Source of the DNA: Pyrobaculum sp.
GTDB lineage: Archaea > Thermoproteota > Thermoprotei > Thermoproteales > Thermoproteaceae
NCBI GenBank assembly: GCA_046293555.1
Contig: JBKBOT010000006.1
Location: 1-64,000, forward strand
Reading direction: 5' to 3'
Length of the DNA stretch: 64,000 nucleotides
In this document: positions 1-64,000 of the stretch, in pieces
Layout: each line of letters begins with the position of its first letter
How positions within the stretch are numbered: position 1 is the stretch's first letter
Program-made: the position numbers and the translations under genes
Notes under the pieces: model-generated
The model's input: the letters and a program-made list of their open reading frames with translations, nothing else
Told to the model about the DNA's origin: nothing
Database searches by the model: none

Positions 1-195
1 GACGTGTTAGATACAGCCTCGCCTACCCCCGGCTACGGCTCTAAGCTCGGGATTGACGCCACCCGTAAGCTGCCTGAAGAGTATGGCGGCAGGCAGTGGC
101 CCGAGGAGGTGACCCCAGATGTGGAAACCGCCGAGAGGGTACGAGACGTGGTGGCGCGGATATGTGGCGGCTTGTGTTCAGGGGGGGAGAGATAG
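1..195 (+). CDS. UbiD-family decarboxylase, C-terminal fragment (runs off window start)
   Basis: DVLDTASPTPGYGSKLGIDATRK matches the UbiD C-terminal D-x-LD...G-SK-GIDAT motif. Confidence 0.85.
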   Translation, partial: DVLDTASPTPGYGSKLGIDATRKLPEEYGGRQWPEEVTPDVETAERVRDVVARICGGLCSGGER

Positions 196-791
196 AGCGC
201 GTCTCCGAGCCGGCGTTGAGGCTGTCGAGACGACATGTGGGCATTAAGGTGAAGGCCTTTCTAGTTGATGACTTCTCCCTCTGGTCCCAGAGGCGTGGGG
301 GCGGGGCTATCTCCAGGTGGGCGTTCGGCGTGGTGGTGGCAAACGGCGAGGTGGGGCGCCATGTGGTGGCCCTGGCGGAAAACGCCGCGGCGGAATACGT
401 GGCGGCCAGCAGGTTTGTCTATGTGGATAACGACGTCTCCGCCCTAGAGGCCGTCCACGTTGCTTACGTGTTGGAGGCGCTAGACAGGCTGCCCAGATTT
501 AAGCCCGTAGAGGTGGTGGGAGACGACCCCAGGGGGGTGGTGGTGAGGCGGCTCGCCGAGGTGGGGGCCTCTAGGTGGAAAATCGCGCTTCAAGACGCGG
601 TGGTGACTGGAGGCCGGGCGGTGGCCCTGTCGAGACTCGTGGAGGCGGCTGGCAGTTGTGTCATCCGTCTTGTGGATATCCCCTCCGTCGAGGCGCTGAA
701 GGCTGCCGTGGAGCTTAGAGAGAGGCTGGGGCTCCCCAGGGTGGGGCTGGGGGGCCTGCCTACAGACAGGTGGGCTGTGGTGGAGGTGTAG
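162..791 (+). CDS. hypothetical protein, possibly a degenerate GroES/MDR alcohol-dehydrogenase-like fold
   Basis: Open frame, ATG at 162 overlapping the upstream gene end; layout loosely resembles MDR enzymes but Zn ligands are absent. Confidence 0.6.
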   Translation: MWRLVFRGGEIERVSEPALRLSRRHVGIKVKAFLVDDFSLWSQRRGGGAISRWAFGVVVANGEVGRHVVALAENAAAEYVAASRFVYVDNDVSALEAVHVAYVLEALDRLPRFKPVEVVGDDPRGVVVRRLAEVGASRWKIALQDAVVTGGRAVALSRLVEAAGSCVIRLVDIPSVEALKAAVELRERLGLPRVGLGGLPTDRWAVVEV

Positions 792-816
792 TTTTTAAAC
801 TTCTATCTCTGGCTGT

Positions 817-2268
817 GTGATGTCTGAAAGGCAGAGCCCCGCCAAGATTGACGAGTGGCGTAAAGTGGTGGAGTCCGTGAGGGAACTTGGGGCTGAGCCA
901 TACCCCCACTCCTACGTCCCTACCCACAACGTGAAGACGTTAAGCGAGTTGAGGAGACAGGCGCTTTTAGAGCCGTGGCTCGGGATGGTGGTGAGAATTG
1001 CCGGCAGGGTTACAGACGTGAGGCGGCACCCCAACGTGGTCTTTCTCGACCTCTACGAGGACTCGGCCCGTTTTCAAGTCATGGCGGATCCCTCCACGCC
1101 TGTGCTGGCCAGGGTGTGGCGGGGGGATTACGTCGGGGCTGAGGGGCCGATTGTCAAAACCCAGAGGGGGGACTACGCCGTGAGGGCCAACAAGGTTGTC
1201 CTCCTCTCTAAGGCCGTCCAGCCGCTGCCGGAGTGGGGGAAGGTGGACAGGGAGTCTCCCTTCTACATGAGGTACAGGTCTGTAGCTATGGTTCTAGACC
1301 TACAGCTCAGGTGGCGCATCGCGGCGAGGGCCAGGTTGATACAAGCCTTTAGGGAGGCCATGTGGCGCCGGGGCTTCGTCGAGATCCCCACGCCGGTGCT
1401 CCAGCCCATATATGGGGGGGCCGCCGCCCGGCCGTTTACCACAAGGGTGTGGGCTATAGACGAGGAGTGGTATCTCCGCATCTCTCCAGAGCTGTATCTA
1501 AAGCGCTACATAGTGGCCGGATTCCCCAGGGTGTTTGAAATCGGGCCGCAGTTCCGCAACGAGGATATAGACGCCCTCCACAACCCGGAGTTCTGGTCTC
1601 TAGAGGCCTATCAGGCATATGCGGACTATAGAGACATGATGAAACTGACGGAGGAGGTTGTCTACGAGGCGGTGACCTCTGTGTTGGGCACAGCTGTGGT
1701 GAAATATAGAGAGTGGCGGATAGACCTCTCCCCGCCGTGGCGTAGAGTTACGCTACATGACGCCCTGCGGGAATACGGTGGGGTAGATCCAGACAGGTGG
1801 ACAGATGTGGACATCAAGGAGAAGCTAAGGGAGCTCCAGGTGCCGCTTAAGGTGTACAACAGGGGCGTCGCGTTGGTTAAGCTATTTGAGAAAACTGTGG
1901 AGAGGCGGCTGGTGGACCCCACCTTTGTTTTAGACTACCCCGAGGAGTCTACGCCTTTGTGTAAGCCACATAGGGAGAGGGGGGGCCTTGTGGAGAGATT
2001 TGAGGCCTTTGTGGGGGGCCACGAGGTCGCCAACGCCTACACGGAGCTTAACGACCCCGTGAGGCAATATGAGCATTTCGTCAGGGAGGAGGGGCTTTTC
2101 CCCAAGGAGGAGGCCCACCCGCTAGATTGGGATTTTGTAGAAGAGCTGTCTTTCGGCATGCCGCCTACAGGCGGGGTGGGAATTGGTGTAGACAGGCTGG
2201 CGATGGTTATCACCAACGCGGAGTCTATCAAAGACGTTATCCCCTACCCAATTGTGAAGAGGGGATAG
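817..2268 (+). CDS. lysS: lysine--tRNA ligase, class II
   Basis: OB-fold N-terminus, YGGAAARPF, LRISPELYLKR, FRNE..D..HNPEF, GMPPTGGVGIGVDRL. Confidence 0.97.
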   Translation: MMSERQSPAKIDEWRKVVESVRELGAEPYPHSYVPTHNVKTLSELRRQALLEPWLGMVVRIAGRVTDVRRHPNVVFLDLYEDSARFQVMADPSTPVLARVWRGDYVGAEGPIVKTQRGDYAVRANKVVLLSKAVQPLPEWGKVDRESPFYMRYRSVAMVLDLQLRWRIAARARLIQAFREAMWRRGFVEIPTPVLQPIYGGAAARPFTTRVWAIDEEWYLRISPELYLKRYIVAGFPRVFEIGPQFRNEDIDALHNPEFWSLEAYQAYADYRDMMKLTEEVVYEAVTSVLGTAVVKYREWRIDLSPPWRRVTLHDALREYGGVDPDRWTDVDIKEKLRELQVPLKVYNRGVALVKLFEKTVERRLVDPTFVLDYPEESTPLCKPHRERGGLVERFEAFVGGHEVANAYTELNDPVRQYEHFVREEGLFPKEEAHPLDWDFVEELSFGMPPTGGVGIGVDRLAMVITNAESIKDVIPYPIVKRG

Positions 2269-3754
2269 CGACGCGGAGGTAGGCGTAGAGAAAGACAAGT
2301 AGCAGAAAGAGGGCGTTGCCCAAGAGGGCCAGGTTTTGTACATATGTGGCATATATGGCGAGGGCCGTGACTACAGCCGCCAGAGCTATCTCGTAGAGAC
2401 CCACGCCGCCCCCCAACGCCCCCAGCCCCTTGGGTGTGACGTGCCACCTTATCCTCCGCCTTGATAGCCCCAACAGGACGTAGAAAGTGAGGTAGGGGCT
2501 GAGGGCCAGCAGTAATGTAGCCGACTGCGCAAACCTGCCTGCCACCTGTAGGAAATGCATGCCGTCCCTCTTGGCGATCTTATATACATACACCACCTGC
2601 AGGAAGGCGGCAGCCACGAGGGCGGCCTGTAGGGCGAGTATGTAGAACGGCGGTAGTAACACGCCGGCGTATCCCAAAGCCAGGGTTGTGGCCATGGTGG
2701 CAAATGTGGTGACTATCATCAGGGGGTGTGTGGCGACGTTCATGGCTATACTCAGCCTGTGCGACAGGGGGAGAGGCAGCTTGAGGAGCCTAGCCGCATA
2801 CCTGGAGAGGACATACGCCGAGTTGTACGTCCAGCGGGCGTACTGCCTCCTGAAGGACTGGTATCCAGCCGGCACCTCTACGCGTACTGGCTCTCCCGGC
2901 AGGTAGGCCACCCTGCCGCCATGTATGTAGGCCTTTATAGACAGGTCGTAATCATCTGCAGTACAGTTACAAAAGCCCCCCACCTCCCTAAGGAAGTCCC
3001 TCCTCACCGCGATGCCAGACCCCAGGGCGAAGATGGGATGTCCCGCGAGGTGTCTCCCCAAGATAGAGATGTGGTAGAGAAGGTAGCGGTATAGAAACAG
3101 CTGGATCTTGGCGATGGGGGTTTTCACGACGGCGTAGCCGTCCCACCCCAAAAACGCCACCTCACGTCTCCCCACGGCTCTCGCCCTGTCGCAGAGATCT
3201 CGAGGCGGCATGCTGTCTACATCTAGAAACAAGGCCGTGTCCCCCCCGGCGTGTTCCACAGCCCAGTTCAGCGCCACCCCCTTGTAGCCCACGGGGTCTG
3301 GCCGTCTCAACACCCTCACGTTGGGGAAAGACCCCAGGGCGTTTTTTATCTGTTGGAAGTAATGCGGGGGGTCGTCAGAAATTACCAAAATTTCGACGTC
3401 TTGACATCTAAGCGACAGAAGTCTCTCCACTGCCCCCACTATAGTCTCTATACTTTCGTTCTTCACTGGAATTATGATGGACAGCTTTTCCCCCCCCGGC
3501 GGCGGGGGGTCGCCTGGGGAGAGCAGCGTCTTTCTCGCATAGTAGATATAGTGGGAAATCAACAGGAGGGAGGAGATTAACAACGCCATGTAGGCAAGCA
3601 GAAGGGCGTTTTGCAGCCAGAGCGGTATATGGGGCGCGTTGGGCAAGACGACAGGTCCCTCTAACGTCTTGTTTATCACGTCTACAGTCTTGTTGAAAAG
3701 GTCTTGATTTATAGTGTTAACCACAGACCCATAAAACACCAGTGATATATACAT
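2237..3754 (-). CDS. membrane glycosyltransferase family 2 (cellulose-synthase-like); alternative start GTG 3724
   Basis: IIIPVKNE, GYKG.ALN, FLDVD (DxD), TADD, RRQYARW (QxxRW) and several TM segments. Confidence 0.9.
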   Translation of the reverse strand: MYISLVFYGSVVNTINQDLFNKTVDVINKTLEGPVVLPNAPHIPLWLQNALLLAYMALLISSLLLISHYIYYARKTLLSPGDPPPPGGEKLSIIIPVKNESIETIVGAVERLLSLRCQDVEILVISDDPPHYFQQIKNALGSFPNVRVLRRPDPVGYKGVALNWAVEHAGGDTALFLDVDSMPPRDLCDRARAVGRREVAFLGWDGYAVVKTPIAKIQLFLYRYLLYHISILGRHLAGHPIFALGSGIAVRRDFLREVGGFCNCTADDYDLSIKAYIHGGRVAYLPGEPVRVEVPAGYQSFRRQYARWTYNSAYVLSRYAARLLKLPLPLSHRLSIAMNVATHPLMIVTTFATMATTLALGYAGVLLPPFYILALQAALVAAAFLQVVYVYKIAKRDGMHFLQVAGRFAQSATLLLALSPYLTFYVLLGLSRRRIRWHVTPKGLGALGGGVGLYEIALAAVVTALAIYATYVQNLALLGNALFLLLVFLYAYLRVAIPSSQLGRG

Positions 3755-3806
3755 TAGATGGAGATATGATGCGTGCAGTCAATTATATATGGGGGGAGAT
3801 ATATAT

Positions 3807-4523
3807 GTGATTATAGAAAGGGTGAAGTTCATAGAGACCCCCACGGCGTCTCTACTGGGGAGCTGGGGCTCCGAGGAGCTGATATCGCGGCTGGCTGACC
3901 TCCTGTATAGAGGGACGCAAGAGTCCGGCCTTGTGGAGAGGCGGATCGCCGCCTTTTTCCGCAGGGGCCATTGGTCTGTCTTCGAGTTTATGGGCGCCCA
4001 GTTTTTGGTGGAGTGTTCCCGCGCCTGCCACACACAGTTTATCCGCCACAGGGTTGCGTCATATTGGGCTGAGTCACAGCGCTATGTGGACTACACCAGG
4101 AGGGAGATACGTTTCGTGGTGCCCAGAGGCTTCCCTAGAGATGTGTTAGAGAGGGCGTATGGCGACTACATGAAGCTGAGAGAGGGGCTGGCGCCGGAAT
4201 ACGCCAGGATGGTTCTGCCCAACGCCACGGCGGTTTCTTTCGCGGTGCAGATGAACGCAAGAGAGCTACTGCTAAACTTCGTGCCGTTGCGCTGCTCGGC
4301 GGCGGCGCAGGCGGAGATCAGACATGTCTGCTGGCAGATATTCGCCCATGCGTGGAAGCTATGGCCCACCCTGGCGAGGTTGGTGTGGGAAGAGCTGCCA
4401 ACTCTCCACAGGGATTTCTGCACCAAGGCCCCCAGGGGGGAGGACTGTAGGCTATACGCCATAAGGGATGCAGAGGAGAAACACGGCCCGCTGCCAGAGA
4501 GGCCGTGGTTAGGCGGGTTTTAA
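3807..4523 (+). CDS. thyX: FAD-dependent thymidylate synthase
   Basis: GHWSVFEF, SRACHTQFIRHR, ESQRY, ARMVLP, MNAREL, AQAEIR; start placed at GTG after the TATA at about 3783. Confidence 0.93.
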   Translation: MIIERVKFIETPTASLLGSWGSEELISRLADLLYRGTQESGLVERRIAAFFRRGHWSVFEFMGAQFLVECSRACHTQFIRHRVASYWAESQRYVDYTRREIRFVVPRGFPRDVLERAYGDYMKLREGLAPEYARMVLPNATAVSFAVQMNARELLLNFVPLRCSAAAQAEIRHVCWQIFAHAWKLWPTLARLVWEELPTLHRDFCTKAPRGEDCRLYAIRDAEEKHGPLPERPWLGGF

Positions 4524-5356
4524 TCAGGGGGCTTGAGGCGGGGTCGGCCTATTTGGCCTACCTCCTGAGAGAAGGCGGCGTGGAGGTAGACATATTGACC
4601 GGAAGCCCCACGGACCCCCTTCTCGACGTGCCTCCCTTTGAGCCCTTTTTCACACTTGACTTTATTAAAGACGTGCTTGCAGTAAGGATTGTAGATACCC
4701 CCAGGGGGGGTTACGACGCCGTTGTGGACTCATGTGATGTAGACCTCCGGCCGTTACGTAAGGCGCTGGAGGGAGACAAGCCGACATACGTGGTGGGAGA
4801 CAGCTGGCTTTCTGCATCGCTATCTCTATATCGCTCGCTGCCAGTTCCAGACGTGGATATAGACCTCCCCGTGGAGAAAACCGACCGGTTTATAGAACTT
4901 TCCATAAAGTACAGGCCCTACGCCGGGGGGGACTACACGCTATGTGGCAGCTTTAGAGACGGTTGGGGTGGTTGTCTCTATACGCCAATGAGGGCGCTGG
5001 AGCGTATCTACATAGCTGCCGACATCTACGCCGTGTTGACCAACAGGGAGGCGCCCCGCCGTAAGGTCAAGCTGGAGTACGCAGTGGGGAGAGACAGAGC
5101 CTATGTGGCCATGGGCTGTAGGCCAGAGGGGAGGGGCTCCCGGATAAATATGGGCGACGTACAGGTCTGGGCCTACGGCGGTGGGTATCTCCTTATTTCC
5201 AGCAGGCCGGAAGACCTCCCGTGGGCTCTCGCCATATATAACCTAGCCCGCGTGTTAAACACGGCGCCGCTATATGATATCTCCCACAGGGGGAGGGGGG
5301 CGGTAAACATGGCCTCTCTACCTCTACTATTTAGAGAAGCCAGGCAGACGTATTGA
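4505..5356 (+). CDS. hypothetical protein with a degenerate FAD-dependent oxidoreductase-like N-terminus
   Basis: 283-aa ORF overlapping thyX; [22 protein letters not shown] resembles a decayed Rossmann beta-alpha-beta unit. Confidence 0.65.
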
Positions 5357-5611
5357 AGCCGCCACGGCCCTCGCCCTTTTGGAGGTACCCACTATCTTTA
5401 CAGTCCGGCAGTTATCTAAAAGCGCCACCACTGCCCTCACTGCCCTCACCGCCTCTCTGGGGACGCCTAGGGCTAGTATGTCGTCATATATCGCCACGAG
5501 GCGCGGCAGGTGTGTCAACGAGATAAAGCCAGCCAGTGGGTAGAACTCTAGGATCTGTAGGTAGCAGCTGGGGGGGTCCCCCCTGACGATAAGATATCTA
5601 TACTTCATCAC
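5327..5611 (-). CDS. rnp2: ribonuclease P protein Pop5/Rpp14 (diverged)
   Basis: KYRYL start, R...VRA..AL and V..GT.KRA motifs; adjacent to Rpp30 and L15e. Confidence 0.7.
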
Positions 5612-6128
5612 CTCCGGCCACGAGCTCTGTGAGTATAGCCAGGGAGTTTTTTACCGGGGCTTCCCACCTGGAGTCCCTACTGATTTCTACTAACAACGCG
5701 GCGACATCTAGAGGCGCCTTTACGTCAGAAGGGCTTTCCACCGGCGTAGACACCACGGTGGCCTCTGGCTCCAACACCTCTAGCCATTGCCACAACAGTG
5801 GCAGGTTGCCGAGAAGTGGCCTTATGGGTAGCTCCACATATTTGCCATATCTCAACGCCGACCTGGCCTGCGCCCTCGATATGGGGTTACGCCAGTTCAC
5901 CCTAATTATCTGCACGTCTCTGTGGAGATATACGTTAAATTTTTCCCTCCCGGAGGCCTCGGCCCACCTTATGTCCACGCCTCTTACAAATGGCGCCAGG
6001 AGCTCCGTGGCTGCCTCTCTACGTAAAACCGCCGCCCGTACCCCCACCTCCCAAAGTGCTTCCTCCACCTGGCGGCTAGGGGCCGCCAGGTCCCACTCCA
6101 CAAAGCCGCGTTTAACCACAGGGGCCAT
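5598..6128 (-). CDS. rnp3: ribonuclease P protein Rpp30 (diverged)
   Basis: AR.A....VEL...PLL and VVST...S..DVKAPLDV motifs; synteny with Pop5, DUF54 and L15e. Confidence 0.7.
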
Positions 6129-6456
6129 CTCTAGCCCTGACCTTTATTCTAACCACGTCGTCATGTGTGGCTAGTCTAGCCACGCCTCTAGCTAACAGCT
6201 GTTTGTCTAGACGTATGTAATAAATGCCGTCTTCAGCCGGCTGGACGTGGCGGAGTATATCACACAGCTTGTCTAAAACCGCGTCGCAGCTCTCCAGAAG
6301 GGAGGTGAGGAGGTATATGGGGTTGCCGTGATGCCCCCGGTGGATCTCCACAACTATGGGGATCTCCCCAAAGAAGCCCCGCAGGGTTTCTACCACCCTG
6401 TCTAGACTTTCTGTGGCGTGTACAATCACGCTGATTTCTACATATCTACACCTCAC
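6112..6456 (-). CDS. exosome-associated RNA-binding protein (DUF54/COG1325-like)
   Basis: [28 protein letters not shown]; start GTG 6456 lies 19 nt after a TATA. Confidence 0.85.
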
Positions 6457-6516
6457 ATGTGGCCCCCACCTCGGGTTTTTATAGAAAAACTTAAATAGGT
6501 GCCATAGAGAAAGGCC

Positions 6517-7089
6517 GTGGCGCCGTCTGCATATAGCTATATGGCCATGTGGTATAGAAAAACAGGCAGAGCGGTACACGAGGAGTTAATGCGGAAGATA
6601 TTGGCGCAATGGAGGAGGGCGCCCTCTATAGTTAGGGTGGAGAGACCCTTTAGGCTAGAACGGGCGAGAAAACTGGGCTATAAGGCAAAACAGGGTGTGG
6701 TAGTGGCGAGGGTAAGAGTGGCCAGAGGCCCCTTCAATAGGAGAAGGCCGGACTCAGGCAGAAGGCCAAAGAGGATGGGCGTCTACGGCATAACTGCGTG
6801 GAAGTCATGGAGGCAGGTGGCCGAGGAGAGAGCCGCCAGGAGGTATCCAAACCTCGAGGTGTTAAATAGCTACTGGGTGGCTGACGATGGGATGTATCGA
6901 TATTTTGAAGTAATTATGGTAGATTGTCGCTCCCCAGCGAGAGACAGCTATCCAGACGTCTGCGGGAAGAAGGTGCCCAGAAGGAGAATTGTACGGAGGC
7001 TGAGAGAAAGACAGAGAAAACTTATAGAATATCTAAGAAGACGCTTTAAATACTTTTCCACCGAGCCAGCTGGCTCTCCGTCTATCTAG
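6517..7089 (+). CDS. rpl15e: 50S ribosomal protein L15e
   Basis: ARKLGYKAKQG, GRRPKRMG, AEERAARRYPNLEVLNSYWV. Confidence 0.97.
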   Translation: MAPSAYSYMAMWYRKTGRAVHEELMRKILAQWRRAPSIVRVERPFRLERARKLGYKAKQGVVVARVRVARGPFNRRRPDSGRRPKRMGVYGITAWKSWRQVAEERAARRYPNLEVLNSYWVADDGMYRYFEVIMVDCRSPARDSYPDVCGKKVPRRRIVRRLRERQRKLIEYLRRRFKYFSTEPAGSPSI

Positions 7090-7363
7090 TAATAACAGGC
7101 TGTTCGCCCTAGTTGATGCCAGCTTTCTAAATAACAGCTTTACAAATAATTAAACTACACAACCCGACCAGTTTGACAGATGTTGTGTTGAGTCTTGGTT
7201 GTGGCCGTGAATAAGTCCTTGCAGATGGCCAACTATCGCTATAAAATGGGAACTGCGTGGAAGTCAGGCGGCAAGTAGCTGAGGGGAGTGTTGCTAACTT
7301 CTTTAGGTGTCAGAACTTCGGACACTCTTAGCCATAAGTATTTGCGGAGATTCTAAACGCAAG

Positions 7364-7435
7364 TGGGCCCGCCGGGATTTGAACCCGGGACCACCCGCGC
7401 GTGAGGCGGGCATCATACCGCTAGACTACGGGCCC
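7364..7435 (-). tRNA. tRNA-Val(CAC), no intron, CCA not encoded
   Basis: GGGCCCG/CGGGCCC acceptor stem, CCCGC-CTCACGC-GCGGG anticodon arm, GGTTCAAATCC T-loop; TTTAAAAA TATA about 20 nt upstream. Confidence 0.97.
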
Positions 7436-7466
7436 CGTGGTGTATGTATAGACTTCTTTTTAAATT

Positions 7467-7841
7467 TTATCTGACTGGCGTCTGTATTTCTACCTCTACC
7501 TCCGGGGGGAGCTGCCGTGTGTCTACCTTTAGGTATATCTCTCTGGTGGGCATGCCTATGGTTTTCCCCTCCTTTAGAGCCCAGAACAGAATTGTGGCGT
7601 AGGCGTTGTCCACCTTGTCTGAAGTCCCCACAAATTTCGTCACGGCCATTGTGGTGGGGGGGAGGGTCTTGTCGCCATTGGGGTCTGGGGTGAATATCTC
7701 TACTACCATGTCGCCTCCCTCCTTGCCGTGAAATATCAAGATGGCGTCTTGCCTCAAGTCTGCAGCTAGGGCGTTTCTATTGGGGACTTTTTTCACTGTG
7801 CTAAACCCTCTTATCTCTCCAACCTCTTTTATCTCCACCAT
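7467..7841 (-). CDS. GyrI-like small-molecule-binding domain protein
   Basis: G......AY..I..W....G....P.REIYL......EIQ.PV pattern. Confidence 0.75.
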
Positions 7842-7902
7842 GGCCAGAGGTTTGGCACCATTATTTAATATTTTCTTTATAAAGAGGGGCAGCTGCTCTA
7901 TA

Positions 7903-8607
7903 GTGTCTTCCCTTCAAGATGCCGTCCGTGTGATAAATGGCGGGAAGAAAGAGGGGGTAGTGGTAGTGGTGGGGACATGTGAGGTGTGGTACGCCGGGAG
8001 GGCTTCCGCCAGGCTGAAAAAAGGCCGTAGGCTTGTGTTAATAAAAAAAGACGGGACGCTTTTAGTACACGAGGCCGAGAAGGCCCAGCCAAAGGTGTGG
8101 AACCCCCCGGGGAGCTCCACCGCGGCGTATGTAGAGGGGGGGACGTTAGTGCTCAAAAGCGTGAGGCAGAGGCCGTTCGAGACCGTAAGGGTGGTCTTCC
8201 ACGACGTGGAGTTCGTAGGGGTCTTCAAGATGGGCTCCACGGAGCTGGAGCTCGTGGGGAGTGAGAGAGATGTGGTGGAAATCTTGGCCAACGCCCCGTG
8301 GCTAGTCGAGGAGGGGCTCGTGGTGTTGGGCGTAGAGGTGCCCACAGACGTGGGCCATGTAGACATCTTGGCGCGAGATAGAGAGGGGCGGCAGGTGGTG
8401 ATTGAAGTTAAACGGGATGTGGCTAGTCACGACGCCGTGTTTCAACTGGCGAGATACGTGGAGTCACTTAGGCGGAGGGGGGTGGAGGCCAGGGGGGTGC
8501 TGGTGGCGGCTGACATCACCACCACTGCTGCAGAATACCTAAGGAGATACGGCCTGGAGTTCATAAAGATAAACCCCCGCGACCTATATCTAGATGTATT
8601 ATCCTAA
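7903..8607 (+). CDS. nucS: endonuclease NucS/EndoMS
   Basis: C.V.Y.GRA...L, K.DGT.LVH, W.PPG, G.VDIL..D, IEVKR, AV.QL.RY. Confidence 0.95.
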
Positions 8608-8647
8608 CATTTTAGGAAATATTTTAAATAGATACATATATACGGCC

Positions 8648-8845
8648 GTGTATAGAGTATTGATAAACAGGAAGTTGGAGAGGGTGCTGGTTACAGGGAG
8701 GGAAGGCGACTTGGAGCTACTAAAAGAGGGGTGGGAAATAGTCTTCCAAGCCCCCCTCTGGAAGACAGCTTTTAACTACGCCCTAGAGGTGGCCGAAGAT
8801 GAAATAATTGAGTGGTATTACGAGGACCAGATGGCGGCTTTATAA
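8648..8845 (+). CDS. small hypothetical protein (paralog of 22130-22375)
   Basis: GTG 17 nt after TTTTAAATA; shares MYRV..N..R.L.T...GW...W..A...A......EW..EDQ with the 22 kb ORF. Confidence 0.8.
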   Translation: MYRVLINRKLERVLVTGREGDLELLKEGWEIVFQAPLWKTAFNYALEVAEDEIIEWYYEDQMAAL

Positions 8846-8865
8846 GGGAGTTGTCGAGACGGCCT

Positions 8866-9903
8866 TTATAGCCATCTCGCGTCCAGCGGAGCCCCAATTG
8901 TGGACCCCCAGGCGCCAATTGCCGCAACGCCTTTTTTAAACAACCCCGTCGGGTGTCCGCCCGCCTGCTACGCCTATCATAAGCCCGACCCCCCTCACGC
9001 CCCCACCCAACTTCCCCTGGAGTTTAATCTCCCACTGCATGGTAGAGCTGCCCCTCTTCCTCAAGACGCCAGGGCGGCCGCCACGGCTGACGGATTTCCG
9101 CCAAAAGTATTGACGTGGGAGCCTCTGGGTAGAGACATGACTTCCGCCCTGCCGATCATGGCGCCGAGTGGGAGGCCCGCGGCGATGGCCTTCGCCGTGG
9201 CCACCAGCGCCGAAACGGCGAGCCACCTCCCCGACTTGCCAAATTCGGTTTACTGCAGGCAAGATGCCGGATTTCTCTTAACCTTCTTCAACACTGTATG
9301 AAGTTTTTGGCGGCACCACATAGCCCCAGGGTGGGCTCTATCAACACCAGGGCCACCTCCTCGGGGTCACAAGCCTGGCGAAAATCCAGTCTTAAAGAGG
9401 GGGCGCCACCTTCCCCCGGCGTGGAGGTCTTGAGGGGGCAGCGGGGAGTGGTGGGCGTGAATTACGGCGGGGATTCTGTATGGTTTTAAAGGCGGCAAGG
9501 CTCATTGGGCCACGTCCGTGGAAAGCCACCACGTGGGGCCTTTGAAGTACCCTCTGGCGGCTTTTAGCACCTCCTCTATAGACTCGGCGCCGCTGTTTGT
9601 ATACCTTTTTCTTTCCGGAAATAGGCGTGATGGCGGTCAGCATTTCTGCCTTACCGCCGCTAAAAATCTGTGGTGGAGAAACTCTGCCTGTCTTGGCCTC
9701 TTGGGGTGGGCATGTCTTACGGCGATGCCCACGTTGGGGTTTCTGTCGACGTCTTCAAGGCCTCCTGGCGATCGCCAGGGGGTACCACCTGGCGAATAAC
9801 TGCATGATGGGCTGCCGGTCCCTTCTAGAGCCTTCGGGCGCGGCGGCTTCACCACGATTTGGGGCACCTTGTCGGGATCTATGGGCCGGTGCCATTTGGG
9901 CAT
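8866..9903 (-). pseudogene. eroded class III (4-aminobutyrate/acetylornithine-type) aminotransferase pseudogene
   Basis: Motifs in the correct order but in different frames: MPKW..VPQIVVKPP, EDVD, TNSGAESIEEVLK, AFHGR, IEP, AKAIAAGLPLGAM, H.NTFGGNP, VRGVGLMIGV, FKKGV. Confidence 0.9.
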
Positions 9904-9935
9904 ATAGAGTTAAATTTCCCACCGTGTGGCGAAAT

Positions 9936-9983
9936 GTGATGTGGGCTGGGTTGATGAGTGGTGATTACTTAGGAGCCAGCTGA
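9936..9983 (+). ncRNA. box C/D guide sRNA candidate
   Basis: C GTGATGT (9936) - 11 nt - D' ATGA - C' GTGATTA - 12 nt - D CTGA (9980-83); TTAAATT about 19 nt upstream. Confidence 0.65.
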
Positions 9984-10730
9984 CTCCAGCTCCCTGAAAT
10001 AGCTCTGGTAGCCCAACTCCTCTATCCTCCTGACGACCTCCTCGTCGCCTTCTAGCACCACCCTGCCCTCCACCATGACGTACACCCTGGTGGGTTTGAC
10101 GAAACGGAGCACCCTGGCGTAATGTGTGGAGATAAGCACCCCGCTTTTAGAGGAGGCCAGCCTGGTGACTACACGTCCCACCGCGGCGATGCCGTCAATA
10201 TCCAGGCCGCTGTCTGGCTCGTCAAGGACTACAAACTTGGGGCTTAGCAACAGGGCTTGTAGCACCTCAGCTCTCTTAAACTCGCCCCCACTGAGGCCAG
10301 CCCCCACCCCCCTGTTGAAAACCTCTGGATTCAAGCCAAGCTCTGCGGCAATTTTCTGGGCTTGAGCTAGGGCCTGTGGGTTTGGGTCTGTGAGCTTTTT
10401 GCCGGCTCTAATGTTTAACATGGCTTGTAGCAAGAAGGCAAATCTCACCTCCGGCACAGCCACCGGCGCCTGAAACCCCACAAATATCCCCAGGTTAAAC
10501 CTCTCCTCTGGGGCCAACTCCTTTATCGACTGGCCGTCTAGCAGTATGTCTCCCTCCACAACTTCATATTTTGGATTTCCGGCAATAGTTTGAAACAAGG
10601 TGGACTTGCCGCTGCCGTTTGGGCCCATTAACACCACCACCTCGCCGCTGGAGACCGAGAGGTCGACGCCCTTTAGTATCTCCCTCCCCCCCACGGCCAC
10701 CTTCAGGTTTTTCACTTCTAGCTTGTGCAT
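9969..10730 (-). CDS. sufC: Fe-S cluster assembly ABC ATPase SufC
   Basis: MGPNGSGKST, LSGGE.KR.E, LDEPDSGLDID, STHY; divergent from sufB. Confidence 0.95.
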   Translation of the reverse strand: MHKLEVKNLKVAVGGREILKGVDLSVSSGEVVVLMGPNGSGKSTLFQTIAGNPKYEVVEGDILLDGQSIKELAPEERFNLGIFVGFQAPVAVPEVRFAFLLQAMLNIRAGKKLTDPNPQALAQAQKIAAELGLNPEVFNRGVGAGLSGGEFKRAEVLQALLLSPKFVVLDEPDSGLDIDGIAAVGRVVTRLASSKSGVLISTHYARVLRFVKPTRVYVMVEGRVVLEGDEEVVRRIEELGYQSYFRELESAGS

Positions 10731-10788
10731 ATGTAGATCGAATTGAAGTTTTAAAAAAGACTTTTAACATTCAATCGAGGTTTTTGAC

Positions 10789-12207
10789 ATGGCTGAAGGT
10801 ATACAGGCCACAATTAGCCACGTGGAGTCTATAGAGGAGGCTTTAGGCCACGAGAGGAAGTTTGCATACCAGATTGAGCTACGTGGGAAAATCACGAGAG
10901 ATATGGTTGAAGAGATAAGTAGAGTCAAGGGGGAGCCCGACTGGATGAGGCGGCTTAGGTTGAGAATGTTGGAACTATTTGAAAAACTGCCTACGCCCAA
11001 ATGGGTGAGGGCAGTGAGGGAGGTGGACCTTGAGGCTTTGGTACATTACGCCAAGCCGCAGGCAGAGGCGGCCTCCAGCTGGGACCAAGTGCCTAAAGAG
11101 ATTAGGGAATATTACGAGAAGCTGGGGCTACCTGAGATCGAGGCCAAGGCGCTGTTGGGCCTCGGCGCCCAGTTTGACAGCGAGATTATATACTTCAACC
11201 TAAAGAGGAAACTACAGGAAAAGGGCGTGATAATGCTCCCCATGGAGGAGGCGGTGAAGAGGCATCCAGACTTGGTGCAGAGATACTTCATGAAGGTATT
11301 TCCCCCAGAGCACAAATTCGCGGCGCTACACGGCGCCTTGTGGTCCGGCGGGGTGTTCATATATGTGCCCCCCGGCGTGAGGATAGAACAGCCGCTAGAG
11401 ACCTTCTTCTTTATAGGCCAGTCGATGGAGTCCCAGATGGAGCACTCCATAGTGGTGGCAGATAGGGGAGCCTATGTCCACTGGATTGAGGGCTGTTCTG
11501 CGCCGAGACTTCTCAAATATTCTTTCCATAACGGCATGGTGGAGGGATACGCCCACGAGGGCGCCACGTTGAAGATAACCACCGTGCAGAACTGGTCTAG
11601 AAATGTGGTTAATTTTAACAACAAGAGGGCTGTGGCTGAGGCCAGGGCTAGGGTGAACTGGGTGGAGGGGTCTATAGGCAGTAAGACTACCTACACCTTC
11701 CCCTCCACGGTGCTGAGGGGAGGGGGGGCTTCCACGGAGATTGTGGGCATAACTGCCGCAAAGGGGGCCCTCTGGAAGGAAAACGGCGCGAAGGTGTGGC
11801 ACCTGGCGCCAAATACCAGCAGCCGGGTGGTGAACAAGAGTATTTCCGCAGAGGGGGGCGTTGCGGTATATAGAGGCGTGGTTCACATACAGCGGGGGGC
11901 CAAACACGCCAGGTCTCACGTCCAGTGCGACTCACTTGTGTTAGACAGAGAGTCCGCCACCCTCACCATACCTCACGACCAGGTCTTCGAGGAGACGGCG
12001 GTAGTTACACATGAGGCCACCGCCTCTACCATATCTGAAGAGAAGCTGGCCTACCTCCGCGCCAGGGGTTTCCCTGAGGAAAGCGCAAAGGCTGCAGTGG
12101 TGCTGGGGTTTGTAGACGACGTGTTGAAAGACCTGCCTTTCGAATATGCGGTAGTGCTCCGTAGGGTGATAGAGCTGGAGTTCGGCAAGTTGTCTAAAGT
12201 AGGGTAG
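10789..12207 (+). CDS. sufB: Fe-S cluster assembly protein SufB
   Basis: GAQFDSE, WSGG.FIYVP, IEGCSAP, VQNWS, CDSL, HEAT, LPFEYAV. Confidence 0.96.
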   Translation: MAEGIQATISHVESIEEALGHERKFAYQIELRGKITRDMVEEISRVKGEPDWMRRLRLRMLELFEKLPTPKWVRAVREVDLEALVHYAKPQAEAASSWDQVPKEIREYYEKLGLPEIEAKALLGLGAQFDSEIIYFNLKRKLQEKGVIMLPMEEAVKRHPDLVQRYFMKVFPPEHKFAALHGALWSGGVFIYVPPGVRIEQPLETFFFIGQSMESQMEHSIVVADRGAYVHWIEGCSAPRLLKYSFHNGMVEGYAHEGATLKITTVQNWSRNVVNFNNKRAVAEARARVNWVEGSIGSKTTYTFPSTVLRGGGASTEIVGITAAKGALWKENGAKVWHLAPNTSSRVVNKSISAEGGVAVYRGVVHIQRGAKHARSHVQCDSLVLDRESATLTIPHDQVFEETAVVTHEATASTISEEKLAYLRARGFPEESAKAAVVLGFVDDVLKDLPFEYAVVLRRVIELEFGKLSKVG

Positions 12208-12235
12208 TTTTTTAAAGCCAACAAAAAATTGTGCC

Positions 12236-12817
12236 ATGTGTATATCTGACAGATTTTCCACATGTGTCCCCGAGACAGATGGAGAAATGGTGGCAAGACT
12301 GGCGTTAGAGATTTTAGAAAGCCTAGACGCCTCTCCGTACGACATAATAGGCGTGGCGGCCGCCTTTGGCGCCGACGCGGCACAACTCAAGAAGAGACTT
12401 GGCACAGAGGTCTCTGGACATGTAAAAAGGCCTGTCTCCACCTTTTTGTATAACTACGGGAGGGCCCACGGCTACCAGAAGGTAGAGAGAGAGCTGTTAA
12501 AACTATACCAGGCCTCCCGCGGCGCCTGCCTCTGTCCAGTGGGGCCTCTAGCCCCCCTGGAGGGTGGGGGCTATATAGTCCAGAGGCCTTCCGGCATCTA
12601 TATATGTGGAGAGGGGTGTAGAGAGGTGGGGGAGCCTCTAGCTCTTTACGAACACCCCCAGGGCTGCATGTTTTACAGCCCTCCCCTAGTTCTGACAGGA
12701 CAGCCCATGTCTGCGGTGACTACAGCCTTAAAACAGCTAAAAGTCTCCGAGCCGGAGCTAGTGGCCCGTTACCTCCTGCCGGGTCTCTGTAGGGACCTCT
12801 GGGGGGTCTACATATAG
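12236..12817 (+). CDS. hypothetical Cys-containing protein
   Basis: 193-aa ORF 19-20 nt after TTTTAAA, abutting the next gene. Confidence 0.7.
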   Translation: MCISDRFSTCVPETDGEMVARLALEILESLDASPYDIIGVAAAFGADAAQLKKRLGTEVSGHVKRPVSTFLYNYGRAHGYQKVERELLKLYQASRGACLCPVGPLAPLEGGGYIVQRPSGIYICGEGCREVGEPLALYEHPQGCMFYSPPLVLTGQPMSAVTTALKQLKVSEPELVARYLLPGLCRDLWGVYI

Positions 12818-13714
12818 ATGTATATTGGCCTCATAAGGCCGTACGAGGTGGAGTTCAACCCTGGGGATATCTCCGACCTAGAGGAGGCAATTAGAAAGAG
12901 GGGACACACGCCGGTGAGGATATATGTGGACATGTTGGAACTACATATCGGCTCTAAGATTGAGGTGCGTCACGCCGTGGGGAAAAGCCAGCCGGCAGAG
13001 GTGGGGGTAGATGGCGCCTTGTTGAGACACCTGGGGATATTTAGAGATTTTGAACAATTTCTACACAGGGTGTGGGCGGTGGCCACGTTGGAGGAGATGG
13101 GGATATATGTCATGAATCCAGTAATCCCCTGGATGGTCGCCGGCGACAAGACCGCGGCCTTGTTGAAACTGGCCAAGGCGGGCCTCCCGGTGCCCCCCAC
13201 AGTGGTGTCTGAAAACATGTTTGCCGGCTATAGGGCGGTGAAGGAGTTCGGGAGGGCTGTGGTTAAACAGACTAGAGGCGCCATGGGCTACGGCGTGTTT
13301 CTAGTAGAGGACCCAGACGTGGCTTTTCACATCTTCTCAATGTTGGTAAATATAAACAAGCCTATCTACGTCCAGAAGTATGTAGAAAAGGGGCGGGGTG
13401 ACTACAGGGTGGTCGTGGTGGGCGGGCGGGCGGTGGGGGCGGAGTACAGACAGTCAGAAGGCTGGAAGACAAACGTGGCGCAGGGGGCACGGCCGCTGGC
13501 CGCCAGGCTGACGCCAGAGCTAGAGGAGCTGGCGGTAAAGGCGGTGAGTACCCTATCTCTAGACTACGGCGGGGTAGATGTGGCTGAGACAAGAGAGGGG
13601 TACCTCATCCTTGAGGTCAACCCAACTATGAGCTGGCAGGGCTTTAAGGCCGCCACGGGGATAAACCCGGCGGAATATATAGTGGACCACCTGTTGGCCA
13701 AGATAAAAAGCTAG
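12818..13714 (+). CDS. RimK-family ATP-grasp ligase (LysX/ArgX-like)
   Basis: DK...L...GLPVP.T, G..G.GV, Y.Q.Y, DYRVVVVG, WKTNVAQG, YGGVD, EVN. Confidence 0.88.
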   Translation: MYIGLIRPYEVEFNPGDISDLEEAIRKRGHTPVRIYVDMLELHIGSKIEVRHAVGKSQPAEVGVDGALLRHLGIFRDFEQFLHRVWAVATLEEMGIYVMNPVIPWMVAGDKTAALLKLAKAGLPVPPTVVSENMFAGYRAVKEFGRAVVKQTRGAMGYGVFLVEDPDVAFHIFSMLVNINKPIYVQKYVEKGRGDYRVVVVGGRAVGAEYRQSEGWKTNVAQGARPLAARLTPELEELAVKAVSTLSLDYGGVDVAETREGYLILEVNPTMSWQGFKAATGINPAEYIVDHLLAKIKS

Positions 13715-14628
13715 CGGCCTTTCAGGAGGTAGAGAAAAACCGCCTTTGCTGTATGCATCCTGTTTTCCGCCTGGTCCCACACGGCGGACTGGGGGCCATC
13801 TAGCACCTCGTCTGTAACCTCCTCCCCCCTGTGTGCCGGCAGGCAGTGTAGAAAGACAGCCCCCCTCCCGGCGGCTTCCATCACCCCGCTGTTTACCTGA
13901 TAGGGCTTCAGGAGGCGTCTTCTCTCTTCTGCCTCCTTTTCGAAACCCATGGAGACCCATACGTCCGTATAGACGCCGTCTACTCCCGCCACCTCGCTGA
14001 CAGAATCTGTAAAGTATATATGTCCCCCAGTCCGCTCTCCGCCTAGCTCTTCCAGCAGTTTGTAATTCCACAGCTGTTTTGGCCCCACTAGCCTCACCTC
14101 CCACCCAAGCTTGACGCCAATTATGGCGAGGCTGGTGGCCACGTTGTTAGAAACGTCGCCGACAAAGGCTACCTTCAGGTTTCTCAACCTGCCGGCTCTC
14201 TCCCAGAGGGTGAGGGCGTCTGCCAGAGCCTGTAGGGGGTGGTGTCTGTCCGATAGGGCGTTTACCACAGGTATGTCGCTATGTCTAGCCATCTCCTCGA
14301 GGGTGTTGTGCGTATATACTCTTGCGGCCACCAGAGAGGCGTATCTAGACACAACCCTCATGGTGTCGGCAATAGTCTCCCCGCGGCCGAGCTGGAGCTC
14401 ATTTGGGCTAACGTAAAGAGGCTGCATGCCCAGCTGCGCCGCCGCGGAGGCGAGAGAAAGCCTAGTCCTTGTGCTAGGCTTTTCGAAATACAACACGGCC
14501 ACCCTCCCGGCGAGAAGCGGCATGTAGACCTCCCCCGCTCTATACCTGGCCTTAAGCTCTCTGGAGATGTACAAAAGGTCTTCCACCTCGTGGGGCTGGA
14601 ACTCTAATAGCGTCAAGAGGTGTTTCAT
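13711..14628 (-). CDS. argF: ornithine carbamoyltransferase
   Basis: FEKPSTRT, HPLQALAD, YTDVWVSMG, FLHCLP, QAENR. Confidence 0.97.
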   Translation of the reverse strand: MKHLLTLLEFQPHEVEDLLYISRELKARYRAGEVYMPLLAGRVAVLYFEKPSTRTRLSLASAAAQLGMQPLYVSPNELQLGRGETIADTMRVVSRYASLVAARVYTHNTLEEMARHSDIPVVNALSDRHHPLQALADALTLWERAGRLRNLKVAFVGDVSNNVATSLAIIGVKLGWEVRLVGPKQLWNYKLLEELGGERTGGHIYFTDSVSEVAGVDGVYTDVWVSMGFEKEAEERRRLLKPYQVNSGVMEAAGRGAVFLHCLPAHRGEEVTDEVLDGPQSAVWDQAENRMHTAKAVFLYLLKGR

Positions 14629-14644
14629 GAAATATTTAACGGCT

Positions 14645-16030
14645 TTATTTATTTACCGGAAGCTCTTTTAACACAAGGCTAGTCAAGGTGGAGGCAACCC
14701 CCTTGACCTCCCTAATGTGTTCAATAACGTTGTTAAGATCTTCGGTGTTTTCAGCCACGACCTTCACCACGATGTCGTAATCGCCTGTAACCTCAGACAC
14801 TGCGGCCACGTTTTTCAACGCCGCCAGGCGTCGCGCCACGGAGGTGGTGTAGACGTTATTAGCCACCTTAATCCAGACGTAGGCCTCTATGTGCCTATTT
14901 ACTCTCGCCCTGTAGGCCGTCTTGGTGATTTTCTCTAGTATTTCCAACAGGTCGTCATCGCGGAGCCGCCTCACGTTGAGACTTTTCACCTCTTCTACCA
15001 ACCTGTCTACCACGTCCAGGGGGACCGTGATGCCCATACGTTCTAGCCTATACTGTATGGCTTTCCTCCCGCTGTATTTATCTAGAGAGAAGTCCCGTTC
15101 TCTCCCCACAACTTCTGGAGGTATGGGCTCGTAGGTCTCCGGGCTGGCTATAACTCCAGCCTGATGTACGCCAGCCTTATGTGTAAATACGTTTTCCCCA
15201 ACAATGGGGAAGTTAGGCATTGTGGGGATCCCGCTGGCAGTCTCCACAAGGGCTGTGACCCCCGGGAGTTTTTTCAAGTCTACCAACTGGACGCCGCGGT
15301 GGTAGTAATATGCCGCCGCGAAGACCTGTAGCGGCGTGATGCCCGCCCTCTCCCCAAGGCCGTTGACAGTAGTGTGGACGACATCTGCTCCCCCCTCCAC
15401 AGCCGCCAGACTGTTAGCTACAGCCATGCCGAAGTCGTTATGGGCATGTATGTCTAACCCCACTGTGGGCACAGCCCTTTTGGCCATAGAGAAGACCTCT
15501 CTCGCCCTATCTGGCGTAAAGACCCCCACCGTGTCTGCAATACTGACCCTATCTGCGCCAGCCTCGTGGGCTGTCTTCACCACCTGGATCAAGTAGTTTA
15601 AGTCAGCCCTAGAGGCGTCTTCTGCGGTGAATCTCACAGCCACGCCGTGAGATCTAGCGAGCGAGACCATTTCCGCAACTATCTGGAGGGCCTCCTCCCT
15701 GCTTTTCCTGTGTTTATGTCTCAAATGGATATCGCTAATGCCGTAAAAAACCGCCACTCTATCTGGCTCCAGAGAGGCTGCGTTCTCCAGATCTCTCCTT
15801 ACGGCTCTGGAGTGGACTACTATCTCGCCTTTAATCTCCCCGTTTTTCTTCATGGCTACTATCTTCTTAACTGCCTGTCTTATGTCAGGAGCCACGTTGG
15901 GATCTCCCACTTCAATCATCCCAACTCCTATATCCGACAGCGCCTTTGTGATTCTAACCCGCCACTCTTCGGAAAATATGACGCCGGGGGTCTGCTCCCC
16001 CTCTCTTAAGGTGGAGTCTAGAATCGCCAC
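14645..16030 (-). CDS. homocitrate synthase with C-terminal Lrp/AsnC (RAM) ligand-binding domain; true start may be ATG 16050 via a -1 frameshift
   Basis: LDSTLREGEQ, RFTAED, HAHND, GLGERAG, HKAGVH; C-terminal EVTGDYDIVVKV...IR.VKGV..T.T. Confidence 0.88.
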   Translation of the reverse strand: MAILDSTLREGEQTPGVIFSEEWRVRITKALSDIGVGMIEVGDPNVAPDIRQAVKKIVAMKKNGEIKGEIVVHSRAVRRDLENAASLEPDRVAVFYGISDIHLRHKHRKSREEALQIVAEMVSLARSHGVAVRFTAEDASRADLNYLIQVVKTAHEAGADRVSIADTVGVFTPDRAREVFSMAKRAVPTVGLDIHAHNDFGMAVANSLAAVEGGADVVHTTVNGLGERAGITPLQVFAAAYYYHRGVQLVDLKKLPGVTALVETASGIPTMPNFPIVGENVFTHKAGVHQAGVIASPETYEPIPPEVVGRERDFSLDKYSGRKAIQYRLERMGITVPLDVVDRLVEEVKSLNVRRLRDDDLLEILEKITKTAYRARVNRHIEAYVWIKVANNVYTTSVARRLAALKNVAAVSEVTGDYDIVVKVVAENTEDLNNVIEHIREVKGVASTLTSLVLKELPVNK

Positions 16031-16050
16031 TCTTTCCCCTCTCGAGCCAT
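16018..16050 (-). other. leader mini-ORF MAREGKEWRF* with G-GGG-AAA(Lys) candidate -1 slip site
   Basis: ATG 18 nt after TTTTATAT (16076-16069); a -1 slip on GGGG (16039-36) joins the homocitrate synthase frame. Confidence 0.6.
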
Positions 16051-16079
16051 GTCGCCAAGATGAGACAGATATAAAAGCC

Positions 16080-17063
16080 TTACGCCACCAGAGAGGCCAC
16101 GTGTTTACCCACCTCTCTCGTGGCGTTAGAGCCGCCGATGTCAGGCGTCTTCACTCCCGCCTCTAGGGTCTTCTCCACAGCCCACCTTATGGCGCCAGCG
16201 GCCTCCTTTTCGCCAAGCCATTCAAACATCATGGCGGCAGACAGAATGGCGGCAATGGGGTTTGCAACACCTCTACCAGCTATGTCAAACGCGGCGCCGT
16301 GTACCGGCTCAAACATGGCCTTTCTGTCGCCAATATTGCCGCTAGGGGCCAAGCCGAGTCCCCCCGCCACCTGTGCCGCCAGATCTGTCAAAATATCGCC
16401 ATATTGGTTTGGAGTTAACACCACGTCGAAGCGGGTGGGGTTCCTCACGAGCTCCATAGCCGCGGCGTCTACATACATCTGGTCTACCTCTAGTCCTTTC
16501 AGCTCTTCTAGCGCCACGTCTCTAAAAAGCCCATCTGCCACTCTCAACACGTTCGCCTTGTGGACTATGGTGACTCTCTTTTTCCGCATTTCTGCATACC
16601 TCCTGGCCACCCTGGCCACCCGTCTGGTCCCCTCCTCGGTGATGACCTTAAGCGCTATGGCCACGCCGCCGGCTTTATACTCTGCGCCTATGTATACATC
16701 CTCCACGTTTTCTCTCACAAAGATGCAGTCAATAGGCCTTATCGCCGGGACGCCGGGGAGGTTTTTTACAGGCCTGATGTTGGCATATAGCAGATATCTC
16801 GCCCTAATTAAAGAGGTGACGTCAAAAGCGGACTCCCCCACAGGCCCCTTGAATATAACGTCTGCGGCATCTGCCAGCTTTAAGGTCTCAGGCGGCATGG
16901 CCACCCCGTATCTTCTAAACGCCTCGTCGCCAGCCTCCGCCATCTTTATCTCAAACTCCACGCCGTATTTGGCGGCAGCGGTGTTTACTACATACATCGC
17001 CGCCTCTACTACCTCAGGCCCGATGCCGTCTCCCGGAATTACGAGAAGCCTATATGGCGCCAT
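16080..17063 (-). CDS. leuB: 3-isopropylmalate/homoisocitrate dehydrogenase
   Basis: [42 protein letters not shown]. Confidence 0.92.
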
Positions 17064-18182
17064 AAGACCTCACGACCTCTTTTAGTACCACCTCATCTAC
17101 CCTAATCTTTCTCGCTGCATATTCTTTAACTTTCTCCAAGACGTATGTAACCAGCTCTTCGTCTGGCTCAATCCCAAGGTTTTTCAAAGCCCACTCTACT
17201 GAGTGTTTGCCGGAGTGTTTACCCAACACAATCCTCCTCCTGTTGCCCACATCTTCTGGCCTCATGGGCTCGTAGGTAAATGGGTTATTTAACACCCCAT
17301 GTACATGTATCCCCGCCTCGTGGCTAAAGGCGTTCTCCCCCACCACCGCCTTGTTGGGAGGCAGAGAGATGCCAAACAGTTTTGACACTAGTTGAGACAA
17401 CTCGTAGAGCTTATGTAGCCTTATGTTTGTCCTGTATCCCAACAGGAAGTGTAACGCGGCCACCACTTCTTCCAACGCCGCGTTTCCAGCCCGCTCGCCG
17501 AAATTATTTACCACCACCTGCGCTACCTCCGCCCCAGCCTCTATTGCCGTCACCGTGTTGGCTACAGCCATGCCGAAATCGTCGTGGCAGTGGACATGTA
17601 TAGATACTGGCGGCAGCCTGTCTTTTAGGTAAGTTATTAGGTAGGACATCCTGCCGGGAGTCATCACCCCCACTGTGTCTGGGACGTTTATCTCGTCTGC
17701 CCCCGCCTCTATGGCGGCTCTATAGGCCTCCACTAGAAACTCCAAGTCGCTCCTAGTGGCATCCTCGGCGCTAAACAATACCCTCACCCCGTGAGACTTG
17801 GCGTAAGTCACCACCTCCTCTATCTTCTTGATTACCTCACTGCGGGTCATCTTTAGTTTGTACTTCATATGTATGTCAGAAGTGGCGATAAACAGGTGGG
17901 CTATGTCTATATCTGCGGAGAGGGCGGCATCTACGTCAGATTTGTTCATCCTGGCCAGACTTGCCACTTCCGCGTTTTTCACCTCTCTGGCGATAGCCCT
18001 AATTGCCAACACCTCCTCTCTAGAAACTGCGGCAAATCCGGCTTCTATCATGTCTACCCCAGCGTCGTCTAGGGCAATTGCAATCTGTAGTTTTTCTTGG
18101 GGTGTTAGAGCCACGCCGGGGGTCTGCTCTCCATCTCTCAGAGAGGTGTCAAAGATCTTTATGACACGAGCCCCGAAGCCAT
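17050..18182 (-). CDS. leuA: 2-isopropylmalate synthase (short form, no C-terminal regulatory domain); predicted to need a -1 frameshift after ATG 18182
   Basis: [42 protein letters not shown]; the only in-frame ATG (18201) overlaps the TATA box. Confidence 0.85.
18159..18182 (-). other. leader mini-ORF MASGLVS* with G-GGG-CTC(Leu) candidate -1 slip site
   Basis: ATG 18 nt after GAAAAG-TTTTTATATA (18216-18201); a -1 slip on GGGG (18174-71) joins the leuA frame. Confidence 0.65.
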
Positions 18183-18200
18183 ATAGAGGGAAAATCGACA

Positions 18201-18238
18201 TATATAAAAACTTTTCAGCTCTCTAAAAGATATATATA
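18201..18238. promoter_or_regulatory. divergent BRE/TATA promoters of leuA (-) and leuD (+)
   Basis: minus strand GAAAAGTTTTTATATA; plus strand AAAAGATATATATA 17 nt before the leuD ATG. Confidence 0.7.
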
Positions 18239-18255
18239 GGCGTTTTTTACAGCCT

Positions 18256-18735
18256 ATGCGCATAAGGGGGAGGGCTTTGGTATATGGAGACAAGATAGAC
18301 ACAGATGTCATCATCCCGGCGAAATACCTCGTATATACAGACCCCAAGATACTTGGCCAACACGCCATGGAGCCAATAGACCCCCACTTCCCCCAGAAGG
18401 CAAATGGGGCGATACTGGTGGCAGGCCGCGCCTTCGGCATGGGCTCCTCTAGAGAGCAGGCAGCCATAGCGCTAAAGGGGGCTGGGGTTTTGGCGGTAGT
18501 GGCTGAGAGCTTCGCAAGGATCTTTTTTAGAAACGCCATAAATGTGGGGCTGCCGGCGCTACAAGTGCCAGGCGTGAGGTCTAAAGTGAGGGAGGGGGAT
18601 ATGCTAGAAGTAGACATAGAGGGGGGCCACGTGGTGAATTTAAACACAGGCGAGGTGATAAAAGGCAAGCCCCTCACCGGCCTGCCCTTAGAGATCCTAA
18701 AGGCGGGTGGGCTGATTAGCTTTCTGAAGAAGTAG
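18256..18735 (+). CDS. leuD: 3-isopropylmalate/homoaconitate dehydratase small subunit
   Basis: GDKIDTDVIIP, FGMGSSREQA, SFARIFFRNAINVG. Confidence 0.95.
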   Translation: MRIRGRALVYGDKIDTDVIIPAKYLVYTDPKILGQHAMEPIDPHFPQKANGAILVAGRAFGMGSSREQAAIALKGAGVLAVVAESFARIFFRNAINVGLPALQVPGVRSKVREGDMLEVDIEGGHVVNLNTGEVIKGKPLTGLPLEILKAGGLISFLKK

Positions 18736-19179
18736 CCTACAGCGCGGGCAGAAAAACTGGCTTTTCCTATCTGTATCCAGCAGGGAGTTGCTGAAATACA
18801 TGACGCAGTGGGGGTCGCCACAGTGGCCAAGCCCATATAGATGGCCAGCCTCGTGGGTAATCTCTTTAGCTAGCCTCTCCTCAAATCTTTCCCCCAGTAG
18901 CCTAGCCGTAAACACCACGGCGGTCCCAACCTTGGGTATCGCCAAGCCGAACACATAGCTAAGGCCGGGGTAATACCCGTCGCAGTTTAGCACATAGACT
19001 GTGGGGTATCTCTCCCTGCGCGCCAGAGCTTTTACCGCCCTCTCTGCTCCACACTGGCCCCGGGGCGGGTCAATAAAGGTAGACACATCTACGTCAAAAG
19101 TCCGCCACTCTACGTCAAATTCCGGCACCTCTACTACCGGCAGTGAGGCCGGGGCGTAGACTATAAGCCTAGGCCTCAT
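18697..19179 (-). CDS. amzA: archaemetzincin zinc metalloprotease
   Basis: HEAGHLYGLGHC...CVM.FSNS...D.K...FC..C. Confidence 0.92.
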   Translation of the reverse strand: MRPRLIVYAPASLPVVEVPEFDVEWRTFDVDVSTFIDPPRGQCGAERAVKALARRERYPTVYVLNCDGYYPGLSYVFGLAIPKVGTAVVFTARLLGERFEERLAKEITHEAGHLYGLGHCGDPHCVMYFSNSLLDTDRKSQFFCPRCRLLLQKANQPTRL

Positions 19180-20944
19180 TTCTATATACTAGATACTGCG
19201 CCGAGGGACATGCGGAGCTACATAGGAGACACCCCACACACCTCCCTGCGTCTACTCTAAAACTCCTGCCGGGCCCCACCCTCTTTAAGGCGCCGGTGGG
19301 GCACCAGTGGACACATAAGTCGCAGTCACCACATATGGCGGCTCTTACTAAAAGCCCGGCGGCATCTAGGGCAAACCTCACGTCGCTGGCCCTAATTAGC
19401 CACCTACCTCCCACACGCCGTATTTCAGCCTCCCCCCTCTCCCCCCTGGCCGTATATCTCTCCACAGATCCCAACATCTTTAGAAACTCTCCAAGTGTCT
19501 CCAAATTTGGCTCCGCCTTTAGCTCCACCAGTAGGCCCCCCTGCGTTTTTGTCAGCCTTGCCGGCAGCTCCCCCTCTCTGCTCTTTTTTGCCCACTTTGC
19601 CACATCGCCTGGAGTTTTCCCACGCCAACGCCATAGCCCTAGCCTCCACTCCTCCTCGGCCACTTCCCTCCTGGCGGCTTTCTCAAGTCTCTCAAAAATC
19701 TGGGGGTAACTTCTCTCCACTGTCGCCAGTTCTGCCATCTCGTTTGCGGGACATATCACACAGCCCAGCCGGTCAAAACCTCTCTCATACGCCGGGTTGT
19801 ATGGAAGGCGGTAGAGATATATATACAGCCACACCTCTAGGGCGGTCCATCCCTGTATGGGCGCTGCCACCAGAGAGCCGGCGACCCACCTGCTTTGTGA
19901 CACCCGCGGGAGTTTAGCTCTGAGGAAAGACTCGGCGCCCCTCTGCCCAACCACGCTTATATAGCCCTGAGGGAATCTCTCCTTGAGGACACGGGTGGTT
20001 GGCGCCAGTTTGACGACTTTACAACACCAGCGGTAGTCTCTCGCGGGTAGGCCAAACCTCTCTACCCCCCTCCAAAAGGCGTCGCCCGCCTTTCCCACTA
20101 TGACCTCAGCTTTGTACCGCACTTCTATCTCCCTGAGGTTTTCATACGTCTCCGGCGGCTCTAAGCCGGTATCGTTAAAATATATGTAAAAACTGACCCC
20201 GGCCCTCGCCGTCAGGTCTAACGCCACCAAGCTGTCTTTACCCCCAGAGTACGACACCACCACAGGCTTTTTGTGCCTCTCCACAACTTCTCTCAAAAAC
20301 TTGACGGCCTCCATGGCCTTTTTCTCCATGTGGTCTCTGTTAAACAAGGCGGCTTCCTCAAGCGTGGAGGGCCTGCCGGATGGCAGCGGCCCTCTGGCCC
20401 GCCAGGATTTCACCACATGTAGTCTACCGCCTCTAAACAGCTTGGCCACCCCATGTGTCCTCCCGTCTCTCGTGGAGATAGCCACATGTCTATATTTCTC
20501 CCGGGGGAGCTTCCCCTCTACCACCCTGTCTTGACGTATGTCGTAACCAGGCGGCAGTTCTGACATATCTACCACCGCCCAGTACCCCAGCCTCTCTGCG
20601 AGCATGGTGGCTACCCCCTCGTAGAGAGGCCTAAAACGCCACCGTCTTTCCGACAAGTCGTAAAACCTGTGTCCAATCACCCTCCCCCTTACCACCACCT
20701 CGTCTGCTTGATCCGCATAGCCGGGTATCTTGTTGAGAAGGATGACCTCACCCCCCGGAATTAACGCCTTTAGCCTCTCGTCTCCAAACTCGTTGGCCAA
20801 GGCCTCCCTCAAGGTCTCCACATCTGCCGGAAAGGCTGGGCGGGGGTCTTGTGGCTGGGTTAGCCTAACTTCTACATACTCGCAGTCGCCCCCCCTGGGC
20901 CTCAGCGCTGGGATGTTTAAATCTACACACCAGTAGAGAGTCAC
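19169..20944 (-). CDS. PAPS-reductase-family PP-loop protein with C-terminal 2x[4Fe-4S] domain
   Basis: SYSGGKDS, DTGLE, RWCCKVVK, RLGCVICP, CGDCDLC..WCP, CVGCLLC...CP. Confidence 0.88.
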   Translation of the reverse strand: MTLYWCVDLNIPALRPRGGDCEYVEVRLTQPQDPRPAFPADVETLREALANEFGDERLKALIPGGEVILLNKIPGYADQADEVVVRGRVIGHRFYDLSERRWRFRPLYEGVATMLAERLGYWAVVDMSELPPGYDIRQDRVVEGKLPREKYRHVAISTRDGRTHGVAKLFRGGRLHVVKSWRARGPLPSGRPSTLEEAALFNRDHMEKKAMEAVKFLREVVERHKKPVVVSYSGGKDSLVALDLTARAGVSFYIYFNDTGLEPPETYENLREIEVRYKAEVIVGKAGDAFWRGVERFGLPARDYRWCCKVVKLAPTTRVLKERFPQGYISVVGQRGAESFLRAKLPRVSQSRWVAGSLVAAPIQGWTALEVWLYIYLYRLPYNPAYERGFDRLGCVICPANEMAELATVERSYPQIFERLEKAARREVAEEEWRLGLWRWRGKTPGDVAKWAKKSREGELPARLTKTQGGLLVELKAEPNLETLGEFLKMLGSVERYTARGERGEAEIRRVGGRWLIRASDVRFALDAAGLLVRAAICGDCDLCVHWCPTGALKRVGPGRSFRVDAGRCVGCLLCSSACPSAQYLVYRNEA

Positions 20945-20972
20945 AAAAAACTGCCGTCATATATATAAAAGC

Positions 20973-22022
20973 CTAGGGGCCTCCAGCTATCCCGGCGAGT
21001 TTCGGGTAGGGCCTTGCCTCCCACAATGCCCTCAAGCCGCAGAGAAATCGGGTCAGCCTCTCCACCCCTATGCCAAACCCCGCGGTGTGGAGTGGGTAGA
21101 GCTCTTTTAACATCTCTAGAAACCACTGGTATCTCGCGGGGTCTTCCCCACTCTCTTTAATCCTCTCCACCACCCTCTCCGGCTCGTATTCCCTCTCGGC
21201 GCCGCTTATAGCCTCGCCGAAGCCCTCTGGATACAACATGTCGAAATCTCTCAAGACGCCAGGTCTCTCGGGGTCCTCCCTGTCGTAAAACCCGCGGGAG
21301 CCCTTGGGGTAGTCGTATATAAACAGCGGCGCGTCGTGATACGCCGAGATGAGCTTCTCGCACTCCCACATGAGCTCCTCTCCCGGCGGGTTTCTACAGC
21401 CCAGCTTGGCTACAAGCTCTATGGCCTCCCCGTGGCTGTACCTATAGAAAGGCCGCCTGAAGTCCCAAAGCCTTCTCCCCAGCTTGTCCTCTAGCTCTTT
21501 CCCGTAGAGATCTGTCACATATCTCACCACATATGTGGTGAGATCTTCCGCCAGCTCCATTACGTCGTGGTATGTGGCTTTGTAAACCTCTAGGTCTAGC
21601 TGGTAGAACTCCACCAGATGTCTACCAGTGTATATACTCTCCGGCGGCTCCAGCCTGACGTTTGGGCTGACGAAATAGATCTTCCCCAACGCCGCCGCCA
21701 TGTATTGTTTATACAAGATCGCAGAAGACATGACCTTGTACTTAACCCCGTAGAAATCTATGTGGGCTTGTCTAGCCCCCCTAATCCCCGGGTCTGTCGC
21801 CGGACCTATGACGGGGGAGAGAACTTCCACAAAGCCTCTAGAGTCTAGAAACTCCCGCAGCGCCCGAAGTGCCGCAGCCTGTACTCTAAACACCAGCTTG
21901 TATTTATCTCTACTGGCCCACCGCCACGAGTACCGCACCCACTCCTCAACTATCTTTCTATACCTCTCCCGGTTGGCCACAAGTTTTTCAAACTCCAACA
22001 CCGCCGGGTGGAGTTTTCCCAT
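20973..22022 (-). CDS. archaeal asparagine synthetase A (AsnRS2, catalytic-domain-only aaRS paralog)
   Basis: TDPG, SPNVRLE, RHLVEF.QLD.E, E..SG.ERE, GFGIGVERL; no anticodon-binding domain; ATG 19 nt after TTTAAACA. Confidence 0.9.
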   Translation of the reverse strand: MGKLHPAVLEFEKLVANRERYRKIVEEWVRYSWRWASRDKYKLVFRVQAAALRALREFLDSRGFVEVLSPVIGPATDPGIRGARQAHIDFYGVKYKVMSSAILYKQYMAAALGKIYFVSPNVRLEPPESIYTGRHLVEFYQLDLEVYKATYHDVMELAEDLTTYVVRYVTDLYGKELEDKLGRRLWDFRRPFYRYSHGEAIELVAKLGCRNPPGEELMWECEKLISAYHDAPLFIYDYPKGSRGFYDREDPERPGVLRDFDMLYPEGFGEAISGAEREYEPERVVERIKESGEDPARYQWFLEMLKELYPLHTAGFGIGVERLTRFLCGLRALWEARPYPKLAGIAGGP

Positions 22023-22129
22023 GGGCGGCGTTCCATCAAGATGTTTAAACTTTAGGTGTAGTACGTACATAAAGACGCCGTATTTACAACAAAAATTTCA
22101 AAGCCCCCAGGGCTATCTAGGAGAGAGAT

Positions 22130-22375
22130 CTATAGACGCCCCGTGGGAGTTGTACAAATGTCGCCAGAAGGCGCTGGCTCTTTTCTCAACTCGCTTAGCT
22201 GATCTTCTAGAAACCATTCAACCACATATTCAAGCTCGGTGGCGATATGCACCGCCTCTCTGTAGGCTTTATGCCACTTTCTATATCTCCGCAGCAGTAC
22301 CCACCCCCCCTCTCTAATCGGCATCTTTGTGATCAAAATTCTTCCTCCCCCAGGGTTTAGATACACCCGGTACAT
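22130..22375 (-). CDS. small hypothetical protein (paralog of 8648-8845)
   Basis: ATG 17 nt after TTTAAATA; shared motif pattern with the 8.6 kb ORF. Confidence 0.78.
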   Translation of the reverse strand: MYRVYLNPGGGRILITKMPIREGGWVLLRRYRKWHKAYREAVHIATELEYVVEWFLEDQLSELRKEPAPSGDICTTPTGRL

Positions 22376-22454
22376 ATACGTATACATATACTTATTTAAA
22401 AAGCCGGCGTAGATTAAGCGAGCTAATTTCCCTGAGTACGTCAAAAATTTTGGC

Positions 22455-23237
22455 CTACTTCTCAATGTCTACAGCCCCATAGAGAAGTTCAGCCAACACG
22501 CCGTAGTTCCCCCAAGCTTTAGACAAGTCTTTAGCCACATGTGCAGCCATAGAGAAGAGGCCGGCTTCCAGATAGCGGAGAAGCTCTCCCCGCAACGCCC
22601 CTACGTCGTTTTCCACAAGCCACCTCGCCAGGGGGGGCTCGCCCCACTCAATCCACAGGTCTTCTCTAAAGACCTCAAACTTGAGGCTAGGGACGGCGCC
22701 CAGATCCTCCAACCTGTTTACATTAAAAAGCCAGCGGGGGTCCACCCCATGTCTAGCTGTAGAAAGGAAGGTGGTTGGCCCCAGTCTAAACAAGTCGTCT
22801 ACCCGCCTCCTGCCGTAACGAGCCAGTAGGTCTAACGCCTCTAAGGCGCCGCGGCTGTCTATCTTAAACAACATGGATTCCACCCTCCCGTTGGGATAAA
22901 CCCAGACGGCTGTGCCGCCAGTGGAGGCCAGCACTTCAAAAACCTGCGGCTTGACGTACGGCACGTCACACGGGGCAAAAACTATCTCTCCCCCCACCGT
23001 CCGCACTGCGGCATCTACCGCAGCTAGAGGTCCCGAAAAACGGCCGCTGTCTTCTAGCACCTCCACCCCTTTATATAGATGGGCGTTACGCCCTGCGGCG
23101 ACATAAATGCGATCTGCCACCCCCCTTGCGGCATTAATTACATAATCTATAAAACGCCTCCCCCGCCAGACGTATGTACATTTGTCCTGTCCAAACCGTC
23201 TGGAAAAACCCCCGGCGAGTATTACAAGAAAGGCCAC
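22455..23237 (-). CDS. mobA: molybdenum cofactor guanylyltransferase
   Basis: ILAGG.SRRFG.DK, GPLAA, PCD.P, FNVN. Confidence 0.9.
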   Translation of the reverse strand: MAFLVILAGGFSRRFGQDKCTYVWRGRRFIDYVINAARGVADRIYVAAGRNAHLYKGVEVLEDSGRFSGPLAAVDAAVRTVGGEIVFAPCDVPYVKPQVFEVLASTGGTAVWVYPNGRVESMLFKIDSRGALEALDLLARYGRRRVDDLFRLGPTTFLSTARHGVDPRWLFNVNRLEDLGAVPSLKFEVFREDLWIEWGEPPLARWLVENDVGALRGELLRYLEAGLFSMAAHVAKDLSKAWGNYGVLAELLYGAVDIEK

Positions 23238-23243
23238 AAAAAA

Positions 23244-24251
23244 CTAGAGCTGTTCAATAAACTGAAGCCTCTTGGGTATCGGCGGGTGTGTAGACAGCAC
23301 CTCCTCCAGCGGGGAGTATTTAAACCTCTTTATCTCCTCCACCTCGCCCCGTGTGATAGTCACGAAGGGGTTGGCGACGGCGTTTACGAGGGCGTATATA
23401 AACAACGCCCTAAATTTATCTGTAGAAACAGCCTCCCTCGCCTCGGGGGCCTGGCGGTAAAACTTGTGTATTTTAGCTAACGCAAACTGCATTGCCTCCT
23501 TCCCCGCAGCCTCGGCGCCAGCTGTATCTGCGTAGTACTCCCTAAGGCGGCTGAAGGCCAGTACCAAAAGCTGTATCACAAATGACAGCAGCACCGCCGC
23601 CACGCCCACGGCGAGAAGCACCGGCCCTCTGTTGTTGGAAAGGCCGAGGTGTACAGCCATGACGCCTAGGTAATACACTATGGAGGGCAAAATGCCGAAA
23701 AGCAACATGAGCGCGTTATCTCTATGTAGGTGGTGTCCAATCTCGTGTCCAATTACTGCCTCGAGCTCTCTCCTGTCTGTAATAGAGAGCATGCCGCTAG
23801 TTACCGCCACATATTTGCCGGACAGGAAGTTGCCGTATGCAAAGGCGTTTGGCGGCCCGTTGACCGCCACGGCTTTTAGCCTAAAGGGCGCCCCCAGCCT
23901 AGAGGCCACCTGGTCTACAATCTGCTGCAACCGCGGGTCCGGCCTGGCGCCATAGGTGGCGTTGATTATATATGGCGAGGCTAGATACACCAACAGGTTG
24001 GCTAACACCACGAAGAGTATCAGCCCGAGGAAGAAAGTCTCGGTGACGACAAACCGGGCCGCTGTGGCCACCAGATATATCACAAACGCCGTGGTGAGTA
24101 CTATCAAGGCCGCGGTAAGCCCCATGGCGCCATAAAGCGTAAAACGTCCAGAGACAGCTCTAGCCACCTTAGGCGCGATGGCTGCAGCCAGGATGAACAT
24201 AAATATGTAGCCAAGTACGTATAGCCCAAGCGCTATTGGGCTTAGAAACAT
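23244..24251 (-). CDS. htpX: HtpX membrane zinc protease (M48)
   Basis: PNAFAYG, GHEIGH, SRLREYYAD, STHPP..KR; TM helices. Confidence 0.94.
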   Translation of the reverse strand: MFLSPIALGLYVLGYIFMFILAAAIAPKVARAVSGRFTLYGAMGLTAALIVLTTAFVIYLVATAARFVVTETFFLGLILFVVLANLLVYLASPYIINATYGARPDPRLQQIVDQVASRLGAPFRLKAVAVNGPPNAFAYGNFLSGKYVAVTSGMLSITDRRELEAVIGHEIGHHLHRDNALMLLFGILPSIVYYLGVMAVHLGLSNNRGPVLLAVGVAAVLLSFVIQLLVLAFSRLREYYADTAGAEAAGKEAMQFALAKIHKFYRQAPEAREAVSTDKFRALFIYALVNAVANPFVTITRGEVEEIKRFKYSPLEEVLSTHPPIPKRLQFIEQL

Positions 24252-24282
24252 GTGTGGGTCTAACTTTCCATTTAAAAACTTT

Positions 24283-24331
24283 TCAGCCGGTACGTGAACT
24301 CTTCACCCCTCCGCAACGGGGACTTTCCTCA
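24283..24331 (-). ncRNA. box C/D guide sRNA candidate
   Basis: C GTGAGGA - AAGTCCCGTTG - D' CGGA - C' GTGAAGA - GTTCACGTACCGG - D CTGA; TATAAATA about 19 nt upstream. Confidence 0.75.
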
Positions 24332-24361
24332 CAGATATAAACTAGTGCCAATATTTATACC

Positions 24362-24655
24362 ATGTGTGTAGACGAGGTCACTGCAGAAAAAATCGCAAAG
24401 AGAAAGGCCTTGGGGAGACTAAGCTCTCTCCGGAGGTCTGTAACAGCCTTTAGGGTAAAGATCGGCGACGACTGGCTATTTGGATTTGTGAAGACAAGAC
24501 TTAGAGAAGACAGACTTGACGTCTCGATAAAGTTCTCCTATATAGACTGTAAGGGGGTGGCGCTTGAGAGGCTGCCAGAAGAGGCTTTGGCAAAAATTAG
24601 GGAGCTGGAAAAAAACTTGGCCAACTTGGCGGAACGTGAGCTAAGCCGTGGGTAG
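24362..24655 (+). CDS. hypothetical protein
   Basis: 97-aa ORF after a TATA, overlapping the moeA start. Confidence 0.7.
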   Translation: MCVDEVTAEKIAKRKALGRLSSLRRSVTAFRVKIGDDWLFGFVKTRLREDRLDVSIKFSYIDCKGVALERLPEEALAKIRELEKNLANLAERELSRG

Positions 24656-26576
24656 AGTTATTTTCCACAACCTGGTAACTCTAGAGGAGGCCACACGGCT
24701 TTTGTTAAAATATGCCGGATCTCTCGGCGAGGAGGAGGTAGATATCACACAGGCCTACGGCCGGATATTGTCGCGAGATGTGGTGGCCCCTGTAGACGTC
24801 CCGCCGTTTGATAGATCTACTGTAGACGGCTACGCCGTCTTGGCGGAATCCACTTACGGCGCCTCAGAGCTGACCCCCGTGGGGCTTAAAGTTGTAGACA
24901 GGGTGGAGGCCGGCCGCTGGCCGCACTCCGCCGTGGCCCCCGGCGAGGCGGCTGAGGTGGCCACGGGTGCCCCCCTGCCCAGAGGCGCCAACGCCGTGGT
25001 GATGGTGGAGTACACACAAGAGGTTGGGGGGTTGGTGAAGATCTTCCGCCCCGTGGCGCCGGGGGAAAACGTCATGTCTGCCGGCTCGGACATCTCTGCG
25101 GGGGAGGTGGTGTTGAGGAGATGTACCAGACTTACCGCCAGGGAGGTGGGGGTCCTGGCGGCCGTGGGGCTGAAGGCCGTGCCAGTCTTTAAAAAGCCCA
25201 GAGTGGCTATCATCTCTACTGGCGACGAGTTACAACAGCCCGGGGAGGCTCTCCAGTTGGGCAAGCTATATGACGTCAACAGCTATGCGCTAGCCGCAGC
25301 CGTGCAGGAGGCGGGGGGGACAGCCGTGGTGTTTGGCATCGTGAAAGACGAGGCTGAGGAATACAGGAGGGCCATCGAGAGGGCGCTGGCTATGGGAGAC
25401 GTGGTGTTAATAAGTGGCGGCACCTCTGCGGGTGTCGCCGACCTGACCTACAGGGTGCTTGGCGAGTTGGGAGAGGTGCTTTTCCACGGCATCATGGTGA
25501 GACCAGGCAAGCCCACTCTGGCGGCAGTGGTGGGGGGCAAAATGGTGGTGGGGCTACCCGGCTACCCCTCCTCGGCGTTGATGATTTTCCACACTGTCGT
25601 CAGGCCCCTTTTGTTAAAAATACAGTGTGTAGAGCCGGAGGCCCCCGCGGCCTATAGGGCAAAACTGGCCTTCCCCATAGAGGGGGCTAAAGGCCGTAGG
25701 GCGTTATACCCAGTGGTGTTAATCGCCAGAGGGGGTACCCACAGGGCCTTCCCCCTATACGCCGAGTCTGGCGCCATCTCTGTCCTGTCTAGAGCCGACG
25801 GGTATATTGTAGTTAGCGAGAACGTGGAGTACATGGCAGAGGGGGAGGAGGTGGAGGTATACCTCTTCGAGAAGTACAAGCCGGCAGAGATGTATTTTAT
25901 CGGCAGCCACGACCCCCATTTAGACCAGGTGCTGGCGAGACGTAACGTCAAGACGGTATATGTGGGCTCTATGGGCGGCCTCCTGGCGTTAAAACGGGGC
26001 GAGGCAGATATAGCCGGATCGCACATTTACGACCTAGATGCCGGCGAGTTTAATGTGCCCTATGTGAAAAAGCTGGCTATAAAAGACGTGGCTGTAGTTG
26101 GCCTATTTGAGCGGGAGCAGGGGCTTATAGTGCAGAGAGGCAACCCCAAGGGCATAACAGACATAGAAGACCTCTTGAAGCCCGGCGTCGTTATGGTTAA
26201 CAGGCCTAGAGGGACGGGCACACGGGCGCTTTTAGATCTCCACTTAAGGAAAATCGCCGAGAGGCGGGGCGAGTCTGTGGAGTCGCTGGCGAGAAAAATC
26301 GCCGGGTATACACACGAGGTGAAAACCCACACGGCGGTGGCCGCCGCGGTGGCGCAGGGGAGGGCAGACGTGGGGGTGGGGGTTAGATATGCGGCAGAGC
26401 TTTACGGCCTGGACTTCATGCCGGTGGGGTGGGAGCAGTACGACCTCGTGGTAAGAAGGGAGCTGGTAGACAGGGCCATGGAGATAGCCGAGGATGCATT
26501 ACGCCAGCTGCCAAACGGCTACAGGGCCTACCGGTGGTCGCTACGCGTAAAGTGGCTAGCCCTCCAGGGGGCCTAG
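24648..26576 (+). CDS. moeA: molybdopterin molybdotransferase MoeA fused to a C-terminal PBP-like domain
   Basis: PPFDRSTVDGYAV, STGDEL, SGGTSAG, RPGKP, GLPGYP; C-terminal GSHD, NR..G.GTR. Confidence 0.93.
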   Translation: MGRVIFHNLVTLEEATRLLLKYAGSLGEEEVDITQAYGRILSRDVVAPVDVPPFDRSTVDGYAVLAESTYGASELTPVGLKVVDRVEAGRWPHSAVAPGEAAEVATGAPLPRGANAVVMVEYTQEVGGLVKIFRPVAPGENVMSAGSDISAGEVVLRRCTRLTAREVGVLAAVGLKAVPVFKKPRVAIISTGDELQQPGEALQLGKLYDVNSYALAAAVQEAGGTAVVFGIVKDEAEEYRRAIERALAMGDVVLISGGTSAGVADLTYRVLGELGEVLFHGIMVRPGKPTLAAVVGGKMVVGLPGYPSSALMIFHTVVRPLLLKIQCVEPEAPAAYRAKLAFPIEGAKGRRALYPVVLIARGGTHRAFPLYAESGAISVLSRADGYIVVSENVEYMAEGEEVEVYLFEKYKPAEMYFIGSHDPHLDQVLARRNVKTVYVGSMGGLLALKRGEADIAGSHIYDLDAGEFNVPYVKKLAIKDVAVVGLFEREQGLIVQRGNPKGITDIEDLLKPGVVMVNRPRGTGTRALLDLHLRKIAERRGESVESLARKIAGYTHEVKTHTAVAAAVAQGRADVGVGVRYAAELYGLDFMPVGWEQYDLVVRRELVDRAMEIAEDALRQLPNGYRAYRWSLRVKWLALQGA

Positions 26577-27797
26577 TAGAAACACCTCCACCTCCTCCCC
26601 CTCGTCGTACCCCTCCCTGTTTTCTGGCACTACCAACAGCCCGTTTCCTCTAGTCAATGTGGAGAGAACGCCGCTGCCTGTCACCGCGAGAGGCTCTGCG
26701 TAGAGCCTATCCCCCCTGCGGTATACATACACCCTGACGTAACTCCTCACGTTTATCGGCGTGGCGACCCGCCTGGTTAGGACCGCCCTCGCCGTGGGCA
26801 TCGGCTCCTCCCGCCCCCCCACCATTTTTAACACCACGGGCTTTACAAAAACCTCAAATCCCACCACGGCGGCTACGGGGAAGCCGGAGAGCATGACTAC
26901 AGGCTTGCCGTTTATCACCGCGGCGCTATTTGGCCTCCCGGGCCTCGCCGCGATGCCGTGTATTAACACCTCTGGCCTCATGCGGGAGATCGCCGAGATG
27001 ACGTAGTCGGGCTCCCCCACTGAGACCCCACCAGTGGTGACCACCAGGTCGCATTTCGACAAGGCCTCCTTCACCTTGCCATATATAGCCTCTGCGTCGT
27101 CTGGCACAATGCCCATATAGCCCACCTCTACCCCCAGTCCTCTCAACAGGGCGGATATGACGTGTCTAGTGCTGTTTACAATCTTGCCGGGGGGCGGGGG
27201 CGCCTCTTCTAGCTCGATTAGCTCACCTCCGGTAGATATGAGGGCGGCTTTGAGCCTATAGATATGTATGGTCTTTAGCCCTAACGACGCCAAGACCCCC
27301 ACGTCCCAGGGCTTTATCTGCCTCCCCCGTCTGATCACCACCTCCCCCCTAGCCACATCCTCGCCCCGCCGGGAGACGTAATAATATTTAGGCACGGCTT
27401 TATACACCTCCACGTGGCCTCCCACCCTGGAGGCCTCCTCGTAGGGCACCACCGCGTCTGCCCCCTCTGGGAGGGGGGCCCCAGTGGCTATCTCCACAGC
27501 CTCGCCGGGGTTAAGCACGTCTCTATACTCAAGGCCGGGCGGTGACTTGCCCACCACTTTTAACATGACGGGATTTGTCCTAGAGGCCCCCAGGGTGTCT
27601 TCAGACCTGACGGCATATCCGTCAAAAGCCGCCCTGTCGAAAGGAGGTACGTCTGTGGGTGCCACCACGTCTCGAGAGGCGTAGCTCCCCACGGCCTCTG
27701 GCGTTGGGATCTCCCCCTCGGGGGGTACATGTCTGACAGCTTCTAACACCAGCCTCTGGGCTTCGGGAATTGGGGTAAGAGTCTTAAAGCCCCTCAT
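26556..27797 (-). CDS. moeA: molybdopterin molybdotransferase MoeA (second paralog)
   Basis: PPFDRAAFDGYAV, TGG.SVG..D, RPGRP, LSGFP. Confidence 0.93.
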   Translation of the reverse strand: MRGFKTLTPIPEAQRLVLEAVRHVPPEGEIPTPEAVGSYASRDVVAPTDVPPFDRAAFDGYAVRSEDTLGASRTNPVMLKVVGKSPPGLEYRDVLNPGEAVEIATGAPLPEGADAVVPYEEASRVGGHVEVYKAVPKYYYVSRRGEDVARGEVVIRRGRQIKPWDVGVLASLGLKTIHIYRLKAALISTGGELIELEEAPPPPGKIVNSTRHVISALLRGLGVEVGYMGIVPDDAEAIYGKVKEALSKCDLVVTTGGVSVGEPDYVISAISRMRPEVLIHGIAARPGRPNSAAVINGKPVVMLSGFPVAAVVGFEVFVKPVVLKMVGGREEPMPTARAVLTRRVATPINVRSYVRVYVYRRGDRLYAEPLAVTGSGVLSTLTRGNGLLVVPENREGYDEGEEVEVFLLGPLEG

Positions 27798-27827
27798 GGC
27801 TTTCTATTTAAATATCTTAAAAAATCT

Positions 27828-28826
27828 GTGGAGGTTGAGGTGTTAGAGGCGCGGTACCAAAGGGCCGTGTTTAGAGGCAGCACGGAGGTCCTCCAGAGAG
27901 ACTTCATGTTGAGATATGGCGGCAGGTGGGGAGAGCTTTGGGGAGCCTCGGAGGGGGCTACAGAAGATGCAGTAAGCGAGGCGGATAGACGTGCAGAAGG
28001 GCTGGCGGCGTTGGTGGAGAGCAGGATAGACGATATGGCTACCGCTGCGCTATATGCTGCCTACGGCCGTAGTCTCTCTCTTGAAAAAGAGCTGGCAGTA
28101 GGCATGAGGCTACTAGAAAGGCCTGGGGCGTTAGAGAAGTTGTTGAGATGGGGTCTCGCGATGCATTTTGCCGACGAGGTGGTGGCGGCGCCGCCCTATC
28201 TCGCCAAGCTTCTCCTCAAGCTTATGGAAAAAACGCCGGGGGTGGCGCTAGACGTCTGGGGGGAGCTATCGCCGAGAGACGGCCCCACCTTGGCCCACCT
28301 CGAGGGCCTCCTCACTGGGGAGTTCGACCCGGGTTTACACCAGGCTATCTACGGCCATGTCCCCAACGGCGTTGAGATAGGCCGCGTGGCGGCCTACCTG
28401 CCGGAGGTGGGGCTTGTGGTAAACCCCCAGTTGTCTCCAGAGGAGCTGCTGGCCGCCTTACTTGAGCTAAAGAGGAGGAGGGCAGACGCCATGGCTAAAT
28501 CACTCTCGCTACATGGCGAGTATGAATTTAGCCAGGAGTATAGATGTGGCCTTCACTACCTCTCTATAGACGGCTCTCTAGACAAAAGCGGTGTAGTGGT
28601 GTTATGTCCCTGGATGTCTTATTCCCGCAGGCTTTGGAAAAAAATTCACAATCTCGTCTTAGTTGTGGAGGGGCAAAGGCCGACGCACGTGGCGCAGGGC
28701 AGGTTTGCAGCTATATACATCAGGGGGGGAGAGGCAGAGGTGGTGAGACCCCCATACCCCTCAAAACTACTTGAGTATATAGTAGACATCTTGTATAGCG
28801 TCGGCTTTCTCGTGTGGGAAGATTGA
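27828..28826 (+). CDS. hypothetical protein
   Basis: 332-aa ORF divergent from moeA, no recognised motif. Confidence 0.75.
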   Translation: MEVEVLEARYQRAVFRGSTEVLQRDFMLRYGGRWGELWGASEGATEDAVSEADRRAEGLAALVESRIDDMATAALYAAYGRSLSLEKELAVGMRLLERPGALEKLLRWGLAMHFADEVVAAPPYLAKLLLKLMEKTPGVALDVWGELSPRDGPTLAHLEGLLTGEFDPGLHQAIYGHVPNGVEIGRVAAYLPEVGLVVNPQLSPEELLAALLELKRRRADAMAKSLSLHGEYEFSQEYRCGLHYLSIDGSLDKSGVVVLCPWMSYSRRLWKKIHNLVLVVEGQRPTHVAQGRFAAIYIRGGEAEVVRPPYPSKLLEYIVDILYSVGFLVWED

Positions 28827-28832
28827 CGGCAC

Positions 28833-29075
28833 CTACCTCTTGACGTAAGATTTAGCCACTATGAGGGTAGTTGTAGATCTTACCCCATCTATCTTCCTTA
28901 TCTTTTCTCTAATCACGCCTCTAATGGCCTCTATATCTCTGGCACTTACCTTAACCACAATGTCGTACGGCCCGTAGACAAAGTAGACTGACCTTACTTC
29001 TTCAATTGCCGCCAGCTGTTCTACAACCTTGTCTTCTAACCCCACGTCTATGTTTAGAAACACAACCGCCTCCAT
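28833..29075 (-). CDS. stand-alone Lrp/AsnC ligand-binding (RAM) domain protein
   Basis: VYGPYDIVVKV...IRKIDGVRSTTTLI; no HTH. Confidence 0.9.
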   Translation of the reverse strand: MEAVVFLNIDVGLEDKVVEQLAAIEEVRSVYFVYGPYDIVVKVSARDIEAIRGVIREKIRKIDGVRSTTTLIVAKSYVKR

Positions 29076-29096
29076 AACTATACATTGGCAGACATA

Positions 29097-29399
29097 TTAA
29101 AACTTACCTCTTGACTCTAGGTACCTTCTTATCACTACTGCGGTAGATAGGTCAACTCTATGTCTCTCCGAGAGCCCTGTATCTGTATCTGTAAACTCTA
29201 CTATATACTCTGCCCCCTCGCCCTCGCCTTTATACATCTTGATTATGGTGTTGGGCTTACACATGGCGGTTAGCGCGGTCTGGCTTTTCTCTACTATAGA
29301 ACAGTCGATATACCTGTATACTTTAACCTCTGCGGGCGTCCTGCCGATAGGGCCTATGGGGGTCTCCTCGTAGTAATACATCTTTCGTCTTCTACTCAC
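29097..29399 (-). CDS. hypothetical protein
   Basis: GTG 19 nt after TTTTATA; 100 aa. Confidence 0.7.
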   Translation of the reverse strand: MSRRRKMYYYEETPIGPIGRTPAEVKVYRYIDCSIVEKSQTALTAMCKPNTIIKMYKGEGEGAEYIVEFTDTDTGLSERHRVDLSTAVVIRRYLESRGKF

Positions 29400-29428
29400 G
29401 GCAAGACGCAAAACTCTCTATAAAAATT

Positions 29429-29926
29429 TTAAACAATTGGGGGCATCACCCTTTTGCGCCAATCGTCCACAATTTCCAACACTATGAGGGTTTCTGTACG
29501 TTGGATATCTGGATTAGAGGCCAGGTATGTAACCAGAAATGTGGAGAGCTGTTTTACGTCTCTAGCCCACACTTTAAACAACACGTCGTATGGCCCCGTG
29601 ATTATATAGGCCTCTTCCACAAAGGGCATGCCGCTCTCGCCGTTACAGTCGGCAAGAACTCTCTCGGCCACTATCTGTTGTAGCGGCTTTGTCTCTGCCG
29701 CAGTTCCCCTCCTCACGCTTACTAACACAAAGGCCAGCAGCCTGTAGCCAAGAGCAAAGGGGTTTACCACAGCCTTGTAGCCCATAATGACGTTATCCCC
29801 CTCTAGCTTCTTTATACGGGCGGCGATAGTGGTCTTAGGCTTCCCCAGCTCTTGGCTCAACTCCTGTAGGGTCTTCTTGCCGTCTATCTGTAACGTCGAC
29901 ACAAGTTTTCTATCTATCTCGTCCAC
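29429..29926 (-). CDS. Lrp/AsnC family transcriptional regulator
   Basis: MDEIDRKL..L..DG HTH, ITGPYD, TETLIVL. Confidence 0.93.
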   Translation of the reverse strand: MDEIDRKLVSTLQIDGKKTLQELSQELGKPKTTIAARIKKLEGDNVIMGYKAVVNPFALGYRLLAFVLVSVRRGTAAETKPLQQIVAERVLADCNGESGMPFVEEAYIITGPYDVLFKVWARDVKQLSTFLVTYLASNPDIQRTETLIVLEIVDDWRKRVMPPIV

Positions 29927-29986
29927 AGCTCTAAGATGTTGTGATATAATTAAAAAAATTTAAATACCGCGGTATTGACGGTTTTG

Positions 29987-30649
29987 ATGGCCGAAAGGCA
30001 GCAAAAAGCCGTGGCGAAACAAGAGAAGGTAGCTATCTCCAAGCGCGACCCCTGGGCCCTAAAGAAGTGGTATAGCGCATATGCGCCTTCATACCTCGGC
30101 GGCGTTTTTCTCGCAGAAATCCCCGCCTCAGACCCCCAGAAGCTTCCAGGACGTACACTTGAGGTGTCGCTATTTGACATAACTAAAGATATCTCCCATC
30201 TTCCCATCAAGCTGAAATTTCAGCTAGCTAGAGTAGAGGGGCAAAAGGTCTACACCAGGTTTAAAGGCCTGGAGATCACTAGAGACTACCTGAGGTCTCT
30301 CGTGAGGAGGGGGACCGGCAAGTTAACTCTTACCACAGAGGTCCACACTAAAGACGGCCACTTGATGCGCATAACGGTGGTGACAGTCACCACCCATAGG
30401 GTGGGCACCGGCCAAAAGTCGGCAATTAGGAAAAAAATGGGGGAGGTGCTGTCAAAAAGGGCGGGGGAGCTAGACTTGGAGCGGTTTCTCAAAGAGGCAC
30501 TAGAGGGGGCGCTGGCCGCAGAGCTCTTTATGGCTGGGAAAAAGATTGCGCCTTTGAGAAAAGTGGAGATAGCTAAGATAAAGATGTTAAAATACCCACC
30601 TGAGGTGGAACAAATTGCGGTGAAAGAAGCCGCTACTGAAGCTGTCTAG
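29987..30649 (+). CDS. rps3ae: 30S ribosomal protein S3Ae (eS1)
   Basis: K.WY...AP, GR..EV.L.D.T, DYLRSLVRR, KI.PLRKVEI.K. Confidence 0.95.
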   Translation: MAERQQKAVAKQEKVAISKRDPWALKKWYSAYAPSYLGGVFLAEIPASDPQKLPGRTLEVSLFDITKDISHLPIKLKFQLARVEGQKVYTRFKGLEITRDYLRSLVRRGTGKLTLTTEVHTKDGHLMRITVVTVTTHRVGTGQKSAIRKKMGEVLSKRAGELDLERFLKEALEGALAAELFMAGKKIAPLRKVEIAKIKMLKYPPEVEQIAVKEAATEAV

Positions 30650-31160
30650 CCCTCTGTATATATCTATACACGGTGCTGTGTTTCTTCCCCTCAATTAACA
30701 TCTCCACAGCCCTCTTGGCAACCTCCACGTTTTCCAGCTTGCCCAATATGGCCACCTGCCTCTCTCCCACAACCATAAAGACCTCCGCCAGGTGTTCTAT
30801 AGTCCGCCTAGCCCGCCCCCCCTCGCCGATAATCCTCCCCTTTATCCGCCTCAAGTGGTTCGGCTTGTCTATATATTCCTTTAGGTCAACTACCGCCAGG
30901 ACGTAATCCTCATTTTCGAGCGTGAGGGCTTGTTCTGGCGTAAAACCTAGAGCCACGGCTCTCGCCATATCTCTAAGCTTTAAGATAGCTGTCACGTCTG
31001 TCTGAGGTCCTGGCGCGATCTTGATGTATAGATTTCCCTCGTCTAGCTCCACCTTGGCTCCCCACCTGTTTGACGCCAGTTGTACAAACGCCCGAGCCGC
31101 CTTAAGCCGCCTGCCATCAATAGGCTCGACGATGGTACCCCTCAGATATTCAGAAGTCAC
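30633..31160 (-). CDS. KH-domain rRNA-processing protein (Dim2/Pno1-like)
   Basis: GF.PE.A..L, RIKGRIIGEGG, LIEGKKH.TVY; GTG 20 nt after a TATA. Confidence 0.9.
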   Translation of the reverse strand: MTSEYLRGTIVEPIDGRRLKAARAFVQLASNRWGAKVELDEGNLYIKIAPGPQTDVTAILKLRDMARAVALGFTPEQALTLENEDYVLAVVDLKEYIDKPNHLRRIKGRIIGEGGRARRTIEHLAEVFMVVGERQVAILGKLENVEVAKRAVEMLIEGKKHSTVYRYIQRARQLQ

Positions 31161-31386
31161 AAGAGGTGAGCTATCTCCCTTTATAATAATTTCCCATCTG
31201 GGTGGCGGGGCTGAAAAGACGTGAGACCTGCTGTTGGGGGGGCCTGGAGACACCCATATGGCCGTCAGGCCCGGCGCCCCACCTTAGAGGCGGCTGTGCC
31301 GCCCTACGGAAAACGTGGAGCTGGAGGTGTGCGGAAAGGCTCTAGAGACAGACGGTAAGGTTATAAACTTCTTTACATCACCTCTA

Positions 31387-32178
31387 GTGAGGCGTTTTAG
31401 GACAGAGAAAGATCACGACTACTTCAGGGTGGTAGATGACGCCATAAATTCCTACACCTGGGCCGCGGTGGTGAAACTCCAGGAGAGGGGGGTTGTCGAC
31501 GACGTGTTGGGACCTGTGGGTCAGGGCAAGGAGGCAAAGCTGATTTTGGCCAAAAGGGGCGGGGACTACGCCGTGTTGAAAATATTTTACCCCACCCCCG
31601 TGAGGTTTGTAAAAAGTAGGCATAGCTACCTACTAGGCGACCCGAGGTTTAGGGGGCTAAAAATTGGCGACCAGCTACATCTAGTAGAGACGTGGTGTAG
31701 AAAGGAGTTTGGCAACCTGGCGAGAGCCCATGCGGCGGGGGTCCAGGTGCCCCAGCCCTTAGGCTTTTATAGAAACGTGCTGGCCATGGAGTTTATAGGC
31801 TCTGGCACCTCCCCGGCGCCTCGGCTCATAGACGTGGGTCTTGAGAACCTAGACGTGGAGGAAGTCTTTCTAGAGGTGGTAAAAAACCTGGAGAAGACGT
31901 ACATACTGGCTGGGCTTGTACATGGAGACTTTAGCCCATTTAACATCCTCTACGACGGCGAGAGGCCGTGGGTTATCGACTGGGGCTCTGCCGTGAGGAG
32001 AGGACACCCAAAAGAGTTGGAGTACCTGAGGAGAGACGTGGAAAATATCTTCAGGTTTTTCCGCAACCCTGTGGACCCCGCGGAGTTTTTCCGACAGCTG
32101 GTAGAGCGGGGCGGGGAGAGAGACGTGGAGGTAGATAAGGAGGGGTGGGTTCTGGTAGGCGGCAGGAGGATCTTGTAG
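31387..32178 (+). CDS. rio1: RIO1-family Ser/Thr kinase
   Basis: GKEA, W..KEF.NL, LVHGDFS.FNIL, IDWG; GTG about 18 nt after GGTTATAAAC. Confidence 0.92.
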   Translation: MRRFRTEKDHDYFRVVDDAINSYTWAAVVKLQERGVVDDVLGPVGQGKEAKLILAKRGGDYAVLKIFYPTPVRFVKSRHSYLLGDPRFRGLKIGDQLHLVETWCRKEFGNLARAHAAGVQVPQPLGFYRNVLAMEFIGSGTSPAPRLIDVGLENLDVEEVFLEVVKNLEKTYILAGLVHGDFSPFNILYDGERPWVIDWGSAVRRGHPKELEYLRRDVENIFRFFRNPVDPAEFFRQLVERGGERDVEVDKEGWVLVGGRRIL

Positions 32179-32180
32179 CT

Positions 32181-32711
32181 TTATAAAGCTAGAGAGCGGC
32201 CCCGCATATATGCCTCCCTGTTTTTTCCATCTAGCCCCGGCGGCGGGGGCAACTCCAGGGCCTTAGAGATAAAGCCCAACATGACTGCGTTTTCGTAAAG
32301 CGGCGATCCTAACTCCATGGCTATCTGGAAGCCAGGCACGAGGTAGTTTCTCACGCCGGAGTTTTTAATAACCTCTACGATCTGCCTTAAGTCAAGCCGC
32401 CCCTCGGGGGGCTGGATGACGCGCATATTTACCACGAGGAGTCCCCCAGGCTTTAGGTATCTATATCCCCTCAAGGCCTCTATGGCCTCCAGGGCGGCGA
32501 CAAGGTCGGCGCCTCCCTCTTCTACCAGCGGGGCGTAGACCTTTGGCCCAAACCTCACATGTACCTCCACCGACCCGCCTCTTTGGCTCATGCCGTGTAT
32601 CTCCGCAATTCTCACATCTAGCCCCTCTGCTAACGCCGCCTCGCCTAGCCATCTGGCTAACGTCGTCACCCCCTGTCCCCCCACCCCTAGCACCACTATG
32701 TCTGTTGCCAT
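32181..32711 (-). CDS. iorB: indolepyruvate:ferredoxin oxidoreductase beta subunit
   Basis: GVGGQG, EIHGMSQRGGSV..HVRFG. Confidence 0.93.
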   Translation of the reverse strand: MATDIVVLGVGGQGVTTLARWLGEAALAEGLDVRIAEIHGMSQRGGSVEVHVRFGPKVYAPLVEEGGADLVAALEAIEALRGYRYLKPGGLLVVNMRVIQPPEGRLDLRQIVEVIKNSGVRNYLVPGFQIAMELGSPLYENAVMLGFISKALELPPPPGLDGKNREAYMRGRSLAL

Positions 32712-34453
32712 ATCTCTAGCCACGTCTCTCTCCTCCCCTCAATGGCGCTTGTGGGGCAGATTTCTGCACACATGCCGCAGCCTACACATAGGGTGGGGTC
32801 AATGTGGGCCTTTTCTCTCCTAGATATGGCGCTACATCTAAGCTGGTTGTAACAAATGCCGCAGTTTGTACATAGCTCGGTCTTGACGTGGTATGTAGGC
32901 GTCTTTACCCCAACCCGCCGGGCTTTCCTCACCGCGGCTAGTACACAAGGCCGTTTGGACACCACCGCGGCCGGCTTGCCGTTTTTTACAATTTCCACAG
33001 CCTTTTTAACCACCTCCACAGATTTCTTTAAGTAGGCTGGATCTATGACGAAAGTAGGTATGCCGAAAGCCTCTGTGATTTTTTCTATAGCCAGATTTTG
33101 GCTTGGGCTAGGCTGCCCCCCCGTCATTGCTGTATATTTGTTATCCATGACTACAATCAGGAGGGGTATAGATCTAGACACCACGTCTACTAGTTGTGGC
33201 AACACTGTATGGAAAAAAGTGGAGTCCCCCACGGTGGCTACGACAAAATGTCCAGAAAGGGCCAGCCCCATGCCGAGACCTACAGATGAGCCCATATGTG
33301 TGACCAAGTCCTGCTGCCCGGTGTGGATTCCCAGCGAGTAGCAGCCAATGTCCCCAGCCCACACGGGCTTCAGCCCCGCGGTGGCTATTTTCAATATGTA
33401 GAAAGTGCCCATGTGTGGACATCCTGGACATAACACAGGCGGCCTGGGGGGAGGCGCCAGCGGGGGCTTAGGCGGCGGCGTCTTTTGGTAGGGGATATCT
33501 AGGGCTTTCGCCAGCCCCTCTGCGGCTTTGCCTACATCTAGCTCCCCCACCTTTGGGAAATAGCCGTCTAGCTTCCCCCTGGTAGACACGCCGAGAGCTC
33601 TCAGCTGGAGTTCTACCACCGGGTCTCCCTCCTCGACTACCACCGCCTTGCGGCCTATATGCTCCAGAGCCCCTCTAGGCACTGGGACAGATATCCCCAG
33701 CTTAACTATCTTGGCGCCTATTTTCAGCCGGCTTAAAGCCTCTTTTACATATATATAAGCCACTCCGGTGGCGACAATTACCACCTCGCCCGCCCCCTCT
33801 ACTGTGAGAAATTCTTTTGACACCTCTTGTATCTGGAGCCATTTTTCCATAAGTTCTCTCTTCCGCTCCCGGGCGTAGGCCGGGAGTAAAACCCACCGGC
33901 TGTTTTTTACAAATCTGCCCCATTTGGGGGGAGAGGGCGGCTCTACCTCCAGGGGGGCCCTCACGTGGCTCACTCTAGTGACACTTCTTAACATCAGGGG
34001 GTGTCTTAACTTCTCGCTTAGCTCTAGCCCCATCTTGGCGTATCTATAGGCCTCGGCGGGGTCTGCGGGCTCCAGCACGGGGATGTAGGCCTGTAGGCCG
34101 TACCACCTGGTGTCTTGTTCGTTTTGTGAAGAATGCATGGCGGGGTCATCTGCCGTGACTACCAAAAAGCCGCCCTCCACGCCGGTATACGCCGCGCTGT
34201 GTAGCGGGTCTGCCGCCACGTTTAGCCCCACGTGTTTCATAGCTACTAACGACCTGGCGCCGGCCAGAGATGCGCCGTAGGCTATCTCAAATGCTGTCTT
34301 CTCGTTGGCAGCCCAGTGGACAGCTCTATCTCTAAACTCCATTAGGGTTTCTAAGATCTCTGTAGATGGCGTGCCGGGGTAGGCTGTGGCTACAGCCAGG
34401 CCGCCAGCCAGGGCGCCATAGGCTATAGCCTCGTTGCCCAGTAGGAGTATCAC
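32696..34453 (-). CDS. iorA: indolepyruvate:ferredoxin oxidoreductase alpha subunit
   Basis: GNEAIA, YPGTPSTE, MKHVGLNVAAD, SSQNEQD, LCPGCPH, GDSTF.H, C-terminal ferredoxin. Confidence 0.95.
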   Translation of the reverse strand: MILLLGNEAIAYGALAGGLAVATAYPGTPSTEILETLMEFRDRAVHWAANEKTAFEIAYGASLAGARSLVAMKHVGLNVAADPLHSAAYTGVEGGFLVVTADDPAMHSSQNEQDTRWYGLQAYIPVLEPADPAEAYRYAKMGLELSEKLRHPLMLRSVTRVSHVRAPLEVEPPSPPKWGRFVKNSRWVLLPAYARERKRELMEKWLQIQEVSKEFLTVEGAGEVVIVATGVAYIYVKEALSRLKIGAKIVKLGISVPVPRGALEHIGRKAVVVEEGDPVVELQLRALGVSTRGKLDGYFPKVGELDVGKAAEGLAKALDIPYQKTPPPKPPLAPPPRPPVLCPGCPHMGTFYILKIATAGLKPVWAGDIGCYSLGIHTGQQDLVTHMGSSVGLGMGLALSGHFVVATVGDSTFFHTVLPQLVDVVSRSIPLLIVVMDNKYTAMTGGQPSPSQNLAIEKITEAFGIPTFVIDPAYLKKSVEVVKKAVEIVKNGKPAAVVSKRPCVLAAVRKARRVGVKTPTYHVKTELCTNCGICYNQLRCSAISRREKAHIDPTLCVGCGMCAEICPTSAIEGRRETWLEIWQQT

Positions 34454-34531
34454 AATAGTTAATGATATATAGTTTATAAAGTTTTCTATAGTAAGGCAAA
34501 TGTTTAAATATCTCTCGAAGTAAATATAAGG

Positions 34532-34801
34532 ATGCGTTTCTGCCCAAGAGATGGGACTTTGATGACTCCACAGAAGAAAAATGGCGCCACTGTACTCAAG
34601 TGCCCCAAATGTGGATATGAGGTAAAACTCACAGAGAAGGTAAAAGAGGCATATAGACAGAAGTCTGGAGTTTCTGAAGAAAAGAAGCGGGGAGTAATGG
34701 TGGCAGAAGAACGCCGGCAGGAATACGACATGGAAGAAATCGAGGAGTTAAGACGCCAGCTTCTTGAAAACCTACAGGAGTCTGAAAGAGAGGGCGACTA
34801 G
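34532..34801 (+). CDS. TFS/RpoM-like protein with only the N-terminal zinc ribbon and an acidic tail
   Basis: MRFCPRDG..M.P......C.KCGY; no C-terminal RSADE ribbon. Confidence 0.85.
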   Translation: MRFCPRDGTLMTPQKKNGATVLKCPKCGYEVKLTEKVKEAYRQKSGVSEEKKRGVMVAEERRQEYDMEEIEELRRQLLENLQESEREGD

Positions 34802-34849
34802 TCAGCCTGGTTTAGGACTTATCACCCGTCAAATGCCGTCTCTCATCAC
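34802..34849 (-). ncRNA. box C/D guide sRNA candidate
   Basis: C GTGATGA - GAGACGGCAT - D' TTGA - C' GTGATAA - GTCCTAAACCAGG - D CTGA. Confidence 0.8.
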
Positions 34850-34882
34850 AGAAATATTTTTAGAGAGAAATAAATAGGTACA

Positions 34883-35344
34883 ATGGACGGATATCTAAAG
34901 GCCAAGCTTATTGGCCTCATCGAGGCTGTTGACCCCAGCGACCAGGTGCTGGGGATTATGTTAATTGGGGCCACGGAGTGGGTGGACAGAGTTGTCCCCA
35001 TCGTGATTGGAGCTGCCGAAACTCTTTCAATAAAGAAGGGGATGGGAAAAGTAAAGTTCCCGCGTCCGTTAAGTCACGACCTCTTCATAGAGGTCATCGA
35101 GGCGTTGGGCGCAATGATTGAGAAGATAACTATTGACGCCATTGTGGACAACACCTTTACGGCTACAGTTTACGTCAAAGATAGGGATGGGAAGATACAC
35201 ACATTTGACTCCAGGCCGAGCGATGCGGTGGCGCTGGCGGTGCGGGTAAATGCGCCTATCTACATAGCGGAAAATTTGGCAAGTCATGCAGAAGATATAC
35301 GTAAATACATCCCCCCACCCAGCGGGAAGGTTACAGAAGAATAA
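34883..35344 (+). CDS. bifunctional nuclease family protein (DUF151)
   Basis: PI.IG..E, RPLSHDL, DSRPSDAVALAVR...PIY. Confidence 0.92.
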   Translation: MDGYLKAKLIGLIEAVDPSDQVLGIMLIGATEWVDRVVPIVIGAAETLSIKKGMGKVKFPRPLSHDLFIEVIEALGAMIEKITIDAIVDNTFTATVYVKDRDGKIHTFDSRPSDAVALAVRVNAPIYIAENLASHAEDIRKYIPPPSGKVTEE

Positions 35345-35564
35345 CTTTCTCAACGATCTGAAACGCCCTAATCAGCTCGTCTAACGTGTTTTTTAAAGTA
35401 AGTACGTCTCTCCAGTCTCTCAACGTATAGCTTACCGCCAGGCGCCAGCGGCCTTCAACACACATGTGTCTTATCTCCATGCCCTCTGGCAGATCTATGT
35501 CGTCTGGCCTCACGGCGTCTATATAGATACAGTCCAGGGGGGTGGCTATCTCACTCTCTATCAT
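35331..35564 (-). CDS. KEOPS complex Pcc1-like subunit
   Basis: A.RPD and L.L.NT.D...R motifs; typical S15-DHH-Pcc1 order. Confidence 0.6.
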   Translation of the reverse strand: MIESEIATPLDCIYIDAVRPDDIDLPEGMEIRHMCVEGRWRLAVSYTLRDWRDVLTLKNTLDELIRAFQIVEKVILL

Positions 35565-36579
35565 AAATTTTCAGAAAATCTCCAAATCTGCCGGGCTCCA
35601 TAAAGACCAACAGATGTGTGGGATACTCCAAGACTTGCCCCACTTCTTCAAAAGCTTCCCTCAGGGCTTTTAGCCTGCCTCTCCGCTCTAAAGGCGGGAT
35701 TACAGCCGCCGAGACCCCCCTGGCCGACTCGTATTTTAACACAAGCCACGGCAGCTTTAAGTAGTGAGCCAGATAGGGGGGCAGCTTGTATATATAAGAC
35801 GGGTTTTGGATGGTGGCAATACGCTCTTTTTTCAACACGGCGTAGAAGGTCTCGGCTAGGTTAGAGACATATTGCTCCACGTCTTTGTTTAAAAAGCCGG
35901 CGAGATCTGCCTCTACCCTCTGGGCGTAGTCGGCAGGATTGAAGTCTGGGGGCAGGGGGCGGATGGCCTTGTCTAACACAGCTGTATGAAAGCCCTCAGT
36001 GGCCACGACGCCGAGAGCCCAGTCTAGGGCCGAAAGGGCGTCTTCCTGCTTGAGTTCAGACAGACGCCCCGTGACGCCGGGGATTATGGGGAGAGTGGAG
36101 AGAGACATGGCCCTCCTTATGGGCAGCCTGTAGAGATGTGGAAAGACTACCGCCAGCCTCTCGTCTCCCCGCATGAGCTCTTTTGGAAATAGACACCTAT
36201 AGTCACAGTGGTCTACACTCCAGGCGTAATGGCCTATATATAACGCCTTCCGCACCTCTTCCAGAGGCGCCAACGTCTGTATGACGAGAGCCGTCAGGTG
36301 GCTAAGAGAGGTGAAATCCACCACATGTCTCTCGCCTTCAACCCCCACCTCTCTCTCTGTGATATAAAAGCCGCCGCATTTAAAGCCAATACACACGCCG
36401 CCGGGCGGCGGCCAGTCCACCACGGAGACTTGTGTGGTTTCTCCAAACACCACGGCGAGGGCGTAGGCGGACATATAGGCATCTACAGACCTTCTGGCGT
36501 ATATGACTAGGGGGTTTTGTTTGAGGTATTCTAAAATCCTGTCGACGTAGTTAATTACGAAGTTTTTAAATGACTCCAC
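35551..36579 (-). CDS. degenerate DHH/RecJ-like protein
   Basis: Position after rps15; S..P..PGVTG motif retained, DHH catalytic motifs lost. Confidence 0.6.
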   Translation of the reverse strand: MESFKNFVINYVDRILEYLKQNPLVIYARRSVDAYMSAYALAVVFGETTQVSVVDWPPPGGVCIGFKCGGFYITEREVGVEGERHVVDFTSLSHLTALVIQTLAPLEEVRKALYIGHYAWSVDHCDYRCLFPKELMRGDERLAVVFPHLYRLPIRRAMSLSTLPIIPGVTGRLSELKQEDALSALDWALGVVATEGFHTAVLDKAIRPLPPDFNPADYAQRVEADLAGFLNKDVEQYVSNLAETFYAVLKKERIATIQNPSYIYKLPPYLAHYLKLPWLVLKYESARGVSAAVIPPLERRGRLKALREAFEEVGQVLEYPTHLLVFMEPGRFGDFLKIYDRE

Positions 36580-36580
36580 G

Positions 36581-37036
36581 TTATGTGGCTAGATGTGACA
36601 ACGCCTGGGGGTCATATCTAAAGTTTTGTGGGAGTTTTCCCTCACGTCTGTAGTATTTCACGAGGCGGTGTATTTTTGACTCTACAAGCAGCAGGCCTCT
36701 ACGTGCCGTAGAGTCCTTGGGGTGTTCCTCAAGGTGTTTTTTTATCCTTAACGCCCGTCTAATTAAGTTAAGTAAGTCTTCAGGCAGTTCGGGGTTAAGC
36801 CTACGTTCCTCAAGTATCTTTGTAATTTTCTTGCCCGTGACGGGCTTTACTAGAGGTATGCCGTATTGATCTCTCAGCAGTATGCCTATCTGCGAGGGGG
36901 AAAAGCCACGTTTTGCAAACTCTACTACCAGCTGCTCTACCTCATCTGGAGTGTATTGTATCCATGTGGGGACAGTGGGGTGTGGAGGCCTCACCGAGCT
37001 AGAACGGCCTTTCTTATGTCGCGACCTGTGTGGCAC
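36581..37036 (-). CDS. rps15: 30S ribosomal protein S15 (uS15)
   Basis: G.S.S.RP, SQIG..LRDQYG, PEDL..L, ESKIHRL.KYY. Confidence 0.97.
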
Positions 37037-37143
37037 GACCCAACATTTTTAAAGTATTTATAAATTTGGCTGTCTCTATGGACGACGCGTGGCCCTGGGG
37101 GCTGCCGCTTGTAGATTTATATAATAAAGACATCATTGGCCTT

Positions 37144-37803
37144 ATGTATGACGTGCCCTTCGTGGCCACTCCAGAGGTGGTAGTCCGGCGGATGTTACAA
37201 CTGGGCCGGGTAAAGCCAGGCGAGGTGCTTTACGACCTGGGGTCTGGCGACGGGAGGATTGTCATAATGGCCGCCAGGGAGTTCCAGGCAACTGCCTTTG
37301 GCGTAGAGATTAGGAAAGATCTATATGAACAGTCTCTCGCACGTATAAAAGACCTGGGTCTCTCCAGCCGGGCAACTATCATAAACGCCAGTTTTTACGA
37401 GGTGGATCTCTCCAACGCAGATATAGTCACCATGTACCTCCTAACTAGCGTAAACGAGAGGTTAAGGCCAAAGCTAGAGAGAGAGTTAAAGCCAGCCGCC
37501 AGGGTGGTGACTCACGACTTTGAGGTCCCCGGCTGGCGGCCTGTCGTCGTGGAAGAAGTCTACGAGGAGTGGAGAAGCCACAAGCTCTATCTCTACAAGA
37601 TCCCCGGCAGGGAGATACCTCTCCCCGGCAAGTCCAAGCCGCTGGAAGACAGGTGGCTTAGCCAAGTGGCGGAGCTAATTGACGGCAGCCGGTCTCTAGA
37701 AGACATAGCCACAAAGTTGGGCACCACGATTAGGAGTGTTAGAGAGGCTGTCGAGAAGTTAAAAGAGCTGGGGGTGGTGGGGGAGGTAAAGACAGTTAGA
37801 TGA
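37144..37803 (+). CDS. SAM-dependent methyltransferase (protein-lysine aKMT-like) with C-terminal HTH
   Basis: VPFV.TP..VV.RML, YDLGSGDGR, MYLL..VN..L.PKL, HDF; ATG 20 nt after TTTATATA. Confidence 0.85.
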   Translation: MYDVPFVATPEVVVRRMLQLGRVKPGEVLYDLGSGDGRIVIMAAREFQATAFGVEIRKDLYEQSLARIKDLGLSSRATIINASFYEVDLSNADIVTMYLLTSVNERLRPKLERELKPAARVVTHDFEVPGWRPVVVEEVYEEWRSHKLYLYKIPGREIPLPGKSKPLEDRWLSQVAELIDGSRSLEDIATKLGTTIRSVREAVEKLKELGVVGEVKTVR

Positions 37804-38672
37804 GAGAGGTAATCGAGCTATATAGAAAGGTGGGCGGCTTTCAGGCGTTGCAGCTTGTCGAGGCGTATGAAGTCCTGAGGGAGGCCCTAGAGAGGGCTGA
37901 GGTACGGTTTTTTTCTTTTACTGGCAACCTGGCGGCCACCGGGCTTAGAGAGATAATTACAGAGGCCATACGACAGAAGTTTTTCAACATTATAGTCACC
38001 ACGGCGGGGGCTTTAGATCACGACATAGCTAAGGCCATGGGCGCCGTATATACGCCGGCCTCTTTCGACCTAGATGACGTAGAGCTGGCAGAAAGGGGGT
38101 TATACAGGCTGGGGAATGTGGCCATCAGGCGGGAGGATTACGGCAGGGTGGAGAGATTTGTGTTACAACAATGCGAGAGGCTTTGGGGCAGGTCGGTGGG
38201 CACCTTTGAGCTAGCTGAGGAGTTCGGTAGAGACATGCCTGAAGACTCCATACTAGGCGCGGCGGCTAGAGCTGGGGTTAAGGTCTTTGTGCCGGGGATT
38301 GTAGACGGGGCTGTGGGCACAGCCCTCTTGACGTGTAACGACGTGGCCCGTCTGAAAAATATGCCTAGAGTCCAGATAGACGTCTTTAGAGATGAGGAAA
38401 AGCTAAGAGAGGTGATCTACGACGGGGGGAAGCTGGCCGCACTGATCGTGGGCGGGGGTATTAGCAAACATCACGTCATCTGGTGGGCCCAGTTCAGGGG
38501 GGGACTTGACTACGCCGTCTATATCACCACCGCCGTGGAGTATGACGGCTCTTTAAGCGGGGCCAGACCTAGAGAGGCTGTGAGCTGGGGTAAGATAAAG
38601 CCCACTGCAAGAACTGTACATATCTACGCAGACGCCACCTTGGTGCTACCCCTTTTGCTTAAAGCGTTGTGA
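37800..38672 (+). CDS. dys: deoxyhypusine synthase
   Basis: SFTGNL..TGLR, RLGN, GGGISKH, DGSLSGARP.EAVSWGKI, DAT. Confidence 0.95.
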   Translation: MREVIELYRKVGGFQALQLVEAYEVLREALERAEVRFFSFTGNLAATGLREIITEAIRQKFFNIIVTTAGALDHDIAKAMGAVYTPASFDLDDVELAERGLYRLGNVAIRREDYGRVERFVLQQCERLWGRSVGTFELAEEFGRDMPEDSILGAAARAGVKVFVPGIVDGAVGTALLTCNDVARLKNMPRVQIDVFRDEEKLREVIYDGGKLAALIVGGGISKHHVIWWAQFRGGLDYAVYITTAVEYDGSLSGARPREAVSWGKIKPTARTVHIYADATLVLPLLLKAL

Positions 38673-39628
38673 TGTGGCCCCTTATCGCGTTGGCCACATT
38701 TGCGGCGGGGCTGGCTTTCGGCTTGTGGTGGATTCCCTTCCAGAAGTCTAGAGGCATAACCTCCCGGGACATATATAAAAATATAGACAACGTGCCAAAG
38801 GCAGGAGGGCTGATAGCGTTAGTGTCAGCCACTTTTGGCTACGCCCTCTCCTCCCTATATGTGGAGAAAGCCTTTTTAATTCTCCTCGCTGCTTTATTTA
38901 TAGGCGTGTTGGGACTTGTGGACGACTTACGCGGCCTTAGTGAATACCTCAGGGTGTTGGCGCCACTCCTGGCGGGGTTTATGTTAGCGCGATCTCTTGG
39001 AGAGGTGACGTTAACTATACCCGCGGTGGGTCTTTTCTACGGCGCCACGGGGTGGCTGGCCGTCTTGGCTATCCCCATAATGACTAATGCCTTCAACATG
39101 TTAGATCCGGTAAACGGCTTCCTGCCGGCAGCCAATATGGCCATCGCCCTCTCTCTGGCGGTAGTGGCCGTCTTGAGGGGGCAGACAGAGGCCTTAGCCC
39201 TACTGTCTATACACGCCGCCGCCTCTCTAGCGCTATATTTTTACAACCGCCACCCTGCGAGGTCTTTTAACGGCAACGTGGGGAGTTATTTCCTCGGCGG
39301 CAGTCTCTCCACCATAGCCGTGGCGTATGACATGGCGTCTTACTTAATACTAGCGGCATTGCCCTTTGTGATAAACGGGGCGTTGATAATTTTCTCTTCT
39401 GGCGGCATAAAGGGCAGGGAGAAGATCCAAAGGCCGACATATCTAAAAGAAGGCATGGTGCATCAAGACTGCTCCTCCCCAATTATCTCTCTCGTCAGAG
39501 TGACCGTGGCGGAGAGGCCCATGTCTGAATATCAGATATTTAGGGCGTTAGCCACACAAGTGACCATCTCCTCCAGCCTTGCGGCGGGTTTTGCGGCGTT
39601 ACTCGCCTATCTCAAGATGCCCATATGA
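38669..39628 (+). CDS. MraY/GPT-family UDP-GlcNAc--dolichyl-phosphate GlcNAc phosphotransferase (AglH-like)
   Basis: P..GG, GLVDD, NAFNMLD..NG, F.GN.G; polytopic membrane protein. Confidence 0.88.
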   Translation: MMWPLIALATFAAGLAFGLWWIPFQKSRGITSRDIYKNIDNVPKAGGLIALVSATFGYALSSLYVEKAFLILLAALFIGVLGLVDDLRGLSEYLRVLAPLLAGFMLARSLGEVTLTIPAVGLFYGATGWLAVLAIPIMTNAFNMLDPVNGFLPAANMAIALSLAVVAVLRGQTEALALLSIHAAASLALYFYNRHPARSFNGNVGSYFLGGSLSTIAVAYDMASYLILAALPFVINGALIIFSSGGIKGREKIQRPTYLKEGMVHQDCSSPIISLVRVTVAERPMSEYQIFRALATQVTISSSLAAGFAALLAYLKMPI

Positions 39629-39849
39629 GGGGGGCGCTTTTCCTACTGTTTTCCTCCTACGCCTTTTTGTTGTTACTACTGTTTGTAGGATCTAAGCTCC
39701 TTTGGGCCTTTAGGATAAGGCTGTGGGACGGCTTTACTATAGGCGACTTGGCCCTAGCGACTTTGGTCTTTCTTTATGGGTTACTTATATATATTGTAGC
39801 ACTTTTTTTCACACGTGGCAGTTGCAAAAATAGATATAGAGACCATTAG
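39625..39849 (+). CDS. small two-TM membrane protein
   Basis: ATGA overlap with the upstream gene; two hydrophobic segments. Confidence 0.6.
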   Translation: MRGALFLLFSSYAFLLLLLFVGSKLLWAFRIRLWDGFTIGDLALATLVFLYGLLIYIVALFFTRGSCKNRYRDH

Positions 39850-39961
39850 GTGTATTTACGGCAGCTCTCTCTGGGACTTTTGCATCAAGCTTAAAGGCCT
39901 TAGGGGGGAGGTGGCCAAGATAGAGCTAGAGGTAGAAAGACTGTTGGAATCCTTGTTGTGA
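39815..39961 (+). CDS. 48-aa hypothetical protein (not in ORF track)
   Basis: GTG about 21 nt after CTTATATATA; MAVAKIDIETIRCIYGSSLWDFCIKLKGLRGEVAKIELEVERLLESLL; GTGA overlap with the GTPase. Confidence 0.6.
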   Translation: MAVAKIDIETIRCIYGSSLWDFCIKLKGLRGEVAKIELEVERLLESLL

Positions 39962-40443
39962 TCCGCCGTTCTGTAGCCGTGTTGGGAATAGGGGGAGTGG
40001 GGAAGACCACCTACGTATTTAGGCTATTAGGCCTATCGCTAAGGCCTAGGGCAACTCTAAGGCCTGGCATATATAGGCTGTATTTAAAAGACAGGGAGAT
40101 AGACTTTATCGACGTGCCAGGCCAGCTGGCCGTAGATGTGGCTAGAAATTTCTCCAGGTCGTGGAGTTTTTACGTCGATTTGATGATATATATGTATGAC
40201 CTCACAGACCAAACTACTCTTTACGCCATAGCTGAGCTACACAGCGCGTTACTCGACAGGGGGATCACACCCTACAGGAAGGTTGTAATTGTGGGAAATA
40301 AAAAAGATCTAGCCGAAGAGCTGGGGATCTTTATAGATGCTACAGAAATCGCGACGGCTGTAGGCGCCTCCAGGATATATTACATATCTGCAGTAAGGGA
40401 CAACGTAGAGGTCTTATACAAGCCAATTGAGGAGAATATATGA
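39958..40443 (+). CDS. Ras-superfamily-like small GTPase
   Basis: G1 GIGGVGKT, G2 T, G3 DVPGQ, G4 NKKD, G5 SAV. Confidence 0.9.
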   Translation: MIRRSVAVLGIGGVGKTTYVFRLLGLSLRPRATLRPGIYRLYLKDREIDFIDVPGQLAVDVARNFSRSWSFYVDLMIYMYDLTDQTTLYAIAELHSALLDRGITPYRKVVIVGNKKDLAEELGIFIDATEIATAVGASRIYYISAVRDNVEVLYKPIEENI

Positions 40444-41264
40444 AAGAAATTATTGACGGCATTGCCTCTGCCCCATCTGTGGTCTTACTTACAGAAGTAG
40501 AGGAGGTGAGGCCAAGCCCGCGGCTAAAACCACTTTACGACTTTCTGGCAGATTTAGGGCTACTACAGAGGAAGGGAGATAAATACGTAAAGACGCAGGT
40601 ACCTCCACGCCAGAAGTCCGCGCTCTCTGAGGCAGTGGCAAAGCTTTTCCAAGAGGTGGTACTCCCCTATATAACCACAGGGGAGAGGGTATCTCACCTA
40701 CCTCACGACCTCCAGTGGGCTCTATATATCTACGTCTCCTCCTTCCAGACTATGAGAATTGTGATCACACAAGAGGTTTTGGGCTACGGCGGCCTCACGT
40801 TGGTGGCCGGGTGGTTTCCCTGCGGCTTTTCCTCCGAGCTGATCTCCATCGCCGGGAGAGACATCGTGGTGGTAGAAGAACGTGAAGATGTAGTGGCTTT
40901 AGAGATGGATAGACTCTCCCTTATTCCCTACACGCCGGCGCCACTCGGCCAAGAGCTAGCTGCCGCTAGTTTCTACGCCTTTGAGACCACCTCTTTAAGA
41001 GACGTCAGTTGGCTAGCTGAGAAATATGGCACGTTTGACACGGCGGTGGTGTGCAACAGAGGCGTGGATTTACGAGAGCTGGCAAAAATCGCCAAAGAGA
41101 TATACTACATAGCGCCTCTACACAAGTCGCTAGGGTATCTAAACGACGTGTTGCTGGGAGGGCTGGGGCTCTCGAGACCTACAGAAGACCTCAAGAAGGA
41201 GTTGACAAAAGTCAATGCCAGAGAGATAGAGGGCTTTATGGTTTACTTCATTACGACACGCTAG
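40440..41264 (+). CDS. hypothetical protein (possible wHTH plus degenerate methyltransferase-like fold)
   Basis: ATGA-coupled to the GTPase; L.DLGLLQRKGDKY wing-like motif. Confidence 0.65.
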   Translation: MKEIIDGIASAPSVVLLTEVEEVRPSPRLKPLYDFLADLGLLQRKGDKYVKTQVPPRQKSALSEAVAKLFQEVVLPYITTGERVSHLPHDLQWALYIYVSSFQTMRIVITQEVLGYGGLTLVAGWFPCGFSSELISIAGRDIVVVEEREDVVALEMDRLSLIPYTPAPLGQELAAASFYAFETTSLRDVSWLAEKYGTFDTAVVCNRGVDLRELAKIAKEIYYIAPLHKSLGYLNDVLLGGLGLSRPTEDLKKELTKVNAREIEGFMVYFITTR

Positions 41265-41944
41265 CGACAAGCCGCCCCGGAGAGCACTAAGTCAACTGCC
41301 TCCCTAAAGCCGAGGCCGCTGGGCCCTCTAACTACAGCTCTGGCAGCCGTCTTGGCTGCCGCCGTGGCGTTCCCCACGGCGATTCCCCACCCAACTTTCA
41401 ACATGCCGACATCCACGTCGCTATCGCCCACTGTGGCCACCGCGTGGCAGGAAATGCCGAAATTTTTACATATCCACCCCACCGCCGTGCCTTTATCCAC
41501 CCCGGCAGGCCTGACGTGAATGGCGTAGCCGCTGTGTTCTACAACATATCTATCCCCAACGGCCCTCTTTATTCTCTCCACGGCGTCTTCTGCCAGCGGT
41601 ATGTAGGCAAGGTCAAACTTCCTACATCTGTTCTGAGGGCTGGGGGCCACGGCGCCGGTGGATAACACCACCCTGTCTACTTCAGCCATGTCGCCGCCAC
41701 ATAGTTGATACTCCACGCCGCCTATATGGAGGACACATCCGTTTTCTGCAATTACGTCCCGTATCCCAAGATATCTCGCCACCGTGGTGGCAAAGTCGAG
41801 CCCATTTGCCGTGGCTAGGATAACCCACAGGCCGGCGTCTCTAGCCCTACGTAGGGCTAACAACGCCTCTATAGAGAGCTCATAGGTATTTCTGCCTAAT
41901 GTCAACGTGCCGTCTAGGTCTACCACCAGGGCTCTACAGTACAC
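41261..41944 (-). CDS. HAD-family phosphoglycolate phosphatase (Cof-type)
   Basis: DLDGTLT, ATAN, AENG, GVDKG, GDSDVD. Confidence 0.9.
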   Translation of the reverse strand: MYCRALVVDLDGTLTLGRNTYELSIEALLALRRARDAGLWVILATANGLDFATTVARYLGIRDVIAENGCVLHIGGVEYQLCGGDMAEVDRVVLSTGAVAPSPQNRCRKFDLAYIPLAEDAVERIKRAVGDRYVVEHSGYAIHVRPAGVDKGTAVGWICKNFGISCHAVATVGDSDVDVGMLKVGWGIAVGNATAAAKTAARAVVRGPSGLGFREAVDLVLSGAACR

Positions 41945-41973
41945 GGGGGAGAGAGATACGGCCTTTAAATAAA

Positions 41974-42059
<86 letters not shown>

Positions 42060-42089
42060 TGGCTAAGCCACGTGGCCCATTTTTAAATT

Positions 42090-42494
42090 TTACTCGGCGA
42101 GTAACACCCTGGCGTATTCCACTAGGGAGTTTCTCAAGGCGGTGTCTTCTAGCTGTAGGGCTGTGGCTAAGATGAGCTGGGCCAGTATGGGCCTTCTCTC
42201 GTCTTGAGGGAGGGAGTTAAGAATGCTGGCAGCCGCCGTGGAGATAAGGCCCACGGCCTCCTCCACCTTAAGCTCAAGTTGTGAAAGCAGGCTTGTCACC
42301 CTCCCCTCTGTCTTATACAGGGTGTAGATAGTGGTTAGCATCAAGAAGTCTACATCTGACAGCTGTAACTCCTCAGCCCACTCCTGGACTTTTTCCGGGT
42401 CTCTAGTTAGGTATTCAATAAATTTTTCTAATTTCTCCCTGGGTATTTGAAATATTTTTTCCGCATCTATAAGGAATTTCTCCATCCAATCCAT
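42090..42494 (-). CDS. hypothetical helical protein
   Basis: 134-aa ORF with a TATA about 20 nt upstream. Confidence 0.75.
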   Translation of the reverse strand: MDWMEKFLIDAEKIFQIPREKLEKFIEYLTRDPEKVQEWAEELQLSDVDFLMLTTIYTLYKTEGRVTSLLSQLELKVEEAVGLISTAAASILNSLPQDERRPILAQLILATALQLEDTALRNSLVEYARVLLAE

Positions 42495-42519
42495 AAAAAG
42501 ATCTTGTTGTATTATATTT

Positions 42520-43245
42520 GTGTTTAGCCGTGTGGGCGTGGGGTGGATATACCGCGGCTTTTTTGGCGTCGACGTGCCTGAAGATATAGACGTCGACGTG
42601 GTGTTGGTAACTCACCACCACATGAGACATGTGGCGGGGGCACAGAGGGCGAGGAGGGTGGTGATAAACCCGATTGAGTACGGCATGGCTACAGACCTAG
42701 AGAGGGCACTTCGCCACGCAGAGGTTGTGCTAAGGCGCGCGGGGGCGCCGAGAGAGAAGAGGCCCCACATATCTGCGCTAAGGTTTGGGGGGTCTGTGTA
42801 TAAGTTCACGGCGGGGTGGGTAGATCTAGGCGACTTGTCTATACGGGTGCTCCCCTGTGGCTCACACACATGGGGCCACACCTGTTTTGGCGTAGAAAAC
42901 GCGATATTTACTGGCGATCTCGAGAGCTGGATTGTAAGCGTCTCCACTTTTATCAACGTGTTGTACTCCCTAAAGGGGCTTAGAGGCTATGTGGCATATA
43001 CCGGAGGGGGCGAGAGGGTGCCGGTAGAGGAATATGTGGCGTCGTTAGAAAGCCGCTTTAAGAAACTACTGAAGACATATGTGGAGTGTCTCGGCGGGAG
43101 GACTCCCTACAACATTGCCCTATGTGCCCGAGGCGGCGGCGACGCCTTGCGACTTTCTGAAGAGGGCATAGCCTTCGTGAAATACCTGGCGGAAAACGGG
43201 TATGTCAAAATAGTCCACTCCTCCCCATATGTAGTCAAAACTTGA
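42520..43245 (+). CDS. metallo-beta-lactamase-fold protein (degenerate motif)
   Basis: VTHHHMRHVAG (HxHxDH with D replaced by R), HT.GH, FTGD. Confidence 0.75.
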   Translation: MFSRVGVGWIYRGFFGVDVPEDIDVDVVLVTHHHMRHVAGAQRARRVVINPIEYGMATDLERALRHAEVVLRRAGAPREKRPHISALRFGGSVYKFTAGWVDLGDLSIRVLPCGSHTWGHTCFGVENAIFTGDLESWIVSVSTFINVLYSLKGLRGYVAYTGGGERVPVEEYVASLESRFKKLLKTYVECLGGRTPYNIALCARGGGDALRLSEEGIAFVKYLAENGYVKIVHSSPYVVKT

Positions 43246-43585
43246 CGCACCGCAGCGCCTCGACGAGGCCGCATTTAAACAGGTGGCCGGGGGCCTCCGG
43301 GTTGTCCGTAGAGCCGAAGCCCTCCACCGCTTGACACATCTCGGCGAGGCATCTAGCCACCTCCCTCTCGCCTCTTCTCGTCAAGACGCCATAGAGGGCG
43401 CGGCACTGTAGAAAATCCACGTGCCACCTCCTGGCCTTAGGCCTCTCCAGATGTCTCAAAACCCGCCTTAGGCACGAGGCGCCGCAAGACCCCACATATA
43501 TGTAGACACCCCCCTCTATCACAAATCTAGCCATAGCCACCTGGGGGGGACACTGGAAGAAGACCAGATAGCCCCCACGCCCCAT
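43235..43585 (-). CDS. GIY-YIG (DUF123) nuclease family protein
   Basis: G.Y, YIYVGS, R..RH, WHVDFL, E..A, GFGSTD. Confidence 0.85.
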   Translation of the reverse strand: MGRGGYLVFFQCPPQVAMARFVIEGGVYIYVGSCGASCLRRVLRHLERPKARRWHVDFLQCRALYGVLTRRGEREVARCLAEMCQAVEGFGSTDNPEAPGHLFKCGLVEALRCVKF

Positions 43586-43612
43586 TTATAGCTATATACC
43601 AGAGAGATATAT

Positions 43613-43662
43613 ATGATGAGCCAGGCTTGGCGGAGTTCATGACGGCACACGACCTCCTCTGA
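43613..43662 (+). ncRNA. box C/D guide sRNA candidate
   Basis: C ATGATGA - GCCAGGCTTGG - D' CGGA - C' TTCATGA - 16 nt - D CTGA; TTTATA about 20 nt upstream. Confidence 0.75.
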
Positions 43663-43693
43663 AACTTTTTTATAACCATAGCCCCACTCCCAC

Positions 43694-45322
43694 ATGAGAA
43701 CGATGTTGGTGGTGCTCACAGTCGGCATGCTCCTCCTTGCAGCCACTTGGGCCACACACCTCGTCAAGGTGGCCACGGTGGAGATAAACGCCTTGGCCGT
43801 GGGGCCTACAGGCGGCTCTGTCCTCCCCATTGAGGTAACCCTCCTCTCGCCTGGCGACGGCAGAGCCTATGTGGCGGGAGTCCCCGAGGCGGGACAGGGC
43901 TTTGGCCCCTCTGCACAGCTGGCGCTATATGTGGCCTCTAGGCTCTCGGGGGCGCCGTATACAAACTACACGGCCCTCCTACGGGTGATCTCCAGCGACA
44001 CCCAAGTGGGGGGGCCGTCCGCAAGTGGGTACATAGCGGTGGCTATCTACGCGCTGATCAACGGGCTGGCTCTCAGAAATGACACCGCCATGACTGGAAT
44101 AATTCTGCCAGATGGCCTCATAGGGCCTGTGGGCGGGGTCTCCCAGAAGGTACGGGCGGCGGCCTCCGAGGGGATTAAGACCGTGTTGGTGCCTATCGGC
44201 GAGAGGCCAAACGCCCGGGGGGTAAAAGTGGTGGAGGTTGGCACCATAGAGGATGCCATCTATTATCTCACCGGGCGGAAGCTAAACCGAACTGAAGTCA
44301 TGGCGGTAGACGACCGGGCGTTTAGACAGGTTTCAAAAAGACTTCTAGACGCCGTATATAGTTATTACAACCAGACCGTTGGGAAGGGCTATGTCGACAT
44401 ATCCACTGTGGAGAGGCTTAAGGCGAGTGGCATGTACTACGCAGCCGCCTCGCTTATATATAGGGGGTTGGTGGATTATTACAACCAAGCCGCCTCCCGC
44501 AGCTCCCGTATGTTTTACAGCCAGGCGCTTCAGTTGGCCAAGGAGGCTGAGTCCGAGCTGGAGGCCATCCCCCTTACTGTAAACAACCTGGACCTAGTGG
44601 TGGCTAGTTACATCAGGATTTACGACATATATCTCCAGGCCAACTCCACCTCGCCGCAGGTGGGAGCCATGTACGCCAGAGCTGTGACGTTAAGGCCGTG
44701 GATAGAGGAGGCCCGCAGGGCGGCGACAGGCCCCGGCATTGAGAAAAGCGGCTTGGCAGAGGTGGCGAGGATGTATCTAGATTACGCCAGGAGCATGTAT
44801 GCATATGTGGAGACCACATATAGGATAACCTCTAGCGACATGGCTGCCGCCATGCAGCTTTCTGAAGGTCTCTACAGACGGGGTCTCCACCTGGCCTCTA
44901 TGGCCACCTCTATAGACATAATTTCGAGAGCCGCCGCAGTGTTGATGGGGCAGGCTTCTGATAGGTACGCCACTGTGGCCAGAAGGCTGGCGTTAAGCAA
45001 CATGGCCGCGGCGGCGCCGTGTGGGTACCCCAACACCCTCCCCCTCAGCTATCTCCAGTATGGGGACTACTTCGCCTCTCAAAACGACGCCGGCACCGCG
45101 TTGACGTACTACATAATGGCCTCAATTTACTCCACAGCTATAGGCGACGTGGTGTGTAAACCCGAACTACTTACCCACCACGACTTCTCGCCCCCGCCGC
45201 CCCCGTCCACAGTGTACATCCAGCCCCCCGCCGTGGAGAAAAACAAGGGGGGAGAGATATGGCTTGTGGCTCTCCTCGCGCTGCTGGCAGCCACGGCGCT
45301 TATCTACGCCTCTAGACGGTAA
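43694..45322 (+). CDS. membrane-anchored Lon-like (S16) serine protease
   Basis: Signal peptide, GGPSAS, MTG.I.PDG.IGPVGG...K, Pro-rich linker and C-terminal TM. Confidence 0.88.
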   Translation: MRTMLVVLTVGMLLLAATWATHLVKVATVEINALAVGPTGGSVLPIEVTLLSPGDGRAYVAGVPEAGQGFGPSAQLALYVASRLSGAPYTNYTALLRVISSDTQVGGPSASGYIAVAIYALINGLALRNDTAMTGIILPDGLIGPVGGVSQKVRAAASEGIKTVLVPIGERPNARGVKVVEVGTIEDAIYYLTGRKLNRTEVMAVDDRAFRQVSKRLLDAVYSYYNQTVGKGYVDISTVERLKASGMYYAAASLIYRGLVDYYNQAASRSSRMFYSQALQLAKEAESELEAIPLTVNNLDLVVASYIRIYDIYLQANSTSPQVGAMYARAVTLRPWIEEARRAATGPGIEKSGLAEVARMYLDYARSMYAYVETTYRITSSDMAAAMQLSEGLYRRGLHLASMATSIDIISRAAAVLMGQASDRYATVARRLALSNMAAAAPCGYPNTLPLSYLQYGDYFASQNDAGTALTYYIMASIYSTAIGDVVCKPELLTHHDFSPPPPPSTVYIQPPAVEKNKGGEIWLVALLALLAATALIYASRR

Positions 45323-45590
45323 CCACACTTCTGTTTCTCTTCCTCTTCTGGCCTTTGGGGAGTAGGGCCGCTATGAAGAAGGCAAGTGGCACCAGGTACT
45401 CCCAATATGGCGCATAGATATATACAATTGCCACAAGCCGTTCCACCAAGTCGCCGTTTGTCAACACCGCAGGTATAGATAACAACACTAGTCCTGCCAC
45501 GGCAAGTGCCGTCAGGACTCTATCTCTCACACGTCTCAAAGCCACCGCCGTGACTATGGCAATTATGACGAAGGCCAACAGCCCCGTCAT
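45312..45590 (-). CDS. small membrane protein
   Basis: About three hydrophobic segments and a basic tail. Confidence 0.65.
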   Translation of the reverse strand: MTGLLAFVIIAIVTAVALRRVRDRVLTALAVAGLVLLSIPAVLTNGDLVERLVAIVYIYAPYWEYLVPLAFFIAALLPKGQKRKRNRSVVTV

Positions 45591-45676
45591 GGGCCATGCC
45601 GACAGGGGGCGTTATATTTCTAGCACTTATTATAACTCCAGACTTTATATTTTAATATCCGCCAGAGTGCTGGCCC

Positions 45677-46168
45677 GTGTGGTTACTTCCACTTACAAGA
45701 GATGAGGCGGTAGAGGCGATAAAAAAGGCGTACGGAATCGCGCAGGACTACGCCAGAAGGGTTGGGGGCAGGGTGGAGTTACTCCAGCCTAGACACATAT
45801 ATGGGGAAAGGGCAGACCAGATGGGGTATAGCCTCCACACTGGCAGAACTACCCTAAACCTCCCCCCCGCGGCGGTGGTGGTAATATGGGGTTTCTACAA
45901 CCCAGACCCCCAGCTGGAATTTGTGAGATTTATCCAAGAGGGGCGTACCTACGAGTGGTTTATAAAGCCCATCGCCACATACCCAGAGAGGATTGGAGTA
46001 TGGACAGAAGAGCCGCCAGTATTTAGAAACGCCCTAGAGATAGAAATACGCCTAACTACAGGTGAGAGAGCCAACGGGTGGCCACTTGGCTACTTCATAA
46101 CGCCCGCACAGCCACCCCCAAAGCCGCCGCGCGGGAAGGGTAGAGGATGGAGGGGGCGGTCCCGGTAG
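45677..46168 (+). CDS. hypothetical beta-rich protein (possible single jelly-roll, virus-derived)
   Basis: GTG after TTTTAATA; alternating beta-strand pattern; Arg/Gly/Pro-rich tail; overlaps the recombinase. Confidence 0.65.
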   Translation: MWLLPLTRDEAVEAIKKAYGIAQDYARRVGGRVELLQPRHIYGERADQMGYSLHTGRTTLNLPPAAVVVIWGFYNPDPQLEFVRFIQEGRTYEWFIKPIATYPERIGVWTEEPPVFRNALEIEIRLTTGERANGWPLGYFITPAQPPPKPPRGKGRGWRGRSR

Positions 46169-46905
46169 TTACCTACATCCGCGTTAGCACCGAGGAGCAA
46201 GATCCAGAGAACCAGAGGGCCTACCTGGAGCGGTGGGCCGCCGGGAGGGGGCTTCACATCCTTCGGCATTACGTCGAGAGGGGCGTCTCTGGCGCCGTGC
46301 CGCCATGGGAGCGGCCGGCGTTTAGACAGCTAGTAGAGGAGGCGCCCCAGCTGGGCGTAAAGGCGCTGCTTGTATACGAGCTTAGCCGCCTCGTTAGGAG
46401 TTTCGGCGAGCTTTTCACCCTTATGGAGCTAGTGGAGGGCAGGCTGGGGATTGTGGTTATCTCCGCCAGCGAGCGGGAGGCCGCCCTTCAGAACATAGAC
46501 GGGGTATATAGGCAGTTCCTCAGAGCCGTCCTGGCCTTTGTGGCAACAATGGAGCGGGAGTTTATCCGCCAGCGCACCAAGGCGGCGCTGGAGAGGGCCA
46601 GGCGGGAGGGAAAAATCTGGAATGTGGCTGAACGCCGCCCGGAGCTAGTTGCAGCTGTGACAGAGATGTACGGTGGCGGCGCCACGCTGGGCGAGATAGC
46701 TAGGACGCTAGGCCTCTCTACCTACGAGGTGAGACGCCTCCTGGCTGCCGCCGGGCTATACAGGCCGTCTGACAGCACTTGCCCCCGTTGTTTCTCCAAG
46801 ATGAAGGCCGTGGAGAGGACAGCCAAGATCGAGGGGGGCAGATATGTGGTGGTAGAGAGGCTGTACTGTAGGAACTGTGGCTACGAGGAGGCGAGGTATA
46901 GATAG
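46147..46905 (+). CDS. serine recombinase (resolvase/invertase family) with C-terminal HTH and Zn ribbon
   Basis: YIRVSTEEQ, SG....RP, SRL.RS, EREFIRQRT; CPRC...CRNC. Confidence 0.92.
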   Translation: MEGAVPVVTYIRVSTEEQDPENQRAYLERWAAGRGLHILRHYVERGVSGAVPPWERPAFRQLVEEAPQLGVKALLVYELSRLVRSFGELFTLMELVEGRLGIVVISASEREAALQNIDGVYRQFLRAVLAFVATMEREFIRQRTKAALERARREGKIWNVAERRPELVAAVTEMYGGGATLGEIARTLGLSTYEVRRLLAAAGLYRPSDSTCPRCFSKMKAVERTAKIEGGRYVVVERLYCRNCGYEEARYR

Positions 46906-46954
46906 TCAGTTCTTAAAGGACTCGCCACATGTCGGCGAGGTGAAGCCACATCAC
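46906..46954 (-). ncRNA. box C/D guide sRNA candidate
   Basis: C GTGATGT - GGCTTCACCTCG - D' CCGA - C' GTGGCGA - GTCCTTTAAGAA - D CTGA. Confidence 0.65.
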
Positions 46955-46974
46955 CAACATCCACCTTTCTTTAT

Positions 46975-47517
46975 CTAAAAAATCTTTATGTACTCAGCGA
47001 TGTCGTACCCCCGCCTCTTAAACTCTCTATAGTCCTCATGTCGCGACCAGGGGTAGGAGATCCATATCCACTCGTCGACCTTCTCTACGTAATAGTCTGG
47101 GGTAAATCTACTTGTGGCTTTTAGATGTAATACAGCTGTCTTTACCTCCCGTGCCCCCATTAGGTCGAGGATGTTTTTTATAAACATGAGGGTGTGGCCT
47201 GTGTCTGTCACCTCGTCTACTACTAACGCCCTTCTGTCTCTAACCACGCCTGGCTCTATGTTGTGGTAAAGCACCGGCCTCTCGGCCCTCCTCTGTGCTA
47301 AACCCCAGTGCTTCACGCCTATGGACACCACGTCGTCTATTTCCAACACGTCGCTCATTATACGTGCGGGGACTAGGCCGCCTCTAGAGACCGCCACTAT
47401 AACTCCCGGCTGGTATCTAGACTCCTGGACTTTTCTAGCAAGAGCCTCGCTTAACATGATGCCTTCTTTCCACGAGATAAACCTCACTTTAACGCCACCT
47501 ATCTCCACAATGGCCAT
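46975..47517 (-). CDS. type I (purine) phosphoribosyltransferase
   Basis: SRGGLVPA, LVVDEVTDTGHT, PDYY, WI.YPW. Confidence 0.9.
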   Translation of the reverse strand: MAIVEIGGVKVRFISWKEGIMLSEALARKVQESRYQPGVIVAVSRGGLVPARIMSDVLEIDDVVSIGVKHWGLAQRRAERPVLYHNIEPGVVRDRRALVVDEVTDTGHTLMFIKNILDLMGAREVKTAVLHLKATSRFTPDYYVEKVDEWIWISYPWSRHEDYREFKRRGYDIAEYIKIF

Positions 47518-47549
47518 AGGTGGCGTGTTGTAGAGATTTTAAACTATTG

Positions 47550-47607
47550 TCAGCGCCCGCCATCAGGTAGGCTCTCGTCACAAATAGGCGTGGGTTCAAC
47601 TCCTCAC
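47550..47607 (-). ncRNA. box C/D guide sRNA candidate (tRNA T-arm guide)
   Basis: C GTGAGGA - GTTGAACCCACG - D' CCTA - C' GTGACGA - guide - CTGA (47566-63 and 47553-50); TTTATATA about 22 nt upstream. Confidence 0.7.
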
Positions 47608-47625
47608 CTGTAGGTCAGTGTTTAG

Positions 47626-49251
<1,626 letters not shown>

Positions 49252-49381
49252 GGTCCAGCGGCGTTTCCACAAAGGAGTTGTGAAGACATCCCCCCTCCGC
49301 TGCCTTTATGAAGTGGGGCTATACCACCTAGCTGGCGCAAACGCCAGCCTGGCTAATACCAGAAGTGTAAAGCTCATAAAA

Positions 49382-49744
49382 CTAGCCTACACGCCAGTGG
49401 TTTATATTTTTTGCATATCTATACGCATATATGGTGCCAGCTAGTGTTATCAAGATGCCTATTATGGCCACCACGGCCGTGGTGACAACATCGTGGAGAA
49501 AGAGGTAGACTGCGAGGGGGATGGCCACAGCCGGCTCCAGCGCTACTAACATCAACAGGTAGCCAAGATACTGCATGGCCAGTGGGGCCTTGGCGGGTCC
49601 GGCCTCTGGGTTCCCGGCTTCGTACCGCATCTGTTTATAAGGCGTGGGCCGCCGCGGGGCAATTAACATGGCGAGATATATGGTGGAAAGCATTAGGTAG
49701 AAAACAAGCCCAAAGGCCAACGCCACCACTATGGCATCTTCCAC
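49382..49744 (-). CDS. nuoA: NADH-quinone oxidoreductase subunit A (stand-alone)
   Basis: Three TM segments, K..RYEAGN, QY..Y.....LE. Confidence 0.8.
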   Translation of the reverse strand: MEDAIVVALAFGLVFYLMLSTIYLAMLIAPRRPTPYKQMRYEAGNPEAGPAKAPLAMQYLGYLLMLVALEPAVAIPLAVYLFLHDVVTTAVVAIIGILITLAGTIYAYRYAKNINHWRVG

Positions 49745-49784
49745 TAGTTGGGGAAAACCTATATTTATATCTATTTGCCCCCAA

Positions 49785-50552
49785 GTGATAGACATTGCGC
49801 TTGCAGTAATGTCGGCACTAGCCTACGGGATTGCCCCCATTGTATATAGGCCAGCTTTAAGCTGTATGTCACAATACCGCGTTCTTTCCCTATTTTCACT
49901 CTACTCTGTAGCCTTAGGGCTCGTGTTGCCGTGGAGAGACGTAAGGCTAGAGGGGGCGATATACGCCGCGGCGGCGGGCATTGTGGGGGGTGTGGTTGGC
50001 TCCTGGCTTTACCTAACCTCAATAAAGACCGCCGGCGCTGCCCTTGGGAACATAAGTAGCTCGCTCTACATAGTGCTCCTCCCCCTTTCGGCTGGCAGAT
50101 TGTATTTAGCCCCATCGGCGTTGTTGGTGCTGTTGGGTATCGCCATTGCTGCCAGATCTGGAGGCGGCTCTAAAGCCGGCGTGTTTTACGGCGTGGGGGC
50201 CGCCGTCTTCTGGACGTGGTCTATCCAGCTTTACGCAACGGCAGTAGAGATATTAGGCCCCGGAGGGGCCTCTCTCTATAGGGGCCTTTTTGTCTCTCTA
50301 GCCGCCGCGGCTTTAGCTGGGAGATCTGGCGTGTGTAAAGCCGCAAGAGTTGTGGCTGGAGGCTTTTTAGACACCTTTGTGGGATTTGGCGCCTTTACTC
50401 TAGCCATATCGCTTGGGGACTATGTGGTGGCGGCAATTGTTGTTTCCACATATCCACTTGTCACATCGCTGTTAGAGAGGCCCACCTCTCTGAGGAAAGT
50501 GGTTGGGGCGGCCGTGGCGGTGATTGGTCTCGCCACGGCTAGTATTAAATAA
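49785..50552 (+). CDS. EamA/DMT family transporter
   Basis: About 10 Gly/Ala-rich TM segments with internal duplication. Confidence 0.75.
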   Translation: MIDIALAVMSALAYGIAPIVYRPALSCMSQYRVLSLFSLYSVALGLVLPWRDVRLEGAIYAAAAGIVGGVVGSWLYLTSIKTAGAALGNISSSLYIVLLPLSAGRLYLAPSALLVLLGIAIAARSGGGSKAGVFYGVGAAVFWTWSIQLYATAVEILGPGGASLYRGLFVSLAAAALAGRSGVCKAARVVAGGFLDTFVGFGAFTLAISLGDYVVAAIVVSTYPLVTSLLERPTSLRKVVGAAVAVIGLATASIK

Positions 50553-50568
50553 GGGATATTTTATAGAC

Positions 50569-51318
50569 GTGAAGGTCGTGGTGACAAATGACGACGGCGT
50601 CCACACGCCTTTTTTAGAGCCGTTAATAGAGGCGTTGAGAGAAGATGGCCACCACGTCGTGGCGGTGGTGCCAGAACGGCCGAGATCTGCCGCGGGGCTT
50701 GCCAGGACGTACCACAAGCCGCTGAGGGTAAGAAAGGTGGGGGGCCTCTATGTCATCAACGGCTTTCCTGCAGACGCGGTGTTTCTCGCGTTAAAACTCC
50801 TGGCCCCAGATGCAGACCTGGTGATCTCTGGGGTGAACGTAGGTGAAAACATTGGCCTTGAGGCCACTTATGGCAGCGGCACCGTGGGCGCCGCCATACA
50901 GGGCGGCGTGTTGGGAGTGCCCTCACTCGCCCTGTCTATGGAGGTGGGGGGAGATATAGCCCTCATGAAGAAAATAGTTAAAGCCGCTGTGGAGACAGCA
51001 GGGTGGGGGATTGAAGACTTCCTCGCGGTGAGTTTAAACATACCTAACAGATGGGGCGGCGGGCTCTACTGTCCCAGCCGGCTGGCCAGAATTGTGTATA
51101 GAGAGAGGCTTTATGAAAACATAGACCCGAGGGGGGATAGGTACTACTGGCGTTGGGGCGATAGGGTGGACCGCCTCGACGAGGGGACAGACGCCTATTA
51201 TTTCTACATAAGGCGGGGCGTCACGGCGTTGGGCATCACGGAGAGGGGGGTGGCGAAAGCCGAGCCGTTTGTGGGAGAGCTAGCTGTGAGAATTGGGGCA
51301 AAATACATAAAGTGTTAG
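50569..51318 (+). CDS. surE: 5'/3'-nucleotidase SurE
   Basis: VTNDDG, G.PAD.V, SGVN.G.N, SGTVGAA. Confidence 0.95.
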   Translation: MKVVVTNDDGVHTPFLEPLIEALREDGHHVVAVVPERPRSAAGLARTYHKPLRVRKVGGLYVINGFPADAVFLALKLLAPDADLVISGVNVGENIGLEATYGSGTVGAAIQGGVLGVPSLALSMEVGGDIALMKKIVKAAVETAGWGIEDFLAVSLNIPNRWGGGLYCPSRLARIVYRERLYENIDPRGDRYYWRWGDRVDRLDEGTDAYYFYIRRGVTALGITERGVAKAEPFVGELAVRIGAKYIKC

Positions 51319-51330
51319 GTTATCTACCCC

Positions 51331-51663
51331 GTGGACGTGGTGAAGACCTTGAGATATAGGTTTGTGAGATATTGTGTAAATAAGGCGTATGCCGAGATGG
51401 AGCTTAAAGACGTCCCAGCCGAGGTGGTCAACCTCTTCGACGAGGTGGTTAGCCAGATTAGAGACCTGGAGAAATACTTCACGTCGCTAGAAGCCGCCGA
51501 GAGGGTCTTTAGAGAAGATCTGCCCGAAAGGCTTGCCGCCTTGAGAGAAAGAAGTCCAGAGATAGCCACGGCTTTTATTGAAAAGATGGTGCAGTACTGT
51601 ATGGAACTCGACGAGGTGGCCAACTCGCCAGTTAGGCCCTACATAGAGGCTCTAGCCTTGTAG
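51331..51663 (+). CDS. hypothetical protein
   Basis: 110-aa helical ORF. Confidence 0.7.
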   Translation: MDVVKTLRYRFVRYCVNKAYAEMELKDVPAEVVNLFDEVVSQIRDLEKYFTSLEAAERVFREDLPERLAALRERSPEIATAFIEKMVQYCMELDEVANSPVRPYIEALAL

Positions 51664-51686
51664 CTGTTTTTAAAGATGGAAAATTA

Positions 51687-52892
51687 GTGAGAGCGGTAAT
51701 AAACGCCCCGCCGGGTTACGGCAAGTCGAGACTTATAGCAAGACTTGCCGCCACGAGAAGGCCGGCTGTGGTCTTTGTGAGAAGCCACCTGGAGGGCCTC
51801 CAGATGGCGAGATACATAAAGGAGTTTGGGAGAGACGCAGGCCTTCTTTTCGGCAGGAAGGCCCTCTGTCCCTTTAACGCCAGGGATTCTGTAGAGTGCT
51901 TAAAGCTAAGAGAACACGTCTGTAAGGCTGTCTCCAAGAGGCCTAAGGCGCTGGTTTTTGACATAAGGGAGCTATATGGCGAGGGGGTATGTCCCTACGA
52001 GGCGCTACATGTGGCGGGCAGGGAGAGAGACGTGGTGGTGCTCCCCCTGGCGTATATATCTAAGGTGAGTAACATCTCGGCAATAGCCGACTTGTTTGAA
52101 GCCATAGAGCTGGCGGCGGTAGACGAGGTACATAACGCCCTGTCTGTAGTTAAGGTAAATGACTGGGATTTCTACTCCAGGAGGTACTGCGTGGAGGATG
52201 GGGGGGCTTTGTACTGCCTCGCCCTCCCTCTAGTGGGCGAGTTGTTAAAATCTGTGAGAAACCTGGTGGCCGCCAGCGCCTCCGTGTTAAGGCCGTTTTC
52301 TAAAATCTTCACCTATTTTCTTAACGCCAGTTATGTACATATAGGCCACATGCCCGGGGCGGAAAATCTCCACGTGGAGTACATACCGCTTGAGATTAGA
52401 TACAAGACCCGCATACGGCGGGAGTATGTAGAACGAGTGGTGAGAGAGATCCAGAGGGTGTATGAAGAATACCGACGTGTGGCGGTCTTTCTGCCCAACA
52501 GGAGGCTGGCCTCGCTCTATCTAAAAAAGCTGGCTGGCCTCCCTGTATCCACACAGCCGCTGGGAGATTTAGACCACGTGGTGGTGACTTATTACGGCAG
52601 CCCCATATCTGAGGGGGTAAATCTCTCCGTACGTGCCGGAGTTCTCGTGGGCTTCCCCTTCCCCAATGTGAAAAGCCGGGAGCTTTGGCTAGGGGTAAAG
52701 ATCTTAAGGAGAATGGGCTTTAGCGGCTATAAATACGGCGTCTTGTTCGCCGCGGTGAACAACGTGGTGCAGGCAGTGGGCAGGGTGGCCCGAGATCTTG
52801 CAGTAGAGAAGAAATACGTGTTGTTAATAGACGACAGGTTTTGGCAATTTCGACACCTACTGCCCAGCTATATCTCGATAGAAGCTGTTTAA
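51687..52892 (+). CDS. short XPD/DinG/Rad3-like Fe-S helicase
   Basis: APPGYGKS, GRK.LCP..C..C..CPY, DEVHN, SAS, SEG.N, G.PFP, QAVGR..R, LIDDRF. Confidence 0.85.
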   Translation: MRAVINAPPGYGKSRLIARLAATRRPAVVFVRSHLEGLQMARYIKEFGRDAGLLFGRKALCPFNARDSVECLKLREHVCKAVSKRPKALVFDIRELYGEGVCPYEALHVAGRERDVVVLPLAYISKVSNISAIADLFEAIELAAVDEVHNALSVVKVNDWDFYSRRYCVEDGGALYCLALPLVGELLKSVRNLVAASASVLRPFSKIFTYFLNASYVHIGHMPGAENLHVEYIPLEIRYKTRIRREYVERVVREIQRVYEEYRRVAVFLPNRRLASLYLKKLAGLPVSTQPLGDLDHVVVTYYGSPISEGVNLSVRAGVLVGFPFPNVKSRELWLGVKILRRMGFSGYKYGVLFAAVNNVVQAVGRVARDLAVEKKYVLLIDDRFWQFRHLLPSYISIEAV

Positions 52893-52907
52893 AAAGGGGC
52901 CCCATAT

Positions 52908-53744
52908 GTGTGGGGCGGCGTCTTTATCGGCCTAGATGGCCTCAAGCCGGCATTTCTGCCGCTAGATAGACATGTGGTCATCACGGGGCCCACCCGTAGC
53001 GGCAAGACCAGACTGGCCGCTAAAATCGTCAGGCGGGTCCGCCGTCCGGCGGTGGTGTTAGACTGGCATGGGGAGTATCCACACCTAAAGATAGACCCCA
53101 GGTGGCTAAAAATAGACCTAAATTTCGACAAGAAGCTTTTAAGCGAGGTGTTAGGCATCTCGCTTAACCTCAACGAGCCCAGTATATACTTCCTCTACCG
53201 CGCCATCAAGAGGGCTGAGGTAAAGACAGTTCAAGATGTCATCACGGCGTTAGACAACTTTCTGGTGACTACAAAAAGCGAGGTGGAGATGAAGGCAGCT
53301 ATAGCCAGGAGGCTTGAGTACGTGGCGGAGGTGTTTGAAGGCGGAGTTTTGCCAATAGAGGCGTTATTTAAAACGAGGAGGCCTATCTCTGTGGATCTCT
53401 CCCGGCTTAGACTATATGAGGAGAGAGTATTAGTCTCACTCTTTGTCCTCACCTCTCTCTATTTTTACCTCTCTAGAGGCGGCCTCTCTAGGGAGGTGAA
53501 GATGTTGCTAGTAGTAGACGAGGCGCAGAACATCTTGGGGCGGGGGGAGGTGGTGAAGTATCTGGTGTATGAAAGCGCCAAGTTTGGGCTAAGGGTGGTG
53601 CTGGTAAGTAACGAGATGCCGCCTGACGACCTTTTGGTACACTCCACTCTTATAGTCACAAGGCCGCATTTTACATACAGGCTAAATGTGGGGGGAAGCG
53701 TGTTGATAAGAGACAACAAGTTTGTAAAAATATGGATAATATAG
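52908..53744 (+). CDS. HerA/VirB4-like (DUF87) ATPase, compact
   Basis: RHVVITGPTRSGKT, LDWHGEY, VVDEAQ. Confidence 0.85.
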   Translation: MWGGVFIGLDGLKPAFLPLDRHVVITGPTRSGKTRLAAKIVRRVRRPAVVLDWHGEYPHLKIDPRWLKIDLNFDKKLLSEVLGISLNLNEPSIYFLYRAIKRAEVKTVQDVITALDNFLVTTKSEVEMKAAIARRLEYVAEVFEGGVLPIEALFKTRRPISVDLSRLRLYEERVLVSLFVLTSLYFYLSRGGLSREVKMLLVVDEAQNILGRGEVVKYLVYESAKFGLRVVLVSNEMPPDDLLVHSTLIVTRPHFTYRLNVGGSVLIRDNKFVKIWII

Positions 53745-53899
53745 AGAAAATAGTCAAGCTTCTCGGCCTAAAGATAGAAGAGCTAGCTCCATGCGATATA
53801 TATGTAAACTACTTCATGCAGTATCTCGCAGATCTGGAGCGGCGGGTAGCTGAGTTAAAAAACAAGGTGGAGTTCCTAGAGAGGACATGTAAAAAATAA
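53732..53899 (+). CDS. 55-aa coiled-coil protein (not in ORF track)
   Basis: MDNIEKIVKLLGLKIEELAPCDIYVNYFMQYLADLERRVAELKNKVEFLERTCKK; overlaps the ATPase stop. Confidence 0.65.
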   Translation: MDNIEKIVKLLGLKIEELAPCDIYVNYFMQYLADLERRVAELKNKVEFLERTCKK

Positions 53900-53922
53900 A
53901 TAAGGGCTCTTTCTCTTAATAT

Positions 53923-54291
53923 ATGGCTGATGTGAGGACTATCTCCAGGACTTATACAGACAGAAATGACTCTTTTCGCGTCAAGCTTGTCACAATAAAA
54001 TTCCTTAAAGACCAGGTACAAAACGCCAAAGGCAATCTGGTGACCTTTAGGCCCTCAAAGGTAATACACGACCTCCAGCTATACAGCAGGCAGGACCTAC
54101 GGGCGAAGACAGTCTTAATCCGGACGTTTCTAGACGACTTGGTGCAAAGGGGGTACGTCGCCATAATCAAACGGAGCGCCCGGGGGAAGGTCTACGGCCT
54201 ATATAAAAACAACAGGTTTTGGGACGTCTTGATGTTTCACGACGCCGAGAAGGTATTAGAGCTGTTAGAATCTGAAAAAATTCAACAGTAG
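53923..54291 (+). CDS. hypothetical protein, possible winged-helix
   Basis: FLDDLVQRGYV....RG.VY wing-like pattern. Confidence 0.7.
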   Translation: MADVRTISRTYTDRNDSFRVKLVTIKFLKDQVQNAKGNLVTFRPSKVIHDLQLYSRQDLRAKTVLIRTFLDDLVQRGYVAIIKRSARGKVYGLYKNNRFWDVLMFHDAEKVLELLESEKIQQ

Positions 54292-54319
54292 TATTTTATA
54301 GAGGGGCCCCCATCTGTTA

Positions 54320-55189
54320 GTGGAGCTCTTACAGCTTTTAAAGAGGTATAAAAACGACTTTAGAGCCGCGTTGGTGGGAACATACAAAGGGGGGCGGTAT
54401 GTGGAGCCCCCCGCCATACAGATCAGCCAGGCCATCTTCCTCGCCCCCCTCGCCCTCTCTGTGTTGCCTATACTCCTTCTAAAAAACCCCCTGGCGCAAT
54501 GGGCTGCGGGCGTGGGGGTCATCTTGTCGACCTATATGGCGACATATCTCTACTTAAGGCAGAGGTGTTTTATGCCAGATGTAGTCAAGGTGGTTAGAAC
54601 TAATTACGGCGACGTGGATTACCTCCGGCGGAATAAAATACATATTCTCGAAAACCCCCACGCCCTGCCTGGCGACTACGAGCTGTATTACGGCAGAGGC
54701 GGCGTATGTGTGGCTAGAGACAGGCGGGCGGGGGCCTTCACGCTAGATGGCCCCAGAGGTCCGGTGATTTATCTCACCACGGGGCTTTACGCCAGGCTTA
54801 ACGCCGAGGAGGTAGAGGCAGTTTTAGAACACGAGCGGGGCCACCTGAAGTATAGACATACCTACAAGCTGTTGGCATTTCTGATTGCAGAATATACGCT
54901 AAGGCTACCTCTAGTCCATCTGGTATACCAATCTGTCTTCCTCCTGGCTGCACACCTCCTGGGAGTGACGTTATTATTCTCGGCATTGCTACAAGCTTTT
55001 GAATATGAGGCAGATAGACACGCCGTGAGAAAACACGGCGAGAGGCTCGCCTCGGCTTTAGTGAAGCTAGACTGGAACGGGGTGGTGGAGTCTCTCGTAA
55101 GTCCCACCGCCGCCAGGCTTACGCTACTGGCGAGAACACACCCCCTCACTATAGACCGGCTGAGGAGAATCAATGCAGTTCCTCGCTAG
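54320..55189 (+). CDS. M48-family membrane metalloprotease
   Basis: AFT, HERGH, EYEAD, THP..DR; TM segments. Confidence 0.85.
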   Translation: MELLQLLKRYKNDFRAALVGTYKGGRYVEPPAIQISQAIFLAPLALSVLPILLLKNPLAQWAAGVGVILSTYMATYLYLRQRCFMPDVVKVVRTNYGDVDYLRRNKIHILENPHALPGDYELYYGRGGVCVARDRRAGAFTLDGPRGPVIYLTTGLYARLNAEEVEAVLEHERGHLKYRHTYKLLAFLIAEYTLRLPLVHLVYQSVFLLAAHLLGVTLLFSALLQAFEYEADRHAVRKHGERLASALVKLDWNGVVESLVSPTAARLTLLARTHPLTIDRLRRINAVPR

Positions 55190-55547
55190 GCTGGCAAAGA
55201 CAGTAGAGCGGCTAGACAAGGCGGCGCAGAGGTGTCAAGACGAGGAACTAAAAGATCTGGTAAAAGAAATCTATAGGCAGCTACCTGTCTTAATAAATCT
55301 GTTAGAAAAAATACATACAATATATACAGAGCTAGATGTGTTAGTTAAAACAGACCTCAAGCTAGACGTGGGGCTCTATCTAGACGTGGAGACACCCCGC
55401 CAGGAGAGGTTGGCGGACTATATACAAAAGGTGAGAGAGGCTGGCCAAGACCCCAACAGGGCTGTCGCCTATCTGTTATCTACAGGTCTGGCGAAAATAC
55501 AGGTCAGAGAAGGCGAGCTCTATATCGTAGGGGATCAGCGCTATTAA
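55173..55547 (+). CDS. hypothetical protein
   Basis: 124-aa ORF overlapping the protease end. Confidence 0.7.
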   Translation: MQFLARLAKTVERLDKAAQRCQDEELKDLVKEIYRQLPVLINLLEKIHTIYTELDVLVKTDLKLDVGLYLDVETPRQERLADYIQKVREAGQDPNRAVAYLLSTGLAKIQVREGELYIVGDQRY

Positions 55548-55553
55548 CCCTAA

Positions 55554-55991
55554 TCACCGGTCATACAGCCTGGTCTCTTCACACCTCTCCATAAGCTCTA
55601 CGCCCCTCTTAAATATGTGGACTAGATCCAAGCTGGCTCTATACCTCTTCCTGAAGTCCTCCCCACGTACCACAGCCATATTTCTGTCTATAACTATCTC
55701 TACTGTAGACGTAGGCGTCACGTAGGGCCTATATCTCAACACCTCTCCAAGCCCTAGGGGGCCTGTGTAGGTGTAGTACCGCGACTTGGCTAACTTCCCC
55801 ACTCTATCCATGAGGCGAGTCATAAGCCAGGCGGCCTTCCTGTACTCGCCACCTTCTAGCAAGCACTCCCGCCCCCTGGAGACAACAGCGGCGTAGAAGC
55901 CACCCGCATAGAGGTGAATCGCCAACATCCTGTCTGACGTCGTGATGGCCACCCCCCTGACGCCGGGACTTGTGGTGACGGTTAACAACAC
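55554..55991 (-). CDS. hypothetical protein
   Basis: 145-aa ORF, TAGTG-coupled to the upstream small gene. Confidence 0.7.
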   Translation of the reverse strand: MLLTVTTSPGVRGVAITTSDRMLAIHLYAGGFYAAVVSRGRECLLEGGEYRKAAWLMTRLMDRVGKLAKSRYYTYTGPLGLGEVLRYRPYVTPTSTVEIVIDRNMAVVRGEDFRKRYRASLDLVHIFKRGVELMERCEETRLYDR

Positions 55992-56164
55992 TATATGGGC
56001 TCAAGCGGCGTGACGCCGTCTGGACAGCGGTAGTGGAGCTTTTTTGCACATACCTCACAGAAGATGTAGCCCTTTTTACATACATACCTGTCCTCAAAGG
56101 CGTAGAGCCTCTTTCCACATCGTGAACATCTCCCCACTACTAAAGTCTTCGGCGGGTACACCAC
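55991..56164 (-). CDS. 57-aa RING-like zinc-finger protein (not in ORF track)
   Basis: MVYPPKTLVVGRCSRCGKRLYAFEDRYVCKKGYIFCEVCAKKLHYRCPDGVTPLEPI; GTG 18 nt after TTTTTAAAA. Confidence 0.75.
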   Translation of the reverse strand: MVYPPKTLVVGRCSRCGKRLYAFEDRYVCKKGYIFCEVCAKKLHYRCPDGVTPLEPI

Positions 56165-56193
56165 GGGGGGAGAGATAGAGGGTTTTAAAAACC

Positions 56194-57264
56194 TTATGGC
56201 AAAATCTCTCCGTCTTTTACGTCTTGGTCCACCTCTCTGTTTGGCCCCACCGCGGCGCCTCTCCCCACAAAGACCTCATCTCTCACATAGACGCCGTCTG
56301 CAACCACCGCCTCTACCACACGGCTCCACCTCCCCAACACCACGCCTTCCCCCAATATTGACCGCGAGACATATGACCCCGCCTCCGTCACTACGCCATC
56401 CATCAACACGCTCTCTTTAATCCTGGCGTGTGGCCCAACCCTGCCTCTATCTCCCACAACCGCGTAGGGCCCCACCACGCCCCCCGGGGCGATAGACACA
56501 TCTCTCCCCAGATAGGCCGGCGGCACTACGCCCTCTCTCTCCGCCCCACAAGGCCCGCATTTCTCCAACGCGGCGAAGTTGGCCTTGAGGTAGTCTGTAT
56601 GTGTGCCAATATCAAACCACAACCCCCTGTGGACATACCCATAGACGTCAAATTTTTGTAATAACTTTGGCAATATGTGTTTGGCGATTTTCACCTCGCC
56701 GGCGGGCTCTGGGAATTGCCCCAAGGCCTCGGGCTCGAATATATAAAACCCGGCGTTAGCCAGGTTGCTGCCCACAGGCTCTCTTGGCTTTTCTATAAAC
56801 TGTCTGACTTTCCCCCCCTCGTCAATCTTAGCGATGCCAAAACGGCTCGCCTCTTCTGGCTGTATCTCCACGAGGCTTATAGTGACGGCGGCGCCGGACC
56901 TCTTGTGGAATTCCCACATCTTTCTCACCGAGAGGTCTGTAAAGACGTCGCCATTAGCCACAACCACGGCGCCGCGGACGCCAAGACTTTTTACCACATT
57001 TGCCACAGCTCCCCCGTCCCCCAGGGGGACTTCCTCCTCAACTATCTTCACCCTGTTTGGCCACCTGGCGTTTATATAGCTCTTTATCATGCCGGAGAGA
57101 TATCTGGCAGACACCACAGGTTCTGTCACCTCGGCCACAGATTCCACCACCCAGTCTAGCACGGGCTTTCCCAATACTGGAAATAACGGCTTGGGCTTGG
57201 TATAGCTAAGCGGCCTTAACCTTGTGGCAAAGCCCCCGGCGAGGATAATCCCACATTCAGCCAC
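56194..57264 (-). CDS. NDP-sugar synthase (mannose-1-phosphate guanylyltransferase-like)
   Basis: ILAGG.ATRLRPL...PKPL, NGD, F.EKP, W.DIG, C-terminal hexapeptide repeats. Confidence 0.92.
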   Translation of the reverse strand: MAECGIILAGGFATRLRPLSYTKPKPLFPVLGKPVLDWVVESVAEVTEPVVSARYLSGMIKSYINARWPNRVKIVEEEVPLGDGGAVANVVKSLGVRGAVVVANGDVFTDLSVRKMWEFHKRSGAAVTISLVEIQPEEASRFGIAKIDEGGKVRQFIEKPREPVGSNLANAGFYIFEPEALGQFPEPAGEVKIAKHILPKLLQKFDVYGYVHRGLWFDIGTHTDYLKANFAALEKCGPCGAEREGVVPPAYLGRDVSIAPGGVVGPYAVVGDRGRVGPHARIKESVLMDGVVTEAGSYVSRSILGEGVVLGRWSRVVEAVVADGVYVRDEVFVGRGAAVGPNREVDQDVKDGEILP

Positions 57265-57271
57265 GTCAAGA

Positions 57272-57964
57272 CTACAGCCTGTTTATAAGTTCGTATGCCG
57301 CCGCTTCTGCCTCCCCTATGTCTACCTCCCGCCTATCTAACACGTTTCCCCCCTCCCCCATTATGAAAAACGCCTTTTTGCTTCTCGGCGACGAGGAGTT
57401 GAGATAAAATCTAGCCACTATATATCTGTTCCCCCGCCCCACGAAGATCTCGTATGGCATAAGCCCCAGACGGCAGACACAGTGGAGACTCAAATGGCCC
57501 CCCCTCCGCATGACCCCCGCCGTGGCCCACACCCTTCTAGACAGCTCTATGTCTGACGGCACGGCGTTTATGTGTAGCAAGCTGCCCGCCCTCGAGGCCC
57601 CCACAGCTACCGTGGGGTTTACATCTGAGAGAAATATGGGGGTATCCCCCACGTGTTCCCAACTGCCGAACTCCTTCCCCTTTATGTTTCTCGTCGTGAC
57701 TACCCTCCTGGCTAACTGCCTGAGGCCCCCCGTGTCTAGCACATATGCCGGCCTCCCCAACGCCACGCCTTTTACAGTAGAGGTGGCAAAAGAGGCCAGC
57801 ACGACGTGTCCATATAGGAAATCCCCCTGGAGTTTAGGCTCTATGGAGTCTATAGACACGCCTATGTGTTCCTCTACCTTCCTCCCGGTCTCCACGTCGA
57901 GATATGTCAGCCTTCCTCTCACGACGCCTAGAGTTATCACACACGGCGTGGTGAACGTCGCCAT
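57272..57964 (-). CDS. hypothetical protein
   Basis: 230-aa ORF from ATG 57964. Confidence 0.7.
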   Translation of the reverse strand: MATFTTPCVITLGVVRGRLTYLDVETGRKVEEHIGVSIDSIEPKLQGDFLYGHVVLASFATSTVKGVALGRPAYVLDTGGLRQLARRVVTTRNIKGKEFGSWEHVGDTPIFLSDVNPTVAVGASRAGSLLHINAVPSDIELSRRVWATAGVMRRGGHLSLHCVCRLGLMPYEIFVGRGNRYIVARFYLNSSSPRSKKAFFIMGEGGNVLDRREVDIGEAEAAAYELINRL

Positions 57965-58017
57965 ACTATAATTTACACATAGGCTTGATATATTCCATCT
58001 CGACAGTTGTTGTGGAT

Positions 58018-58206
58018 ATGCGCGTATTGGCAAAGCTGATATACACAAGGCTGAGAGACCAGCCGGCTGACTTGGATCAGCTCCTAGAGTCTCTCGGCGT
58101 GGAGATGAGCTGGCGTGATAAATTAGAGCTTATACAAAACCTCGAGGGAGTAGAGGCGGTTTATCACGCCGTATGGGGGAAAATCTTGTTAAAAAAGAGA
58201 TATTAG
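58018..58206 (+). CDS. small hypothetical protein
   Basis: 62-aa ORF directly upstream of the HIT gene. Confidence 0.6.
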   Translation: MRVLAKLIYTRLRDQPADLDQLLESLGVEMSWRDKLELIQNLEGVEAVYHAVWGKILLKKRY

Positions 58207-58207
58207 T

Positions 58208-58678
58208 ATGGACTTCCGCGTGGTTTTAACCCCCTGGAGGCTTAAATATCTACAAGACATTGGGAGAGGGGGGTGTTTTCTCTGTAAAGCCGCCAGTGAG
58301 CATAACGACGACGAGAACTTGATCCCCGCCAGGGGTGAGAAGGCCTTTGTGATATTAAATAAATATCCCTACACCTGGGGCCACGTGATGGTGGCACCCT
58401 ATAGACACATATCGCAGTTTGAAGAACTGGAGGCAGGGGAGTGGGTTGAGATAATACAGCTAGCCCGTGAGATCACAGAGGCAGTCAAGAAGGTAACTGG
58501 GGCGCAGCGGCTAGTGACGGGGCTTAATGTCGGCAGGGCCGCCGGCGCGGGGCTAGAGGGGCATCTCCACCTCCACATAATTCCACTAGACACGGAGGTG
58601 GGGGAGAGAGAGGATTTACACAAGTCGCTAGTTGAGCTCACCAGAGAGTTGAGGAGATGTTTAGAAAGGTCTGCCTGA
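58208..58678 (+). CDS. HIT family hydrolase
   Basis: C.LC, LNKYPY..GH.MV.P.RH, G..AGAG...HLHLHIIP. Confidence 0.93.
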   Translation: MDFRVVLTPWRLKYLQDIGRGGCFLCKAASEHNDDENLIPARGEKAFVILNKYPYTWGHVMVAPYRHISQFEELEAGEWVEIIQLAREITEAVKKVTGAQRLVTGLNVGRAAGAGLEGHLHLHIIPLDTEVGEREDLHKSLVELTRELRRCLERSA

Positions 58679-59697
58679 AAAACTTCCGGGCTGTGGAAGA
58701 CAGATGTGTAGAGCTAGGCGGCTTCACCCTAATCTACGGCCCGCCCAACTCCGGGAAATCCACCTTTCTGGAAGCCCTGGCTTTGTTAATACAGAGCAGG
58801 GGGGAGGAGTGGCTAGCTCTAGAGGGCCCCCTGTTGATAATACACGAGCCTGAAGATATCCACCAGGGGGGCGACCTGGAGAGGCCCTTTGTGGTGGAGT
58901 TCACCGCCGCGGTGGAGTCCGGCGCCGTGACTTACGGCTATAAGTACGCCACGGCTACAAACTACGTGGAGCAGTGGGTGGCGAGAGAGGGCGTCTTGTT
59001 GGCACATATGGCCAAGAGGGGCGACGGGGGTTATCTCGTCGAGCCGGTAGAGGCCAAGCTCTGTGTTACGCCATATGCCGTAATTAACGAGGACGTGCTC
59101 ACGCCATGTAGCCCGGTGGAAGACGGGAGGGTGAAAGCCGCCGAGAGGGCACTGCTGGAGTTAAGAATTGGGCTTAAAGACAGGTTTTACCTCATAAGCG
59201 GCAGGCGTCTCGCCGCCTGGAAGTATACATACGAGACACATGTAGACCTAATGCCCGCCACAAGCGTCGGCCCCGAGGGCCAGTTTGTACCCCACCACCT
59301 ATCTAAAGTCCTCACCCAGCCCTCCCTCCACCGGGCTAGAGAGGAGCTCTATAGGTACCTCCCCCTCGCCGGGGTGGGAGACGTGAGGGTGGGGTTTATA
59401 AAAAGCGGCAGGCTGGCAATGTACGTAAAAGACAGGCACTGGACTAATGTATACAACGCCGGGCTTTACACCAAGTCTGTCCTACCTGTAGTGGTCCAGC
59501 TGGCGTTAGCCAACGCCGGCTCGTCTATATTTATAGACGACGTGGATTTAGCAGTGCCTTCAGACAGGTCTGAGGCCCTGCTGTCCGGACTGCTGGAGGC
59601 CGCGAGGCGGCGGGGCTTACAGCTTGTGGCTACCGCAAAGGAGCCGGGCTTTAAGAGGGCTGGAGAGAGGCTGGGTTTTGAGGTTGTAGAGTTGTGA
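58657..59697 (+). CDS. ABC-class/AAA_21-like ATPase
   Basis: LKNFRA, GPPNSGKSTFLEAL, IFIDDVD, QLVAT. Confidence 0.8.
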   Translation: MFRKVCLKNFRAVEDRCVELGGFTLIYGPPNSGKSTFLEALALLIQSRGEEWLALEGPLLIIHEPEDIHQGGDLERPFVVEFTAAVESGAVTYGYKYATATNYVEQWVAREGVLLAHMAKRGDGGYLVEPVEAKLCVTPYAVINEDVLTPCSPVEDGRVKAAERALLELRIGLKDRFYLISGRRLAAWKYTYETHVDLMPATSVGPEGQFVPHHLSKVLTQPSLHRAREELYRYLPLAGVGDVRVGFIKSGRLAMYVKDRHWTNVYNAGLYTKSVLPVVVQLALANAGSSIFIDDVDLAVPSDRSEALLSGLLEAARRRGLQLVATAKEPGFKRAGERLGFEVVEL

Positions 59698-60026
59698 GAC
59701 TTGTATTAGACACGTCTGCCCTCTTGTACATCGTGGAGCACAGGGTGGAGGTAGAGCAGTTTTTTGGACATGAGGTCTACATACCTACTGCCGTCGTGGA
59801 GGAACTCAGGCGGCTGCGAAAGAAAAAGGCTAAAGTCGCCTTGGAGCTGTTGCCACTATTGAGGCCAAAAGTTGTGGAAAGGGGGGGCGCGGCAGATGAG
59901 GCCGTGTTGAAATGCGCCAGAGAGCTAGGCGCCGTGTTGGTAACTGGAGACTCCACGTTGGCGAAAAGAGCTAGAGAGCTAGGCGTGGCGGTGGGGCGTT
60001 TTCACAAAAAGCAGCTCTATATATAA
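59694..60026 (+). CDS. PIN-domain nuclease (Fcf1/Utp24-like)
   Basis: LVLDTSAL, V.EEL, AD, LVTGD..L; position upstream of rpoE. Confidence 0.88.
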   Translation: MRLVLDTSALLYIVEHRVEVEQFFGHEVYIPTAVVEELRRLRKKKAKVALELLPLLRPKVVERGGAADEAVLKCARELGAVLVTGDSTLAKRARELGVAVGRFHKKQLYI

Positions 60027-60049
60027 ATACCTTGTAGATATGGCACACT

Positions 60050-60625
60050 GTGCCGTTTAAGATAGTAGAGGCAGAAGACTACGTGAGGATTCCCCCCACG
60101 GAGTTCGGCAAACCTCTAGAGGAGATCGCCCTCCTACAGCTAAAAAACAGGTATGAGGGGAAGGTGTTAAGAGAGGTGGGCCACGTCGTGGCTGTGCTTT
60201 CCGTCAAGGTGTCTAGAGAGGGGAAGATCGTGTTTGGAGATGGGGGGACTTACCACAAGGCTGTATTTAGGCTGTTGGCCTTCATGCCGCTAGACGGCGA
60301 GGTGGTAGAAGGCGTGGTGGAAAACGTGAGAGAGATGGGCATGTTGGTTAGAATGGGCCCCGTCCTGGGGTTTATAAACAAGATACACGTCATGGATGAG
60401 CCCAATATATTCTTTGACGCCACCACTAAGAGCTATATCGGCGAGAAGACAAAAAGGAGGGTGTCGGTAGGCGACGTGGTGAGAGCTAGAATTACAGGTC
60501 TGAGTTTTGTCACGCCGCGTGAAGGGTTTGAGTTTGTGCTTAGAGTCACTATGAACATGAGGATGCCGGGGTTGGGCAAGCTGGATTGGATCAAAGAGAA
60601 AAAGCCCACTGTCAAGAAGACATGA
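60050..60625 (+). CDS. rpoE1: RNA polymerase subunit E' (Rpo7)
   Basis: VRIPP..FG, GDGG.Y, EVVEG.V, GD.VRARI, MR.PGLGK. Confidence 0.95.
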   Translation: MPFKIVEAEDYVRIPPTEFGKPLEEIALLQLKNRYEGKVLREVGHVVAVLSVKVSREGKIVFGDGGTYHKAVFRLLAFMPLDGEVVEGVVENVREMGMLVRMGPVLGFINKIHVMDEPNIFFDATTKSYIGEKTKRRVSVGDVVRARITGLSFVTPREGFEFVLRVTMNMRMPGLGKLDWIKEKKPTVKKT

Positions 60626-60837
60626 GGAAAAAGACGCTAAGTGGCTACAAGGCCTGTAGACACTGTAAATACATAGCGCCTCGAGACGCCAGGCAGTGTC
60701 CCAACTGTGGCTCTGAGGAGTTTGTAGACAGGTGGAGGGGGATGATCGCCGTTGTGGACCCAGCGAGGTCTTGTGTAGCCAAAAGGCTGGGGATAGAAAA
60801 ACCCGGCGTCTACGCCTTGGAGCTGGCAGAGGAGTGA
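60622..60837 (+). CDS. spt4: transcription elongation factor Spt4
   Basis: ACRHC..CPNCG, W.G...V.DP..S..A..LGI..PG.YAL. Confidence 0.95.
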   Translation: MRKKTLSGYKACRHCKYIAPRDARQCPNCGSEEFVDRWRGMIAVVDPARSCVAKRLGIEKPGVYALELAEE

Positions 60838-61199
60838 CATCGAGTCACCCTCTCCGCGATGGAAAAGAGATATTTTCTATACCGCTCCAGCTCTCTAAAC
60901 AACAGGTCGTACTCCACCGGCGTCGCCTCTACCTCCTCGCCAAGTATTTCCCTAACCACTGCCCTCAGGGCGCCTCTACTCAGCCTGTCGTATAGGTCTA
61001 GAAGCCTCTTTAGCCTAGACTCAAAGATGTAAAAACTGTTGACAAGCTCTGCCACCTCTCTCTCTGTGAGACATCCGCCGCATTGATAATATCTCGCCAA
61101 CATCTCTACTGCTTCCGCCGTCTTGGCCCCCACAGCCTTGCGGAAAGACTTGCCCCTAGCCTTTTCCTCAAGCCACCGCGCCGCCTCTTCTATGTCCAC
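60810..61199 (-). CDS. hypothetical protein
   Basis: 129-aa ORF from GTG 61199, divergent from alaS. Confidence 0.6.
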   Translation of the reverse strand: MDIEEAARWLEEKARGKSFRKAVGAKTAEAVEMLARYYQCGGCLTEREVAELVNSFYIFESRLKRLLDLYDRLSRGALRAVVREILGEEVEATPVEYDLLFRELERYRKYLFSIAERVTRCHSSASSKA

Positions 61200-61237
61200 A
61201 GTGTTGAGAGCTAAGGTTTTTAAATAGGTAACAAGAG

Positions 61238-63910
61238 GTGGCAGTGTTAACCGCAAGAGTTCTAAAAGGCTTTTTGAGAAAACAGTGCCCCCTATGTAAG
61301 TCATACTTCTGGACGTTAAGAGAGGACCAGACGTATTGTGGCGACCAGCCCTGTGTCCCCTACGGCTTTATAGACAGCCCCCCCACCCACCTGGCTGTAG
61401 AAACTCTGTCTGAACTTAGGGAGAGGTTCCTCCAGTTTTTTGAAAAACGGGGCCACGTGAGGATAAGGAGATACCCCGTCGTGGCCAGGTGGCGCGACGA
61501 CGTCTATCTGGTGGGTGCCTCTATTTATGACTTCCAGCCTTGGGTCACCAGCGGCGCCGTGCCGCCACCAGCAAACCCCCTTGTGATCTCCCAGCCGTCA
61601 ATTAGGCTTACCGACGTGGATAAAGTGGGGAGAAGCGGCCGTCACCTCACCGGCTTCGAGATGATGGCACATCACGCCTTTAACTATCCAGACAGGTCTG
61701 TCTACTGGATAGACGAGACCACCGAATATGCCTACCACTTCTTTAAAGAGCTGGGGATTCCAGACCGCGAGATGACATTTAAAGAGTCGTTTTGGGAGGG
61801 CGGCGGCAACGCCGGGGAGTGCTTCGAGGTGTTGGTAAGAGGGCTGGAGGTAGCCACCCTGGTCTTTATGCATTACGAGACGCGTGACGGCAGGTATGTA
61901 GAACTCCCGCTAAAAATTGTGGACACGGGCTACGGCTTGGAGCGAATCTTCTGGCTTATAAAAGGCACCCCCACTATTTACGACGCGGTCTTTAGGTCCT
62001 TTCTAGACAAGGCCAGGTGGAGACTCGGCGTGTCGCCACCTCCGGCAGACATCTTGGCTAAAGCCTCTATCTACTTCGGGCAGATGGACCCAGAGGTGGT
62101 GGGGCTAGAGAAGGCTTACGACATGATTGCAGAAAAGGTGGGAGTAGACAGAAGGACCTTTAGAGAGCTGGTGAGACCACAGGAGGCGCTATACGTGTTG
62201 GCAGATCACAGCAGGACTGTATCCTGGATGATTGCAGACGGCGTAATTCCCTCCAACAGCGGCGCCGGCTATCTGGCCCGGCTTTTAATCAGGAGGATTT
62301 TGAAAAACATGAGGCTTGCGGCGATAGAGGCCCCCCTGACGGAGCTTTTCGCGCTACATCTAGAGGAGCTAAAAAGAGACTACCCTGAGGTGTGGGACGC
62401 CAGAGAGCTAATCCTAGAGCTGGTGGAGCTCGAGGAGAGGAGATACAGAGAGGTCTTGAGGTCAGCGCCCTTTGTGGTGAGAAAAACGATTGAGGAAAAC
62501 AGGAGGCGGGGCGTCGGCGGGTTGACCAAAGAGGACCTGGTGGCTCTATATGACAGCTACGGCCTGCCCCCAGAGGTTGTGGCAGAGACGGCTAATAGTT
62601 ACGGGGTCTCAGTGGAGGTGCCAGATGACTTCTACTCCCTCCTCGCCGCTAGACATATGAGAAGAGAAAGGGGGCCGGAGAAAACGCTGGTGGAGATGTC
62701 TAAAGTTGTCAACCTCCCCAAAACCAGGGAGCTGTTTTATGAGGATCCCTACATGAGGGAATTCAAGGCGAGGGTGTTAAAGACGTTGGGGAGATATGTG
62801 GTGTTAGACCAGACGGCCTTCTACCCAGAGGGCGGAGGCCAGCCTGCCGACATTGGCGTCTTGAAATACGCCGGGGGGGAGGCCAGGGTTGTGGACGTAC
62901 AGAGAGTGGGACACGTGGTGGTACACGTGGTGGAGGGCGAGCCGCCGCCAGAAGGCGCCGAGGTGGTAGGGGTTATAGACTGGGATAGAAGATACGGGCT
63001 GATGAAAATGCACACCGGGACTCACGTCTTGATACAAGCCATCAGGAGGGTGTTGGGGTCGCACATATGGCAGGCCGGCGCCCAGAAGGACGTCCCCACA
63101 AGCCGTATTGACGTCACGCATTTCAAACTGCCCACCGCCGGGGAGGTGGCCGAGATAGAGAGGCTTGCCAACAGGGCTGTACAGGAGAACTTGCCGGTGT
63201 TGGTGAAAATATTGCCGAGAAACGAGGCCGAGGCTAGATACGGCTTTGTGTTGTATCAAGGCGGGGTGGCGCCAGCTAGAGAGATCAGAGTGGTACAGAT
63301 AGGGCCAGACCACAGCCCATATGACGTCCAGGCTTGTGGAGGCACCCATTTGAAAAACACGGGGGAGATAGGGCTGATAAAAGTAGAGAAGGTAGAGCGG
63401 ATTGCAGACGGGGTGGTGAGGTTTATTTTCTCCACCGGCATGTACGCCCTAGATTACGTCCAGAGCCTAGAACGCGCGGCGGCAGAAGCCGCCGCGGCTG
63501 GAGGCGGCAGCAGAGAGGCGCTTGTAGAGACAGTCAAGAGGCTCGTCCAGAGGGTTGAAGAAACGGAGAGGAAGGCCAGGCGTTATCTAGAGCTCTACGC
63601 CCAGATGTTGGCAGAGAGGCTAGCCAAGGAGGAGGTAGGTCGCTACAGGTTGGCCTTCTTGGAGCTAGGCGACGAGGAGCTAGCCAGGAGGGCTGCGGCT
63701 ATAGCCACAGGGAGAGATCGGTCTCTCCTTCTGGTTGTAAAAAATGGCGACAGGGTGTCTATATATACTGGAGGCGGAGACGTCGCGCCGGTGGTGGAGG
63801 CCTTAAGGAAGATAGGCTTTAGAGGCGGCGGCTCTAAGACCTTCGCCCAGGGGGTGTATAAAGGCGATTGGGAAATATTTAAAGAGGCGTTGAGGAGAGT
63901 TCTGACATGA
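61238..63910 (+). CDS. alaS: alanine--tRNA ligase (archaeal type)
   Basis: N-terminal C..C..FW, FQPWV, GRH.T.FEM..HH, HT.TH editing motif, CGGTH, GGG. Confidence 0.98.
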
Positions 63911-64000
63911 TCCCCACTAGAGATCTCGAGAAGTTTCTCAAGAGGATGGGCATCAAGATGGAGGAGGTGGAGGTGGCTTATGTAGAGCTGAGGCTAAAAA
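63907..64000 (+). CDS. nac: nascent polypeptide-associated complex protein, N-terminal fragment
   Basis: [21 protein letters not shown].; ATGA overlap with alaS. Confidence 0.75.

Follow-up and report, generated by a model that had tools for sequence, protein, structure and literature searches.

Candidate amino-acid-sensing frameshift leaders at the start of leaderless biosynthetic genes in the Thermoproteaceae

In the Thermoproteaceae, at least 15 transcription units covering 11 amino acids (Leu, Ile, Val, Lys, Arg, Thr, Trp, Phe, Tyr, Cys and His) and TrpRS are, based on their sequences, probably controlled by a previously undescribed form of tRNA-charging-dependent, codon-programmed frameshifting in the first codons of leaderless mRNAs (-1 at G-GGG-N and +1 at CCC-CAU), in which tandem units would give multivalent OR logic and the sensor codon would predict the specificity of paralogues (IPMS, HCS, CMS). 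Such a device would do by translation alone what attenuation and T-boxes do in bacteria, and would be the first case in nature of hungry-codon frameshifting used as a sensor. Two of the genes, one like 2-isopropylmalate synthase (leuA-like) and one like homocitrate synthase (HCS-like), lie in the window, the whole 64,000-nucleotide stretch of Pyrobaculum sp. DNA that was analyzed.

Leaders and enzyme frames in the window

The earlier note had proposed that both genes are preceded by an out-of-frame ATG at the spacing of leaderless starts, that a GGG preceded by G follows with the enzyme in the -1 frame, and that the codon then in the A site specifies the pathway product, Leu (CTC) or Lys (AAA); the sequence agrees on each of these points (Table 1). 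The distance of 18 nt from TATA box to ATG is the geometry of ordinary leaderless genes: TATA hexamer starts peak at -27/-26 from leader ATGs and at -26/-27 in 521 ordinary ATG ORFs of the genome, and all 24 HCS-like orthologues have a TATA-like box at matching spacing. Based on this promoter geometry, in which the start codon follows the TATA box by about 26-27 nt as in leaderless archaeal mRNAs, we infer that the leader mRNAs are leaderless, with transcription starting at the leader ATG. Both enzymes score above the cut-offs of their family HMMs (leuA-like, TIGR02090, 506.9 bits against 484.75; HCS-like, TIGR02146, 518.6 bits against 413.55), and the HCS-like protein has a LysM/RAM-like stretch (NF040947) at its C-terminus. 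A leuB-like gene scores slightly below its cut-off (TIGR02088, 397.8 bits against 409.8) and, since its ATG overlaps the 3' end of the leuA-like gene, is presumably part of the same operon.

Table 1. Positions of leader, promoter and enzyme features in the window
Feature	Position	Strand	Remark
leuA-like operon promoter, BRE-like GAAAAG then TATA box TTTTTATATA	18201-18216 (TATA 18210-18201)	minus	read from the sequence; TATA box 18 nt before leader ATG
In-frame ATG of leuA-like gene	18201-18199	minus	last TATA-box base plus TG; inside TATA box
Leu leader ORF ATG GCT TCG GGG CTC GTG TCA TAA	18159-18182	minus	7 codons plus stop; ATG 18182-18180; TAA 18161-18159, after GTG TCA; +1 relative to enzyme frame
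Leu slip site G-GGG	18171-18174	minus	P-site GGG 18173-18171 after G 18174; -1 re-pairing on 18174-18172
Leu sensor codon CTC	18168-18170	minus	in A site while GGG is in P site
Short-form 2-isopropylmalate-synthase-like (IPMS-like, leuA-like) enzyme frame	17050-18174	minus	374 codons from slip site; -1 relative to leader ATG; GGG 18174-18172 onward, open to 17050
leuB-like isopropylmalate/homoisocitrate dehydrogenase	16080-17063	minus	ORF
TATA box TTTTATAT of HCS-like gene	16069-16076	minus	18 nt upstream of leader ATG
Lys leader ORF ATG GCT CGA GAG GGG AAA GAG TGG CGA TTC TAG	16018-16050	minus	ATG 16050-16048; TAG 16020-16018
Lys slip site G-GGG	16036-16039	minus	GGG 16038-16036 after G 16039
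Lys sensor codon AAA	16033-16035	minus	AAA in 24/24 orthologues
In-frame GTG of HCS-like gene	16030	minus	alternative start
Homocitrate-synthase-like (HCS-like) enzyme frame	14645-16039	minus	464 codons from slip site, open to 14645

Each gene also has a conventional in-frame start (ATG 18201, GTG 16030), and the resulting ORFs of 383 and 461 aa are complete by family models. That these are nevertheless ordinary genes beginning at those codons, with the ATG/GGGG pattern arising by coincidence or serving in the DNA as a promoter or initiator element, is very unlikely: ATG 18201 falls within the TATA box, neither start is conserved among the orthologues, many orthologues have no in-frame start at all, and a DNA-level element would not follow the pathway amino acid over more than 14 gene families.

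Conservation and extent of the leader motif

All 24 leuA-like orthologues of the family (ATG, 1-5 codons, G-GGG-CTC) and all 24 HCS-like orthologues (ATG, 1-3 codons, G-GGG-AAA) retain the ATG that is out of frame, the G-GGG and the codon for the pathway product, with their frame offset, and most of these orthologues lack a usable start in the enzyme frame; in-frame ATGs in the orthologues, or a codon after GGGG that was not conserved, had been named in the earlier note as arguments against its proposal, and neither was found. Conservation of the leuA-like slip site (24/24) extends to the third positions of the enzyme-frame GGG and GCT, and GGGGAAA is invariant in the 24 HCS-like orthologues, down to the third base of GAA in the enzyme frame; the enzyme codon after GAA is AGA, AAC, AGC, ATT, ACC or AGT, its first base always being A. 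When ten families were tallied, the motif, with its leader ATG +1 relative to the enzyme frame, was present at 209 of 217 f1 loci and the codon after GGG was cognate to the pathway at all 209, although related genomes are not independent and these counts therefore overstate the number of independent observations. Variation of the sensor codon is synonymous in the leader frame (ACA/ACG, TTT/TTC at 12:12, TAT/TAC, CTC/CTT, ATT/ATC and TGT/TGC), and the overlapping enzyme residues change. The slip site is a P-site-only tetramer, not a classical X-XXY-YYZ heptamer, and G-GGA replaces G-GGG at three loci (pheA L171, pheA L172 and the Val unit of ilvB L113).

The suggestion that the motif might recur before other biosynthetic genes, each with a codon cognate to its own pathway, was borne out by a genome-wide scan, which placed the device ahead of genes belonging to 10 amino-acid pathways and of TrpRS. 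In genome G000, short leaders close to a promoter that combine X-XXX with a long ORF in the -1 frame numbered 23 for G, 3 for A, 1 for C and 5 for T, and about half of the G matches belong to amino-acid genes for which the next codon specifies the pathway product. The G000 leaders include those of a trpB-like gene, trpD-E-G-A and TrpRS (all TGG), pheA (TTT; TTT or TTC across the family), aroD-chorismate mutase (TAT), tkt-aroB-aroA (TAT and TTT), thrC-aspartokinase (ACA), ilvB (GTA and CTC), lysX (AAA), carA (CGA) and a cysteine-synthase-like gene (TGT). Among related leaders, AAA is present in 23 of 25 for lysX, those of ilvB have Val and Leu units (the latter CTC or CTT), those of thrC have Ile and Thr units, and the tkt leader of the aro operon has Tyr, Trp and Phe units in 4 of 4 g1 relatives. 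A +1 version, CCC-CAT, precedes hisG in 21 of 24 cases. As predicted before inspection, a third IPMS/HCS paralogue has GGG-ATT or GGG-ATC (Ile) in 12 of 12 relatives, and the Leu, Lys and Ile sensor codons suggest IPMS, HCS and CMS specificity, respectively, for the three paralogues. Two genes served as internal controls: GatE, matched in the scan although its codon is non-cognate, starts normally at an in-frame GTG, and a Met-pathway gene has a normal start. All computational checks suggested in the earlier note favoured its proposal. The earlier note covered two genes, and the device forms a family-wide regulon with tandem (multivalent) units and a +1 variant.

Given the conservation in 24/24 and 24/24 orthologues, the excess of G in the G000 scan and the product-codon match in about half of the G matches, chance is excluded, and the two-gene observation in the window is confirmed as real.

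Proposed mechanism and alternative explanations

We propose that the 5'-terminal AUG of a leaderless mRNA opens a short leader ORF instead of the enzyme frame, and that within leader codons 2-7 a GGG preceded by G is followed by one codon for the pathway end product. With the cognate aminoacyl-tRNA abundant, the ribosome would read through and terminate after a few codons, and no enzyme would be made; with it scarce, the A site would be empty and peptidyl-tRNA-Gly would slip back one base onto an identical GGG, bringing a codon that begins with G (for Ala, Glu, Val, Asp or Gly) into the A site and opening the enzyme frame to translation. The output would be a leader-enzyme fusion, such as MASG/ARVIK... 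for the LeuA-like protein and MAREG/ERVAI... for the HCS-like protein (the slash marks the junction). Tandem units would act as an OR gate (Val+Leu for ilvB, Ile+Thr for thrC, Tyr+Trp+Phe for the aro operon), and hisG would use a mirror-image +1 slip on CCC-C with CAT. Because the leader start is out of frame with the enzyme, the enzyme is apparently made only via the one-base backward slip, which most plausibly occurs when the cognate amino acid is scarce. Frameshifting at an empty A site likely senses charged tRNA, and we strongly infer from the sequences the regulatory step, that is, the slip and its dependence on tRNA charging.

Supporting the fusion of leader to enzyme are the predicted N-termini. 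Those given in the earlier note, MASG/ARVIKIFDT and MAREG/ERVAILDS (the latter the beginning of the predicted product MAREG/ERVAILDSTLREGEQ...), agree with the sequence. The first can be aligned to f2 orthologues that are encoded in the normal way: the predicted f1 leuA-like trans-frame N-terminus (MxSG/...) aligns with the f2 in-frame N-terminus ...ETGVRYVRFLDTT, the DNA having five G in frame in f2 versus four G in f1. Likewise, in G009 aroD-chorismate mutase has the normal start MAPLACGA versus a predicted trans-frame MG/VLICGA, and hisG the normal start MESQPILLAIPS versus a predicted MPEADSP/ILFAVPN. The enzyme frame of carA has a stop immediately before GGG at 8 of 26 loci, and from the last stop to 9 codons beyond the slip there is no ATG, GTG or TTG at 15 of 26 carA, 10 of 24 leuA and 13 of 24 HCS loci.

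These findings bear on a reading in which the leader senses by stalling and the enzyme arises from separate initiation (at a non-canonical or internal codon, or by reinitiation once the leader has terminated), with GGGG as a ribosome-binding or spacing element. Leader stops do often overlap NTA-A or GTG-A in the enzyme frame; the enzyme frame of Trp and Cys sensors reads GTG directly after GGG, g1 hisG has an ATG after CCC, and the HCS-like gene in the window has GTG 16030. Internal initiation is possible for the Trp-sensor and Cys-sensor genes and g1 hisG. We nevertheless consider separate initiation improbable, given that the enzyme codons overlapping the leader stop are GTA, ATA, TTA or CTA in most leuA loci and not starts, that the carA and HCS loci counted above have no candidate start before the conserved core, that neither the G before GGG nor a strict -1 offset would be required, and that leader residues would be expected to align with in-frame residues of normal orthologues only if the leader were fused to the enzyme.

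Fusion without sensing would result from efficient, constitutive -1 slippage at G-GGG irrespective of amino-acid supply, or from an extra G inserted into the G4 run by RNA polymerase. Homopolymer runs are described as the substrate of transcriptional slippage (PMC5009743), and the missing in-frame starts and the G4 versus G5 difference between f1 and f2 need only one G to be read twice or added. Constitutive recoding is nonetheless unlikely, as it leaves unexplained the cognate next codon in 209/209 loci, the synonymous-only variation of the sensor codon in the leader frame and the presence of one unit per product in multi-product pathways. In addition, G4 is a short run for polymerase slippage.

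Downstream of the slip site no conserved alifold helix was found in ten families (mean z of the 60 nt downstream, -1.29 to +0.26), neither leader region in the window had a terminator-like site, and the 2 terminator-like matches in the window region, versus a shuffled expectation of 1.6, both lie inside leuA. There were 0 Rfam matches at E <= 1, and no T-box, in window positions 15800-18400. A T-box-like element, with uncharged tRNA base-pairing directly to the codon that follows GGGG, would resemble T-box regulons in the logic of a specifier codon and in covering an aminoacyl-tRNA synthetase (TrpRS), but it is extremely unlikely in view of the absence of an Rfam match or conserved structure and of the position of the element, 4-20 nt from a leaderless 5' end, inside an ORF and fixed in frame. 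Sensor codons are not consistently rare (CTC 19%, AAA 42% and TTT 60%; only CGA, at 2%, is rare). ARAGORN found no tRNA-Gly gene in the fragmented assembly, and the slipping tRNA is putative. Yields may be low from a slip site of four bases that lacks a stimulator.

Relation to known systems and significance

The proposed frameshift device has its closest functional likeness in bacterial attenuation (trpL, leuL, thrL, the ilvBN leader, hisL and pheL), in which a short leader ORF read by the ribosome likewise reports charged cognate tRNA and sets the expression of a biosynthetic operon. The E. coli leaders are multivalent for thr (Thr+Ile) and ilvB (Val+Leu), paralleling the thrC and ilvB units described here. 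In contrast to attenuation, where a leader ORF with cognate codons is combined with alternative terminator and antiterminator structures, we found the leader ORF and its codon but no such hairpins; the promoter geometry would leave no 5' UTR, the leader overlaps the gene, each unit has one codon in place of a codon run, and the output would be a change of reading frame that fuses leader to enzyme and not a transcription decision. T-box riboswitches likewise unite genes for amino-acid biosynthesis and for aminoacyl-tRNA synthetases in a regulon with one specifier codon per gene, but in them tRNA is bound directly by a structured RNA of the 5' UTR, and no such RNA was found here.

Of the hallmarks of programmed -1 frameshifting, a -1 downstream ORF overlapping the zero-frame ORF and a slippery re-pairing sequence are present, and no stimulatory structure was found. 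In release factor 2 (prfB) and antizyme, the frequency of frameshifting at a slowly decoded A-site codon reports how much of a decoding factor or metabolite is available and so provides negative feedback; both are cited as autoregulatory frameshifting (PMC5009743). They involve +1 shifts at a stop codon in single genes with stimulators (an internal SD or a pseudoknot), whereas the shifts proposed here would take place at sense codons, be programmable for at least 11 amino acids, be mostly -1, have no detectable stimulator and lie at codons 2-7 of a leaderless mRNA. The feedback logic of RF2 would be shared, and the device would still be ribosomal frameshifting. In E. coli, hungry-codon -1 frameshifting, in which an empty A site lets the P-site tRNA slip -1 without a downstream stimulator (Gallant and Lindsley 1992, cited in PMC8211752), is the very step proposed here. 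It has been known as a translational error or a laboratory effect, its natural role being called unclear in a 2016 review (PMC5009743), whereas here it would be selected, conserved and placed before specific genes. Among archaea, fucA1 of Saccharolobus solfataricus is likewise expressed via -1 ribosomal frameshifting. Its heptamer site lies mid-gene and joins two long ORFs, with no known tie to amino-acid supply. A 2021 review (PMC8211752) gives fucA1 as the only reported archaeal case.

No prior description of the device was found in the literature searched, and as a control of amino-acid biosynthesis it is without a described counterpart there. If true, the proposal would add a new class of gene regulation beside attenuation, T-boxes and repressors, give hungry-codon frameshifting its first natural regulatory role, and offer synthetic biology a minimal (about 10-nt), codon-swappable amino-acid sensor. 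Pathway-level amino-acid sensing in archaea, and especially in Crenarchaeota with leaderless mRNAs, is largely an open question, and attenuation and T-boxes need 5' leaders that are absent in these organisms. Archaeal cellular genes expressed by frameshifting would rise from one reported case to a whole regulon, and the leaders would account for puzzling start sites in many Pyrobaculum and Thermoproteus genes, and for N-termini of these genes that are likely mis-annotated.

Leaders of the leuA-like and homocitrate-synthase-like genes

Three consecutive minus-strand genes in the window encode proteins resembling 2-isopropylmalate synthase (IPMS), LeuB and homocitrate synthase (HCS). The earlier note had described, for the first and last of these, a TATA box followed after 18 nt by an ATG that is out of frame with an enzyme lying in the -1 frame, and the sequence matches this anatomy exactly; in both leaders, entry to the -1 enzyme frame falls exactly at G-GGG. 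The window observation is confirmed. The in-frame alternative starts are ATG 18201 for the leuA-like gene, whose A also closes the TATA box, and GTG 16030 for the HCS-like gene, and both are unconserved among orthologues in the window's family (f1, Thermoproteaceae-type, genera g1 to g3).

To assess conservation, leuA-like and HCS-like loci were taken from 40 relatives and their 5' ends were aligned, with the catalytic DTTLRDGEQ motif setting the register. A TATA box, ~18 nt, [T/C]ATG, one to five codons and C-GGG-GCT-CG, which reads xCG GGG CTC in the leader frame, were present in all f1 leuA-like loci, and an ATG, one to three codons and G-GGG-AAA in all f1 HCS-like loci whose 5' end is intact. 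As such, the arrangement of ATG, G-GGG, cognate codon and -1 offset on which the earlier note had rested its proposal held in 24/24 leuA-like and 24/24 HCS-like loci, and the codon after GGGG, whose variation would have spoken against that proposal, was CTC in every one of the former and AAA in every one of the latter. Within the motif the enzyme-frame third positions are invariant (GGG, GCT, GAA), and the HCS enzyme-frame codon after GAA varies (AGA, AAC, AGC, ATT, ACC or AGT) with its first base always A; together these imply selection at the nucleotide level, and thereby on the leader-frame codons CTC and AAA. In many orthologues an enzyme-frame stop codon separates the TATA box from the leader ATG, and 10 of the 24 leuA and 13 of the 24 HCS loci contain no enzyme-frame ATG, GTG or TTG between the last stop and nine codons past the slip site.

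The C-terminal ~85 residues of the HCS-like protein (residues 373-456; window 14645-15000, minus) match NF040947, a model of LysM-type regulators (E 4.5e-19). Because this stretch is a RAM-like domain, lysine may also act allosterically on the protein, besides its proposed action through the leader. An ornithine-carbamoyltransferase-like ORF (13711-14628, minus) begins 17 nt past the HCS-like stop and so may share a transcript with that gene, behind the Lys leader; convergent to it is a RimK/LysX-like ATP-grasp ORF (12818-13714, plus). Both of these names derive from translation only.

Window genes, their leaders, and leaders found in the scan of the window's own assembly (C numbers are its contigs)
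Feature	Position	Strand	Leader or family match	Sensor
Short-form 2-isopropylmalate-synthase-like gene	18201-17050 (open frame)	minus	TIGR02090, 506.9 bits, over cut-off	
leuB-like dehydrogenase	17063-16080	minus	TIGR02088, 397.8 bits, just under cut-off	
Homocitrate-synthase-like gene	16030-14645 (ORF list)	minus	TIGR02146, 518.6 bits, over cut-off	
Leu leader	TTTTTATATA 18210-18201, 18 nt, ATG 18182	minus	ATG GCT TCG GGG CTC GTG TCA TAA	Leu
Lys leader	TTTTATAT 16076-16069, 18 nt, ATG 16050	minus	ATG GCT CGA GAG GGG AAA ... TAG	Lys
TrpB-like	C1:71005		ATG GCC TCG GGG TGG	Trp
trpD-trpE-trpG-trpA	C1:72362		ATG GCT TCG GGG TGG	Trp
TrpRS	C16:21155		ATG GGG TGG	Trp
Prephenate dehydratase	C8:56640		ATG CAG GGG TTT	Phe
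aroD-chorismate mutase	C27:18132		ATG GGG TAT	Tyr
tkt-N, tkt-C, aroB, aroA	C28:8485		...GGG TAT...GGG TTT	Tyr+Phe
thrC, then aspartokinase-like gene	C29:2799		ATG GAT TCG GGG ACA	Thr
Acetolactate synthase large subunit	C9:33943		ATG TCG GGG GTA ACT TCG GGG CTC	Val+Leu
LysX	C40:5574		ATG GGG AAA	Lys
Carbamoyl-phosphate synthase small subunit	C20:25651		ATG TCC AAG GGG CGA	Arg
PLP enzyme, weakly cysteine-synthase-like	C12:19665		ATG CGG GGG TGT	Cys

Cognate codons before other amino-acid genes

The earlier note had proposed a search for the motif before other amino-acid genes, each with its own cognate codon, and the scan of the whole assembly (G000) finds it at genes of several further pathways. 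The scan sought a promoter-proximal ATG with a leader of ≤16 codons and an XXX codon preceded by X, and further required ≥120 open codons in the -1 frame, near its 5' end; the ORFs downstream of the matches were named by family searches. It returned 23 rows for G (21 ATGs), three for A, one for C and five for T, and a relaxed version gained carA and one further TGG leader. As a frame control, 24 G-GGG leaders were followed by a long -1 ORF versus five by a long +1 ORF; the canonical-start criterion was too loose there for more to be drawn from these counts. The match at GatE, with a Pro codon, is an ordinary gene with a plain in-frame GTG giving MDYGALGLK, and it is a useful internal control for the scan. 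Matches at ThyX, A-type ATPase B, an aldo-keto reductase, a MoCF domain protein, an adenosine-kinase-like protein and two ORFs without a family were judged chance or ordinary, and an aaRS-like 974-aa ORF from the +1 scan has an in-frame ATG. A 941-aa ORF behind a scan leader on contig C2 had no NCBIfam match; nor had a ≥100-aa ORF at a contig end (G000:C69:2597-2904, minus), which lies behind an ATG GCC GCG GGG TGG leader and is possibly a further Trp-regulated gene.

Across ten gene families in f1, the motif was present in 209/217 loci, and the codon after GGG was cognate in 209/209. Left out of this tally were loci of the sister family f2 and the further family f3 (trpD L092-L098, ilvB L114-L119, thrC L135-L142, leuA L025-L030 and HCS L056-L058); the motif is missing from these loci, the f2 leuA and HCS ones included, and their starts are mostly ordinary. 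Also left out were the truncated loci L055 and L091, and hisG L315 and L322, in which the anchor motif was not found.

Motif and sensor codons in ten gene families of f1
Family	Loci with motif	Sensor codons and remaining loci
leuA-like	24/24	CTC
HCS-like	24/24	AAA
trpD	14/14	TGG
ilvB	15/15	14 GTA + CTC/CTT; G009 G-GGA-GTA + GGG-CTC
thrC	15/15	12 ATT + ACA/ACG; 3 Thr alone
pheA	24/26	TTT 12, TTC 12; remaining two G-GGA-TTC (L171, L172, g2)
lysX	23/25	AAA; two g2 loci operon-internal with ATG
aroD-CM	22/25	TAT 19, TAC 3; G009 ordinary GTG; two g2 loci ambiguous
carA	26/26	CGA
TrpRS	22/23	TGG; one g2 locus with ordinary ATG

Smaller samples gave the same picture for TGG at the trpB-like gene (5/5 relatives) and TGT/TGC at the cysteine-synthase-like gene (6/6). 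In 4/4 g1 relatives the leader of the aro operon has a tandem of three units, for Tyr, Trp and Phe; in one g3 genome the units are Tyr+Trp. For the third paralogue of the IPMS/HCS group, a long form that is truncated in G000, an Ile codon was predicted before inspection on the assumption that it is a citramalate synthase, and ATG [T/C]CG GGG ATT/ATC was then seen in 12/12 relatives. Such variation as the sensor codons show is synonymous in the leader frame and alters the residue of the enzyme: ACA/ACG lies over AGT/GGT/GAT/AAT/GGC, and the TTT/TTC swap overlies enzyme Tyr/His/Leu/Arg/Gln.

At the two g2 pheA loci with G-GGA-TTC, re-pairing would require tRNA-Gly(UCC)-type wobble. In the divergent g1 genome G009, three loci depart from the pattern (L113, L212, L317): aroD-CM and hisG start in frame in the ordinary way, and the Val unit of ilvB carries G-GGA. 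The device is retained there at leuA, HCS, carA, thrC, pheA, trpD and TrpRS; judged from these loci, this is apparently a natural series of loss or replacement. In G000, a cystathionine-gamma-synthase-family gene by the trp operon (C1:76027-77197; L413:5228-6397) combines a strong TATA box with a leaderless in-frame ATG of the ordinary kind (MRRGTIPV...). The device is thus not used by every biosynthetic gene, and in G000 the Met pathway seems to do without it.

Promoter geometry, proposed slip site and predicted trans-frame protein

The leader ATGs had been said to sit at the spacing typical of leaderless starts, and this was upheld: the start of TATA-like hexamers is at -27/-26 relative to the 209 leader ATGs versus -26/-27 relative to the ATGs of 521 ordinary G000 ORFs, so that leader promoter geometry is the same as that of ordinary genes. 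A pyrimidine directly precedes the leader ATG in 142/209. Slupska et al. (2001) reportedly established leaderless transcripts in Pyrobaculum.

In 229/242 units the slip site falls within leader codons 2-7, where the shortness of the 5' tail on a leaderless mRNA may ease slippage. The codon before GGG is most often TCG (100), ATG (61) or CAG (29), and a G before GGG is the sole common requirement. No conserved structure was found downstream of the slip sites and no Rfam family matched the leader region, which fits a regime of limiting aminoacyl-tRNA. A scan for promoters and terminators of the bacterial type gave no terminator-like site in either window leader. After the slip, the A-site codon always begins with G (GCU, GAA, GUG, GUU, GUA, GAC, GAU, GGU or GCG) and encodes Ala, Glu, Val, Asp or Gly, never the sensed amino acid. 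All units of a tandem lead to one shared open enzyme frame, so starvation for a single product, whichever it is, would be enough. Rare sensor codons were rejected as a general rule, only CGA being rare (2% of Arg codons). ARAGORN, with and without intron mode, reported 35-46 tRNAs, several of them odd calls, and no tRNA-Gly in the fragmented G000 assembly; the program may miss tRNA genes of this lineage, and those of G000 seem either to escape it or to sit in unassembled parts.

With respect to the product, f2 leuA orthologues start normally (...E-T-G-V-R-Y-V-R-F-L-D-T-T) and the f1 fusion would begin M-x-S-G|, the bar marking the passage from leader to enzyme frame. The f2 DNA reads ACG GGG G.. 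(five G, in frame) versus TCG GGG (four G) in f1; re-reading one G would therefore restore the ancestral leuA protein, and the comparison suggests a route by which the device arose. In G009, the normal starts MAPLACGA of aroD-CM and MESQPILLAIPS of hisG compare with predicted trans-frame MG|VLICGA and MPEADSP|ILFAVPN, respectively. All three natural controls, f2 leuA and the two G009 genes, favour the predicted trans-frame protein as the real one.

Variants, distribution and relation to known systems

The hisG loci (L295, L296, L298, L299, L306-L326; G000 copy C36:11693-12241) have no G-GGG. In 21/24 f1 loci a promoter-proximal ATG opens a CCC-CAT leader with hisG in the +1 frame, and CCC-C permits perfect +1 re-pairing of tRNA-Pro; one relative, G007, has tandem CCC-CAT CCC-CAT. 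The enzyme-frame codon after CCC is ATG in g1, so that internal initiation is possible there, and ATA in g3; two loci have no start at all. In G000 and its relative G001 hisG lies within an operon and begins with a normal ATG, and G009 also has a normal ATG.

Among the genomes searched, the leuA leader is restricted to f1. In a set of 77 anchored loci of leuA homologues that spans many archaeal phyla, the five with this leader are those titled Pyrobaculum, Thermoproteus or Thermoproteaceae; an f2-like locus, L338, was flagged in this survey by nothing but an unrelated ATG-GGG-GTA. The f2 leuA loci L025-L030, in which G-GGG is absent, share a conserved GGTGGnnTAGATTGCTCArG ~40-70 nt upstream of the DTTLRDGEQ codons. 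From its TTG, this element forms a mini-ORF of 4-5 codons, TTG CTC (Leu) ARG ..., one base ahead of the enzyme frame, whose stop overlaps the enzyme ATG/GTG (ATGA/GTGA) in three loci; it may be a different Leu-sensing leader. A leuA homologue from a Thermoprotei archaeon (L337) has, upstream of match 601, no in-frame ATG, GTG or TTG after the last stop; its ATG GAA TTG GTT ... TAA leader has no GGGG and is out of frame, running one base ahead of the enzyme.

The device resembles bacterial leader-peptide attenuation in that a ribosome on the leader would report charged tRNA and in that both have multivalent leaders, and it resembles RF2 and antizyme autoregulation in that A-site occupancy would set frameshift frequency and close a feedback loop. 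Because the RNA structures that define the attenuation and T-box families were tested for and not found, it falls outside both. Unlike classical -1 PRF, it lacks a heptamer and a stimulator; a 2021 review counts a sole reported case of -1 PRF in Archaea (PMC8211752). Its elementary step would be hungry-codon slippage, and hungry-codon frameshifting was called unclear in its natural role by a 2016 review (PMC5009743). Full-text literature searches, with most subscription journals and supplements outside their scope, returned no published description of the device. Given the strong comparative support, amino-acid-sensing frameshifting is likely the mechanism, and we consider it probable, with somewhat less assurance, that these leaders form a regulon-wide, codon-programmed and previously undescribed sensor.

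Follow-up and report, generated by a model that had tools for sequence, protein, structure and literature searches.

Leader and enzyme gene at the homocitrate synthase locus

The window (the whole stretch of 64,000 nucleotides of Pyrobaculum sp. DNA that was analysed) carries on its minus strand an open reading frame, 16030..14645, that was identified as homocitrate synthase (HCS) by its match to TIGR02146 (518.6 bits against a cut-off of 413.55). The matches to profiles of the catalytic family also included PF00682 and PF22617, and the alignment with the homocitrate synthase of PDB entry 6ktq (E 6e-141) began at residue 2 of the reading frame as counted from the GTG. The ORF caller assigned 461 amino acids to the protein by starting it at GTG 16030. 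The enzyme ends in a RAM domain, as the earlier note had proposed, and this region resembles the ligand domain of LysM (NF040947, 68.6 bits, residues 373-456 of HCS); it probably adds feedback on HCS activity. An isopropylmalate synthase (IPMS)-like gene and a leuB-like gene lie directly 5' of HCS on the same strand, the stop codon of the latter (16082-16080) being located 29 nt 5' of an ATG at 16050. The features of the locus are as follows, given by window coordinates.

14645..16039, minus strand: HCS frame as it would be entered through a -1 slip, 464 codons from the re-read GGG plus the stop
14663..14878, minus strand: C-terminal RAM (Lrp/AsnC ligand-binding) domain of HCS (PF01037, residues 385-456, E 7.6e-18)
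16018..16050, minus strand: leader ORF MAREGKEWRF* in the zero frame; its ATG, kept in 13/13 loci, is the presumed 5' end of a leaderless mRNA
16028..16030, minus strand: GTG, a Val codon in the enzyme frame; the ORF caller's start and a possible secondary initiation site
16033..16039, minus strand: putative slip site G_GGG_AAA, invariant in 13/13 HCS loci (10 distinct leader sequences)
16036..16041, minus strand: GAGGGG, Shine-Dalgarno-like, ending 5 nt 5' of GTG 16030 and overlapping the slip site
16069..16076, minus strand: TATA-like box TTTTATAT of the HCS promoter, 24-26 nt 5' of ATG 16050
16080..17063, minus strand: leuB-like isopropylmalate/homoisocitrate dehydrogenase (TIGR02088, 397.8 bits; PF00180)

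The ATG at 16050 opens an ORF of 11 codons (16050-16018, ATGGCTCGAGAGGGGAAAGAGTGGCGATTCTAG) with the translation MAREGKEWRF*, which overlaps the GTG at which HCS was called and contains GGGG (16039-16036) followed by AAA (16035-16033). This is the arrangement that the earlier note had described, and its coordinates were confirmed on the minus strand. In the zero frame the codons at the site are GAG, GGG and AAA, which would occupy the ribosomal E, P and A sites, respectively. Were the ribosome to slip by -1 here, the GGG at 16039-16037 would be read again and the next codon would be GAA (16036-16034), giving the predicted trans-frame product MAREG|ERVAILDSTLREGEQ....

The heptamer GGGGAAA is not enriched in the window, where it was observed 16 times on both strands compared with 12.5 +/- 3.2 in shuffled sequences, 19 of the 100 shuffles reaching 16. 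Short out-of-frame ATG ORFs close to a start are also common. On the window alone the feature is thus within chance, and it is the comparison between loci, through conservation and a fixed frame relation, that lifts it above chance.

Conservation of the cassette across Thermoproteaceae

A scan of genome contigs for HCS yielded 79 loci, 13 of them from Thermoproteaceae. One of these (L011) was left out on account of a run of N over its 5' end, and the 12 remaining loci together with the window gave 13 informative loci, all from Pyrobaculum or Thermoproteus; P. aerophilum, P. islandicum and P. neutrophilum were represented by protein N-termini only. The 13 loci are related by descent, some pairs being 95-97% identical over the stretch compared, and correspond to fewer than 13 independent events, with 10 distinct leader sequences among them. 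Leaders were compared by using motif-anchored tables; a MAFFT alignment put the additional codon that the window and L006 have in the wrong place.

All 13 loci share one layout: a TATA-like hexamer, a spacer of 24-28 nt, an ATG, two or three codons and then G_GGG_AAA, with the enzyme always in the -1 frame relative to the leader ATG. The GGG is codon 4 in 11 loci and codon 5 in the other 2, and it is always preceded by G and followed by AAA. The earlier note had asked whether orthologs retain the upstream ATG, and whether they keep AAA or AAG after GGGG while the GTG varies. Both expectations were borne out: the ATG was found in every locus and the Lys codon was AAA in 13/13, never AAG, whereas just 2/13 (the window and L001) have a canonical start that lies in the enzyme frame after the leader ATG and ahead of the catalytic LDSTLREGEQ motif. 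In nine loci there is no canonical start whatever back to the upstream in-frame stop. The position of the window's GTG is otherwise occupied by GTA or GTC, or lacks Val, and since GTG makes up 54% of the Val codons in the window, its occurrence at 16030 needs no selection.

Insertions and deletions have preserved both frames, so that three or four zero-frame codons stand ahead of the GGG and three, four, five or six codons of the -1 frame separate the GGG from the Ile of ILD. The leader peptide is otherwise variable, its stop falling 2-10 codons past the Lys codon. The constancy of ATG and GGGGAAA, which are fully invariant, stands against the adjacent coding sequence, in which third positions are invariant in just 6/80 codons; even among codons whose amino acid is invariant, only 4/45 keep their third position. 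Read in the enzyme frame, the slip site contains two synonymous third positions, and neither varies in the 13 loci. Furthermore, the codon that follows GAA may specify R, S, N or I, but its first base is always A, a constancy that AAA imposes. Judging by these comparisons, selection is acting on the nucleotides at the HCS slip site.

The public gene calls were inspected for the same region. Of the 74 closest public HCS proteins, 54 were called without the catalytic motif, 10 carry an extension that reaches across the TATA box and another 10 begin at the Ile codon or beside it. One public HCS record is annotated with 'possible unusual start codon'. All 10 N-extended calls contain the G-E pair that the cassette predicts, although zero-frame codons are unreadable from proteins, and nine of them fit [YH]-x-x-G-E, P0010 having one residue more. 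The predicted junction N-terminus was present in none of the 120 public proteins listed, which are gene-caller predictions rather than measurements. A frameshift would explain this long-standing problem in HCS annotation, in which 54 of 74 proteins have lost the catalytic motif.

Related cassettes, promoters and the codon-pathway match

The IPMS-like gene of the window has a corresponding arrangement.

17050..18174, minus strand: IPMS-like frame as it would be entered through a -1 slip (TIGR02090, 506.9 bits against a cut-off of 484.75)
18159..18182, minus strand: leader ORF MASGLVS* of the IPMS-like gene, with putative slip site G_GGG_CTC (Leu) at 18174-18168
18201..18210, minus strand: TATA box TTTTTATATA of the IPMS promoter; the ORF caller's ATG 18201 begins at its final base

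The TIGR02090 match begins at residue 13-14 of the ORF called from ATG 18201. This model describes a subfamily of isopropylmalate, citramalate and homocitrate synthases, and the end product of the IPMS-like enzyme is presumably Leu. The cassette with G_GGG_CTC was found in 6/6 IPMS loci including the window. Acetolactate synthase (ALS; assigned by TIGR00118, 595 bits against a cut-off of 538) carries G_GGG at three sites, the next codon being Val, Leu and Ile in turn, in 4/4 loci, the evidence for this family coming from these four Thermoproteus loci only. Across the three families the enzyme is in the -1 frame relative to its leader in 23/23 leaders (13/13 HCS, 6/6 IPMS and 4/4 ALS), and G_GGG is present at every site (13 in HCS, 6 in IPMS and 12 in ALS). 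The leaders are 6-20 codons long and contain one cognate codon (HCS and IPMS) or three (ALS).

The codon that would occupy the A site matches the product of the pathway, being Lys for HCS, Leu for IPMS and Val, Leu and Ile for ALS. The joint chance of this match was estimated at ~3e-6 to 9e-5 from amino-acid frequencies, with each family counted once. The idea in the earlier note of a leader with a GGGG slip site and a Lys codon thus gained comparative support, extended by the cognate codons of IPMS and ALS. A screen of the window and the 13 loci returned 135 TATA-ATG candidates, 22 of which combined a homopolymer slip site with a -1 frame that stays open over 100 codons or more; 19 of these 22 belong to the HCS, IPMS or ALS families. 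The screen of the window alone for short ORFs behind a TATA box and ATG gave 11 matches. Three candidates in the window were set aside: +3769 can be put down to the -1 ORF having an ordinary ATG of its own at 3789, +50588 belongs to a SurE-like gene whose start is probably an in-frame GTG, and +37148 has an in-frame ATG 4 nt upstream.

The distance between the TATA box and the leader ATG was 24-28 nt in 23/23 HCS, IPMS and ALS leaders, and the distance from TATA-like hexamers to the next ATG peaked at 24-30 nt over the whole window. Leaderless transcription was first described in Pyrobaculum aerophilum, according to a passage of PMC6028130. From the promoter spacing we infer the transcription start: the HCS mRNA is probably leaderless, with a 5' end that coincides with ATG 16050 or adjoins it. 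In the Pyrobaculum loci HCS and IPMS stand behind divergent intergenic regions, so that upstream read-through is unavailable to them there.

Frameshift attenuation as the proposed mechanism

In this Pyrobaculum, HCS seems to be made only when the ribosome slips back by one base at the GGGG before the Lys codon. Ribosomes would begin at the 5' AUG (16050) and read four codons, bringing peptidyl-tRNA-Gly onto GGG in the P site and the Lys codon AAA into the A site. With Lys-tRNA plentiful, AAA would be decoded, the zero frame kept and translation terminated a few codons on (MAREGKEWRF*), and no enzyme would be made. With Lys-tRNA scarce, the A site would stay empty and tRNA-Gly could re-pair one base back on G_GGG, after which GAA would be read and the -1 frame carried on into HCS behind the junction given above for the window; an ortholog read in the same way would give MRSG|ENRPIILDSTLR. 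What can be read directly from the DNA is that the cassette is conserved, how the frames of leader and enzyme relate, that ordinary start codons are missing and that the codon agrees with the pathway; that the ribosome slips, and does so according to tRNA charging, is what we infer from this. We consider it likely that HCS is expressed from a leaderless mRNA through a -1 frameshift by the P-site tRNA-Gly at a hungry codon for the end product, which amounts to attenuation by frameshift. With somewhat less assurance, though still on the side of probability, we propose that Thermoproteaceae possess a regulon of such attenuators, in which the first enzymes of lysine, leucine and branched-chain synthesis would be made from leaderless mRNAs only upon a G_GGG slip at an uncharged end-product codon.

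The type of site constrains the slip. G_GGG_AAA is not a canonical X_XXY_YYZ heptamer, and after a -1 shift the codons AAA, CTC, GTC and ATC become GAA, GCT, GGT and GAT, each with a first-position mismatch in the A site, so that only one-tRNA slippage fits. One-tRNA slippage in the P site with a vacant A site is described in a passage of PMC8211752 as being set off by limitation of aminoacyl-tRNA, with no need for a stimulatory element. When the 80 nt from the ATG were folded for the 13 leaders, neither 37 C nor 85 C gave a structure that was significant or common to them (z-scores of -1.39 to +1.38 at 37 C; minimum free energies of 0 to -4.8 kcal/mol at 85 C). Rfam models matched two tRNAs only in the whole window at the gathering threshold, the 16S rRNA being absent from it, and nothing at E<=1 in 15850-18350. 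No terminator or antiterminator hairpins were found, and the leader overlaps the coding sequence of the enzyme. A G5/C5 hairpin of the window was considered as a stimulator and rejected: it starts 31 nt past the site, arises from the conserved EGEQTPG codons and is not retained in orthologs. The possibility that AAA is a rare codon was likewise dismissed (404 AAA compared with 484 AAG in the window). Ordinary window genes showed no avoidance of in-frame G_GGG, which occurred 354 times in 19,770 codons and was the commonest phase of GGGG, while in-frame G_GGG_AAA occurred 3 times in window ORFs. Given how common in-frame G_GGG is, the site is either not strongly shifty alone or needs further context.

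The proposed attenuator was weighed against other readings of the same cassette. A constitutive frameshift, that is, a fixed 'translational correction' that sets low expression with the next codon not acting as a sensor, would fit the cassette, the frame relation and the absent start codons equally well, and it also agrees with AAA not being rare in the window; it nevertheless leaves unexplained why that codon is Lys in 13/13 HCS, Leu in 6/6 IPMS and Val, Leu and Ile in turn in 4/4 ALS leaders, a coincidence of the low joint chance stated above, as well as the three sites of ALS, and we regard it as rather unlikely. The alternative already raised in the earlier note is that HCS of the window is initiated at GTG 16030 through the Shine-Dalgarno sequence GAGGGG, for example on an IPMS-leuB read-through mRNA, or that the small ORF acts as an occluder of this start; the small ORF might also be a mere remnant. 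GAGGGG does end 5 nt ahead of the GTG, the leuB-like stop is just 29 nt from the leader ATG on the same strand and L001 likewise has GTG there. Yet in the other 11 of the 13 loci the codon is GTA or GTC or is absent, GTG at 54% of window Val codons is expected by drift, the window retains the entire cassette with its own TATA box 24-26 nt ahead of the ATG, and occlusion would require neither G_GGG nor a fixed -1 relation. As the explanation for HCS of the window this start is unlikely, although ordinary initiation at the GTG could add some expression there, for instance from a leuB read-through mRNA.

The public records that begin MILDSTL or MLDSTL would suit a non-canonical start at the ATT, ATC or ATA Ile codon before LDSTL with GGGG as a ribosome-binding site, and NCBI table 11 lists ATH codons among the possible starts. 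The GGGG-to-Ile distance, however, ranges between ~8 and 20 nt among loci, a long and inconstant spacing for a ribosome-binding site. Internal non-AUG initiation would be unlikely on a leaderless mRNA or one with a very short 5' end, and the invariant ATG at its fixed distance from the TATA box, the fixed frame of ATG and GGG AAA and the cognate codons in three families would all go unexplained; this start we hold to be very unlikely. Still lower in our estimation is transcriptional realignment, in which RNA polymerase would slip on the G run and add one G, bringing the ATG in frame with HCS. The product would be the same as that of a -1 ribosomal slip, but a run of four G is short compared with known transcriptional slippage sites, and realignment gives no role to the next codon, which tracks the pathway in three families. 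It is just as improbable that TCGGGG near the start serves a shared amino-acid regulator as its DNA operator or promoter-proximal element, with frame and codons incidental. The motif ATG-N3-TCGGGG is common to the three gene families and repeated in the ALS leader; against this, 4/13 HCS loci have CA, GC or GA instead of TC with only the G kept, and such an element would not account for the absent starts, the -1 relation in 23/23 leaders, the frame-preserving indels or the cognate codons.

If frameshift attenuation is correct, the cassette couples synthesis of the first lysine-pathway enzyme to the lysine supply as a translational attenuator. Little has been established about the translational means by which archaea adjust amino-acid synthesis to supply, and this would be the first attenuation-like, ribosome-based sensing of amino acids in Archaea. 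Classical attenuation, T-boxes and most riboswitches belong to bacteria and rely on RNA folding. Such folds are easily lost at the temperatures at which Pyrobaculum grows, and a leaderless mRNA leaves no room for them; the sensor proposed here would be minimal, consisting of a slip site and a 'tasting' codon with no RNA structure, and could work near 100 C. Its layout also provides a simple rule for genome searches, in which a TATA box is followed by an ATG, a few codons, G_GGG and one further codon, with a long ORF in the -1 frame. A literature search, with subscription journals outside its coverage, found no paper linking Pyrobaculum or Thermoproteus, frameshifting and HCS, IPMS or ALS, nor one on homocitrate synthase and frameshifting or on HCS, a RAM domain and lysine.

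Several known systems resemble parts of the proposed attenuator. The slip site of fucA1, the alpha-L-fucosidase gene of Saccharolobus solfataricus, is a classical A-rich heptamer. A 2021 review describes fucA1, in the passage concerned, as the only reported -1 programmed frameshift in Archaea (PMC8211752); it is a crenarchaeal -1 ribosomal frameshift required for the full-length enzyme, as that of the HCS cassette would be, but its site is in mid-gene and that passage mentions no metabolite-sensing role. In mycobacteria, polycysteine leaderless short ORFs are described as cysteine-responsive attenuators (bioRxiv 10.1101/834739). They share with the proposed HCS leader a leaderless mRNA that opens with a short ORF sensing one amino acid for biosynthetic genes, and differ in being bacterial, in using runs of Cys codons and in controlling downstream operon genes without a frameshift.

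The leader peptides TrpL, LeuL, IlvL and HisL (trpL, leuL, ilvL and hisL) mediate transcription attenuation of bacterial amino-acid operons. The cassette likewise has a short translated leader with end-product codons at which ribosome speed would set expression, and the ALS leader, which has codons for Val, Leu and Ile, is comparable to the ilv leaders. Unlike them, it has one codon per site rather than runs and no terminator or antiterminator RNA, its leader overlaps the enzyme gene and its output would be a switch from one frame to another within a single mRNA, so that it is attenuator-like rather than a member of that family. In the bacterial prfB gene (release factor 2), an autoregulatory +1 frameshift occurs in a leadered mRNA at a stop codon UGA, which is read in the A site by a protein, with an upstream Shine-Dalgarno sequence as stimulator. 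Both in prfB and in the proposed attenuator a slow A-site codon comes early, the P-site tRNA slips, the full-length product is made only when the decoding factor is scarce and that product restores the scarce factor, which constitutes negative feedback; the cassette departs from prfB in that its slip would be -1 instead of +1 and would depend on a sense codon and an aminoacyl-tRNA in place of the UGA stop and a protein.

The slip itself most resembles the leftward frameshifting at 'hungry codons' under amino-acid starvation that was reportedly described by Gallant and Lindsley, in that a single P-site tRNA would slip by -1 while the A site awaits a scarce aminoacyl-tRNA, with no stimulatory structure. 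On starvation-specific trans-frame products that have a function, a major recoding review states that 'no examples are known' (PMC5009743). Hungry-codon frameshifting is known as an error or laboratory phenomenon, whereas the HCS cassette would be a conserved programmed switch and, if the proposed mechanism holds, the first natural regulatory use of such frameshifting.

Reading frames at the homocitrate synthase locus

The 461-amino-acid ORF that the ORF caller starts at GTG 16030 encodes a homocitrate synthase (HCS), scoring 518.6 bits with TIGR02146 (cut-off 413.55), whose alignment to the homocitrate synthase in PDB 6ktq begins at residue 2 of the GTG ORF. In a protein search this HCS was 84–85% identical to those of P. 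islandicum and P. neutrophilum, which marks the source as a relative of Pyrobaculum. The gene lies downstream of isopropylmalate synthase (IPMS)-like and leuB-like genes and is followed by an ornithine carbamoyltransferase gene. Its Pfam domains are HMGL-like, HCS_D2 and, as the earlier note had claimed, a C-terminal Lrp/AsnC (RAM) ligand domain (residues 385–456); this last is similar to the ligand domain of the regulator LysM and probably exerts an additional feedback on HCS activity, although no paper on such feedback was found in the literature searched. The features of the locus are as follows, those from the leuB-like stop to the slip site being read from the sequence.

17050..18201, minus strand: IPMS-like gene, 383-aa ORF
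16080..17063, minus strand: leuB-like gene
16082–16080, minus strand: stop codon TAA of the leuB-like gene
16076–16069, minus strand: TTTTATAT, TATA-like box, HCS promoter
16050–16018, minus strand: leader ORF ATGGCTCGAGAGGGGAAAGAGTGGCGATTCTAG, MAREGKEWRF then stop, opened by ATG 16050
16039–16036 and 16035–16033, minus strand: HCS slip site, GGGG and AAA
16030..14645, minus strand: HCS ORF

On the minus strand, GTG 16030 sits in the −1 frame relative to the leader ATG, and every item seen in the earlier note, namely a leader ORF overlapping this GTG and GGGG followed by AAA, was correct. Taken alone, the window cassette is within chance expectation; the window contains 16 copies of GGGGAAA versus 12.5 ± 3.2 in shuffles.

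A genome search returned 79 loci, 13 of them from Thermoproteaceae; L011, uninformative because a run of N covers its 5′ end, was left out, giving a comparison set of 12 loci plus the window (n=13), which share ancestry (10 distinct leader sequences, some pairs nearly identical). The cassette layout was common to all 13: a TATA-like hexamer lies 24–28 nt upstream of the leader ATG, GGG is leader codon 4 in 11 loci and codon 5 in the window and L006, always with G before and AAA after, the zero-frame stop falls 2–10 codons past the slip site, and HCS is read in the −1 frame relative to the leader ATG. A canonical HCS-frame start between the leader ATG and the LDSTLREGEQ motif was present in only two (GTG, window and L001), and no ATG, GTG or TTG was found from the nearest upstream in-frame stop to the motif in 9 of 13. 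The position of the window's GTG is a Val codon (GTA/GTC) in six other loci and absent in five; GTG accounts for 54% of the window's Val codons, and therefore GTG 16030 needs no special explanation. The proposal of a slip-site leader before a Lys codon is thus supported by the ortholog comparison that the earlier note had suggested, in which AAA after GGGG and the upstream ATG are kept in 13/13 while the GTG varies. The five Sulfolobales/Desulfurococcales loci (L013–L016, L018) use a plain in-frame ATG or TTG (MKVGILDSTL) with AAA as second codon and lack the cassette, so that the device appears confined to Thermoproteaceae within the loci sampled.

The leaders vary in length in both frames across the 13 loci, with three or four zero-frame codons from ATG to GGG and three, four, five or six −1-frame codons separating GGG from the Ile of ILD; judged from these sequences, indels preserve both reading frames. 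Only 6 of the first 80 HCS codons have invariant third positions, and of the 45 codons whose amino acid is invariant only 4 retain the third base; ATG and GGGGAAA are invariant despite two synonymous third positions in the enzyme frame. After GAA, the next codon of the enzyme frame specifies R, S, N or I and always begins with A, as zero-frame AAA requires. These patterns are evidence of reading in both frames and of selection on the nucleotides themselves.

In Pyrobaculum and Thermoproteus the HCS start is placed inconsistently by gene callers (public proteins P0002–P0074). Among the 74 closest public entries, 54 are too short and miss the catalytic DSTLREGEQ motif; another 10 run far upstream, across the TATA box, and the other 10 begin on the Ile codon or beside it (≤4 residues from the motif). 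The name of one P. aerophilum record includes the words 'with possible unusual start codon'.

Sister cassettes and specificity of the codon match

A scan of the window for a TATA box and an ATG with a short ORF, combined with a long −1 frame, turned up another cassette, ahead of the IPMS-like gene; here too the enzyme lies in the −1 frame of the leader:

18210–18201, minus strand: IPMS TATA box
ATG 18182, within 18159–18210, minus strand: leader MASGLVS then stop
18174–18168, minus strand: slip site G_GGG_CTC (Leu)

The ORF caller's IPMS ATG (18201) begins on the final base of the TATA box. The start of the IPMS ortholog is included by chance in five Pyrobaculum loci (76–81% identity over 27–105 codons), all of which contain ATG-N3-TCG-GGG-CTC; with the window, the Leu codon is kept in 6/6, with the caveat on the Leu assignment that the IPMS-like enzyme passes a subfamily model only. 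Between the archaemetzincin and IPMS genes, a 225-aa ORF (18159–18836, minus strand) has no Pfam or NCBIfam match and may not be a real gene, because it runs at its 3′ end into the IPMS promoter and leader.

In four loci of a single genus, Thermoproteus, the large subunit of biosynthetic acetolactate synthase (ALS; TIGR00118, 594–595 bits against a cut-off of 538) lies in the −1 frame of a leader, for example MDSGVSSGLEGIAPIGSSIE then stop, with three G_GGG sites followed by GTC/GTT (Val), CTC (Leu) and ATC (Ile), the third at codon 10–11:

L008 2282–2341, minus strand of the locus: ALS leader
L009 2282–2341, minus strand of the locus: ALS leader
L010 2277–2336, minus strand of the locus: ALS leader
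L012 2196–2252, minus strand of the locus: ALS leader

In one locus a complete codon is missing between sites 1 and 2, so that the frame is preserved, and only L010 has a canonical ALS-frame start, a TTG that precedes the leader ATG by 7 nt.

Counting each enzyme family as one event and using window amino-acid frequencies, the chance of the Lys / Leu / Val-Leu-Ile match is about 3e-6, or about 9e-5 if the ALS sites may take any branched-chain residue. Across the window and 13 loci there were 135 TATA-ATG candidates, 22 of which combined a homopolymer slip site with a long −1 frame; 19 of these belong to the HCS, IPMS and ALS families. Two of the remaining three were set aside, ordinary starts being present; the third is a 39-codon TATA-ATG short ORF at L008 339 (plus strand), which has C_CCC_TCT as its homopolymer site and a long −1 frame. 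At window 50558–50620 (plus strand), a SurE-like gene lies in the −1 frame of MTTASTRLF, which opens at out-of-frame ATG 50588, about 27 nt past a TATA-like box, and ends in T_TTT_TAG; the arrangement is probably chance, because an in-frame GTG (VKVVVTNDDG) offers an ordinary start; this GTG is, however, no more than about 12 nt past the TATA box.

Promoter spacing, slippage and the rival start

The TATA-to-ATG distance of the cassette fits the window-wide peak (24–30 nt), a spacing consistent with leaderless transcription, which was first described in Pyrobaculum according to PMC6028130. At the Pyrobaculum loci a spacer of roughly 90 nt separates HCS, and likewise IPMS, from a divergent neighbour, and therefore the HCS and IPMS mRNAs must start in those spacers; the sole AUG near the inferred 5′ end is the out-of-frame leader one. 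The HCS spacer, shared with a divergent PAPS-reductase-like gene (~593 aa), contains a second, conserved TATATA(G) motif ~43–45 nt upstream of the leader ATG in L002, L003, L004, L005, L007 and L017, probably the promoter of that gene. Gene order around HCS differs in the window, where the PAPS-reductase-like gene (19169..20944) is on the HCS strand, with archaemetzincin, the 225-aa ORF, IPMS and leuB between.

Upon a −1 move on G_GGG, tRNA-Gly would re-pair perfectly; a classical two-tRNA heptamer fails because AAA would become GAA, with which the A-site tRNA cannot re-pair. One-tRNA P-site slippage would be the only slippage model that fits; according to PMC8211752, slippage of this kind at a vacant A site is set off by limiting aminoacyl-tRNA and requires no stimulatory element. 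Consistent with that, folding of 13 leaders gave no conserved or significant RNA structure, and the cassette had no Rfam match. With Lys-tRNA plentiful, the zero frame would be read to its early stop; with Lys-tRNA scarce, the ribosome would slip and HCS would be made, giving negative feedback of lysine supply on HCS synthesis. The choice of AAA over AAG throughout may, on general grounds, reflect a single tRNA species reading AAA.

In ordinary window ORFs, in-frame G_GGG occurs 354 times in 19,770 codons (G_GGG_AAA three times); therefore either the site alone is not very shifty or the slip depends on its context, for instance on proximity to the 5′ end. That AAA is not a rare codon in the window also counts against slippage at a hungry codon. 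Window HCS could be partly initiated ordinarily at GTG 16030, especially on a leuB read-through transcript, and the GAGGGG that the earlier note had pointed to is indeed 5 nt upstream; as a general start it fails, since only 2/13 HCS loci have the GTG. On the comparative evidence, the cassette is quite probably a conserved recoding signal on which HCS expression depends, and lysine is likely, with rather less assurance, to be sensed through the hungry AAA codon.

Comparison with known systems

For hungry-codon frameshifting with functional starvation-specific products, PMC5009743 states that 'no examples are known', and according to PMC8211752 only one −1 PRF is reported for Archaea. No earlier report of the cassette was found in the literature searched, where coverage was partial, and sensor-type programmed frameshifting controlling amino-acid biosynthesis would be without precedent there. 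The nearest analogue on leaderless mRNAs is the mycobacterial leaderless Cys-sensing short ORF. The cassette would use the same physics as hungry-codon frameshifting; its site is not of the canonical X_XXY_YYZ form. In its working the HCS cassette would resemble prfB (RF2) autoregulation and bacterial leader-peptide attenuation; unlike the bacterial attenuators, however, it has no alternative hairpins, and therefore stands outside that family.

Follow-up and report, generated by a model that had tools for sequence, protein, structure and literature searches.

The leuA gene of the window (the whole stretch of 64,000 nucleotides of Pyrobaculum sp. DNA analysed here) appears to lack a usable start codon in its own reading frame, and its enzyme product, IPMS, is likely to be made by a starvation-sensing ("hungry-codon") -1 frameshift within a seven-codon leader. 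Directly observed are the sequence layout, the degree to which it is conserved, and the agreement of codon with pathway. According to the proposed mechanism, the ribosome would read M-A-S-G, bringing peptidyl-tRNA-Gly onto GGG in the P site and the Leu codon CTC into the A site. With a prompt supply of Leu-tRNA, translation would continue through L-V-S to the stop TAA (18161-18159) and no enzyme would be formed. When charged tRNA-Leu is scarce, the A site would stay empty, and the tRNA-Gly would slip one base back onto the overlapping GGG, placing GCT in the A site; IPMS, and probably the coupled LeuB as well, would then be produced. The leuA device would act as a translational leucine sensor, a stand-in for the allosteric domain missing from this IPMS, and would belong to a family-wide set of such sensors in which each uses a codon for its own amino acid. 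We infer the start of transcription, the slip and its dependence on aminoacyl-tRNA supply. The features referred to below are as follows.

17050-18174, minus strand: IPMS (short LeuA) frame, predicted to be entered by the -1 shift (TIGR02090; HMGL-like and HCS_D2)
18211-18216, minus strand: purine-rich element GAAAAG immediately 5' of the TATA box, conserved in the 29-ortholog alignment and presumably a BRE, judging from general knowledge of archaeal promoters
18201-18208, minus strand: TATA box TTTATATA of the leuA-leuB promoter, first T 26 nt upstream of ATG 18182
18199-18201, minus strand: ATG, the only canonical start in the enzyme frame; overlaps the TATA box, not conserved
18180-18182, minus strand: conserved ATG, putative leaderless start codon one base out of the enzyme frame (29/29 orthologs)
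18159-18182, minus strand: leader ORF ATG GCT TCG GGG CTC GTG TCA TAA (M A S G L V S stop)
18171-18174, minus strand: candidate slip site G_GGG, where tRNA-Gly on GGG 18173-18171 could re-pair on GGG 18174-18172 (29/29)
18168-18170, minus strand: putative sensor codon CTC (Leu), which occupies the A site while the P site holds GGG (invariant, 29/29)
18146-18167, minus strand: inverted repeat GTGTCA (18167-18162) ... TGACAC (18151-18146), not part of the mechanism
16080-17063, minus strand: leuB-like dehydrogenase (TIGR02088, 397.8 bits, just below the cutoff of 409.8)
18231-18238, plus strand: TATATATA box placed for the divergent leuD-like gene, first T 25 nt upstream of ATG 18256
18256, plus strand: ATG of the divergent leuD-like gene

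Architecture of the leuA 5' end

The long minus-strand frame containing the catalytic motif DTSLRDGEQ (GAC at 18150-18148) encodes an IPMS of 383 aa, which passes the cutoff of TIGR02090 (isopropylmalate/citramalate/homocitrate synthases, archaeal subfamily; 506.9 bits, cutoff 484.75) and, with 502 bits, does not reach the cutoff of 600 of NF041069 (Sulfolobales-type IPMS equivalog). Its identity as IPMS was assigned by elimination, the two paralogues being CimA (592 vs a cutoff of 450) and homocitrate synthase (HCS; 518.6 vs a cutoff of 413.55). Among these three paralogous synthases, CimA has a LeuA_dimer domain, HCS has an Lrp/AsnC ligand domain, and IPMS has neither; its only Pfam domains are HMGL-like and HCS_D2, and LeuA_dimer (PF08502, the C-terminal allosteric/dimerisation domain) is absent, in agreement with the original prediction that the protein lacks a C-terminal leucine-binding domain. 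The leuB start overlaps the end of the IPMS frame, so the two genes probably share one transcript.

Between the upstream stop and DTSLRDGEQ, the enzyme frame holds a single ATG, GTG or TTG codon, the ATG at 18201-18199, whose A doubles as the final base of TTTATATA, so that it overlaps the TATA box; the original prediction had made the same point, and the sequence bears it out. In this genome, that ATG may be usable by an upstream transcript. An ATA is present in frame at 18162-18160. Among the 29 family orthologs (from three genera), 18 lack any in-frame ATG, GTG or TTG between the upstream stop and codon -18; in the remaining 11 the positions of such codons are scattered. The peptide encoded 5' of the out-of-frame ATG shows no conservation; enzyme-frame conservation resumes at G-A-R.

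TTTAWATA-like 8-mers peak genome-wide 27 nt upstream of ATG (range 25-29; 847 long ORFs), and the leuA TATA box, at 26 nt, lies at the usual distance for a leaderless archaeal transcript in this genome. The TATA 8-mer begins 25-28 nt upstream of the out-of-frame ATG in all 29 family orthologs, with a pyrimidine directly before the ATG in each of them. This geometry points to a leaderless leuA-leuB mRNA with its 5' end at ATG 18182, and the TATATATA box would belong to leuD. A search for RNA sequencing runs that include 17050-18300 listed none.

The leader comprises seven sense codons with CTC as codon 5, a short 5' ORF of the kind found in leader-peptide attenuation. Its ATG, G_GGG and CTC are all invariant (29/29), and the P-site codon can be fully re-paired one base upstream in every ortholog (GGGG). 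In 20 loci the leader stop precedes the Asp codon by 11 nt, and in the other 9, precisely those without the 11-nt stop, by 14 nt; the leader ends 2-3 codons on from the sensor. A comparison of 66 conserved fourfold-degenerate columns (24 orthologs) revealed an invariant third base in only one, the Ala codon GCT that overlaps CTC, its third base being the T of the sensor. GCT accounts for only 15.9% of Ala codons. It is followed by an Arg codon CGN in 27 of the 29 loci (CAC in the other 2), though AGR makes up 73% of Arg codons. CTC itself is unexceptional, making up 18.5% of Leu codons. At three sister-family loci the same stretch forms one uninterrupted frame (ACG GGG GTT AGG, with five G) that corresponds, residue for residue, to the predicted shift product. 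The original prediction of a -1 shift at a slip site before the Leu codon, yielding ...ASGARVIK, thus gains support from the comparative data, from this sister-family frame and from the recurrence of cognate codons (see below); leucine control of an enzyme devoid of the allosteric domain, which it had called plausible, is supported indirectly, chiefly by that recurrence.

The site differs from a canonical X_XXY_YYZ heptamer, as after the -1 shift the A site would contain GCT, unreadable by tRNA-Leu. No conserved downstream hairpin or pseudoknot, the 3' stimulator of a canonical -1 site, was found in the 29 orthologs; their consensus fold has no local hairpin, only five long-range pairs without covariation, and the fold energy of the 83-nt 5' end is unremarkable (z = -0.65). 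No terminator/antiterminator structures of the attenuation type were detected in the leader, which overlaps the enzyme frame and shows no conserved structure, and an Rfam search over 15900-18400 gave no match at E up to 1. The inverted repeat noticed in the original prediction, which had already doubted its role, is indeed present, but its pairing is not conserved (54.0% of cells paired vs 52.8% in shuffles). As a stimulator the hairpin was rejected as a coincidence specific to the window.

Recurrence of the layout in the genome and the family

The whole genome was scanned for a TATA box (at most one mismatch) 24-30 nt upstream of a leader of at most 25 codons, with a slip site no later than codon 10, the shifted ORF having to span 100 codons or more. 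The scan yielded 14 loci for G_GGG with a -1 shift, whereas each of the seven other pairings of base and direction gave 0-4. A function could be assigned to 12 of these loci; every one of the 12 is an amino-acid gene in which the codon following G_GGG specifies an amino acid of the gene's own pathway:

Trp sensors TGG: TrpB-like, TrpD, TrpRS
Leu sensor CTC: IPMS
Val and Leu sensors GTA and CTC: acetolactate synthase (ALS), the first site having five G
Arg sensor CGA: CarA
Lys sensors AAA: LysX, HCS
Phe sensor TTT: prephenate dehydratase
Cys sensor TGT: CysK-like PLP enzyme
Tyr and Phe sensors TAT and TTT: transketolase N-terminal subunit
Thr sensor ACA: ThrC

The joint chance probability of this codon-pathway match is 10^-16.8, with the cognate sets assigned post hoc and broad for ALS and transketolase. 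For one of the two scan loci without a family (sensor codons Pro, Lys and Arg), structure prediction gave a LysX-like ATP-grasp fold (TM 0.84), a lead only.

The HCS gene is located in the window as well and carries its second device:

16068-16075, minus strand: TATA box TTTATATC, starting 25 nt upstream of the HCS leader ATG
16018-16050, minus strand: HCS leader ATG GCT CGA GAG GGG AAA GAG TGG CGA TTC TAG
16036-16039, minus strand: candidate HCS slip site
16033-16035, minus strand: putative Lys sensor AAA
14645-16039, minus strand: HCS frame with a C-terminal Lrp/AsnC ligand-binding domain, predicted to be entered by the -1 shift

In this genome the HCS frame also has a GTG at 16030, which is not conserved.

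Relaxed scans added one likely member, AroD-chorismate mutase (ATG GGG TAT TGA), and revealed no sensor at His, Met, Pro or Ser genes. The other matches were mostly internal false ones (TldD, PurC, Cmr2, aIF2-gamma, AHCY, RpiA, PurA, DapE-like), the remainder being ORFs without any family. A GatE-like gene has a less well placed TATA box and a non-cognate Pro codon after G_GGG. A strict pattern search in a complete relative (G008) recovered leuA, trpD, carA and the CysK-like gene (ATG CTG GGG TGT), and nothing new.

Seven further sites were followed across the family: HCS (NNG GGG AAA in 28/28 orthologs examined), carA (29/29), the Leu site of ALS (28/28), lysX and thrC (26/28 each), trpS (24/25) and trpD (16/16, in genus g1). 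Genes missing the device have a normal in-frame ATG or GTG, with the exception of thrC in genus g2. The carA sensor is always CGA (29/29), which accounts for 2.3% of Arg codons, and tandem Ile and Thr sites are present at ThrC in 12 of 17 g1 genomes.

A broader reading of these patterns, towards which we lean with some reserve, is that Thermoproteaceae may regulate an entire set of amino-acid genes through a single modular device, in which the sole entry to the enzyme frame would be a -1 slip of tRNA-Gly while the A site is vacant. Such a device would consist of a leaderless mini-ORF, ATG-(0-5 codons)-G_GGG-[sensor codon], with the codon setting the specificity, and the controlled set would comprise Leu, Val, Lys, Arg, Thr, Trp, Phe, Tyr and Cys synthesis together with TrpRS. 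Tandem sites would provide multivalent control by Val/Leu (acetolactate synthase), Tyr/Phe (transketolase) and Ile/Thr (ThrC). The variants seen in the sister family suggest that the principle may extend more widely in Thermoproteales.

Possible slippage at G_GGG and rival explanations

In codons 2-10 of 291 ordinary leaderless genes G_GGG is depleted (15 vs 36.2 expected, p = 1e-4), and A_AAA, C_CCC and T_TTT show no depletion in the same set. No internal avoidance of G_GGG was found: it occurs in frame at 3640 of 253,184 codon pairs (observed/expected 1.68). As it is common inside ordinary genes, the tetranucleotide alone cannot be very slippery; we therefore assume that efficient slippage would need proximity to the 5' end of a leaderless mRNA, which the codon 2-10 depletion supports, or else a very hungry A site. 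TrpRS, an essential enzyme, is among the carriers of the device, and shifting there would need a substantial basal level. At loci with Trp or Cys sensors the -1 frame necessarily has a GTG directly after the slip site, which makes a GTG start an alternative there. A search with aragorn returned no tRNA-Gly gene in the draft genome, where these genes may hold introns or be unassembled.

A constitutive -1 frameshift that "corrects" an old one-base deletion, blind to amino-acid supply and giving a fixed low enzyme rate, seems unlikely to us. The five G and the unbroken frame of some sister-family loci look as if a G had been lost, and no stimulator or regulator is seen at leuA, both as such a shift would have it; but it leaves unexplained the invariant 0-frame codon after G_GGG, the cognate match at 12/12 assigned loci and the retention of the rare CGA in 29/29 carA genes. 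The same protein could also arise if RNA polymerase added a fifth G to GGGG near the 5' end, so that ATG 18182 and the enzyme came to share one frame. Bacteria are known to transcribe reiteratively near start sites, and the G run lies within the first 3-21 bases of these transcripts. On the other hand, transcriptional slippage needs a homopolymer run of about 7-9 or more, compared with which four G (five at the first ALS site) is short; the base after the run varies among loci (A, C, G or T), so that a single nucleotide pool cannot be what is sensed; and the cognate codons would have no role. We regard this route as highly improbable.

Two other possibilities dispense with a shift altogether. 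An IPMS start at the non-canonical ATA 18162, possibly after termination of the leader, whose stop overlaps this codon, had been named as an alternative in the original prediction. Named public proteins do begin there (MKIFDTT..., MRIFDTT...), the stop overlaps the codon in 29/29 loci (ATAA, GTAA, GTGA, TAATC, TAATT, TAGTC), and the paralogous HCS has a GTG at the same position. The codon, however, is ATA, ATC, ATT, GTA, GTG or GTC among orthologs, with GTA in 7 and GTC in 1 of the 29, neither of which serves as a start; as it is not conserved as a start codon, we rejected this alternative, which appears very unlikely. Furthermore, 18 nt before the Asp codon an Arg is retained through synonymous changes (CGT, CGC, CGG), and most annotated N-termini of the wider family that reach so far have a basic residue at its position, which argues that translation in the enzyme frame includes this stretch. 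Nothing comparable to the ATA codon occurs near the slip sites of LysX, ThrC, CarA and PheA. In this genome the enzyme might instead be initiated at the in-frame ATG 18201, as MSIFPLY..., on a longer transcript, for example one driven by TATATATA read in the minus direction (18238-18231), the scenario that the original prediction had offered for its own refutation. This ATG exists, its frame is open, and TATA boxes are nearly symmetric. The geometry is poor, as TATATATA is placed 37 nt upstream of ATG 18201, a distance with a genome-wide count of 2 vs 62 at the 27-nt peak, and it is well placed for leuD instead, at 25 nt. The ATG lies inside the conserved TATA box without being conserved itself, the peptide upstream of the out-of-frame ATG is likewise not conserved, and the 18 orthologs noted above have no canonical in-frame start from the upstream stop as far as codon -18; initiation at this codon is accordingly quite improbable.

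Implications and comparison with known systems

The leuA layout and its recurrence at about a dozen amino-acid genes suggest a new kind of switch. To our knowledge, how archaea sense individual amino acids in order to control their synthesis is largely unknown, and we know of no archaeal counterpart of bacterial attenuation or T-boxes; the device, if real, would be such a counterpart, and the first case in nature of hungry-codon frameshifting serving as a regulatory sensor. It would also be a minimal programmable sensor of about 12-20 bases that needs neither RNA structure nor protein factor and has its specificity written in one codon. A practical consequence concerns annotation. Ortholog records, which the original prediction had suggested inspecting, have odd starts: public entries begin at ATA, ATT or ATC, at chance upstream codons, or at downstream Met codons, the latter cutting off the catalytic motif. 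About a dozen gene families are probably misannotated in this way in each genome of Thermoproteaceae. Our search of the openly accessible literature found no frameshift, leader peptide or unusual start described for amino-acid genes of Pyrobaculum or Thermoproteus.

Bacterial leader-peptide attenuation controls the amino-acid operons trp, leu, thr, pheA and ilvBN, and the E. coli ilvBN leader contains Val and Leu codons. The similarity to the proposed device lies in a very short 5' ORF with codons of the regulated amino acid, where ribosome speed reports the supply of charged tRNA, and it extends to the Val and Leu codons of the acetolactate synthase leader. In contrast to attenuation, the leader described here has one sensor codon rather than a run, lacks terminator/antiterminator hairpins, and overlaps an enzyme gene devoid of its own start codon; what results would be a change of reading frame on a leaderless archaeal mRNA rather than transcriptional read-through. 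T-box riboswitches of Firmicutes bind uncharged tRNA in a long structured leader and act on transcription. They, too, make biosynthetic operons and the cognate aminoacyl-tRNA synthetase answer to the charging of one tRNA, as would the Trp sensor of TrpRS, but here there would be no leader RNA at all.

Among known frameshifts, those of prfB (RF2) and antizyme are autoregulatory and proceed in the +1 direction. In both of them, as proposed for leuA, a slow A-site event set by a controlled factor or metabolite leads to a P-site tRNA shift and a full-length protein; they differ in sensing a stop codon (through the RF2 level or polyamines), in relying on extra stimulators and in being single genes, as opposed to a multi-gene set with interchangeable sensor codons. 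In Archaea, the fucA1 gene of Saccharolobus solfataricus has a heptamer slippery site with a downstream structure, and we know of no report of amino-acid sensing by it. According to a 2021 review, fucA1 is the only -1 programmed frameshift reported in Archaea; as would be the case here, the shift is required for the full-length enzyme, but its site joins two long ORFs of 81 and 426 aa (PMC8211752). Frameshifting inside the leader peptide of an amino-acid operon has been described for E. coli pheL, where it does not enter the enzyme's reading frame and is called apparently incidental in the title of that account (PMC3082878).

The closest precedent is the hungry-codon single-tRNA -1 frameshifting of Gallant and Lindsley in E. 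coli, as outlined in two reviews (PMC8211752, PMC5009743), where a P-site tRNA slips one base back while the A site awaits a scarce aminoacyl-tRNA and no stimulator is needed. The 2016 review, which also treats antizyme, knew of no example of starvation-specific trans-frame proteins made by hungry-codon shifting (PMC5009743). In E. coli such shifting is known as a starvation error in test constructs, whereas in Thermoproteaceae it would be conserved and would provide the only route to the enzymes.

The leuA start region and its gene

The following features lie in the window:
17050-18201, minus strand: leuA frame encoding a 383-aa member of the isopropylmalate/citramalate/homocitrate synthase family
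18256-18735, plus strand: leuD-like gene, divergent from leuA
16050-16018, minus strand: leader of the homocitrate synthase (HCS) gene, ATG GCT CGA GAG GGG AAA ... TAG, with the ORF at 14645-16039 in the -1 frame

The 383-aa protein scores 506.9 bits against TIGR02090 (cutoff 484.75) and combines HMGL-like and HCS_D2 domains; a domain search found no LeuA allosteric domain in it, in agreement with the original prediction that the C-terminal leucine regulatory domain is missing. Since its two paralogues in the genome are a citramalate synthase with LeuA_dimer (TIGR00977, 592 bits vs cutoff 450) and, inside the window, an HCS with a C-terminal Lrp/AsnC ligand domain, the protein is identified by elimination as isopropylmalate synthase (IPMS), the only one of the three paralogous synthases to lack a regulatory domain. 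A leuB-like gene overlaps the 3' end of the IPMS gene. The leuD-like gene carries G_GGG at codon 5 (AGG GGG AGG) and continues in the same frame; ordinary leaderless genes with such a site in codons 2-10 number only 15, leuD included.

Upstream of the catalytic DTSLRDGEQ motif, the sole in-frame ATG/GTG/TTG is ATG 18201, the A of which is the final base of the TATA box TTTATATA (18208-18201); the sequence thus confirms the original observation of a single in-frame ATG that overlaps the TATA box. An out-of-frame ATG at 18182, 19 bases past ATG 18201, opens the mini-ORF ATG GCT TCG GGG CTC GTG TCA TAA. When TATA-like 8-mers were mapped against the ATGs of 847 long ORFs of this genome, they clustered 25-29 nt upstream (peak 27 nt), as is characteristic of leaderless transcripts. 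Measured from its first base, the leuA box lies 26 nt upstream of ATG 18182 and, by this geometry, points to the out-of-frame ATG. The 54-bp spacer holds a second A/T box (18231-18238), whose start is 25 nt upstream from the ATG of leuD and 37 nt upstream of ATG 18201; these spacings therefore assign one box to each divergent gene, and argue against the alternative of a leuA transcript from the box near 18238-18230, given the usual peak of 27.

Conservation among leuA orthologues

Orthologues from 29 genomes (three genera of the same family) were compared. In all 29, a pyrimidine precedes the out-of-frame ATG, the distance from the start of a TATA 8-mer to this ATG is 25-28 nt, and the string CGGGGCTC is invariant; the leader stop precedes the Asp codon by 11 nt in 20 loci and by 14 nt in 9. 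The peptide encoded upstream of the out-of-frame ATG is not conserved. On the 3' side of GGGG the enzyme frame behaves like coding sequence, Arg being kept via synonymous CGT, CGC and CGG. Of the 66 columns in which 24 orthologues share a fourfold-degenerate residue, just one has a third base that never varies: an Ala GCT, its T doubling as the middle base of the leader CTC. Three sister-family loci have five G and a single uninterrupted frame, which matches the predicted shift product residue by residue.

In 18 orthologues the stretch of the enzyme frame between the upstream stop and codon -18 contains no canonical start; the remaining 11 have in-frame canonical starts at scattered positions. 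Initiation at ATA, envisaged originally, fares poorly, as this codon is ATA, ATC, ATT, GTA, GTG or GTC among orthologues, and the inverted-repeat hairpin noted after the Leu codon was likewise abandoned, being not conserved. The suggestion that ortholog annotations might show odd starts was borne out: public records (P0002-P0050) place the N-terminus in at least four incompatible ways. Many begin MPGV..., just past the GEQ motif and so without the catalytic motif; some read as Met an Ile/Val codon (ATA/ATT/ATC) four codons before the Asp codon; further ones use chance upstream starts; and one curated entry begins MASGLVQIKIFD, so that it passes from the leader frame into that of the enzyme. 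One record carries the phrase 'with possible unusual start codon' in its name.

In one draft genome (G011, locus L014) the IPMS match contains one in-frame TGA. In sister-family genera g4 and g6 (L025-L030, L036-L038), the IPMS frame starts GTG GNN TAG ATT GCT CAR at 8/9 loci, the third-codon TAG being TGG in L036; public records start these proteins at ATT (MAQE...), which may be made by read-through, from the ATT or by re-initiation.

Recurrence of the leader at amino-acid genes

A genome scan asked for an ATG at a suitable distance from a TATA box, followed by a leader no longer than 25 codons, with an X_XXX site among the first ten codons and a shifted-frame ORF of 100 codons or more. It yielded 14 loci for a -1 shift on G_GGG vs 0-4 for each of the seven other base/direction combinations. 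A family could be assigned at 12 loci, and all 12 are amino-acid genes whose own amino acid is coded right after G_GGG (chance probability 10^-16.8, with cognate sets chosen after the genes were seen). GGG is codon 2-7 at all loci, the second transketolase site being at codon 10.

Table. Codon after G_GGG at the 12 assigned loci and, where compared, loci with the device
TrpB-like: TGG
TrpD: TGG; 16/16 (genus g1)
TrpRS (trpS): TGG; 24/25
IPMS: CTC
Acetolactate synthase, first site: GTA (Val); 27/28, with G_GGA_GTA at the remaining locus
Acetolactate synthase, second site: CTC (Leu); 28/28
CarA: CGA; 29/29, always CGA, rare (2.3% of Arg codons)
LysX: AAA; 26/28
HCS: AAA; 28/28 across the family
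Prephenate dehydratase: TTT
CysK-like PLP enzyme: TGT
Transketolase N-terminal subunit: TAT and TTT
ThrC: ACA; 26/28

NNG GGG AAA is common to all 28 HCS loci, and GTG 16030, the ORF-finder start, is not conserved in relatives. With the exception of thrC of genus g2, loci that lack the device start at a normal ATG or GTG in frame, and most of them are inside an operon.

Two of the 14 loci gave no family match. One of them, L047 (G000:C29:2059-2789, minus strand), is divergent from thrC and has no Pfam or NCBIfam match; its Atlas model resembles LysX ATP-grasp enzymes (TM 0.84), and the product may be a LysW-pathway ligase. Its leader has three G_GGG sites, the codons after them being CCA for Pro, AAA for Lys and CGA for Arg.

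Several other leaders were observed. A TATA-positioned mini-ORF near G000:C26 8911-8934 (plus strand), ATG GAA AAA TAT TTA TAT TAG, has A_AAA followed by Tyr codons and lies ahead of a 381-codon ORF in frame -1; this may be a variant of the device that slips on A_AAA. The GatE gene (L085, G000:C15:1746-3622, plus strand) is preceded by ATG TGG ACT ATG GGG CCT ..., and the enzyme frame is -1 to this leader; the Pro codon after G_GGG is non-cognate, the TATA box sits at a less favourable distance (23 or 32 nt upstream), and translation could instead start at an in-frame TTG. In 12 of 17 g1 genomes (L117-L133), the thrC leader has an extra upstream G GGG ATT (Ile) besides TCG GGG ACR (Thr), both leading into the same frame; if both act, threonine synthase would respond to Ile as well as Thr. 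Sister-family carA mini-leaders (L285-L311) differ from the device, again with Arg codons: ATG [A/C]TT CGG in g6 (10/10 loci), where the enzyme frame is +1 to the leader, and ATG ATG GGA CGA GCA TGA, its stop overlapping an in-frame ATG, in g4 (5/5). They may represent related sensing devices of another design.

Proposed mechanism and known systems

Orthologue conservation and recurrence at amino-acid genes support the original prediction of leuA expression by a -1 shift at a slip site before the Leu codon; a shift at G_GGG is very probably the route to IPMS, and it likely reports leucine supply. Peptidyl-tRNA-Gly would slip -1 on G_GGG while the A site awaits the cognate aminoacyl-tRNA, the only model that would account for all the features. 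With the amino acid abundant, the leader peptide would be completed and released; when it is scarce, ribosomes would enter the enzyme frame, and the direction of the response would therefore be sensible. Because in-frame G_GGG is common within genes (observed/expected 1.68), 5' proximity on a leaderless mRNA must be assumed in addition to matter. In line with this assumption, codons 2-10 of 291 ordinary leaderless genes show a deficit of G_GGG alone (15 observed vs 36.2 expected, p = 1e-4).

Among papers outside subscription journals, we found none on a frameshift, leader peptide or unusual start in Pyrobaculum or Thermoproteus amino-acid genes, and the accessible part of a 2016 frameshifting review (PMC5009743) mentions neither Pyrobaculum nor leuA nor isopropylmalate. 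The leuA finding widens to an apparent new class of amino-acid sensor. For natural starvation-specific hungry-codon products, no examples were known according to the 2016 review (PMC5009743). In a 2021 review of archaeal recoding, 'hungry' frameshifting needs no stimulator and the archaeal -1 cases amount to one, fucA1 (PMC8211752).
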